NCBI GenBank assembly: GCA_021432655.1
Contig: MU271270.1
Span: 62,001 to 112,377 of the forward strand
Reading direction: 5' to 3'
Length of the DNA stretch: 50,377 bases
Source of the DNA: Atractiella rhizophila
Lineage: Eukaryota
The notes beneath the pieces are model-generated. The model was not told the origin of the DNA. It saw nothing but the letters and a program-made list of their open reading frames with translations, and searched no databases. Positions within the stretch are counted from its first letter, which is position 1, and each line of letters opens with the position of its first letter. This document shows positions 1 through 50,377 of the stretch, piece by piece. The translations under genes were made by a program, and so were the position numbers.

Positions 1-351
1 CATTAAGCTGAACTGTTCTGGCTTGGGCAAGGGGGTTTGTTGAAGAAAATTGTCGTATAATCTTTGTTATGACATGACCAGGAGACAATCCAAGGTCAAG
101 CTCCTAGTCCCCTCCTCAAGCTTGAAGCCTCCTATAATAATGTGTCATAGTACGATAATAGACCTGTGGGTCTACATTCCATTGACAGGCTCTTCAAGTT
201 TTCCTGAAACCCGTGATTGCTCTGCTTCTTTCCTTGAGTACAGTGAGACAGACAGCATCCCACTCGATACCACTGCACTTTTTGCCAACTGCAACTGCCA
301 CTGCAACTCCTATTCAAGCCGAAGCATTACACAACTCTTACGCACTGACTA

Positions 352-966
352 GATCACGACAAGCGCAGTCTCAGTCAAGGCGCTGCTAAGGAATATTGAC
401 CTAATCCGGTGGTGTGAGATACGTTGCGGCCCATGTTTGGACCAAGCGGACATAAAGTTTCGTAGTAACGACCATCGATTCCTCCTCAGAAGCTCTGAGG
501 TGTACAGTTTGGATGGCGGAATTGAGCTTCAACCTTCCAGGATCGCAAACCATTCGCTGCCTGAACGACAGACTGGAAGTTATACATGCTGGAACTTTGG
601 CCAAAGTTATCGCCGCCGTGTCAATTGAGCGCATCGAGGTGAGAAAGTTTCCCCCCTTGTCGACTGGTCAGTTATGATTGACCGGTTCCGTGTAGATATC
701 GACTACTTCTTCTCCTTCGCACTGGTTCAGAATTTACCTAAAAGGTAGGTATCCTCGTATCCAAGTGGCGCAAGGCAGCTCTCATCCTCGTGACCACTCC
801 CTCGGTCTTCGTAGACTCTACAGTGTTCGAATTGCACACCGCAGAGCCCATTTCCAAGTCTGGCTCGCCCTTGTCTGGCCTCTTTGACCTTTTACACAAT
901 TGGAGTAAGGCGTATCACTTCGCCATCAGAGAACCTCCACCCCAAAGTGAGGGCTCTGTTTCGTAG
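352..966 (+). CDS. 3' exons of an unidentified intron-containing gene (5' part unresolved)
   Basis: Short GT-AG introns join open exons reading ...TTIDSSSEALRCTVWMAELSFNLPG...VSIERIE|ISTTSSPSHWFRIYLK|DSTVFELHTAEP...EGSVS*. No family recognised. Confidence 0.35.
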
Positions 967-1256
967 GTTTTTTTTGTCACTTCTTTTTTTCATTTCTTTC
1001 TCACTGCATTCACCATGAAGATCCAACGAAGAAGATTCTTATGGTATTAATCTTGACTCTGCGAAGCGATCCAAGCGGAAACCTCTTCCTGCCCCAGTGA
1101 GTGGCTCCCCTCGAATATCCCCAAACCCATGACTCATGGTGTGCATCTGTCTTTTCTTGCTTGTGTGTAACTTGGTGGATTTACATTTTCACACTTCACA
1201 CTTCGGATATTTCAAAGGTGATAAAAACACTTCATATTGGACCTCCCACCAAAAGA

Positions 1257-2821
1257 ATGTCTTCACCCTCCCCAGATCCCTCAGACCTCGATCTTAGAAC
1301 CATAAACGGTAACGCCGCCACCAGTTCACACCAACCTCTACCTTTGCAACAAGGACCTGAAAAGGTGGTCAAGAAACGGAGACTTCGGAAAAAGGTCGCG
1401 GAAGAGGATGAAGAACCATTACCTCCGAAGAAACGACGAGGAAAGAAGACAAAAGTGGACGAAGCCGCAAACGCTTCTACGTCCCTTAACAATGAGGCTC
1501 CCCCTTTCTTAGGTATTCTCATTCTTCACGTTCGTACGCCCACTTTTTAATGTCCCGTTGCTGTTTAGGTACCCTCTCCCATCTACCAACTCCTCCCTCA
1601 GTTTCCAGTTCCTTTGTTAAAGCGCCGGTCGCCTCCGCCTCCCTTTTGAACGGAGTAGATCACAAAGTCCCATCGGAGGCCCAAACTCCCACGACGACGG
1701 CGATGACAAACGGTCAGAACACTTCAGCTCGTCGAAAGAGGCCACGAGCGACGGAACGAACTAACCTCACCATAGCTTACAAGGCAGACAAGAGGGCATC
1801 CCAACCTACTGGCGTTCGCGATACTCCTATGCCTGCCGAAGTTACAGTCCCTGCGACAGCTGTCCCTTCGTCATCTACCCCCCCTATCAACCTTGCTGCA
1901 ATGGAGAATGCACGGCCAAGGAAGAGATTCAAACCTGACGAACCAATCCCAGTTTCTCTCGCTGTTCCCCCACCTACCGCCATGCAGATCCCTCCTGTGG
2001 ATATTCCCCGTCATCCTTCATTACCGATGCCTTTTACCATCCCCATGCCACAACTACCGAGGGTCGATTTTATAGGAATGGAGCAGAAGATGGAGTTAGT
2101 CTTTCGAGAGATGCGAGCGGTGTCCAAAAGCCTTGAGAAGCTAGGCGTTCATGACGTGGAAGGAACAGTATCTAACGACAAAGCTCACGAACTCCTATCC
2201 CAAATGGCGGCTCTAAGAAACGAGCTTCAAGACGAACGAAACACAAATCTCGAACTCAGATCACGAATAGTAAACCTCGAAGCCCAACTTACGGAAACAA
2301 AGTCCCTCCTCTATCACACTACCGTCGAAAGAGAGCGCTTATCCGGGTTCGAAGATTTGGTTCCCTTACGCTTGGAGCTGGAAACGGTGCAGGCACAGCT
2401 GAAGGTGAGCCGACAGGATGCAGAAACCGCCAGAGAGATGTGGCTAGTGACGGATGGAGAGAATCGGAAGCTTCAGTCGAGGATTCGAGATTTGGAATTG
2501 AAAATAAGCCCAGGGGGTGGCGCCAACGGGCGAGAGCAGTCGTCCACTCGTGACTTTTTTGGACGATCAGAACAGAGCTGGGAAGGCGGAGGTGATTCTG
2601 CTTCTGAAGGGCTTGGGAGCGCTGTGCCGAAAATCGTGGAAGATACTGAACATAAGTCGATCCCAGAATCTGTGCCAACTTCAAGCCACCCCACAGACGC
2701 AGGTGACGGTGCCACCGCGCGAGATGATGAGGACACGCCAGTTCGTCCGCAAATTGCGAATTTGAGGAAAGGAAGTGCTGCTTGGAACGGATCCGAAGAT
2801 ATGGAAGAAAGCGAAGGCTAA
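1257..2821 (+). CDS. Hypothetical protein: basic, Pro/Ser-rich N-terminus and central coiled coil
   Basis: ATG 1257 (MSSPSPDP); one intron 1513-1568 (GTATTC..TTTAG) joins ORFs 1101-1550 and 1550-2821 in frame. NLS-like KKRRLRKK/KKRRGKK; heptad-rich segment LRNELQDER..IRDLELKI. Confidence 0.7.
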
Positions 2822-2949
2822 TCCGAACTCTGTTGTTGCTTTGTCAGTTGACTTGATTCATGTTACCGTTTCAGTTTGAGGCAATTGTGTTAATCCCGGA
2901 AGATATATATTTTGATTAAGTGGAAATGTTATCGAACTACTACCCTCCT

Positions 2950-4569
2950 TTATTCGAATGGCCAACCAGTAGGTACACCTTTTGGAAGTACCGCCATTAC
3001 CTTGTATTGGTTACCCATTCCAGCTTCATCGACTAACCTCTGAGCTGCTGAAACAATATCATCTCTCCGAGCTGAATTTCGAGGGTCGTTCGCCAACCGG
3101 GCTAACCTCAGCGGCAGCCCTAGAGAGTTCAGAAATTGTGCCTGAGTGAGAGGTCCATGAGATGTTGCTAGATAACATCTTCTAAGTATGCGACGTGTCT
3201 CTGGGGAAGAATATATATACCTTGCTCATTAAATGATTGTGAAATCGCCTGAAAGTCCACGTTTGAAGTGAGATCTATGAGACCAGGTTCGCGAAGTGGG
3301 GAGACAATCTCGTGTTTTCTAAAAGCCTGAGCCTTACATCAACTTCTCGCTTGGTTCAGCGCTTCGAAACGCGAACCCTGAAACTGTCTCCAAAGCTCCT
3401 AAAATCCCCATAGTCCGCTATGAATCCAACTCCCTTTGCGGGCTTTGCTCCGTCGCCACCGATTAGCTCCCCTATTTTCATCGCAACTGTCCAACTCAGT
3501 GGCGAAACTTCGATACGTTGCGTCGGAGACAGGTTGGTAAACATGGAGGGACGAAGGGATGGGTAAAGACTTGATGCGGTGGTGGCTCCAGGAGATATAA
3601 CAAACCGAAATGAAGATGGAGAGGATTGGTCGACATCGACGAGAAGTTCGTGAAAATTATCTCCAGAACCTTTCTAATCGCCGTTGAGTTAAAGTCGCAC
3701 GTCTACAACTCGATAGATGCCTACTTGGAAAATATGGATGGGTAATGCGTCGAAGAACTCATGAGCAATGAGAAAAGTGAATTCATTATCTTCGGCTGGC
3801 CAAGGAGTAGTCACAACGGTTCTTATGTAGAAGAACAACTCACACGAAGGCACGTCTTCGATTTTGTCGTACCAAAATAGCTCTCCCTTAAACTCCTTTT
3901 GGATCGTAATTTTTTGCTCCTTCTTCAGTTCCTCTGAAGATTCCACGAGTTGTACCTTCAGGGGTGCCAGACCAGGAACTTTGCCAGCGAAAAAGTTGAA
4001 AGTCTATCCCTAGTCCGTGTGAGCCGGTAGAAGAAAAGGGATAAAGAACTAGACCCGAATTATATCACTAGTGAGAGTACCTCTCCCTGGCCCGAGCTCA
4101 ACCAGTCTAGTTTTCAAGGTTTTGGTACTCGATGGAACCTGCAGCGAATACTGAGTTATGAACCACGCTGCTACAAGCTGTCAGAAGAAATGTGAGCAAC
4201 TACTGAAGTAAGGTAACAAATATGCACCTCTCCAAAGACCTGAGATATCTCAGGACTGGTGATGAAATCACCTTTCTTGCCAAAGATGGCTGCATGATCT
4301 CGTCGAGCGTAGTAACCGTGCTGAGGATGGGTCAAACACAAGTTCATGTATGTTGGAACTGGGATCGGTCCGTGAGCCTATAAATCATCATGAGAGAGGA
4401 TGGAGCCACAAAAAACCATCCTCACCTTGATCAGAGAAGAAATTATGGGGAATAATGGATTGGTTTCTGTCTGAGCGGTAAATCGACGTCGCCAGAAAGA
4501 CGGCTGCGATTGGGCACATGATGACTTTATAAGACAATTTCTGGTCAAATTAGCAGCATTTCTCTTCAT
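2950..4569 (-). CDS. NDUFAF7: NDUFAF7/MidA-family SAM-dependent arginine methyltransferase (complex I assembly)
   Basis: Spliced exons give GDFITSPEISQVFGE, LVELGPGRGTL, IAHEFFDALPIH, ADYG, DLTSNVDF and MGNQYKVMAV, all typical of the family. Arg/Ser-rich N-terminus resembles a mitochondrial presequence. Confidence 0.9.
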
Positions 4570-4661
4570 TTTCAGAACCAAACGGAGGAGAGCTGAAAGT
4601 AACTCGTTAACTGGTGGAATGAGGTGACGCGCTGTTGGTGCGTTGGCCAGAAACTTAGACT

Positions 4662-4670
4662 GTCACGTGA
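4662..4670. promoter_or_regulatory. GTCACGTGA E-box (Cbf1-type bHLH site) in a 127-bp divergent promoter
   Basis: Lies between the ATG at 4569 (-) and the ATG at 4697 (+). Confidence 0.5.
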
Positions 4671-4696
4671 GGTGGAAGTGAAAAGCCACACGACGA

Positions 4697-5691
4697 ATGA
4701 GTACCAGCAGCGTCAAAGATGAAGCCACGGAGAAGCCCTTCAACGCCAAAAAGACGGTGGCCATCGTCTTGTTCTCCTTCGGGTTCTCTATGGTGGTGAC
4801 GGGACTGACAGGAAAGCGTTTAATGACGAGGGTAATGGGCAACACGGCTAAGGGGGACACTGTAGCTCAGACTGGCTTTGTGGGTACTTCGAGCGCTTTT
4901 TCAGAGGGGTTCAAGGGAGGTCGAGCACCAAAAAAAGTCCTCAAGAGCTGGTACAAGCAGTTTCAAGCCATCCAATCGGGAAGCGAACCCAAGATTGGCG
5001 GTCTCAGAACTGACCTTGGTCGCGCGTTTTTTGACAACCGAAGATTGAAGGAAGAGGCTCTGCTTGAATTCCGCAAACATCATTTGCCGAACGACGCCAA
5101 GGGAAAGCAGAAGGAAGAGGATACGTCGTTGAGTTCAGACTTCTTGTCAGATCTGGGGCTTTCTGAGCCGACAAAGCGGACGTCTGCTGAGGAGGAAGAC
5201 GATTTCAACGGTGCTACATACGCCCTGAGAGCTTTTGCCATTGCTACCGCCATTGTTGCAGTTGTGGCTGGAACAGGCTACACCTACCTTTTACATAAAC
5301 TAGATGTTTGGGATGTGAGCGCTTTCATTTAGCTTCAAAACACGGCTCAGACGTGTTATAGATGGAATCCCTCTCTTTATACCTCTCCGAAGAATTTTCT
5401 CCCGGCTTCTCCGTCAAAGTGCGAGCTCTTACAAACCAGCTTATACCTTCTCGACTTCGCACCAGCTCTCCTTCCGAACTCGCTGCACAGGTTGCAGACG
5501 AAGAAGCATTTCACCGGTTCTTGGAAAAGGAGGGCGAATCGGGGTTCTCGCAGTGGATCAAAGACTTGGACGAAGCTGGCGAAGAGCATCGAAATGAAAG
5601 AGCGGAACGATGGAAAGTCTTGAAGGTGGAACGTGACAGAAGGGTAAGAGCTCGGGCAGATCGAGAACGGCAAAAACACCTGGGTCTGTAG
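4697..5691 (+). CDS. Two-TM membrane protein, possibly AIM11/TMEM242-like (mitochondrial)
   Basis: ORFs 4697-5332 and 5362-5691 joined by intron 5315-5361 (GTGAGC..ATAG). Hydrophobic VAIVLFSFGFSMVV and YALRAFAIATAIVAVVAG segments; family call tentative. Confidence 0.6.
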
Positions 5692-5835
5692 TCTTCGTTG
5701 CGTGTCTTGCTTTGCACATCATGGTGTCTGTTTACATTTCTGCCCTATGTGGCTGAACTGAGGGTATCAAATTATGTCTAGCGCGTAATCGTCTAGATTA
5801 TAGCCGCCTAAATCGGTTCAAAGGTTGATCTGCAA

Positions 5836-6160
5836 TTAAGACGGTGGTTTTTGCAGGCAGTCAACTTGGTCTAACACTTTTCGTCAGCAAAAGCTATGTC
5901 CCTGTGGGCTTGATCTCACGGAGATTCCTCAGGTGCTCCGTGAAGAAGTTGTGTTTACCTTCAGAGCTCCAATTAGGGTTTCGTTCTCTGAGCTTGTGAG
6001 ATGGCTCACAATATGCACAGTAATATTTGTACTCATTAGACTGTTGGTTGTTCACTGAATCGTCTTTACTTCGACTGATTTCTCATCTCAGTTTAATATA
6101 AACAAGAAGGAGGATAAGCGATGCATACCTCACGAATTTGACGCAAGTCGACCAGAACAT
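5836..6160 (-). CDS. 73-aa stand-alone BED-type zinc-finger microprotein (not in ORF track)
   Basis: Exons 6160-6129, 6074-5920, 5870-5836; introns GTATGC..ATCAG (54 nt) and GTGAGA..GCTGAC..TTAG (49 nt). Protein MFWSTCVKFVSRSKDDSVNNQQSNEYKYYCAYCEPSHKLRERNPNWSSEGKHNFFTEHLRNLHQVDCLQKPPS (C-x2-C-x24-H-x4-H). Confidence 0.7.
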
Positions 6161-6454
6161 GTTGGTGAGTGAGTTGAGAATTCGCTATTTACTGTCTTTC
6201 CGCTTCAGTTTACGTCCAGTTCGGAGAGAAAGGAGATGGTCTTCTCACCTTTTAAAGATGTGGCGATATGGGCACGCCGAGCAACGCGATTGTTTGTGGC
6301 GATCGATCTTATCACAACCTGGTTGAAAATGGAGGAATAACGATTGGCTTTTGCTTTCGGACGCTCGAAGCAAACTCGAAACGTCTGTTTTGTGCTTTGA
6401 TGACGCTGCTGAAAATGAGACACGTTGATCCTCTATCACTCCGACGTCGGTTGT

Positions 6455-6697
6455 GTTTTATATATACGGCCGCCTGCGGTAGTGCTGGGAGCCGAAAAGA
6501 AATCCTGGTGACTCGCGCTTATTTCCCGGCACGTCCCGTACGATCCTCGCTTTACAGCATTGTTTTTGGTGAGATCAGCAACTACTGTTTGTTCAGGCTG
6601 GCTCAGGTGACCAATTGCGTTTGCGGGGGAAGGAGGGAGCAGAGCAGAGGGAGAGAAGGAAGAGGGATTACGTAGACGGATACTATTTTTACACGTG
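6455..6697 (-). promoter_or_regulatory. Putative promoter of the zinc-finger microprotein gene
   Basis: TATATATAAA on the minus strand at ~6457-6466, a pyrimidine tract at ~6625-6666, and CACGTG at 6692-6697. Confidence 0.45.
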
Positions 6698-7791
6698 ACT
6701 ATACTTTGGGCGTCAACTTCGTCTCCTTCTCCTTTCGAAATTCAAAATTCACACGTCATTTTGAGGCTGAGTTCCCTTAATCATCTAAAATCTATGTAGC
6801 GAGTCTAATATGGCGGTTCGTCGAAACGCTCATTAGGGCCGATGTGGACACTCCTTCTATAAAGATGTCAACATAAGCATCAGAAGATATACCACGCACC
6901 ATGTGGACATCTCTCAAATATTTTTCGTTCCATTCTCTTTTCTTCTTCAGCATTTACAACCACGATGACACGACGACTCACGCGCCACAATAGCTACACT
7001 GCTCAACCACTTCAGCTTACTCCTTCTGAGTGTACAGAGATTACACTCACTCGCCAGGCTCCTTCTGGCGCCTCTGAGTGAAACATTTGAGCGGATCTCA
7101 ATCTTAGGACTCGCGAACTTACTCAGCTCAGAGGCACAGCTGCTTATCCTGATTAGAGGTCATCAGTTAGTGAGATCAAAGCACGCACTTGATATGAGAG
7201 TGTCTACGGAAGAACAGATTGAAATGAGCCATTAAGTGTGAAGGATGTTGGAGATTACCATACGAAGCTATTCTAGAAGTTAAGAAATGTAACGACCAAG
7301 GGGCGAAGGTTCTTATCCTGGGCGACTCCCTCTGGCCAAGCCGGGAAGGCAAGGCTCGTCGGAACGCGTGCCAAAGTATATTTCAAGCTGCTCTACAAAG
7401 CCGAGCAAGATGAGTGCAAGATGTCCATCGATCAACAATTGATTCAGTTCAATTTCTAGGTCTCGAGTTGAGTTCGCTGCTATGCAGGCAGATAAGCTGC
7501 TCCACGTTCCTAGATAGGCGGTAAAAGCAGGGTAAATAGAAGGGTTGAGATTTTGAAAAAGGCGCCATTTGTTTGCACTCATCAGCAGTGTTGTAGCGGA
7601 ATGAAGCCCAGCCCGCAACTCAAGAACTTTGGCTCGCATTGAGGAAGGAACAAGATCAATAATTATAGCATGCTGAACTAACGTTGAACGTTGAACGTTG
7701 GACAGTAGAACGTGTTATGAAGCAGTTGAACTGGAGAGATGAAAGTGTGACGAAACCGGCGATGAGAGGTACAACAACAACCTGACCCAGC

Positions 7792-8402
7792 CTACAAATA
7801 CATCCACGGGTTGATCTCCAGAAAAGCAGTTCGTTTCGCAGGATTGAACAAGTCCGACCCTGTGCAACGCTCTGCATTCTTGATGTGCTCCTATTCGATG
7901 CTTAGGACGACCAATGTTTAAGGGCGTACACGACTTACAAAGGCGTTTACCTCCTTGCCTTCTGGAACCGCAGGAATCTTGATTACTGTTGGTACTCCTT
8001 TGACGAAGAACGGCCCTTGCCGAAAGTAATTTGTAGGGTTCTTCCACCTGGCCGCGGCGAGACATCAATACGAGCACGAAATGGGCGGCGTTAGGATGAG
8101 CAACGCACTCTGATTTATGCCCAACCCGAATGATCTTCCAGTCCTCTCCCTCTTCCGCCTCCTCTCCTTTCTGCACCTCGGTCTTTAGAAAGTCTGAAAT
8201 CCTGGAACAGAATGGGCACCTGTCATGCTGTCAACACCTATCACTAGGCAGAAGGAGCGTCATGCCATTCGTAACCGTCGTCTTCAAGTGAGGAATAGAA
8301 GATCAGGATCTTCCGCTTCCCATCCTTGGGTACCAATTCCTCGGCTGTATAATGCTTCTCTTTCAGAGGGAGAGGAAAGTCTGTCGTGAGTTGGAATTCC
8401 AT
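7792..8402 (-). CDS. TXNDC17/TRP14 (DUF953)-like thioredoxin, paralog A (WCPFC)
   Basis: MEFQLTTDFPLPLKEKHY..KILIFYSS..YEW|CPFC..WKIIRVGHKSE|WKNPTNYFRQGPFFVKGVPT..|EHIKNAERC..MYL*. Requires a 46-nt GC-AG intron at 8265-8220; alternative ATG at 8414. Confidence 0.75.
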
Positions 8403-9070
8403 TGTGGAAGCCATTAGGGATATAGGGCAAACAAAGATCGAGACAGCGAGCTTGGTGAAGTACAAACAAGGATTGTGCCACCATCCTATTCTTGTGCTGC
8501 CGTGGCTTTTATGGAGACTGACAAGCCCGCATGACAGCGGAATTTCAATCGGCCGGGCACGACAACCGATGCTTTGCTTTACTAGCAACGATTTCACGAC
8601 TCATGACGTGACTACTCTGGCTTTTTGTCTGGATGAATGTATGCCCTACGTAGCGAGGAGCCGCTGTCGAGGTTCTTCCAGATAGGATATAAAGCTCAAC
8701 GGCAGCAGCAGCTGGCATAAACGCCGTTGTCCCAACCGTCTAACGGAAACCGCGACGACAGGAGCCCTATCCAAATATATTGTTGGGTTCTGAGCATTCT
8801 GTACTGTGTACTTGGCATTGCCCCCAAACATCCATGAAGATAAAGGAGATTTGCCGGTCATTGGATCCAACAGGTGTACCCTGCTGCTAACAACATATTG
8901 GACGTCCGAAAGACATCAGCTCCCGCGGGAGAATCGTTCCGGCGAAATACAGGATGCATGACTAATAAAGGAATAGGGCTTGGATCGAGATTGATGAGGT
9001 GTAGACACTCGTGAGGGACTCCCTTGAAGGAATACTGGCCAAGATGCTGGTGGGAGTTGAAGTAATGTTA

Positions 9071-9634
9071 TTACACTGTGTTGGCAAGAAAAGCCTTGAA
9101 CACCTCAGGATCGTGAATACCATCCTCTTCCGTTCTTGGGGCTGTCGTGAGCACCTCCTAAACCGCAGTGAAACATCAAGGGCACGCCTACACACAGGTG
9201 GGAAAGCGCACCACAGGATCATAATCTGTTCCTTCCTCGAATGCTGGAACTATGAGCAAAAAAGGGACACTGGGGACACTGAATGGTGCCTTGCGGTAAT
9301 AGTTCGACTTGTCCTTCCACCTAACCCCAAAAAGGAGAAATTCAGCCTGAGCCTCTTGCTTCTGACGCGCCAGTAGGAAAATGTTATCATGTCGGATACT
9401 CACTCTCCCTTATGTCCAACACGTATGATTTTCCATCCTTCCCCTTCTTCTCCCTCCTCACCATGCTGCACTTCTCGCTTCACTATGCCTTCCACTCTCA
9501 CACAATCTGGGCACCACATCTTTCCATTCTCTTCTATGGACGCAAAGAAAATGAGAACTTTGGATTTTCCCATTTGCTTGCACCAGAGAGGAAGGAGAAA
9601 AGTGTTTCGTAGGGGGGTACGGCGGGGAGAGCAT
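9071..9634 (-). CDS. TXNDC17/TRP14 (DUF953)-like thioredoxin, paralog B (WCPDC), with an apparent 1-nt frameshift near the N-terminus
   Basis: KVLIFFAS..KMWCPDCVRVE..WKIIRVGHKGE|WKDKSNYYRKAPFSVPSVP..|EVLTTAPR..NTV*. The N-terminus MLSPPYPPTKHFSPSSLVQANGK is in another frame (extra base in the run at 9565-9568). Confidence 0.75.
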
Positions 9635-10096
9635 TTCAATTCTAGTCTGTTTCGAATTGGAGCCTGAGAGGACAGGTGCGGGTGAAAGGGTTATTATAGC
9701 GTTAGTGAAATTGGATTATCGTCCTGCAGCATGCACTGTCGATACTACCGATCAAAGCGCCTCATGACATGATGAGACCATCGAAAGGAAATGAGCGCAC
9801 CGAAAAGACGTCCGACTCACAACATGCAAGCACCAACAAGAAAACGTTGCCAAAATGTCACAGCCCATGTTTTCCAGCCAACCCACGTGTCCGTCGCGCT
9901 CTTGTCCTTTCGTCCACTACCTTTGGTTCCTTCATTGTTTTGTACTAGACTGCAGGAGTGAATTCAGTACGTGAATCCGACCAGTGTGGCACGTGACTTT
10001 CGCTCAAAGAAGGACATTCCCGGTGTTACAATCAATGATCACGAAAGCTTGCTCAACATTATCCATATTATAGTAATCGCTACAATAGGGGCACAC

Positions 10097-13000
10097 ATGT
10101 CTTCCACCTCAAACGTAAAACAAGCACCTTCATTCTCTTCCTTTCCATCCAGTTCGAATTCCTACAGCGGTCAAACATCAAGCTCACGGCAAGTCCCTGT
10201 CAAACGAGCAGCTCCTTCTTTCGGCTCGTTTCCCGCGCCTAATTTGGAGCAAGAAAAAGCAGTGAGTTTTATCGAAGACGCTATACTCGAGAAGGAGGAG
10301 TTACGGAGGAAGGCGTCGTCAAAGTCAAAGGGGAAGGAAAGAGACTTTCATGACAAGGAATGGAGGAGAGAGAAAGAGGACCGTAAGGAGAAAAAGAAGA
10401 AACATAAGCGAACTGGCGAGGATAGGGATGGAGAGCGAGAGAAGAAAAGGAGGAGGAAGGATGAAGAGAAAAAACCGGAGGAAGTAGTCCTTGGAGGGAA
10501 CGATTGGTTCTTGGATCGTTTTGGAATGAAGGGGGAGCCAGACTATCTTAAGATTCCGGGCTATTACAGGGTCGGGAGTCTGTATTTCTACTGCCATAAA
10601 GATACAAAGACTGACAAGAAACGAGCAGGGGGACTCATACTTGGCCTTTCCACAAAATGGAGGTACTCTCGTCAGCAGCCATCAAATCTAACTCGATACT
10701 ACTTATCCGTTGAAAAATCGCATTCAAATGTGCGTCAGGTCTCATTCTCATCTCCAAAGAAGCCTTTCAAACTGATGGTTGTGGGCAGACGCCACGCTTT
10801 TATGAAGTACCATTACGTTTGGCGTCCGAAGCAATTCCTCTTCTTCCCTCTAGTTCCGAACTCCATCGTCCCGCACCAACAATTACAGAAGAATTCATTG
10901 CTCTCCCCCGCGTCAAAACGCTGCAAGACAAGATTTCATCGCTCGAGCATGAAGAAGGCCAAGATTATCGCTCACTTTCCGGGTTCGTCAAGACTGGCGA
11001 GATCCCAGAGGAGGAATGGTCTGGCGAGTCTTCAGAGGAGTACGGTACTGAAGAAGAAGAGATTGGAAAGAAAAGAAAGCAGAAGAATGCGAAGACACTA
11101 GAAGAGGAGGAGTTTGAGATGAGGCGAAGAAGGAAAAACGCCGACTTTGACAAGCGATTGAAGGAGTCAAATCGAAAGGACGTGGTGACTTATTTGGAGA
11201 TGCTAGAGTTTCAGGATGAAATTTTGGCACACTCGATTTCGAGAGGAAAGAAATGGAAGAAGAAGAATGGCGGTGAAGGCCTGGTGACGATGAGGGCGAC
11301 GCTTGAGATCAAAATGTCGATTGCAGAGGAGGCGTTGCGGTACAACCCGGACTCAATACCGCTCATTCTTGCCTACCTCTCTGTCTATGCAGAGTCAAAT
11401 CTTGAAAACAATGAACCCACCGGAGACGAGGGGGATAAGGTGTTGGATAAGTGGAAACACTTCCTCAGGCGGCACACCAATTCGATTGACCTTTGGATGA
11501 AGTTCCTCGACTGGAATCAAACCCAGTTTAAGAACTTTAATGTCGTCACGCTTGGAGAACGGTTTGGAGAATGCATCGAACTCCTCAAGAATAAGATCTG
11601 GCAGCTCCCTCGGGAACGCACGACTGAAAGAGATGACCTAGAAGCAAATATGCTTTACATCTTCTTGAGGTGGTGTATCGTCCTCAGGGAAGCAGGTTTG
11701 TTTTCTTCCTCATGCTCCCTTAGGACATGTAGTGATACACTTTTGCAAACAGGGTACCCTGAACGAGCAATCTACTCCTTTCAGTCTCTTTTTGAACTCA
11801 CATTCCATCGCCCACCCAATCTCTATGGAATTTGGTATAAGAAACGCTTTGAAGATGCTCTGGAGCAACTCGAAGGTTTTATGGACTCTGGTCTTCCACG
11901 GTTTGGAAACCCAAACGCTGCGCCGTGGTCCGAATACGTTGCCAAAAAAATGGCTCTCCCGTCCTCTGTCACAGTTGAAGAGCAAGGGAACATCTCTCCT
12001 GCTTTCGACTCAACAGACGAAGTCGAGTTCTGGTACCGACGCGAAACATGGCTTAGTCGCAACTTACAGCTCCCACTTAATGTCTCAGAGGAGGAGAAGA
12101 GTGCCGGAGACGTCCAGCGCATCGTGCTCTTCGACGATGTGAAGGGAATGATGATCCCCATCGAAGGTGCAGAAGGGAAGGTTCAGCTTTGCTACGCTGT
12201 TCTTAAGTTCTTGGGGCTGCCATTCATTCCCCCTGACGTACCTACAGACAACAAGGCTATCAGGGATCCATTTCTTCATTTTGAATTCACCAGGCCGTCT
12301 CTCCAAAGTGCTTTTTGGACAGATGGCGGCGCTTCGCATAATCCTCTCGAGGAGGCACCGTTCAAGGTCCCATTCAAAATCTTTCCCATGCAACTCGATA
12401 ACCTCTTCATCTCATTGACAACGACTGGACCATCTTGGTTTTCGTTCCTTGACAAGAACTATCTCAGCGATATTTCCATCGCCTTCGTGAGGTGAGGATC
12501 AAGTTACCTCTAGAGCGAGAGCTTAATATGACATAGGAACGTCTTCGAGCAATTGGAGCTCTTGAAACAAGACTTCTTCATCACAATCTCGCATCTCTCG
12601 TTTGAAGCAGCACTTGATAGCAAGAAGTGAGCGCTGATTTCATGTCCTATAGTACCACTTAATTGACGAATTGGCTATAGGTCTATCAAGCTTGCGAAGC
12701 AGATCCTCAAGTCCGATCGAGACAACCTGCTCCTCTGGGACTGCTATGCAAGAATGGAGAGACAACGAGGAAAGGTTCAAGATGCACGAAATGTGTACGC
12801 TACGGCGATTAGCTTGAAGAGGTCAGATGGTGATATTCCTCTCCTCTTTCGATCGTGGGCGGAAATGGAGTGGGAGCTTGGTAACGATGCAGTCGGTTTC
12901 GAAGTGCTTCTTGCTCAGACAGGATGCTCCCAACATCAGGGCGACATCTGTAAGCATCCTTATGCGCTAGGTTCATTTACTAATGGCCGTGATAACAGCG

Positions 13001-16000
13001 AACATCCATCAGCATGCTGGAAAGAGCAAACCATCTTCCGTTTCCATCCTGCAAGCTCGGCAGAGGTTTACAGACCTGTTAACCGCAACCTACATTTCAG
13101 ATCAAGAAAAAGATACAAAGACTGACAGGAAACGAGCAGGGGGACTCATACTTGGCCTTTCCACAAAATGGAGGTACTCTCGTCAGCAGCCATCAAATCT
13201 AACTCGATACTACTTATCCGTTGAAAAATCGCATTCAAATGTGCGTCAGGTCTCATTCTCATCTCCAAAGAAGCCTTTCAAACTGATGGTTGTGGGCAGA
13301 CGCCACGCTTTTATGAAGTACCATTACGTTTGGCGTCCGAAGCAATTCCTCTTCTTCCCTCTAGTTCCGAACTCCATCGTCCCGCACCAACAATTACAGA
13401 AGAATTTATTGCTCTCCCCCGCGTCAAAACGCTGCAAGACAAGATTTCATCGCTCGAACATGAAGAAGGCCAAGATTATCGCTCACTTTCCGGGTTCGTC
13501 AAGACTGGCGAGATCCCAGAGGAGGAATGGTCTGGCGAGTCTTCAGAGGAGTACGGTACTGAAGAAGAAGAGATTGGAAAGAAAAGGAAGCAGACGAATG
13601 TGAAGACACTAGAAGAGGAGGAGTTTGAGATGAGGCGAAGAAGGAAAAATGCCGACTTTGACAAGCGATTGAAGGAGTCAAATCGAAAGGACGTGGTGAC
13701 TTATTTGGAGATGCTAGAGTTTCAGGATGAAATTTTGGCACACTCGATTTCGAGAGGGAAGAAATGGAAGAAGAAGAATGGAGGTGAAGGCCTGGTGACG
13801 ATGAGGGCGACGCTTGAGATCAAAATGTCGATTGCAGAGGAGGCGTTGCGGTACAACCCGGACTCAATACCGCTCATTCTTGCCTACCTCTCTGTCTATG
13901 CAGAGTCAAATCTTGAAAACAATGAACCCACCAGAGACGAGGGGGATAAGGTGTTGGATAAGTGGAAACACTTCCTCAGGCGGCACACCAATTCGATTGA
14001 CCTTTGGATGAAGTTCCTCGACTGGAATCAAACCCAGTTTAAGAACTTTAATGTCGTCACGCTTGGAGAACGGTTTGGAGAATGCATCGAACTCCTCAAG
14101 AATAAGATCTGGCAGCTCCCTCGGGAACGCACGACTGAAAGAGATGACCTAGAAGCAAACATGCTTTACATCTTCTTGAGGTGGTGTGTTGTCCTCAGGG
14201 AAGCAGGTTTGTTTTCTTCCTCATGCTCCCTTAGGACATGTAGTGATACACTTTTGCAAACAGGGTACCCTGAACGAGCAATCTACTCCTTTCAGTCTCT
14301 TTTTGAACTCACATTCCATCGCCCACCCAATCTCTATGGAATTTGGTATAAGAAACGCTTTGAAGATGCTCTGGAGCAACTCGAAGGTTTTATGGACTCT
14401 GGTCTTCCACGGTTTGGAAACCCAAACGCTGCGCCGTGGTCCGAATACGTTGCCAAAAAAATGGCTCTCCCGTCCTCTGTCACAGTTGAAGAGCAAGGGA
14501 ACATCTCTCCTGCTTTCGACTCAACAGACGAAGTCGAGTTCTGGTACCGACGCGAAACATGGCTTAGTCGCAACTTACAGCTCCCACTTAATGTCTCAGA
14601 GGAGGAGAAGAGTGCCGGAGACGTCCAGCGCATCGTGCTCTTCGACGATGTGAAGGGAATGATGATCCCCATCGAAGGTGCAGAAGGGAAGGTTCAGCTT
14701 TGCTACGCTGTTCTTAAGTTCTTGGGGCTGCCATTCATTCCCCCCGACGTACCTACAGACAACAAGGCTATCAGGGATCCATTTCTTCATTTTGAATTCA
14801 CCAGGCCGTCTCTCCAAAGTGCTTTTTGGACAGATGGCGGCGCTTCGCATAATCCTCTCGAGGAGGCACCGTTCAAGGTCCCATTCAAAATCTTTCCCAT
14901 GCAACTCGATAACCTCTTCATCTCATTGACAACGACTGGACCATCTTGGTTTTCGTTCCTTGACAAGAACTATCTCAGCGATATTTCCATCGCCTTCGTG
15001 AGGTGAGGATCAAGTTACCTCTAGAGCGAGAGCTTAATATGACATAGGAACGTCTTCGAGCAATTGGAGCTCTTGAAACAAGACTTCTTCATCACAATCT
15101 CGCATCTCTCGTTTGAAGCAGCACTTGATAGCAAGAAGTGAGCGCTGATTTCATGTCCTATAGTACCACTTAATTGACGAATTGGCTATAGGTCTATCAA
15201 GCTTGCGAAGCAGATCCTCAAGTCCGATCGAGACAACCTGCTCCTCTGGGACTGCTATGCAAGAATGGAGAGACAACGAGGAAAGGTTCAAGATGCACGA
15301 AATGTGTACGCTACGGCGATTAGCTTGAAGAGGTCAGATGGTGATATTCCTCTCCTCTTTCGATCGTGGGCGGAAATGGAGTGGGAGCTTGGTAACGATG
15401 CAGTCGGTTTCGAAGTGCTTCTTGCTCAGACAGGATGCTCCCAACATCAGGGCGACATCTGTAAGCATCCTTATGCGCATACTAATGGCGGTGATAACAG
15501 CGAACGTCCATCAGCATGCTGGAAAGAGCAAACCATCTTCCGTTTCCATCCTGCAAGCTCGGCAGAGGTTTACAGACCTGTTAACCGCAACCTACATTTC
15601 AGATCAAGACATGTCTCTGCGTCGAAATCGTACTAATATCTGTATCTCTCGAGCTTTGTTCCTCTATCTGTGGCGCAAGAGTCCGGAGGAAGTTGAGGAC
15701 GAAATCGAGCAGCACATCCAACGTCTTCGAGCTTTGGAAGACCCCGCTACTGGGGTCGAAGAGGAAGAAGTTTCGGTTTGGTATGCAAAGTTCATGTGGT
15801 ACCTGGAGAAAGAGAAAACCGGCTTCGACCGCTCGCAAGTGAGGTCATTCTTGGAGAAGGCGATTGATAGGTGGCCAAATAACACCATCTTCCTCACCTT
15901 GTTTCTGAGAAATGAAGGTGAACTTTTCTGTTCTCCATTTTTGCGTCGTGTTGACATGTCATCGTCTAGTTCGTTCTAGTTACCACAACCGCTTTCCCAA

Positions 16001-16715
16001 ACTCCTCGAATCGAAAGTGTTGAACAAGGAGAAGGTAAACGTCCAAGGCTGGCTATTCGCCATCTACGCCGAAATGCACATGCGACCGCAGAGCTACAGC
16101 CCAGATTCAGTGCGTCATTTATTTGAGAGAGCGCTGAAAAACAACTCGAAGTACGTCTCCATTCCCATCCTCCCTCCCAATCAGTGACTGTCTTAATGTG
16201 GTGCACGCCAGGACTGGGTCGAACCTCGCTTTGTGTATGTTATGGATCGAGTTTGAGATCCGACAACTCCATACCAGTCATCGTGCCGATCCTCGAAGGG
16301 TGAAAGAGGCCATCAATGTAGCCATACAGAACTGTCCATGGTGCAAAGGTAAGCAAACGCTTCTTTCCTGCCAATTAAAACAGTAACAAGTCTTGCAATA
16401 GACCTTTATCTCTATCCCTTCTCCCCTGAGCTCCGACACATTTTCGATTCCAGTGAACGGATACGGTTCTACGACAACATGTTGCACAAAAAGATTCGAA
16501 TTCGCACCGAAATTGAAGATTTGATACCTGGTTTCAGAGATGTCGACGAAGTGGAAGAGGAGGAGACTTTCGAGCTCTCGATGGCTGTTCAAACCATTGA
16601 GGATTCTCGGGATGTGGAGGATGATTTGAAGGAGATTCGGAGATTGATGCCTTACGATGCTCAGGATAAGGTAATTGGGGGGGAAGGAGAAAGAATGGAT
16701 ACGCTCCCTACGTAG
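10097..16715 (+). CDS. NRDE2: NRDE2/Nrl1-family HAT-repeat protein (RNAi/splicing/exosome associated), carrying an internal 2.5-kb duplication as assembled
   Basis: N-terminal PSFSSFP motifs, YYRVGRGLILGL, EAGYPERAIYSFQSLFELTF, DVQRIVLFDDV, LWDCYARME..DARNVY, WPNNTIFL, AIQNCPWCKDLY and KKIRIR are characteristic of NRDE2. Confidence 0.9.
10598..15609 (+). repeat. Tandem duplication 1: 10598-13107 and 13109-15609 (inside NRDE2)
   Basis: Near-identical 558-aa ORFs offset by 2511 nt, with scattered SNPs and a 9-nt intronic indel. Junction A at 13108 matches neither flank. Confidence 0.97.
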
Positions 16716-16962
16716 CTAACTGATAACTTGTGTAAGAAATGATTGTATTCTGCACGGGGTACTTCTCAAGAACGAACGGGGAGGGTCACAATGAACGAGG
16801 AAAGTCACGCCCGCTTGAACATAGTCGACAAGGAAGGAAACACGAAAGTCCATCTCACAGAGGAAGACAGATTGGATGAATGCAGCAAACAGTCTGCTTG
16901 CATCCACCGTTGAACCCATTTGCCCATCATATGCACAATTAACCGGATCAGGTTGGAGTAAT

Positions 16963-18095
16963 TCATTTAGCTTCGAAGTCGACCACCGTTTCCTTCTTTC
17001 TCTCTCTCATGCCCTTAATCGCATTGGCACCGCTCGGCTGCTCGTCAACGGGAGAAGGAGGGGTTAATTCGAGCACGAAAGGGTTAAGGTCGAAATTGCG
17101 CGTGTCACGGCTAGAATCGGGGGTTGTGAGAGTGAGCTGAGGAGCACCGGTGGGCGAGGTGGATGCAGCGTATGTTGCGCTCGTGCTCGCCCTCTGAGAA
17201 GTCTGGATCGAAAGATCACCGGTGTATCGCCGCGTCTTCTTGTCTCCCGTCGTTCCATCCTCCTTTTCGTTCTTCGGCAGACCCGCTCCAGGGAACGCCT
17301 TCTTCCTCCGCCCATCCATTCTTCCGTCGAATGCCTCAAAATCCCTTACCCTCGCGAACCAGATATCCTTCCTGTGACGTCTGAACGATTGGTACACGCA
17401 GACACCAAGGAGATAGAGGAAGGAAAGGGAGATGGCGACGATGGCACAGGAGGAGAGGAAGAGGATGGCGATAAGGCCGCGACAGATGAAGTACTTCGTT
17501 GGGCAGTAGCTGAGCAATTGAGGAGTCTGATTGTGCAGAGTTCCTAGAGCACATTTCAGGTTCCCGCTGGCGACAGGAAGCAGGAGGAAACGCACCAGTT
17601 CCGCCAACATACATCACCCAGCAGATGGCGAGCCAGAGCAACTCAAACCAAATCTTCGTCACAAAGGTATTCTTGAGCACAGTGAAGCTAGCACCAATAT
17701 CAACCGATCGAGACAATTGGGGTCATGAAGACATTACGCACTTTGCAAAAACCAGCAAGACTGTCACGCAAGAGGCAACGATGATTTCTGCGTTCGCTAA
17801 CATCATCGAAATAGTCAGCCAATTATAAGCACGTTTAAATGAACCCCACATTTAAGAAATTCGCCCGAATTGACGAGCGAATAGTTCAGAACGGCAGAAG
17901 AGACTGCCAGGTCGGACTGTCCTTATAGATTAAGCTACTACCCAACTTGCAGAACGCAGACAAACTCACGATAGCGAATAAGGCGAGAAGCGTATACACG
18001 ACGGTGCGGGCTTTGGCCACTTTGTCGTGGGTGATCATATTCCAAATTTTGTTAGATTTATCCCACTGCATCCCAGCCAATCCTTCAATAACCAT
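16963..18095 (-). CDS. Four-TM MARVEL-like membrane protein (start uncertain)
   Basis: Exons give RTVVYTLLALFAI|SDLAVSSAVL..|EIIVASCVTVLLVFA|..KIWFELLWLAICWVMYVGG|..YCPTKYFICRGLIAILFLSSCAIVAISLSFLYLL. Four hydrophobic helices, a Cys pair in loop 2, and a polar tail. Confidence 0.65.
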
Positions 18096-18429
18096 GCCCT
18101 CCTCAGCCAATACTCAGAAACGGCGTACCTCGCTCCGCATGTTCGGTGGGTTGATATCCATGTTGCTGGGCATTTTGAGTGAGTGTATTTCTGGCTAAAG
18201 AGTGCTGGATGAGAAGGACCGTTCGAAGTATTGGGAAGCAAAGAAACTAATGAGAAATTGCAGAGAATCTAAGCGAATAGAACCTGAATCGTCGTTGTGG
18301 TGGAAAAGGAGGTTCAGTGGACGGAATCCCTCTTCCGCCATTCCGCCTCCCGATCCGCTCATGGAAGGCCAACGACTGGCAAGCACTTTAAGCAAGCTGT
18401 GGGCCATCCTGAGCCTTCGTACGACAAGA

Positions 18430-20311
18430 ATGACTGCCGTAGAGCACATTAGACCGTCTCCTCCTCCGATGGAGGAACATCCAACGAAAAAAATCAAGCT
18501 TGCCAGTGGCGTCGCGGCTGCAGTTAAGGTGGATGATTTCCCACAGAGAGGAAATTTGGATTTTAAGAATGGCTTGTTTTTGGCACCTATGGTTAGATGT
18601 GGTACTAGTGAGTGTCTTAACTCCTGCTAAATCATGGTTCTTGGTCAAAATCCGAAGTGCCAAAGTCATGCAAAAGTCTGCTCGTTGATTTTTGAGTGCC
18701 TTTGCCTCAGAATGAACGAATGAGTCGACAATGATTTGTCTGTAAACTGCGACAGCCTCGCAATTGGCGTTTAAGATGGCCATCATTGCAGCAGAAGGGC
18801 TTTGAGCTGATATCGTTTTCACTCTTCCCGTTACAACCACTATAGAGTGGGAAGTAGATACAAGTCTTGAAATTATTTCGGAAGTAGTAGCATAATCTGT
18901 TATTATTTTATTCAAAGTGTTTCTCACATTGGTTCCTGGGAAATAATGTCTTCATGAGAAGGGCGAACTAACCGGTTGCGCACCACTTCGTTACAGTGCC
19001 AACACGCTTGCTGTCTCTCGCATATGGCGCCGACCTTGTCTGGGGACCAGAAATCGTTGATCGCGCAATCATTGGCTCCAAACGGACAGTCGACGGTTCG
19101 TCCATCATTGGCCTGCACTCGTAGTTCTGACAGCACCTCACAGAGAAGACTGGCGTAATCTCATATTGGAAACAAAGTGTCGACAGTCCCATATGGTCTT
19201 GCCATCCTTTGGAGAAGAAGCGATTGATATATCAGATCGGATCTGCTAATCCTGATCTTGCTCTTCAGGCTGCGGAGACCGTCATGCAGGACGTCAGTGG
19301 GATTGATCTTAATTGTGAGCTTTGCTTCGTGAAATTATTGATGAAAGCTAGTTTACGAGCGTAGTGTAGGTGGATGTCCGAAATCGTTTTCTGTTAAGGG
19401 CGGGATGGGAGCCGCCCTTCTTTCTGTACGTCCATCGCTCATATCTCTCTGAAGTAGTACTGATAACTGGTCAGACTCCAGACCTGCTTTGTAATGTATG
19501 CTTTGCCTCCTTCATGTTCGAATAACGCCAATGAGATTACGACCTACCAGATCCTCGAAAAGCTCACACGAAATCTTCCTACCCACCTGACAGTTTCCGC
19601 CAAAATCCGCCTCCTCGAATCCTCCACGGAAACACTCGCCCTCGTTTCAAAAATTCTCGCGACGGGTATCAATTGCCTCACCGTCCATTGTCGGACGAAA
19701 GACATGCGTCCACGGCACAAAGCGCTTACGGAACGACTAAAAGAAGTCGTCGATCACGTGAAGCAGTATAATAAGGAGAATGGGAAGACGATCGAGGTCG
19801 TCGCTAATGGGGATTGCTGGACTCAAGATGAAGTAGAGAATATTAAGAAGATTACAGGTGCGTTATTGCTCCCTACTGCAACTCAGTGCTGATCACAGAG
19901 GCAGGGGTGAGATCGATCATGATTGCTCGCGGAGGAGAAGCGAATCCTAGCTGTTTTCGCGCAGACGGTTTATTGGATCCAGAAACCGTTGTCATCCCAC
20001 GATATCTACGAATTGTTCGTTCAAACTTGACATTTTGGAGATGAATTAATTTATTTGTGAAGGTGCTCGCGACCAAACATCACTTTGGCAATGCTAAATA
20101 CTGCATCAACTCCATGGACCTTTCCGCCTCTCCGTCGCTCGCATCGAATACACCAGGTCTGAAGGAAAGGAGAGCAAGGATGAAGGAACAGCTGACAAAG
20201 TGTAAGACGCCAGAGGACCTATGTGAGCTCTTCTCTCTTCAGGATGAGGAGATAGAGGAGGCGAGGAATGCGAAGATTGAGGAGATTGTGCCTGAGCTGC
20301 TGAAATTATAA
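18430..20311 (+). CDS. DUS2: tRNA-dihydrouridine synthase, DUS2/SMM1-like
   Basis: LAPMVRCGT|MPTRLLSLAYGADLVWGPEIVD, IYQIGSA, GIDLNC|GCPKSFSVKGGMGAALL, SAKIRLL, LTVHCRT, VANGD, MIARGGEANPS. Confidence 0.92.
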
Positions 20312-20507
20312 CTCGCTATCGACATCTTTGTTCATAACGATAATGGATACATAACAAGAGCAGTTGTGTATTCTTCAGTACAAAGATCGCAAAGATAAAG
20401 ATATCGCAGAATGCCATCGTATTTGTGACAACGTCCGTCCTTCGGAGTGAGGAGTCAAACTGATGTATATCTATCCTCTAAACTTACTCGTCAGCTCCAC
20501 AGTACAG

Positions 20508-20947
20508 CCCCGCTTGATTTTGCTTTGTCCTACCCCGCACATTGCAGAAATCCTAGATTTCTTTCCTGGAGTCATCTACGCCTTAAATTCTGTTTCCACA
20601 GGGGTAGCTTCACTTTCTTGCACTTTCTGAGCTTCTTTGTCATCCTCCAAGACGCTCCGAAGCCTTCCCCGCGATGGGAGCAAAATCAGGGAGGGATGGG
20701 GAGCGGTCGGTTCCGTGCTAGAGGGCTGAACAAGGCCTGGGTAGTGACGGAATCATCTCTCTTTCTTTCTGGTGACGGACAATCTTGCTTGACGGAAAGT
20801 CTTCGCAACGCCCCTCACCCGGGGAATCTCCACATTTGGCCCTCAGGCCTTAATGATGCTGCTGTTAAAAGGCTCTCGCTATGCTGCCGAATTCCTCCAG
20901 GTCAATCTACCTCGCAATACTTTGACATTTAGGATCCTCTGCTGGAG
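20508..20947 (+). promoter_or_regulatory. Cluster of SYGGRG (CreA/Mig1-type) motifs upstream of the acetate transporter
   Basis: CCCCGC at 20508, 20533, 20667; CTGGAG at 20566, 20942; CCGGGG at 20819; CTCCAG at 20895. Confidence 0.4.
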
Positions 20948-20961
20948 CACTAATACAGAAA

Positions 20962-22303
20962 ATGGCGGCTGTTCCTCCTTCTGAAAATGGGCATCGCATG
21001 TCAACGGTCAAAGAGCCTCTCAGTGACACGGATAGCAATTCTCCTGGGGGACACGGATTGAGTGAGCTTTCCTGTTCTCTTTTCCTCACCTTAATTCTCA
21101 CACTTGTTTATAAGCTCGTCAATTGACGGTGACTTTGACGCCCGAGCAATACGAGCGCCTTTTCCTCCAGCCAGCAGGTACAGCACCTAGCCGAGGAGAC
21201 CTAGCGAAACGGTTTGGTAACCCTACAGTTCTGTATGATTTTTCATTATTGTGGAATGTAGGGTATCCTAATGGGGCTGAATAGTGGGCTTGCTGCCTTT
21301 TTGACATGGTGCGCCATCATCATCTCCTCCAGCAATAGAATCTGAGAGGAGAAAAGTTTGACTCCAACTTCCCTTGACCTCATGCTCTTCCGAGGGGCAA
21401 CGTCTGCGAGCCAAGCGACCTTGATTGGTGCGCAAGTTGCTCTGGGAGGTATCTGCATGTACTTGGCCGGAATAATGGAATGGATTTTGGGGAACACGTA
21501 TGTTTGCTTTCCCTCCAAGTGATACCGACCTTAAAATTTAAATTTGGAAAGGTTCCCTTTTGTGGTTTTCACTACCTTTGGAGGTAATTTGCTTACTCAA
21601 CTCCAAGAGGCAGCACTGACAGTCCTTTAACAGGTTATTGGCTCGCGGCGTACTTCCTCTTCGCTCCATCGCAATCGCTCGTTTCCGCTTTCGCTGAAGG
21701 AGCTGATTCGGTTCCGTATAATATTGGTCTTGGGTGCGTTGAAACCTCGCAGATGGGACCTCCACTCTGATACACCTCACAGTTACTACTTCCTGACTTG
21801 GGGCTTGTTGGTCTTTGTGTGAGTTTCATTCTCCCACCCCGACACCAGCTCATGCCGGAGGCAGTTACTTGATCGCGTCTCTTCGAACGTGAGTGCGACG
21901 AGATCCACAATCAAAAATGCTGACAGAACGTGAAGAAACGGCGTCTTTATTCTCCTCTTCTTCAGCTTGGACATCGGTTTTTTCCTTCTGACGGGGATAT
22001 ACTTTAACATCGTAGACGGTGGTTCTGTGGAAGGTATCACAAAGGCAGCGGGCGCTTGTTTCTTTGTCACCATCTTGGTGAGTTTCCCAACTGCCACTCA
22101 AAGTGTTGTACTGATCGTTCCATTGCAGTGTGGCTGGTGGTTGCTGTGAGTTGGAGCTTTTCTTGCACCGATTTCCGTTTGTTACAAGAACTAACAAAAA
22201 GCGCAGAATGGCGACTCTCTTTCCTATTGTCGAGCTCCCGATTCGACTTCCGGTCTTCGACACTTCCTCTTGGTTTGCTAGACCTAGGAAGACTAAGTCA
22301 TGA
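20962..22303 (+). CDS. GPR1/FUN34/YaaH (ATO/ADY2, AlcS-like) acetate transporter, mostly missed by the ORF track
   Basis: Spliced: MAAVPPSENGH..TLTPEQYERLFLQP..DLAKRFGNPTVLGLAAFL..LGGICMYLAGIMEWILGNT|FPFVVFTTFG|GYWL..YLIASLRT..AAGACFFV..GWW..LPIRLPVFDTS..*. Confidence 0.9.
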
Positions 22304-22483
22304 TTGATCGATGTTTGAATCAACATGACTTCATGAAGTGTGAAATGAAGTCAACGCTACTGTACTTTTTTCGTTACGAATTAATCTGATCGAGGCGAGA
22401 TTATCTTCTTCGTTGCTCTTGTCTTGAAATGCAATTTATCCACGGATTGACCTGCCTCACGTAGACCGATAAGACATGATAAT

Positions 22484-25400
22484 GATAAATAACTAGCGCC
22501 ATAAGCTACAATCCGTATGAAACGAACTGCTCAGAGAGAAAAGGGGCAGTAATACTAGGAAATGCCTTCGCCGTTCTGTTAGCTTTATAACCGTAGCACG
22601 TCGGGGGAGGCGCCTCATTCGAGGGCGGGAGAGAAGAGCCTCGCGGTGGCGTTGACCGATTCTAGAATGGTTCACTGACAGTTAAGGATCAATCTCGCGT
22701 CGTAATAGGAAGTAACGAGGCCTAAAGAAAAGGAGTGGAGAGGTAAGGAAAATATTGTGTTAGTGTTTTCTATCTATACATATGCTTTATTGCTTAAACA
22801 CATCAGATATTGAAACAAGACAAAGGGCTCGGGACTCAAGAGAAGTTGACTTTCACATAGATCGCGAAAGGGTAAGCACTATCTTGAATCGTGATTGTAT
22901 CTCCAGCCTGGCAGAGCTCCGATATCTTCTTCGAGAGATTCGGACGCGTTTGTTTCTCGAACTGCGGTGGTGCCTGAAAAACAAAATTGTGTCAATGAAC
23001 TAAACAAAGGAAGAAAAGAAGGAGAACATACTTGAAAGTACAGCTTCCTGGTCCCTATCAATAATGATGGCTTCTTGACTTGCCTGCAGAACCTTCATCA
23101 GCACTGCCTCACACTAAATTAATTGGTGAAGGCGGCACTCACGTATCGGGGCGCTCGATCAAACTGTCAATGAATTCCTGGAGCGTCCAATCACCATTCA
23201 CGTCGCTCTCCAGCGTCTCCGATCCGCAAACTGGACAGTCTGGCTTGCGATCAAGAGAAAATGTGTGGGTGTAGATGCCAACGTTTCCGGTAAACATCCT
23301 GCCCACAATCCCTTCAGCATCGTTCACTCAAAGCGTGAGAATGACGCACATATAGTTATCCAGTGACGGTGCGGACGTCGTGGCAAGCTTGAATGCCTCG
23401 TTGCAGCAAGCGGCTTCCTCGAACAAACCTCAATGAGAACTTCGACTTCGAAATAAGGAAGGAAAGGGGTACCAGCAATGATGGCGTTCGTGCTGGCAAT
23501 GGCAGGAATGATGCGCTTCACGACGCCTTGTGTCGACTGCCACGTGACACCTTCAATTTTGTACTTGTTCGCTCGTTCCGACGCCTGCTCGTACAACCAT
23601 TGGATGTGGTCGGGATCGTCATTGTCAAGCTTTTTGTCTACAGTGAGCGGAACAAGTTGGCCTTAAGTCTGGTGTCGTGGGAAAGAAAAGAGGAACGTCC
23701 TACCGCCAAACACACGCGGCCACTCGATGACGGAAGCCCACTCGATGCAGTGCTCGGGTAGACGAGGAGTAGAGGCTATTGTACAAATTGGGAAGGCGGT
23801 GGGAGGGGTGTGCATATCCAGCGAGCATTCATAGCACGCGTTGATGGTGGGTAAGATGACTCTTGCTTGGCCGCGAAAACCTGCAGTGATATCAGATTTA
23901 ATGTCGTAGGCAGCAGTAACCGATAGGAAACTGACCTTCTGTCCCTCCATCAATCATTGGTTTGAGTGATTCTGGGTCGTCTTCGTCTACCATTTGAACT
24001 AGTGTTGCATTGATCCATCGACGCGCTGGGATGGAGTCGAGGCCACATATTATGATGTTGAACTGCTTGTAATAAGCCTCATCCTTGTCTTGTATCTTTC
24101 CGTAGTACCTATCGCATCCGAAATATCAGCTTAAAGTAGCAGGGACAAGTTGACGAGAACGTACGGTGTGACTTTGACCTCAGATAAATAACTAGCGCCA
24201 TAAGCTACAATCCGTATGAAACGAACTGCTCAGAGAGAAAAGGGGCAGTAATACTAGGAAATGCCTTCGCCGTTCTGTTAGCTTTATAACCGTAGCACGT
24301 CGGGGGAGGCGCCTCATTCGAGGGCGGGAGAGAAGAGCCTCGCGGTGGCGTTGACCGATTCTAGAATGGTTCACTGACAGTTAAGGATCAATCTCGCGTC
24401 GTAATAGGAAGTAACGAGGCCTAAAGAAAAGGAGTGGAGAGGTAAGGAAAATATTGTGTTAGTGTTTTCTATCTATACATATGCTTTATTGCTTAAACAC
24501 ATCAGATATTGAAACAAGATAGAGGGCTCGGGTCTCAAGAGAAGTTGACTTTCACATAGATCGCGAAAGGGTAAGCACTATCTTGAATCGTGATTGTATC
24601 TCCGGTCTGGCAGAGCTCCGATATCTTCTTCTTGAGATTAGGACGCGTTTGTTTCTCGAACTGCGGTGGTGCCTGAAAAACAAAATTGTGTCAATGAACT
24701 AAACAAAGGCAGAAAAGAAGAACATACTTGAAAGTACAGCTTCCTGGTCCCAATCAATAATGATGGCTTCTTGACTTGCCTGCAGAACCTCGTCAGCATT
24801 GCCTTGCACTAAATAGTTGGGTGAATGGGACTCACGTATCCGGGCGCTCGATCAAACTGTCAATGAATTCCTGGAGCGTCCAATCGCCATTCACGTCGCT
24901 CTCCAGCGTCTCAGATCCGCAAACTGGACATTCTGGCTTGCGTTCAAGAGAAAATGTGTGGGTGTAGATGCCAACGTTTCCGGTGAACATCCTGCCCTCG
25001 ATTCCTTCAGCATTGTTCATTCAGGTTGAGAGAATGACGCACATGTAGTTGTCCAGTGATGGCGCGGACGTCGTGGCAAGCTTGAATGCCTCGTTGCAGC
25101 AAGCGGCTATCTCGAACAAACCTCAATGAGAACCTCGACTTCGAAATAGGGAGGAAAGGGTACCAGCAATGATGGCGTTCGTGCTGGCAATGGCAGGAAT
25201 GATGCGCTTCACGACGCCTTGTGTTGACTGCCACGTGACACCTTCAATTTTGTACTTGTTCGCTCGTTCCGACGCCTGCTCGTACAACCATTGGATGTGG
25301 TCGGGATCGTCATTGTCGAGCTTTTTGTCTACAGCGAGCGGAACAAGTTGACCTTAAGTTTGGTGTCGTGGGAAAGAAAAGAGGGACGACGAACCGCCAA

Positions 25401-25873
25401 ACACACGCGGCCACTCGATGACGGAAGCCCACTCGATGCAATGCTCGGGTAGACGAGGAGTAGAGGCTATTGTACAAATTGGGAAGGCGGTGGGAGGGGT
25501 GTGCATATCTAGCGAGCATTCATAGCACGCATTGATGGTGGGTAAGATGACTCTTGCTTGACCGCGGAAACCTGCAGTGATATCAGATTTAATGTCGTAG
25601 GCAGCAGCAACCGATAGGAACCCGACCTTCTGTCCCTCCATCAATCATTGGTTTGAGTGATTCTGGGTCGTCTTCGTCTACCATTTGAACTAGTGTTGCA
25701 TTGATCCATCGACGCGCTGGGATGGAGTCGAGACCACATATTATGATATTGAACTGCTTATAATAAGCCTCATCCTTGTCTTGTATCTTTCCGTAGTACC
25801 TGTCGCATCCGAAATATCAGCTTAGAAAAAGCAGGGATAGGTTCACGAGAACGTACGGTGTGACTTTGACCTC
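22484..25873 (+). repeat. Tandem duplication 2: 22484-24181 and 24183-25873 (UBA3 3' two-thirds plus downstream flank)
   Basis: Offset ~1699 nt. First ~300 nt identical; the genic part has many intronic and synonymous differences. Junction A at 24182 matches neither flank. Confidence 0.97.
22836..24181 (-). pseudogene. UBA3: 5'-truncated UBA3 copy (probably the second allele / assembly duplicate)
   Basis: Begins mid-gene at ..EVKVTP with no start codon; retains [11 protein letters not shown] and [18 protein letters not shown]. Confidence 0.75.
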
Positions 25874-26305
25874 GGGACAACGACGCATAATGAATTCAGC
25901 AGCAACAGTAGCCTTTGGTTTCCCGACGTCTGCGTCTCTTCGTGCATACGAAGACACGTCAATCTCCCTATTCTCACCTATGAACGCCAGCAAACAGAGA
26001 AGACATACCTAAAGAGAAACTGTCTGTTCAGGTTGGAAATATCGATGGTATCCATATCAATAACGTGAATGTCTCTGAATCCCATCTTGGACAGATTGGC
26101 CAATATCTCGCACCCCAACCCTCCCGCACCAATAACTAATATCTTGCATTCATTTTGGAGGAAATCGCGCGCCTTCACCATGGTCAGAAACGCCCCGGGA
26201 AAGCAAGGATAGACGCACCGTTTGGCCGCCCACAAACGCTTCATCAGTGAATGGGCCGGGGCGATCTAACACTCTGTCAATGTGCCAGTTGGGATTCGAA
26301 GACAT
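24535..26305 (-). CDS. UBA3: NEDD8-activating enzyme E1 catalytic subunit
   Basis: [82 protein letters not shown]. Confidence 0.95.
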
Positions 26306-26423
26306 TTCGTTCGACCTGACTGAGATCGAGTGTTCGTTTCTGCGCCCACGCACGACATCGCGCGACTGACGCTGCGTCCCGAAAACGACCAAGTGACGTG
26401 CAAAGTCTTCCAAGACAGCAACG

Positions 26424-28326
26424 ATGCCGACGACTCCAACGACCAATCCAAAGCTGAAAAGCTACTACATTCCGTCACAGCATCTTCCAAATCTCAAACA
26501 GTACAAATACAGCGGCGCAGACCACTCATTGATCTCCGTACGTGTCTCATATTATTTCATGTGGGATGGTGTGTGCATGGCCTTACAACGCTTTGTCCTT
26601 TCAGCGCTACCTCCTCAGCCCATTCTGGAACCGTTTTGTCACTTTGTTCCCCAAGCGCGTCGCCCCGAATGTCATAACACTCACGGGTCTCTCATTCGTG
26701 ATCATCAACTTCATCTCCTTGCTCTACTACAACCCATCTCTCAACTGCGTGCCCAAGCCTCTCCACGTGTCTCAAGGGGGAACCTGGGACCCTCTGTTCC
26801 CTCCACCGGAAGCTCTCGCGTCTGCTCCGGTTGCGCAAGCAACCAGCTGGTTCACGTCCTTTGTATCCAAGCTATATCCGTCCAAAACTCCACCTCCAGC
26901 CGTCATAGGAACGATTGGAGGAGAAGGATGTCGATCTACAAGCGGGTGGCTTTACGCGTCTTGGGCTCTCGGATTGTTCTTGTACCAGACATTCGACGCG
27001 GTGGATGGAAAGCAAGCTCGTCGCACAGGCACAGGTGGGCCTTTAGGAGAGATGTTTGATCACGGTTGTGATGCTCTGAATACGACGCTCGAGGTCATCT
27101 TGACGGCGTCTGCGCTTAATTTGGGAATGAGCTGGTGGACCATCGCTTCTCAAGCTGCAACGCTTGCGAACTTTTATTTGACGACTTGGGAGGAGTATCA
27201 TACCGGCACTCTGTACCTCTCTGCCTTCTCAGGACCGGTGGAAGGTATCCTCATAATCATTGGTATTTACATCGTAACAGCTTTCAAAGGTACGTCTCAA
27301 ATCAAATCCCATCCGATACAACAAAAGCTGAACATGGGTTCTGCAGGTCCGGGATTCTGGGACCATGGAATCTTAAGCGTCACCGGTCTCTCCTCTCTTC
27401 CCATCTTGCAAAAAGGCGGCCGCCTTTACCCTTACGCAAAAGATCTCCCTCTGAACGACTGTTTCCTCCTATTCGGTGGAGCTGGACTGTGTTTCAACAT
27501 ACTCACATCCTACACGAACGTCCTCCGTTCTATCCGCATGAAGCTGAAAGCTCAACCGACACAAAACGGAAAGCCCAAATTCGTTGGAATCGCGAAAGCC
27601 CTCAAACCGCTCCTTGGACTCGCTCCCTTTGCTGGACAGTCCGCCATCGTTTATTTCTGGCTTCACGAGCAGCCTGTCATCCTTAGGAGGAACATCATCC
27701 CTTTCCAGCTTTTCTGGGGCTTGACCTTTGCCTACCAAGTCGGACTCCTCATCACTTCCCACACCACTAAACTGCCAAACTTCCCCTGGTTCAATCTTCT
27801 GACGGTGTGGAGCGCGGCGATGTGCCTCGATGCGAATGTCGCAAAGATTGGCAAGTTGGTCGGATTGAACATCACCGGCTTACTCCACGATGGTGGTCAA
27901 AGGAGCATTTGGACCGTATATGCAAGCTTAGCGCTCGCAGCGGCGACGTATGCGTTCTTTGTCTACGATGTCGTCGGCGTGATCTGCGCTTACCTCGATA
28001 TCAAGTTCGTCGTCTCCTATCTCTCACTAACCCCTGCTGAAGTGTTTTTTTTTGACAACAGCTGCCTGACGATCAAACACTACAAGCCTGACCCGAACGA
28101 AAAGTCGCTCTTGAAGTCAATCTCTTCTGCTCTCTCATCCGGCCTCTCTCGCACACCTCCCGTTCCACCGAGCAAGCCTACAAATCCTCCTCCCACTGAA
28201 TCTTACGCTGCTGTGACCGCCACTTCGTCCGCAACGTCCTCTAATCTGCCTGCGACTCAGGATACGGACGATGACTCCGTCAAAGAGGGGGGAAGGAGGA
28301 GAAGGATGAAGTGGGGACGGAAGTGA
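26424..28326 (+). CDS. EPT1: Choline/ethanolamine phosphotransferase (EPT1/CPT1 family)
   Basis: LKQYKYSGADHSLIS|RYLLSPFWN..VAPNVITL; CDP-alcohol motif DAVDGKQARRTGTGGPLGEMFDHGCD; TWEEYHTGTLYL..GPVEG. Confidence 0.93.
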
Positions 28327-28628
28327 AGTGATTGACTTCCCCATATCGGTGGTTTGAGGCTTATTGCTGTGTTTGGTTGATGTGTTGACTCTATGTTGAA
28401 GTTTAAGAGACTGTTTCAAATTTGCTACAGCCTAGGACATCCTTAATGTTACGGAGTGATTATGATTCTATCTATCTATGCGAGGAAGACAAATTAGAAT
28501 ACAGCGATGTATATACTGAACAAGTATGATATATCCCGGTAATACTCATGGCACCTACTCAATAGATCCAAGGTCTCGAAATGTCCAATTTAGAGAAAGA
28601 GATGAACGAAGGAAAGGGGGTCGAATCA

Positions 28629-29587
28629 TCACCGCGTCATTGCGTAGAAGAAAAGGACACAACATACTCCCGTCACGCAGCCGAGGATGACCGTGTCACG
28701 CCTTCTTCGAGAAGATATCATCCCCAATAATGAGTTGAGACCAGGGATTTGTGCTGGACAATCGTGCAAACGTTTTCAATACTGCGCGTCTAGGAGGTAA
28801 GAGGACTAACCTAGCACACCTCCCATCCGCATGTTTACACCTGAAAGATGAGTACGTTGGCGAGAGAACTCAGCTCTTGTCTCGTACGCTTGACTATACA
28901 GAGTATGAGGAGCATGATATGGGAAGAAAATGACACGAACTTGAGCACATCGTCCATTAGACGATCAGAGCTGTCTATTCGACTTCGCTCGTTCAGCAGC
29001 ATGTCGGACGCCGACGATGACTTGAATGCACTGAAATAATTCAATAGGTATACGTTCGCAAACGATGGAGAGAAAGGGATACCTGATTTCTTCTCTTACT
29101 GAACCAAGGAGATTGGCGCGTGCCTCCGCTTCTTTCAAGCTTGTCTGAGAACTCCGTTTCAACACGAGAACCAGCGCACAAAACCAACACAACAAACCTG
29201 TGTCCGCTTGAAATCACGCACGTAGTCCTGGTGGATCTCGCGGTGTCGTTGTACAGTCAAAACTTGCGAGGACGAGGCCGGAGGATTGGAGTTGTTAAGC
29301 AAGCTCTGCATCTGCTCTACAAAGCTTGCAAGCTTGAATTATTCAAACAAAGGGAAGCAGAACCATCGCTCAATCACCATCCCATGGAGCAGTGAGTGAA
29401 GACACACCTTACCCAACCCCTCCTCTAGCTCCTTCTCCACGCTCTTGTACTCTCCTTTCACATCTTTGTTCAGGATGCCAGAGCTCGAGTAAGTCGTCGA
29501 GACTTGCGCAGCGAGCTTGGAATAGGTGGTAAGAAGGGTGGAGAGGTCGTTTTCCAGCGTCCTGACTTGTCGGCGGAGGTCATCCAT
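28629..29587 (-). CDS. GOS1: Golgi Qb-SNARE GOS1/GOSR1
   Basis: MDDLRRQVRTLE..YSK, VQRHREIHQDYVRDFKRT, ARANLLGSVREEI, MLLNERSRIDSS..QAYETRAEF..QR, IPGLNSLLGMISSRRRRDTVILG followed by a C-terminal TM anchor. Confidence 0.93.
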
Positions 29588-29725
29588 GTCGTGTTGAAGT
29601 GTTGAAGTTGGGTGATGATGATGATCTTGGATAATGATGAACTTTGCACGTGCGAAAACAGCTTTTCAACAGATTCAAAACAGTGCTGATCACTAGAGCA
29701 AGCATGCACAACAGCACTGAAATTG

Positions 29726-30122
29726 TTAATCCAAAACAATTATCTCTTTGATCAAGGGCATATCTTCATCCTTCGCGTGTTTCGGTTTCTTCCAAAGTGG
29801 TTGCGGTGGAGGGGGTGTCTGCTCCAAATCTATCGGTTCTTCTTTGCTGCCTTGACCAGGGTTTAAAGCCGAAGAATTCAGTTTAATTGGATCTTCTGAA
29901 CTTTCTTCCTGTCCTAACTCGTTAGCGCACATGTCAGCACCGAGATAGAAAGTTTCGTACTTTGTGAGGAGTAGTATCTCGAGACCTCTTCTTCGAACTT
30001 GATTTGTTACTGCGTTCAAAGCTGATCCCTAGAAACGTTTCGAGAACTTCTACATCCGATACCTATTGATAAGCCTTAATTCTGTTTGTGGATCATAGGA
30101 AATGAACTAACCTCTTTTTCGA
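29726..30122 (-). pseudogene. Duplicated 3' fragment of the DUF7918-like gene
   Basis: Copy of 30831-31227; ends in ..KEIIVLD*. Confidence 0.7.
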
Positions 30123-30696
30123 GACGATGACTTGAATGCACTGAAATAATTCAATAGGTATACGTTCGCAAACGATGGAGAGAAAGGGATACCTGATTTC
30201 TTCTCTTACTGAACCAAGGAGATTGGCGCGTGCCTCCGCTTCTTTCAAGCTTGTCTGAGAACTCCGTTTCAACACGAGAACCAGCGCACAAAACCAACAC
30301 AACAAACCTGTGTCCGCTTGAAATCACGCACGTAGTCCTGGTGGATCTCGCGGTGTCGTTGTACAGTCAAAACTTGCGAGGACGAGGCCGGAGGATTGGA
30401 GTTGTTAAGCAAGCTCTGCATCTGCTCCACAAAGCTTGCAAGCTTGGATTATCCAAACAAAGGGAAGCAGAACCATCGCTCAATCATCACCCCATGGAGC
30501 ATCGATGAAGACACACCTTACCCAAACCCTCCTCTAGCTCCTTCTCCACGCTCTTGTACTCTCCTTTCACATCTTTGTTCAGGATGCCAGAGCTCGAGTA
30601 AGTCGTCGAGACTTGCGCTGCGAGCTTGGAATAGGTTGTAAGAAGGGTGGAGAGGTCGTTTTCCAGCGTCCTGACTTGTCGGCGGAGGTCATCCAT
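30123..30696 (-). pseudogene. GOS1: 3'-truncated GOS1 copy (probably the second allele / assembly duplicate)
   Basis: Same N-terminal exons as 29587-29013, broken at the junction after SAFKSS. Confidence 0.75.
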
Positions 30697-30830
30697 GTCG
30701 TGTCGAAGTGTTGAGTGAGAGTTGGGATGATGATGATGATCTTGGATAATGATGAACTTTGCACGTGCGAGAACAGCTTTTCAACAGATGCTAATCACTA
30801 GAGCAAGCATGCACAACAACACTGACATTG

Positions 30831-32067
30831 TTAATCCAAAACAATTATCACTTTGATCAAGGGCATATCTTCATCATTCGCGTGTTTCGGTTTCTTCCAA
30901 AGTGGTTGCGGTGGAGGGGGCGTCTCCTCCAAATCTATCGGTTCTTCTTTGCTGCCTTGACCAGGGTTTAAAGCCGAAGAATTCAGTTTAATTGGATCTT
31001 CTGAACTTTCTTCCTGTGCTAACTCGTTAGCGCACATGTCAGCACCGAGATAGAAAGTTTCGTACTTTGTGAGGAGTAGTATCTCGAGACCTCTTCTTCG
31101 AACTTGATTTGTTACTGCGTTCAAAGCTGATCCCTAGAAACGTTTCGAGAACTTCTACATCCGATACCTATTGATAAGCCTTAATTCTGTTTGTGGATCA
31201 TAGGAAATGAACTAACCTCTTTTTCGATAATAAAACACAAACTCAAACCATGGTGCTCCAGGCGAGTCAAACTCCGTCCACTCCACTTTCTGCCTCTTGA
31301 AATTAATCTTTTCTTCTTTAGCAAAGACAGTCTGGCTAGAAGTCGTCAGTCCGCTCTTAGCTTGCGCACTGAAGGACTTGTTCCAGTCGTTTGGGAGGCA
31401 GGGGACGTCCCGCGTGGAGAGTGAGCCTGTGTAGCCGCGGTAGACTTTCATTCGGATTGATCCTACCTGTGAAGCAACACTGACAGTCAGGATCGACGCT
31501 CTGGAGAGCGGAAGAAGCAATTGTGAACAGACGCACATTCGCTGTGATTGGGTCATCGGTGCAGCATATTCCATCGTCTTCATCTACTAGCTTGAGGTCA
31601 CTGAATTCGTATGGCTTGATAGTGTTCGCGTTCATGTGTACTCCAGAAGTCGTGATCTTCTTACCATAGCAGCGAGAGTCATAAATCATCTTCTGCGTTC
31701 GCAGGCCACTGAGAAATGTATCAGCTTGTCTTCGCCAGTGCTGGAATGCAGGACGCGCTCAATGTAACAATCAAAAGCCAATTCCTGATCACTGTTGTAG
31801 GAGACGGCTGATATCTCCATCACAATTCCGTCAGGGTCACTGTTAGGAAGTGCAGGCGGATCACACCTTGAACTGCTTTCCGGTGGTAGCTTCAATGTAG
31901 CAAGAACATTGGTTCTTCTGTTCGTCCAAATTGAATCTATACTCCTCGAGTGGCTTATTATCCACATATACATGTGTCTTCAAACCATATTTGCGGATGT
32001 AACTAATATATAATAGAGATTCAGCCTTTTCATTGAACTTGGATGACAAGAGAGAAGCAAACGGCAT
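30831..32067 (-). CDS. Fungal DUF7918-like protein, paralog A
   Basis: ATGCC|intron|T YIRKYGLKTHVYVDNKPLEEY..CSCYIEATTGKQFK..DEDDGICCTDDPITAN|VGSIRMKVYRG..PWFEFVFYYR..IIVLD*. Family name recalled from the VD..PL.EY/CYIEA..G..F pattern. Confidence 0.75.
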
Positions 32068-32395
32068 GATGAGTTCCAGAGTCTCGAAAGGCATTAATTA
32101 TTTAAGATGCTGCTTAAATGATTGCTTTCTCCTCGGGAGACTCCATTACCATAGGCGCAAGAGTCTAGAGGTCCAGGAAGGAGAGCGAGAACTTAAACGG
32201 AGAGCTTCCGGTTGTTTGCTAATATTTGCATTTGCGTGCCGTAGCAAATGACACTCCGGCTGGCTGGATAAGCTGCTCAACAACACAACAGCAACTCACC
32301 TTAGCTCACCGTTGCAAGAGATTTGAGAAGGAGGAATCTGAGATCTCAGACGTAGCTGATCCAGAAATCTTCGCGTTAATAGCATTCTTTCAACT

Positions 32396-33716
32396 ATGCC
32401 GTACGTCGTTCTTGTGGTTGTTGCTGCCTCATTGGTGTTCTGACCTTTCTTCCTCTAGTGCTTTAGAACGGTTAGGGATTCAGTGTAGTGTATTAGTGGA
32501 TGATGAACCTCTTCCTGAGTATAAAGTGGAAGCGAAAGAAGCGAGCGCACAGTGCTTCATTGAGTCCAAATCCGGCCAGAGATTCAAGGTGTGTATTCTT
32601 CCTTTCTATGGAGTACCCAACTCAGACTTCCGTGAGCAGATTAAATTCCAGAAGATAGATGATTCACGTCCAGCCATGACGGACGGATTCGACCTGAGTG
32701 TTCGGTTCTGGATTGATGGTGCGTTCCACAACCGACTTTATTCAGGAGCTGAGTGATCTCTCAGGTACATGGGCTCAGAGTATCTCCTATCAACACCCAT
32801 TTAGAAAAGGGGGAGCAACCTCAGAAGGTATACGAGAGACGGCAAACAGTCGGAGACCGTACGAATTTCAGGACATCAATATTGTAGACGAGGATGATCC
32901 GAATTGCTGCGAAGACGAACGTGTGATAAGAAATGTGCACTCTTCCCTGTTCCCTCGTTTCATGCAGGTCTGTCTTACTCTGGGCTTGCAGCTCGGATCA
33001 ATACAAGTTAAATGTTATCGAGGAAACATTGGTACGTTCTTTTTCCTTCCTGTGAGATCCCCATGTTTATTCATTGACATTACATTTGGGTCAGGTGCTG
33101 CCACCAGGTTCCAGCCACCGTCAGAAATTATTGGATCCAAATCCTTCAACGAAAAATCGAAAAAAGCGCGTTTATCCAACCAAACCAAGCGCGTCATCCC
33201 TTCTTCCTTCATGTTCCTCGCTAAAGTTTTGTTTATCTTAGTCTTGGGGATGCCATACCTTGTACAGACAAGGGATTCGTCAAATTTGACTCCATTGATG
33301 GAGATAACCGTCCATGGGCGGAATTCACTTTTCACTATCGCTCAAGGACACTCCTTGAGTTAGAGGAAGGTATTGAACTTCGTTCGTCGCCCTCCCCTCA
33401 CCGACAGACAAAAGGCAACGACTCAAACTGATGTCTACGGCAGATCCATTACATGATGAACAAGATGAGGAGGAGGAAATACAGATTTTGGAGGTGATGA
33501 AGGAGGTGAAGAAGGAAGACGTGAAGCCTTCGATCAAGAAATTTGAAGAGGCGGAGGAGCGCAGATCCGGTTCGTTCCATCACTCATCACGCTCTCCAGG
33601 GCTTGAAATCTGTTTAGGGTCCAAGTGGGAAGGTTGAACCCATCGACATTGACGCGTTACCGGATCTTCCAATCAAAAAACCGAAGAAGGAGAAGGCCGT
33701 CATTGTGCTCGACTGA
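32396..33716 (+). CDS. Fungal DUF7918-like protein, paralog B (last splice junction uncertain)
   Basis: ATGCC|intron|T ALERLGIQCSVLVDDEPLPEY..QCFIESKSGQRFK..DEDDPNCCEDERVIRN|LGSIQVKCYRG..PWAEFTFHYRS..EPIDID..KKPK..VIVLD*. Confidence 0.75.
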
Positions 33717-34168
33717 TTTTTGTAGCCTCGCCATGTTGTGTTTTCTTATTTTCTCTCCAAACAGAATTTTATTCGAACTTCAACTGAATGGCCTTTCGTG
33801 TTCTCTGACAATCTGTCAGGTTGTATATTCCTTTGCTCTCAAGCTTTGTGCGCAATTCAGCCCATTTATGGATCAATGAATCGACAACAGAAGATTCGAA
33901 TGTTTGTAAGCCTGGTGATCCAACTAAGCATCACCTCCTGCATACCTGAGTCCGGCGATGTTACCAAACTCCTGACTGGCAATATTGAGCTCTGCCTCTC
34001 ATAAATCACTCGGTTTAGCTGTCTCAGAGCCGTCTGGGTCCATGTCATTTTGAAGTTCCGGCAGTTGATTGGCTACATGGGAGAGCGAAGGCAGGGGATG
34101 AGAGACGAGAGGATACTGTATGACTATGCACAATCCTGCGTGTCCACTGGCTCCAGCCTGCTGGCCGG

Positions 34169-36303
34169 TCACTCAAACATCAAATCTCCTAAGGGCCGTC
34201 CCTTCACTCTTCTGCTCTTGATCCTCTTGAGCTCTACAAACCCATGATCAGCGCTCGACCTCGTTGAAAGGATAGAGAAGGATACGAACCCAAGCATTCT
34301 CGAATCAGCTCGATGCAATCTCTGACCAACAATACCATCGAGGCGCCCCAGAAGTTCCTCAACCAAACCGGCTCGACATCTCTCCAGCTTCCCCTCAATC
34401 TCGATCCCAAGAACTCTCCTTGCAAAGTTCTCCTCAAAGGACCATGATAAGTCTTCCCGATACCAAGTAGTGTTTTGAGCCAACTGATGCCTTGTCCGTG
34501 GAAGGAGCGTGTGGCGATCAAGCGGAGAAAAGAGCCGGCGTAGTTGGAAACGAGGGGGAAGACGAGGGCTCCGACAACTAGACGGCTGAAGGATGTCGTC
34601 TCTGGTATCACGATCTGCCATTCCTCCGGTTCTTCTTCCACCTGCCCTCCTCCTCCCTCGGCTGCTGGTTGAACCTCCTGCTGTGGTGGTGGGGGTGCAG
34701 CGACTTGGTCCAGAGGTCGTGCTTGCGGAGGATGGCGACGTCTTCCATCTCCACCCCTTCGCGGAGCTTCTTCTCCATCCTCCTCTTCCTCTTCGTCGTC
34801 TGTCCAATCCTCCTCTCCCTCCATTTCCAATAAGCCACGATGAACCAATCCCTCGTCCATCTCAATCTGTCTCTCTCGTCTCAACTCTTGTTCATTGTCT
34901 GGATTTAGAAAGTCGATTCGGACTTCCAGCATGCCTCCTTCTCCCACTTGGTCGATTTGTTGCCTGGGCACGACATCAATCCTTTCTCTCCTCCCTCCTC
35001 CTTCCCTTGCACCGGCGGCTCCCAGCAACCATCTTCCAAGATTAGCCCAGGCCCCTTCCCTTTCCCTTTCTCTCTCGCCATCGTCAACTTCCCTCAGCCC
35101 CTCTCCATCCCTATAGACTGCACTCGTCCCAATGTACGCGCTCACAGTATTCAGCACCACCCCGAATGTCCATTTGCGGAGTGCGAAATAGCGTTTTCTG
35201 ATCCATGGGAGGAGGAGGAGAACAAGGTAGGGAGAAGGTGGCCAAGAAATGTCGAGGAGGTTAGAGAAGAGGGAGCTGGGATCTGGTGCGACGGTGATTG
35301 CAAAATATGGTGGATGGGGGAGAGGGGTGGTTTGAATCAGGAGCGAGGGTTGGTAGGAGAGGAAGATGCTAAGTGGAAGCAGTGGGAGGAGGGGATCCGC
35401 GAGCCTGACTCGAGAGCAGATAAGGGCGGGAAGGATGAGGGTGACGTTGAACTGGCCAGAGAGTTTAGTTTTATTTTAGCTTGGGGACGGGCAGTGGAGC
35501 GTACGTAGTGAGCTATCGGCCAAGGAGCATCGGGAGGTAGGATCTCTAAACCGGCTTCCTTCCCAAGGAACATGTAAGTCGCCCACGTCCCATACTTCAA
35601 TAATCCGCTCGCGACACCGACAGCTGTAAAGCCAAACATTCCATATACGCTAACCCGTGCCAGGCGCTTATGGAAGCGTTCAATCGCACGCAAGAGGCTT
35701 GGTTCAGTCTCGACGAGTTCGTACCTTTGCGAATGTGGTCGACGCATCATCAGCGAAGTTCAGAAGGAGGAGAAGAACGCACTCTGTTCCACACGACGGA
35801 CACTTGACCGCCTGACCGATAGGCTCCCGATTTCTTCCCCCTCCTCCCCCAGCACCACCTTGGTTCCCTGCTCCTGCTCCTGCAGCAGCTTCGCCAACCC
35901 CCTGTTGAACGTCATTCAGTGCTCCTTGAACGCCGCCAGCCTCGCGATCCTCCCGTCGTGGATTGGACTGAGCTTGGGCTATCCATCTCAAGAGGCACTA
36001 TCCCATAGCACATGTGTATGGTAGAGAAAAATAACTGTGAAAAGTGCACGAACGTCTTCGTGAGCAAGCAGAGTGCAGGTGCACGGATGGACCCAGCGCC
36101 TCTTCTTCCCGTTGGCTGTGGCAGTGGCTGGGTCACCTTTCACTTCTTCTTCATAGCCTTTCAGTCGAATATCATAGTCCTCAACCCTTTCGTGACGCTT
36201 GAGAGCGAAGAGATGACGAACATATCCAACAGGTCTTCACTGATAAATCGTCCAAAGTCCTCTCTTTACCCCGCCTCGCTCCATTAACTGCTGTAGATGC
36301 CAT
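34169..36303 (-). CDS. RING-CH membrane E3 ubiquitin ligase, MARCH5/MITOL-like
   Basis: KTCWIC|YEEE..RRWVHPCTCTLLAHED|CLLRWI..VKCPSCGTEY; several TM segments; late SRLVVGALVFP and LRNFWGASMVLLVRDC motifs. Confidence 0.85.
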
Positions 36304-36526
36304 GCCCACTGACTCCACCAGTGATGCTCACCACTGCCTTGCCTGGTGTGGATGTGTCTGGTGTGGTGTGTCGGTGGTTGAAAGCGTCCACATCCCGCAT
36401 TCCAACACAATCCCGATCTCACATTTCATCAACTGCACACATCGGGCATAGGTTGTGTGAGTGTAGCTGTATACAGCAGTATATTATCATAAATATCAAG
36501 CAAAGTGACCAGCAAGTGCCTAATCG

Positions 36527-37585
36527 ATGAAGGTCCTGCTCCATCTCCGCTTTCTCACATCCACCAGTTCCATTCCACCCTCTGCGACGCTCTCCTCCAT
36601 CATCCTGCCGCACCTCTCACAAGCGGTCTCCCTTTTTTCCCCATCAGGTTCGTCCCCATACCTCCAGATCCAGCTATCAGGAATATCTCCTGCCACATCC
36701 TTCGACGACATTCATCGATTGTTGTCATTCCTTTATTCCAGGACCATCGCGTTGGTTTATGAGAGACATGGGAGGGAGAAAGCGATGGAGTTGAGCATGG
36801 CGACGGATGTGGTCATTGAAGGTCTCCACGGAGCGACATTGGAGGATGAGGACAAATTCACAACTTCCTTGTCTGTGCACCCCTCCGATCTCTCCACTGC
36901 GTCGACGACACCAGCATCAGGTGAGCATGCAAACTTGTCCCGATGAATAACTGATTGAATGGTCATCTGACACCGTTGGTGGATTTAGAAGAGAGAGAAC
37001 GATTCGACGTCGTAGCGCTGGGAGGGACGTTTGACCACATCCACTCTGGCCACAAGGTCCTGCTCACCCTAGCCGCTTGGCTAGCTCGTGGAGGCAGTCC
37101 TTCTTCGCACCTCATCGTCGGCATAACCGGTTCGTCTGTCCCTTCCTTCCTCCATTCATCAGCTTTGCTTTCTGATTGATCAGAATCTCAATTCGTTGGA
37201 AAATGGTGAATTAGACGACGTCCTCCTAACGAAGAAAACGAACCGATCCCAACTGGGATCCCTCTCCGAACGGACGAAGAGTGTATTAGACTTCTACGCT
37301 CTCGTCTCTCCCTCTCTCCGCATCCTCACTCCAGCCCTTCAAGACATCTATGGTCCGACTTCGTCAGAACCAAACGTGCAGGCCCTTATTTTGACGACGG
37401 AGACGAGGGCGAGTGGAGGTATGATTAATGAGGAGAGGAAGAAGAAAGGATTAGGGACGCTGAGCGTGTGGGTCGTGCAAGTCGTTGGAGAGAGGGGAGA
37501 AGGTGAAGATGAGGCAGGGGTGAAGGGGAAGTTGGGGAGTACGGCTATCAGAGAGTGGTTGGCTTCCAAGGAGTCTCTCGCCTGA
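36527..37585 (+). CDS. CAB4: Phosphopantetheine adenylyltransferase (CAB4-like cytidylyltransferase family)
   Basis: VVALGGTFDHIHSGHKVLLT, LIVGIT, LQDIYGPT, ALILTTETRASGGMINEER, KLGSTAIR. Confidence 0.85.
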
Positions 37586-37741
37586 TAAATGAACGAGGGG
37601 TAGGCGTACTGCAACCGAGTTCATCCGAAGAGATGGATTGTAGATGATTACGGAGAAGATGTACACACAACAGTTCCTCGACTGACCATGTCCTTAGTGC
37701 ATATGCAAAAATGTCCTTTCAATGTACCGCGACTTGTTCCG

Positions 37742-38586
37742 CTATTGAGGTTTTTGTGAGGCTGCGCAGCCTTGGGGAAGAGGAGATGAGGGATCAATGG
37801 GTTGATGCACAACGTATCCAACTGTTCCCATAGCGCGATCAACGGTCAAAATCCTAGCTTCAAGTTGGAAGGGTAAGGACCTTGAAAATACTTGTCGCTG
37901 TTCCGATAAAACTCTTTCCAACCATTCAACGCCTGAACATCCGGTTCGTCAGTCCATCCTCTGCAATGACCTTAGAAACAAAAAGTGTACGCACAGACAG
38001 CTCCTTCTCGTTCAGCCCTCTACGATACAAACCATCAAGGTTAACATAAAAATATGATCAAAATGAAAGACGAAGGAACGGTGCGAACCGCAAATCATGC
38101 GTCTTGTGCTCTTGAAAGCACCCAGTCACGAAAGCTCTCGCGTGGTCTACGCCTGCAAAGTGATTATATGACCCTGCCGAAACTCGAATCAGCCACTCGT
38201 GAATCTGAATACAAGATCAGGTAGAGAAGAAGACCAACCGCCTGGGCCGTAAGTCCTTCGGTTGGCGGAGACGTCGTATACTTCCCCATCCAGCGCGAGA
38301 TAGATTGGTAGAGTGGGGTCGTCGCCGTTAAACCTCTTCAGTTGACGTTCGCTGAAATACTTGAGCTTCTTCTATCACCTCCACACAACAGAAATTTCTC
38401 TCAGCGTCCAACCAATCAAGTTGCTGGGGTAACAGAATGAATACGCACAGGTTGAGGAAAGACGGTACGCCATTGTTTTACCGCGTACTTGGAAGCAACG
38501 CTCCACTCAAACTCGAGCAGCTCGCCTAAGAGATAGGCGCAGATGACTGTCAACAAGGCGTACTTGAAAGAAGTCAGGAATCGCAT
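37742..38586 (-). CDS. Cytochrome b5-like heme/steroid-binding (MAPR/neuferricin-like) protein
   Basis: N-terminal TM, then FSERQLKRFNGDDPTLPIYLALDGEVYDVSANRRTYGPG|GSYNHFAGVDHARAFVTGCF..THDLR|GL..WKEFY..KY..VGYV. Mostly absent from the ORF track. Confidence 0.9.
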
Positions 38587-38669
38587 ATTATTGGATGACA
38601 ATTACACTCTGCACCGCACGTGATTCACCCATGGCCTTTTTCCGTCCGCTTTGGCTGCCTAGCGCTGCC

Positions 38670-38680
38670 AAAAAAAATTT
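38670..38680 (+). promoter_or_regulatory. RRPE-like element (AAAAAAAATTT) upstream of TSR1
   Basis: ~95 nt before the ATG of a ribosome-biogenesis gene; CACGTG at 38617 in the same divergent promoter. Confidence 0.4.
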
Positions 38681-38773
38681 CTGCGAAATCGATCGAGACG
38701 AGAACAAGGGAAGGAGGAGCCTGATAGTCTTAGAAGCAGGCTAGATTAGGACAGATTAGATAGTTGAAGCGAA

Positions 38774-41521
38774 ATGGCAGTGGAAAAAGTGCAGGCGCAC
38801 CATCATCGCCCAACTCTCAAGCAGACCAACAAACCGTTCAAAGGTGGCAGCAAGGGGGCATTGAAAGCCAAAGGTGTGTTAATCACCCTCTCTGATACGC
38901 TGTCATAGATCAGGCGGGTAGAAGAATAATGTGTGCTTTTCCGTGATGATGTAGGGAAAGCAACACGAAATGCTCCTAAGAATTCTCACCTTTCTGCCGC
39001 TGCAGCTTCGAAGCAAGCGCGACGGAACTCTGCGAAGCAACTGCAAGCATCTCGGCGCTCTGAACTCGTAGAGAACTCTCGACTTTTTATCACTTCATCA
39101 TCGGGACAATCTGTGCCCAGGGTTGTTTCTGTGATCGCGTTGTACGACGCGGAGGCTGGGGAGGGATTAAGCTCTTTGGAAGCAGTCAAATTGGTTGTTT
39201 CCCAGTTTGACGATGCGGAAGAAATCGTGCAGAAGCATGAAGAGAGAGAGAGAAAGCAGCTACAGGACAGGAAGCCGATTCATGTTCATATACCGTCGAA
39301 GCATACGGTCCTTCAATTTGTCTTCCCACCATCGCTCAAGTCAGCAGACTCGATCCTCCACACTCTCCTTAACGCATCTGCTGCCGATTTTACTCTCTTC
39401 CTTCTCTCCCCGACGCACGAAGTCTCATCTGTCGGAGAAACCCTCCTGAGAAGTATTCAATCGATGGGTATCAACAATCCAATGGGCGTCGTCGTCCCTC
39501 CACCTTCTTCTGTACCTTCGACGTCTGGATCCTTCGTGGCGAATAACGATATAAAGAGATCATTGTCTTCTTTCCTCTCCTACTTTTTTCCATCTGTGGC
39601 GAGCGAGAGGATACATTCGATCTCGACCCCGTCCGACGTTGCAATGCTAGTACGATCCCTGTGTGAGAAGATGGTGCGACCTTCTCATGTTGGTGTATTG
39701 CATGGGAGTACGAGTTGGAAGGATGGACGCGGCAGAGTAGTCGTCGAGAGTTTGGCGTGGGAGCAGCAAGGAGAGGAAGGAAAAGGTACCCTTAGTCTCA
39801 CGGGTGTGGTGAGGGGTGGGAACTTGAAGGCGGGGAGATTCGGGAGTCTGGGTCAAGAGGGAGAGTACATGATATCCAAGGTACCTGTTCCCTGCTTGCT
39901 GACTCTTTGGCATTCTATTTATCATTGCGGGTGAAGGTGATCGAAACTTCTCGTCTTCTGCCCAAACATCACAAACCGAATGTTGACGCCGAAATGTCAT
40001 CCTCCGAGAACGCCATCCCCCTTTCGACGATAGACGATAATTCAGACGTTGATTCAATAACTTCCACGAATTCTGGCGACCCAGAAGGTTTGGGCGAGCA
40101 AACGTGGCCTACGGAAGAGGAAATTGCTTCTGCACCAGCGAACCAACAAAACAGCGCGAAGAAGCTCACCGTTGGAAAAAGAAAGGTTCCAAAGGGAACA
40201 AGCGAGTATCAAGCTGCGTGGATTGAGAGTGATAGTGAGATGGATGAAGAGGAAGAGGAAGAAGGACAAGGAGAAGTGACCGCACCGCTCGACTTGCTTG
40301 ATGGAAAGGACGAAGGTGCTGGGGCGGAGAGAATGACTGACACGGCTTCTATGATGGATGCGGATGAGGGGGAGATGATGGATGATCAAGAAGAGGCTGA
40401 GGCGACAAAGGAGGACGTGGAAGCGGCTCGCAAGTTGGCAGCGAAGACAGATGCCTCGTTTCCTGATGAGGTGGATACGCCCATGCATATTCCTGCAAGG
40501 GAGAGATTTGCAAAGTATAGGGGTTTGAAGAGCTTTAGAACTAGCGAATGGGATCCTTATGAGGATCTGCCGAAGGATTACGGGAGGTGTTTTGAGGTGG
40601 ATTTAAGACAGTGGAGGAGCTTGAGCACGAAGAATGCAAATGGGAGAGGTGATGTTGGCGCTGCTGAAGGTGCAAAGGTTCGTGCTTTACACTGCTTAAC
40701 TGTGGATCCATTGACGGGTAAGAATAGGAGGGGACAAGAGTTATAGTTCAGCTTAAAGATGTCCCTAGGAGCAGCTATGACAGGCTCCTTCAATCTCCCA
40801 CTCCAATTGTGCTTTGGGCACTCTTCAAGCACGAGCACAAGTTTACTGTTATGAATTGGTCAGTCCAGCGTAACACTGAATACGAAGAGGACGTAAAGTC
40901 GAAGGTGGTTTCATCTCTCCTGTTCTCAAGCTGACGGACCTAAGCCTGGGTACGCAGGATACACTCTACCTCGTTCTCGGACCAAGGATCTTCAAAGTTA
41001 ATCCCATCTTTTCACAAAATAATCCACCTGGCGGAAACAACGTCCATAAATTCGAACGTTTCCTTCGTCACGGTACAGGAGGCGCTGTTGGTACAGCCTA
41101 CCTGCCAATGATCTTCGGGCATGCACCAGCCATCACTCTCCGTCGGGACGACTCAACAGGCGTCTTCTCACTTGTAGGGACAGGAACCGTTCTTGGCCCT
41201 GAACCAGGACGCATCATTGCGAAGCGAGTGATATTGACTGGTTACCCTTTCAAAGTGCACAAGAGAACGGCTACCATTCGGTATATGTTTTTCAATCAAC
41301 CTGATATAGACTACTTCAAGCCGATACAGCTGAGGACAAAGAATGGCAGGACAGGTCATATCAAGGAATCTCTAGGGACGCACGGGCTTTTCAAGGCTGG
41401 CTTTGATGGAACGCTGGATCAGATGGACACTGTGTGTCTGAGCTTGTATAAGAGGTGTTTCCCCAAATGGGGTAAAAGGTGGTGCACTGAGGAGGACACG
41501 AAGGATGTGGAGATGACATAA
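38774..41521 (+). CDS. TSR1: 40S ribosome biogenesis factor TSR1
   Basis: HHHRPTLKQTNKPFK, GEQTWPTEEEI, VPKGTSEYQAAW, FPDEVDTP..ARERFAKYRGLKSFRTSEWDPYE, RIIAKRVILTGYPFKVHK..IKESLGTHG. Confidence 0.96.
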
Positions 41522-41689
41522 CTTGTAATCTGCTGTACTTTGTATTTAGAATGTTTCACTCGAAATACAGTGGCGCTTGAGTACTGTAGACCCAGGTAGA
41601 CACTCTGTCATTGTGACCTTGACCATCAATTGTGTGGAGCAACTTGAAGAATATCCTGACCTCTGAGTCACAGGTGAGTAAACGTGACT

Positions 41690-44600
41690 ATGAACTTCCA
41701 CCGTCTTCCTTTTGAACTTCGAGGACACCTCGTTCGCAATGCCTCATCTTCGATGGGGCGTGAACAAACATACAGCTCGACCATTCTTTTGCCCAGAACT
41801 CCTTTTCCACTGCGAGCTGACGCGGTAAGGAGGGAGAAGCTGTGGTCGAAACAAATTGGCAACGCGCTCTACGAATGGCAGGCAAGCCGTTGTTCCTTCT
41901 ATCCCTTTGCCTCTAGCCCCTTTAACCTGACCCTATTCATATTCATAGTGGAGCCAAAAGGAAAGGCCAGTTTTCATTTTACATGATGGACCACCCTATG
42001 CAAATGGCAACTTACACGCTGGTGCGCTTTAACCTCCCAACGTCTTCAAAACAAGTGTTGAGTGTCACACCATCTAGGACATGGTCTCAACAAAGTTATT
42101 AAAGATATCATCAATAGATATAAAGTCCTGAGAGGTTTTCGTGTGCAGTTAGTCTTTCCATGCTGCAAAAGCTGTTCTTATTCCCAGGAAGCTATGTCCC
42201 AGGATGGGATTGTCACGGTTTACCCATCGAAATGAAGGTATTAGAGTTGATGAAGAAGGTATGCGTAATATTGTTCTCGAAACAAGTTTGAATGTATTGC
42301 AGGCGAAGAAAGATATTTCAGCCCTTTCCGCCATTGAAATCCGGAATGCTGCTCGTGAACACGCACGCCAAAATGTGCAGTTACAGCTGGCAGAATTTAA
42401 AGAGTTGGGAATAATGGTAGACTGGGATAATCGATATCAAACTTACGGTACGCAACAGCTGCAGTGTGCAGAGCTAAATGATCACACAGATCATCATTTC
42501 GAGATTAGTCAACTAAAGGTCTTTCAGAAGATGATCGATAGAGGTATGCACATCGTAAACAGTTGAAAATCACTTACTCCTGAGCAGGTCTTATAACTCG
42601 AGCACGGAAGCCGGTTTATTATTCTCCATCTTCGATGACCGCCCTTGCAGAGTCAGAATTGGAGTACAACGAGACGCACAAATCTCGTTCTGTTTACCTT
42701 GCGTTTCCTGTGGTACAAAGATCTCCAGAACTGTCTGAACGCCTCCAAAACTTCAACGGGCAAGTCTCTTTAGCCATTTGGACAACTACCCCATGGACTA
42801 TCCCAGCTAACATGGTCAGTAAAGTCGCATGAGAACCAAGCTTGAGATCTGATGGAAAGCTTGTAGGCTGTGGCCATTGCCCCTGACTTGGAATACTCTC
42901 TGGTACATCATTCTTCCAAGGGATATCTTGTAGTTGCCAGTTCCCGGATTAACGAACTTCGCACGACATTCTGTGATCCCCTTCCTCTTAAATGCTCTTT
43001 TCCTGGATCCACCCTTCTCGGCAGCCGTTATCGCCCTCCTCTTTCCAACGGAGCCAGGTCTTGCCCGGTCATCTCCAGTCCTTATGTCTCTGCAGATACA
43101 GGCACCGGTCTTGTACATTCCGCTCCTGCTCATGGCTTCGAGGACTGGTCCATTTGTCACGCCGTTATTGCTGAAGATAGCTTGAGCGAAGCATTGCTTA
43201 CCACTGTGACTGACCAGGGTCGTTTCTCAAATTCTCTAAGACAAATTTTACGTCCTGATATCGCGGAAGAACTTAATGGAAGATCTGTGATGGGGGATGG
43301 AGTGAAATCAATCACTAACTACCTGCGCGAAGAATCGTTGATTGCGGAGGTGCCAATAACTCACAAATATCCCTATGATTGGAGGACGAAACAACCCGTT
43401 ATGATCCGGTTCGCATAATTGTTTCTTTTTCTTTTTTCTGACGGGTATTTAGTGTAACTCCTCAATGGTTTGCAAACTTAGAAAGCATCAAGGATCAAGC
43501 ACTGTCTGTTGTAGAGACTGTTCAGTTTACTCCTGAGTCTGGTGCGTGCTCTCCCGTCCAAGTCGAGAAGTATGATGAATCAAATCCGCTAGGGCGAGCT
43601 CGACTTGAGTCGTTTGTCCGGAGTCGAACTGAATGGTGTATCTCTCGTCAACGGGCATGGGGCGTGCCTATTCCCGCTCTTATTAACGCAAGCACGGGCG
43701 AGGCGCTTCTCACATCTCAGTCGATAGCACACATCATCTCCGTCCTCGAGCAGAAAGGATTGGACTACTGGTGGAGTGGTCCTGTGGAAGAATTTGTGCC
43801 TCCGGAGCATCAAGAGCAGACATGGTTAAAGGGGATGGATACGATGGACGTCTGGTTCGACAGTGGAACCTCTTGGACCACAATTCGAGAACTAGTCCTG
43901 CCAAGGAATGAGGCATTGCCTTTGACAGATCTTTATCTCGAAGGCAGCGACCAACATCGAGGATGGTTCCAGTCTTCTCTGCTTACCTCAGTGTCGACAG
44001 AAGGTAAATCACCATACTGTAAGGTTCTGACACATGGATTCGTTCTCGACGGGTCTGGTCAAAAGATGAGCAAATCTTTGGGCAACGTCATCAGCCATCT
44101 AACGGTTATAAATGGAGGCGATGTGAGATATTCGTAAACGAATATGGGATACAGCTGACGTGAATTAACAGAACAAGAAGCAGCTTCCAGCCTATGGTCG
44201 CGATGTCTTCCGTCTCTGGGCTGCCAGCGTAGACTATACCGGGGACGTGCTCATCGGGCCGTCAATCATTGGTCAGGTTTCCGAGAACCTGAAAAAGATC
44301 CGTAACACGTTCCGATTCTTGCTTGGATACGTCACCCCGTATCCCTTACCATTACAGTACGAGCATCATACTCTGGTGCGTTTCCTTGTTCCTTGTGTTT
44401 ATCTTTGCCGGAAAAGCAGTTTCTGAATTCCGACGCAGATGGAAAGTTTCGTGCTGCATGAGATTTGGAAGCTTGAAACGGCATGTTTGAAGCACTATGA
44501 TGATTTCGCTTTTAATAAAGGTACAAGTCCTCCGTCCGTCTTGGCATGATCCCCCATCTTAACATTATTGCAGTTGTGCAAGAAGTCAACCGTTTCGTCA

Positions 44601-45506
44601 ACTCAACACTCTCAGGTTTATACTTCGACTCTGTCAAGGATGTTCTTTATTCCAACGGAGTGTTCGACAATCGACGGCAGACTGTGATAGCCGTTTTCTC
44701 ACAAGTAGGCCAACTTTGCCCACAAAATCTTGTGATTGAGGACTCTCTCTGCAGCTTTTGGAAACGCTCCTGAAAGTGCTCTCTCCAATCCTACCTCACT
44801 TATGCGAAGAAGTACGATACTATCGAGCAGGACATGAATGTGACCCCGACACCGACACTCTTTCCAAGCAATTCCCCGTGTTCTCACATCATTGGGACAG
44901 CCCTGTAAGAGTGATTCATTTTGATCATGCCACGCTGACTCGACCTTTAGAACGCTGCTTGGGAAAACGTCTTAGCTGAACGAGAAATGAACAACTTATT
45001 GAATTACCGGCACATAGTCCATTCGCTTATAGAAGAAGCGAGACAACAGAAGTGAGATTGATTGCTACTCAGTTATCCACGACCATTGTCTAACGGTGGT
45101 TTTGAGGCTTGCTGTCAATGCAACCGAGGTCGAAGCTGAGATTTTGGCGACCGAAAGCGAGGAAGCACATGTGCTCTCCAAACATGGCACGTCAACACTC
45201 TATCTTCTCTCTGACCACCTTTAACATGCTGGGAGCAACAGTTGGTATTTTAGCGCAGTTGTTGATGACTTCTTCGGTGTCACTAGAGGTCTCTCAAGAA
45301 CCAGTCTCCAGAAGATGGGAGCTAGCTAAAAGTGACAATGGTACACTCTTCTTGCACAATGCGAAGGCTTACTGACAAGAACTGAAGGATCCACAATAAA
45401 GATATACCCCTCTCGGTTTCTGAGATGCCACCGGTGTTGGAGACATGATTGCCGTGAAGGAGAAGTTCTTTGTTCCCGATGTGATTCTGTTCTCAGTAAC
45501 AGATGA
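41690..45506 (+). CDS. ISM1: Isoleucine--tRNA ligase, mitochondrial (bacterial-type)
   Basis: [96 protein letters not shown]-terminal CHRCW..CSRC zinc finger. Confidence 0.95.
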
Positions 45507-45732
45507 TAGCGCCGCTCCAAGTCCTGTCCCTATGCACAGCATTGTTTATATGCTATGTTGTCCATCCGTATCATGCTAGACAAAGTAGGAGTGCAACAAA
45601 GCCTCAGGCTTGGCTACGGTAGTACCTGTTACTTGTGCGGTGTCACGAAGCGGCTAATGCCGTAAAAGGCAAGTCGGTTGTGCGACCGCGAAGGTACCCA
45701 ACTGTTGCGAAATCGACGAAAAAGAAGGAAAG

Positions 45733-47653
45733 ATGGCTGAAAAGCTAGAAAGACTCTTTTGTTGCGACTCGCAGAACTGCAGGCAAGACACTCGTGTGGA
45801 TGTTCTAGAGTTCTGCGATGGTAAAAGCTGCATGGGTGAAGATAAAAACGGGTGTTCGGAGTGTGACGATGATGGACAAAAAGGAGTTGGGGGGAGCGGA
45901 TTGGGCAGAGGCAATCCGGAAAACGATAGCGAAAAGGTCATGAGGCAGTTTGTGAGATCTTATCTGCCATTTTACAAGAAAAGCTAATGTTCATGAGTTA
46001 GCTCGAAATCTGTGGGATCTGTAACATCCCCTACGATCCAGCGGCGACCCATTCTCACGAAAACCCTCCATTTCTTCCGCAGAAGCATTGGGATAACCAG
46101 ACTTCGATCACACACTCTCCCATCCCTGTACATGCCTTGCATGGTTCACCAGCGAATAAAGATCAGTATCATTTCGAAGGACAAGGATCAGGTCATGGAC
46201 ATGGACATGATGGGACATTCGGCTGCCATTGGGGGTTCTGCAATCGCCAATTCACCACAATGAATGATTTAGCCTCCCACGTTAATCTCGAGCATCTACA
46301 ACCTGCTCCTGCTCGTATCCCACCCCTCCCACTCAAAACCGAAGACCTGATTCAATTGCCGTCAAGCCAGCATCTAGAGCAACAAAATCAGCAGGATGCT
46401 GTAACGGAGACGAGTCGTGATGACCTTTATTGTCTATGGGATGACTGCCATCGGTTACCTGAAGATCTCTTCGAGATTGACCATACTATGTCAGGACAGG
46501 AGCAATCATTGACTGAAAAACCTAAATCTTTGCTTCTTCAGCATCTCGTTCAGGATCACTTGCAAATGGTCGGTATCCTTCAGCAACATTACCATTCCCA
46601 CAAAATCATCTCTGACTTTATGTGGGATAGGACCCGATCGACCTTCTACAATTTGTCTCAAACCCTTCATTCAGCCTACCAACGGAGCCGCAGATAGGCA
46701 TTTCCCCGGATTCCACCACGAATCAATCCAGCGTCCCTCTGCCTCCATCTGCCTCCTCTTTCTCCCCTCCTCCTGTGCCATTTCCGTCTACCCAACCTCA
46801 TCTCTATCCGACATCTACTTCTACTTTGGCATCAACGTCCAAATCGAACGGAAATAGCTCCTCAGATTTGGCTGCCTACCTGCGAGTTCCAGGGCGCGCA
46901 CGTCGTTCCGTCGCCAATTCAAACTCCGGCATCGATGGTGCGCTCATCTGCAAATGGCCAGCTTGTGGATTGGAGTTTGCAACGACAGCATTGTTGATGG
47001 AGCATTTGGGGAAAGATCATATCGGAAGTGGGAAGAAGGAGTATGTCTGTTTGTGGGAGGGGTGCGAACGAGATGAGATTGGAAGAGTTTTCAAGCAGCG
47101 ACAGAAGATCATGCGACATTTGCAGAGCCATACCGGAGATAGACCTTTTGTGTGTCCTTTTCGCTTCTATTTACCTCAATTCTCATTTTTCTGATCAGGT
47201 TTGTGATGAATGTGGAAAAGCTTTCACTGAAGCTACGACATTGCAACAAGTACGAGCCCTCCGTGGTTTGTTGTAGACGTTTGCATGCTGACGAATCCAT
47301 TATAACAGCACAAGCGGACGCACACTAAAGAGAAGCCTTTCGTCTGCACTCATCCAGATTGTGGCAAATCCTTCGCTCTAGCTTCAGCCCTCACGATCCA
47401 CATGCGCACCCATACAGGCGACAAACCATTCACCTGCCCTCAATGCGATACCTCTTTTGCTGAATCCTCTAACCTCTCGAAACACATGAAGATTCATCGG
47501 ACGGAGAAAGAGTACGTTTGTCCATTTCCGAACTGTCAGAAGAAATTTGGCAGATCGGACCAGTTGGCGAGGCATAAGAGGACACATTTAAAATCGGAGT
47601 CGCGAGCGGCAGAGAGTGAAGGAGCATTGGCTGCGACGCTACCGCAGGTGTAG
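45733..47653 (+). CDS. Multi-C2H2 zinc-finger transcription factor, Zap1/ZafA-like (zinc-responsive)
   Basis: Cys/His-rich N-terminus; tandem CWCH2-type fingers (CHWGFC, CLWDDC, CKWPAC, CLWEGC..FKQRQKIMRHLQSHTGDRPF) followed by linked C2H2 fingers. Introns include ~45952-46001 and 46569-46630. Confidence 0.8.
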
Positions 47654-48975
47654 ATGGACGGATGTTATGTATTTGACTGCCTCGTTGAAAATTGTACAAA
47701 AATGTCTGATTATTCTCAAAACTGAGAATGACTTCGTTTATGAAATTCTGAGATGGTGGTATCATTTAAAATGCGCTCAGTAAATGGTTATGTGAATCTG
47801 TTTTATGACTGACGGTGAGAAAAATAGTGAATGGACAGCAAAATATGTGAACATGGAAGTTGTGTAGGTTATATTTTTTAAAGATGGTTTCTTTCAGTGT
47901 TGATTGACGACACTTCAGAACCGAGACCGCTCCACACATTCCAATAGCTTTCGTTTACCTTGATCAACCCATCGAGTCTGCCAACGATGTATACTACTTT
48001 GGAGGGGATTGTATTAGATTGCCCAACTGCGCTTGTGAATTCGTCATTATTCTCGATCACCTCTCGCAAATTCACACGGAGTTCTTCTGCTGGCCAACAC
48101 AAAGACCCTGATTCTGGAAGTAAGGAGAAGGTCCACATTCGATACGTCGCTACCATGCGTCAAGATGTCTTGACCCTACAGACGTCAGGAAGATCCCCTA
48201 TGCCGAAAGTTCGATTGGTAGCACGACGAGCTTGTTGCATCGACCAATCCTGGCGATTCTTCGGGTTGGAGATGATACAATAAACGGCGGCCTCCGCAAA
48301 CTTGAGCGCAACAATCAAAAGGGATATGTCGCAACCGACGGTTACACAAGATTTCCGAAATAAAGATCTTTCTCGGGTTCCTCACTCCTAAATAAAAGGG
48401 GGACGAATCTCCCCTCACGTTCCCATCATACCAGTTGCGCACAAGAGATAATTGCCTCTCAGTTCAAATCCATCAAAGGATTAACTGTAGACATTAGTTC
48501 TTCATGATAACCTAAGCTTTCAAAGCTGGAGAAGATGGCTGATATTTTTATGTTCTGAAAGTGCCCTGTTAATTCATGGCATGAGTGGTACTTTGTGACC
48601 TCCTTTCATTCTCTAGCTAGAGTCTCTGCCTCTCATCTGAGCGTAATCTATTCGAGCACCAATGCTTGGGTTATTAGCAGGGTTATTAGATGTCCAGATT
48701 TTGTCTATGACAAACAATGGTCGCGACCAGCATGAACATGAACCATGGACACGGAGATGATCATGTGACAGTATCTACTTTTGTAGCCGCCGGATGCCAA
48801 GGAATGCCGGTTGAGAAAGGAGGCTCAAATTAGCAGAGGACGACCAGCGTCTTTCATTTTCATTCGCCCATTCCAGCGAACACCCACGCTCTTTCCCCTC
48901 CCCCTCCTTCACAGCACTCTCCTTACTACCCACGCCCTCAGACCACCCGTCCCAGCTCAAAACTCGCGTTGCAAA

Positions 48976-50170
48976 ATGATCCCCGCCGTCCTTCTCGCCC
49001 TGTTACCCCTCGCACGCGGGAAGGATCATATTCAGAGGTCGAATAAACACCATGCGAGGAACTTGGAGGGCTCTATGGAGCTGTCGGGCGATCTAATCGA
49101 GGCTAGATTGAACTCCTGGGGTAATTCGACTGATGGACTCCAGAAGCGGGGTGATTCAGGACGGTGCGCTTCTTTCCCAGCTGCTTTCCTTTAAAAAAGG
49201 GTTCAAACTCGTCCGGTGCAAAGTGCTACCTTCTACGATGTCGGCTTAGGTGCTTGTGGAGAGTACAATTCTGATTCAGACTTTGTTGGTCAGTCTCCAA
49301 CTGTCGTGATTTGTGGGCAGTGCGACTGACGTCGAATTTTCAGTCGCCTTGAACCAAGGGCAATATGGAAGCTCTAACTCGGTTTCCAAGTACTGCTTCA
49401 AGTATATCAACATCCAGTACGGCGGCAAGTCTGCCAAAGCTCAAATTGTCGACTGCTGTCCAGGTTGGCTTCCAGCTCCTTTTCTCTTCCGCAGGCTGAT
49501 GTTTGTGATTCAGGATGCCCATGGGGCGCTTTGGGTGTGTTTTGACCCTCGCAAAAAGACGTGCTGATCTAAACCTGTTACGCAGACATGTCCCCTGCAC
49601 TTTTCAAGCACTTCGCCAACCCAGACATGGTCCGTTTTCCCGACTCCGCCCCACCTTTCCCGAGCTTACCCGTTAATTAACTTTCTTCCATCTTCAAGGG
49701 TGTCTTTTACATGACCTGGGGCTTGGTCGGAGACGACAGCGGGGGCGATGGAGGCGACGATTCGCAGACAACTTCCAAAAAAACGAGCCAGTGGACACCC
49801 ACAACGTCCTCACAATGGAAGCCGGATCCTACCACAACTTCCCAGTGGGTTGCGACCACCACGAGCAGCAGCTCCGTGTCTTCTAGCTATTCTAACTATA
49901 CCAACGCTACCAGCACCTTTTCTGGAAACTCGACCGCCTCAGCTACTACCTCCCTCAATACCACAGCTACCGGATTGCCAAATCTTCCCGCTGAAGATTT
50001 CGATTATGAAGGTGGAGTCTTGTTTGCCGTCAATCAGGTCGCTCTTGGATTCGTACGTTTTCTACTTCCCTCCGTTCACTCCCGAGTAGGGACGATGTTG
50101 ATGTGGGTGATAGACCGGATTGTCGGGTGCCATTCTCAATGAGAGAGCGGCCGCGATAACGGAACAATAA
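48976..50170 (+). CDS. Secreted DPBB (RlpA-like / expansin / loosenin-like) protein with Ser/Thr-rich tail
   Basis: Signal-like MIPAVLLALLPLARG; KR before the domain; ATFYDVGLGACG..VALN..YCFKYINIQYGGKSAKAQIVDCCPG|CPWGALDMSPALFKHFA..GVFYMTW. Confidence 0.9.
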
Positions 50171-50377
50171 TTACCTGACTTCATCTAGACCACTCAGGAG
50201 CACCTTTGCGCCTTAGGATTCGCTGTGCTAGCGAATCGACTGATTGTTTACTCTTCTACTTGTTTGTGTGTTTAAACTTTCTTTCTTCTCTTTTCTCCTC
50301 CCTCAGTCAGTAGGTAATCAGGATTCTTTGATTGTTTCCCATCAGTCCCTTGCTCCCTTCACAGACTGGACCTGTTC

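Follow-up and report, generated by a model that had tools for sequence, protein, structure and literature searches.

An apparently intergenic stretch on the minus strand (positions 5836-6467) of the 50,377-nucleotide segment of the Atractiella rhizophila genome considered here, referred to below as the window, raises the question of whether it holds a gene and, if so, what kind of protein this gene would specify. The initial annotation, made from the sequence alone, had proposed three coding exons for a stand-alone BED-type zinc finger of 73 residues, possibly a domesticated transposase DNA-binding domain. Our analysis reveals that the stretch is a spliced, transcribed and apparently unannotated micro-gene, putatively protein-coding. 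The observation behind the proposal was largely right, while its protein model and the BED or transposase reading are unsupported. The explanation that we favor is that the locus probably holds a pair of micro-genes specifying single-finger C-x2-C-x12-H-x3-C peptides of 56 and 53 residues, the downstream one transcribed into an mRNA with four introns, and a diverged paralogue lying upstream of it.

The RNA evidence consists of contigs assembled from four public runs (X20, X1, X2 and X7), which were compared with the window over positions 3000-9000. X20 is like a same-species transcriptome, with all five compared contigs at least 99% identical to the window, while X1 and X2 come from one study of one organism that is about 1.5% different from the window, and X7 is a soil metatranscriptome. 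Introns of neighboring genes were likewise removed in X20 and in other runs, and these runs are therefore RNA. It should be noted that contigs report presence and joints, while expression levels, isoform ratios, minor isoforms, transcript ends and strand lie outside their reach, and that every statement on joints and contigs made below holds among the joints and contig pieces listed for these runs.

Four joints in the downstream gene, namely 5870/5920, 5958/6010, 6074/6129 and 6191/6249, were found together on a single contig in each of X20, X1 and X2 (three of the four runs), with contig depths at the gene of 143.4, 9.45 and 5.27, respectively. The second of these was recorded as 5956/6008 and was shifted by +2, giving CT..AC ends, i.e. 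GT..AG on the minus strand, and GT..AG ends on that strand are thus common to all four joints. X7 presented only a contig at 6285-6470 and none over either of the two coding sequences among the pieces listed, and is neutral for either view of the products discussed below. One intron lies in the 5'-UTR and three interrupt the coding sequence (Table 1), with sizes of 57, 54, 51 and 49 nt that are inside the 43-61 nt span of the other joints listed for positions 3000-9000. The coding exons of the RNA-supported model (6160-6129, 6074-6010, 5958-5920 and 5870-5836) amount to 56 codons.

Table 1 Features of the downstream micro-gene and of its upstream paralogue, in window positions.
Feature	Positions	Strand	Basis and remarks
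TATA-like box TATATATAAAA	6456..6466 (sequence 6466-6456)	-	Seen in sequence; crossed by X20, X1 and X7 contigs
5'-UTR exon, downstream gene	6249..6430	-	6430 is a guess from the TATA position; X20 covers 6249-6856, X7 covers 6285-6470
5'-UTR intron, 57 nt, GTGAGA..CAG	6192..6248	-	Joint 6191/6249 in X20, X1, X2; splice sites checked
Exon with 5'-UTR end (6191-6161) and first 32 coding nt; ATG 6160-6158	6129..6191	-	Sequence and RNA joints
Coding intron 1, 54 nt, GTATGC..CAG	6075..6128	-	Joint 6074/6129 in X20, X1, X2; predicted in the initial annotation
Coding exon 2, 65 nt; 3' end is base 1 of the codon for the second Cys of the CxxC knuckle	6010..6074	-	RNA joints and model
Coding intron 2, 51 nt, in frame, stop-free, GTGAGC..AAG	5959..6009	-	Joint recorded as 5956/6008 in X20, X1, X2; read earlier as 17 codons
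Coding exon 3, 39 nt; supplies the remaining bases of the Cys codon (T|GT), holds most of the putative finger helix	5920..5958	-	RNA joints and model
Coding intron 3, 49 nt, GTGAGA..TAG, CTGAC branch-like motif	5871..5919	-	Joint 5870/5920 in X20, X1, X2; predicted in the initial annotation
Last exon: CDS 5870-5836 (stop TAA 5838-5836) and 3'-UTR	5643..5870	-	X1 contig to 5643, X2 contig to 5576
Upstream paralogue, 53 aa, six CDS exons	7232-7189, 7139-7123, 7073-7051, 6998-6982, 6936-6900, 6856-6833	-	X20/X1 joints and model

Much of the gene structure proposed earlier is borne out by these contigs. Both predicted coding introns were found joined in X20, X1 and X2 (6129/6074 and 5920/5870 in the direction of transcription), and the His codon C|AC expected from the second predicted splice is present in the sequence, with its joint in the RNA. 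A 5'-UTR intron starting at 6248 had been offered with two possible acceptors; it is used, and the same three runs place its acceptor at 6192, not 6185. A TATA placed at about 6460 is likewise present. The spliced leader contains the in-frame stop that had been claimed upstream of the start codon, a TAG eight codons before ATG 6160, by which an N-terminally longer protein is excluded. As for the exon model itself, its ATG, its two coding introns and its stop stand, while its three coding exons have to give way to four, since there is an extra intron at 5959-6009. Two sequence differences were seen around the start of the gene: the base directly before the start codon (position 6161, coding strand) reads G>A in X1 and X2, and X20 has one base missing within the TATA run at 6460.

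We also considered whether this gene is represented among annotated proteins. A hypothetical protein of Atractiella rhizophila (Basidiomycota, Pucciniomycotina) in NCBI matches the first exon of the convergent gene on the plus strand (4697-5314) at 100% identity, which shows that the collection includes the proteins annotated for this genome. In the same collection, no protein of 32-104 aa has three 5-residue words in common with the exon-2 translation of the micro-gene, and phmmer with this translation scored no Atractiella protein of any length. That the downstream micro-gene is unannotated in that protein collection is supported, and the earlier claim of an unannotated, spliced and transcribed micro-gene with a Cys/His zinc-finger signature agrees with both its absence there and its RNA contigs in three of the four runs. 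The convergent gene consists of exon 4697-5314, intron 5315-5361 and exon 5362-5691, for which the NCBI model has 339 aa, as compared to 315 aa from the two exons read here; its RNA and that of the downstream micro-gene overlap at their 3' ends, and X20 contig 13 (4695-5870 on, 2036 nt) merges both.

The additional intron changes the predicted protein in spacing but not in frame. Intron 5959-6009 had been taken as coding because it is in frame and stop-free; with its removal, 17 residues are lost, and the product shortens from 73 to 56 aa with the frame kept. The RNA-supported product presents C30-x2-C33-x12-H46-x3-C50, with a Phe four residues past the second Cys. This C-x2-C-x12-H-x3-C arrangement arises only after the RNA-supported splicing, which restores the split Cys codon T|GT and sets the spacing from the Cys pair to HLRNLH at 7 residues, as compared to 24 in the unspliced form. 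The sole recognizable module of the downstream protein is a putative single zinc finger of the classical type, with Cys as the last ligand.

A second gene of this kind lies upstream on the same strand (6833-7232), at a gap of about 670 nt. In the spliced RNA, its ORF runs from an ATG at 7232 to a stop at 6835-6833. Three of its six coding exons are merely 17-23 nt long, and all five introns are GT..AG introns of 43-52 nt. The joints 6856/6900 and 6936/7051 (the latter with 17 letters between) were found in X20 and X1, and the joint 7073/7189 (again with 17 letters between) in X1, with a loose end in X20; both 17-letter pieces were located in the window, as micro-exons 6982-6998 and 7123-7139. 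In X20, contig coverage stops at about 7228 and so misses the upstream ATG by four bases. The upstream protein reads C29-x2-C32-x12-H45-x3-C49, with a Trp four residues past the second Cys.

A gapless alignment of the two proteins extends over 46 residues and has a BLOSUM62 score of 58, which none of 5000 shuffles reached (23.7 +/- 4.9), and xLR[DN][VL]Hxx[ED]C at the finger end is common to both. From this likeness, the two micro-genes appear to be diverged paralogues. In both proteins, the ligand spacing fits the C-x2-4-C-x12-H-x3-5-(H/C) of classical C2H2-like and CCHC beta-beta-alpha fingers, an aromatic residue is found at +4 (Phe or Trp) and a Leu at +9, not +10. The textbook finger consensus is C-x2-C-x3-F-x5-L-x2-H. 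We infer the fold and family of both peptides from ligand spacing alone. Where the downstream protein has the residue that had been proposed as its first His ligand, the upstream protein has a Tyr, and the conserved ligands are therefore Cys, Cys, His46 and Cys50.

The finger is encoded across three exons in the downstream gene and across four in the upstream gene, and the introns share no position between the two genes, though the positions are close. Phase 1 introns lie in codons 33 and 46 of the downstream gene, and in the upstream gene a phase 2 intron lies two codons past the second Cys and a phase 0 intron one codon past the His. Such differing intron positions would be odd for tandem duplicates and would count against simple tandem duplication; if the two micro-genes are duplicates, they would be old ones. 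No DNA-level repeat covers the two genes (blastn, 4000-9900 against the window), and they are therefore not a recent duplication. When the two spliced proteins were compared with the window by tblastn, no further paralogue was found in the 50 kb; outside the exons of the two genes themselves, nothing scored below E 0.36 for the downstream protein or E 0.06 for the upstream protein, and these matches were judged to be chance. A fusion of both ORFs into a two-finger protein was also considered and is excluded, as the stop of the upstream ORF lies within the uninterrupted exon 6249-6856.

These results need to be weighed against the model of the initial annotation, in which a functional 73-aa form, with 5959-6009 retained, would be a BED-type C-x2-C-x24-H-x4-H finger from the DNA-binding domain of a hAT transposase. 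In zf-BED domains, a spacer of roughly 16-24 residues separates the Cys pair from the His pair, which has the form H-x3-5-H. Like the zf-BED (PF02892) of hAT transposases, the downstream protein has Cys2/His2-like ligands and a helix with hydrophobic-x2-H-L-x3-H, resembling the BED signature, and retention of the 51-nt intron, which keeps the frame and has no stop, would leave the protein intact. Such an intron is, however, expected by chance about 15% of the time (a rough estimate), and it is removed in all three runs with contigs there. The RNA-supported mRNA thus lacks the long spacer, with 7 residues to the first proposed His; the CAYC-x24-HLRNLH arrangement of the 73-aa protein exists only if the intron is retained, and X20, X1 and X2 give C-x2-C-x12-H-x3-C in 56 aa instead. 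The paralogue, moreover, has Tyr in place of the first BED His, and its corresponding intron carries stops, so that it cannot make the long spacing.

The family searches point in the same direction with one exception, and should be read with the query in mind. Those in Pfam, the PDB, the atlas and the representative library used the unspliced exon-2 translation (P0001, 59 residues, in which the frame reaches a stop at 5896-5894) rather than the spliced 56-aa and 53-aa proteins, and their sensitivity is limited accordingly. No Pfam match to zf-BED was obtained with P0001 at E up to 10 or with the 62-aa stop-to-stop frame at E up to 1, nor did any C2H2-clan family match the unspliced translation (E up to 10); neither of the two profile types that had been thought relevant was thus matched by this translation. 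The exception is the sole Pfam match of the retained-intron translation, zf-C17orf113 (PF25431; E 0.015, residues 12-49), which spans intron-encoded residues and whose marginal 15.6 bits fall far under the gathering score of 29.5 bits; it may be taken as one weak piece leaning to the long-spacer form.

A phmmer search of 1,835,955,588 protein representatives (E<=1e-3) gave three matches, all of them bacterial PD40-repeat (PD40/TolB-like) proteins. No transposase, hAT, BED or zinc-finger protein is among these three, and the proposed transposase origin thus gains no hAT relative from the 1.84 billion representatives. The PD40 matches themselves cover query residues 25-46, which are mostly intron-encoded, and were rejected as chance matches summed over repeats. 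Read as protein, intron 5959-6009 does resemble a PD40/TolB beta-propeller repeat (best E 4.3e-10, summed over seven repeats), and such matches are a warning that repeat proteins can be false positives for short queries. Considering both sides, we regard a functional 73-aa BED form as highly unlikely and retain the 56-aa single-finger peptide as the probable product.

Other searches for relatives gave similar outcomes. In the PDB, phmmer with the unspliced translation found only TRAIL chains at E >= 0.73, which were rejected, and the ESM Atlas gave no usable match for the same translation. A pattern scan of metagenome contigs for related loci yielded 310 pattern matches, none of which was confirmed, and a degenerate DNA pattern built from nine coding-exon-3 residues hit 18 metagenome loci, with a Cys pair upstream or H-x3-C downstream in none of the 18, as expected of chance. 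No relative beyond this locus was thus found across the protein collection, metagenome contigs, representative library and atlas. In the literature, nothing specific was found on small C2HC finger proteins in fungi or on BED/hAT domestication in fungi, and only unrelated work on C17orf113; among the articles listed on the Atractiella rhizophila genome, none refers to this gene in its title or the beginning of its abstract.

Whether the short ORFs are translated at all is a separate matter. The RNA could be real and the ORFs untranslated, either as a spliced non-coding RNA or as a long 3'-UTR of the upstream gene, with the look of a finger being a coincidence. Such a view is consistent with both ORFs being very short, with the outcome of the homologue searches and with the contigs being continuous from the upstream gene into the downstream gene (7228 to 5643), as one long, heavily spliced transcript is possible. 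Introns downstream of a stop normally mark an RNA for decay, and those downstream of the upstream-ORF stop, which would normally mark such an RNA in this way, were likewise counted in its favor. However, in composition-preserving shuffles, C-x2-C-x12-H-x3-C appeared in only 57 of 200000 cases for the downstream protein and 116 of 200000 for the upstream protein, and just one stop-free C-x2-C-x12-H-x3-[CH], at an ordinary C2H2 gene near 47435, was found when the whole window was translated in all six frames (100750 residues). Two ORFs with the same rare motif and a significant gapless alignment, both seen only after correct splicing, argue against coincidence.

Sequence constraint argues for the same conclusion. 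Between the window and X1, the minus-strand transcript parts within 5643-7456 show 13 differences (8 substitutions, 5 indels), none of which falls within either coding sequence. About 289-333 coding nt are covered by X1, with no differences, where about 5 would be expected at the non-coding rate; this is a rough estimate, as the extent of some X1 contigs is approximate. The coding pieces of the neighboring plus-strand gene have 11 differences in 664 nt versus X1. It should be considered that the evidence for this conservation comes from the paralogue and from a single close relative or strain (X1/X2). In addition, ATG 6160 is preceded by 342 nt of spliced leader (6559 to 6161) free of any ATG, and no Rfam family was found at 5400-7700 (E <= 0.1). 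When the motif, paralogy, constraint, leader and Rfam results are considered together, translated ORFs would be the best reading, and we consider it unlikely that the RNA is real and its ORFs untranslated.

The contigs also bear on the transcription of the putative peptide genes. Coverage of 6249-6856 is unbroken in X20, and an X1 contig spans 6456-6705. As contigs of X20, X1 and X7 cross the TATA box, some RNA starts upstream of it. This RNA is either a long 3'-UTR of the upstream gene that overlaps the downstream promoter, or a read-through bicistronic RNA, and part of the RNA carrying the downstream ORF may thus be a read-through transcript. A single transcription unit spanning both micro-genes, read-through or bicistronic, in place of two independent genes, would be compatible with our preferred explanation, and is a tangible possibility, though one falling somewhat short of probable. 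The continuity of X20 contig 13 over 6249-6856 speaks for it, together with the X1 (6456-6705) and X7 (6285-6470) contigs that cross the TATA box, as does the 615-nt spliced spacer between the ORFs, which holds merely three ATGs with ORFs of 11, 5 and 2 aa. Nonetheless, contigs from short reads merge overlapping RNAs, as seen for the same X20 contig, which merges the convergent plus-strand gene too, and a strong TATA box is found at the site expected for an independent promoter.

There is a known system with which this arrangement can be compared. According to one report, read-through polycistronic transcripts involve up to 8% of transcribed genes in Agaricomycetes (Gordon et al. 2015, PMC4503453). 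In those mushroom-forming fungi, as here, tandem genes on the same strand are joined in RNA, with signs of the downstream gene having its own promoter. In our case, however, the evidence comes from short-read contigs alone, and the organism belongs to Pucciniomycotina, while that report is concerned with Agaricomycetes.

Returning to the preferred pair of single-finger peptides, each would be expected to bind one Zn(II) via Cys, Cys, His and Cys, to fold as a beta-hairpin and a helix, and to act as a small binding module. The partner may be a protein, which we tentatively take to be somewhat likelier than sequence-specific DNA binding. This preference, held with low confidence, is because the finger is single and without basic flanks, because Cys takes the place of the last ligand, as it does in CCHC and ubiquitin-binding fingers, and because the hydrophobic core of the helix would be offset by one position relative to DNA-reading fingers.

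Comparison with known fingers gives a mixed picture. Both paralogues are like the classical C2H2 finger and its CCHC variants (FOG/U-shaped, protein-binding) in presenting C-x2-C-x12-H-x3-ligand and the aromatic residue at +4. They differ from the classical C2H2 finger in that the last ligand is Cys and that the hydrophobic residue lies one position earlier than in the consensus, and also in that a single finger makes up a stand-alone protein of 53-56 aa, whereas classical fingers come as an array in a large factor. The C2HC ubiquitin-binding fingers (UBZ4 of RAD18/WRNIP1, NEMO) and those of the Sgf11/ZC2HC1 type are also single C-x2-C-x11/12-H-x3-C binding modules, a likeness by spacing alone, and their H-x3-C end resembles the H-M-K-E-C of the upstream paralogue; these fingers, however, sit inside larger proteins. 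From zf-BED the peptides differ in that the long spacer is present only in the unspliced form, in that there is no Pfam match and no hAT relative, and in that the paralogue does not have the first His.

Both proteins begin with a hydrophobic and basic N-terminus, whose first 14-18 positions contain no acidic residue. A bolder reading, which we find improbable, would be that of an unseen, lineage-restricted family of CCHC microproteins of about 55 aa with one finger each, specified by coding exons down to 17 nt and partly by one bicistronic mRNA, and possibly organelle-targeted or acting as zinc- or redox-linked partners of the adjacent TXD17-like thioredoxins.

The thioredoxin genes in question are found in tandem directly upstream of the micro-genes, on the minus strand, at 7715-8512 and 9400-9690. 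A Pfam match to TXD17-like_Trx (E 3.8e-7) was obtained at 9400-9690, and the ORF at 7715-8230 has a similar motif by eye, with no Pfam match. Within the thioredoxin-like gene, a joint at 8218-8265 in X20 and X1 skips 46 nt with CC..TG rather than CT..AC ends, which could reflect an intron of non-canonical type or ambiguity in placing the cut. Between this gene and the upstream micro-gene, contigs of X1 (7236-7456) and X2 (7366-7541) cover minus-strand positions 7236-7541, which X20 does not; this region may be a gene of its own, or it may be a UTR, either at the 5' end of the upstream micro-gene or at the 3' end of the thioredoxin-like gene. An open frame of 133 aa at 7313-7714 on the minus strand gave a Pfam signal of E 0.27 only, which is meaningless.

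Elsewhere in the window, three exact tandem head-to-tail duplications were seen, at 10598-13107/13109-15609 (99.0% identical, 2.5 kb, with an NRDE-2 ORF in each copy), 22484-24181/24183-25873 (95.4%) and 29013-30122/30123-31227 (96.7%), all of which could be real or assembly artefacts. The ordinary C2H2 gene mentioned above is a multi-exon gene at about 46002-47500 on the plus strand; its motif at 47435 is the sole C-x2-C-x12-H-x3-H that the window holds in unspliced form, and its ORF 46002-46697 has a weak zf_ZIC match.

Although the locus has no bearing on any long-standing open question, it illustrates that gene callers can miss tiny, intron-rich genes in an otherwise annotated fungal genome. 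It also demonstrates how an exon model made from sequence only can be nearly right and yet lead to the wrong family, as one missed in-frame intron turned a classical spacing into a BED-like one. If translated, the two peptides would rank with the smallest stand-alone zinc-finger proteins of fungi, and the locus would offer a convenient case for micro-exon splicing and read-through transcription outside Agaricomycetes.
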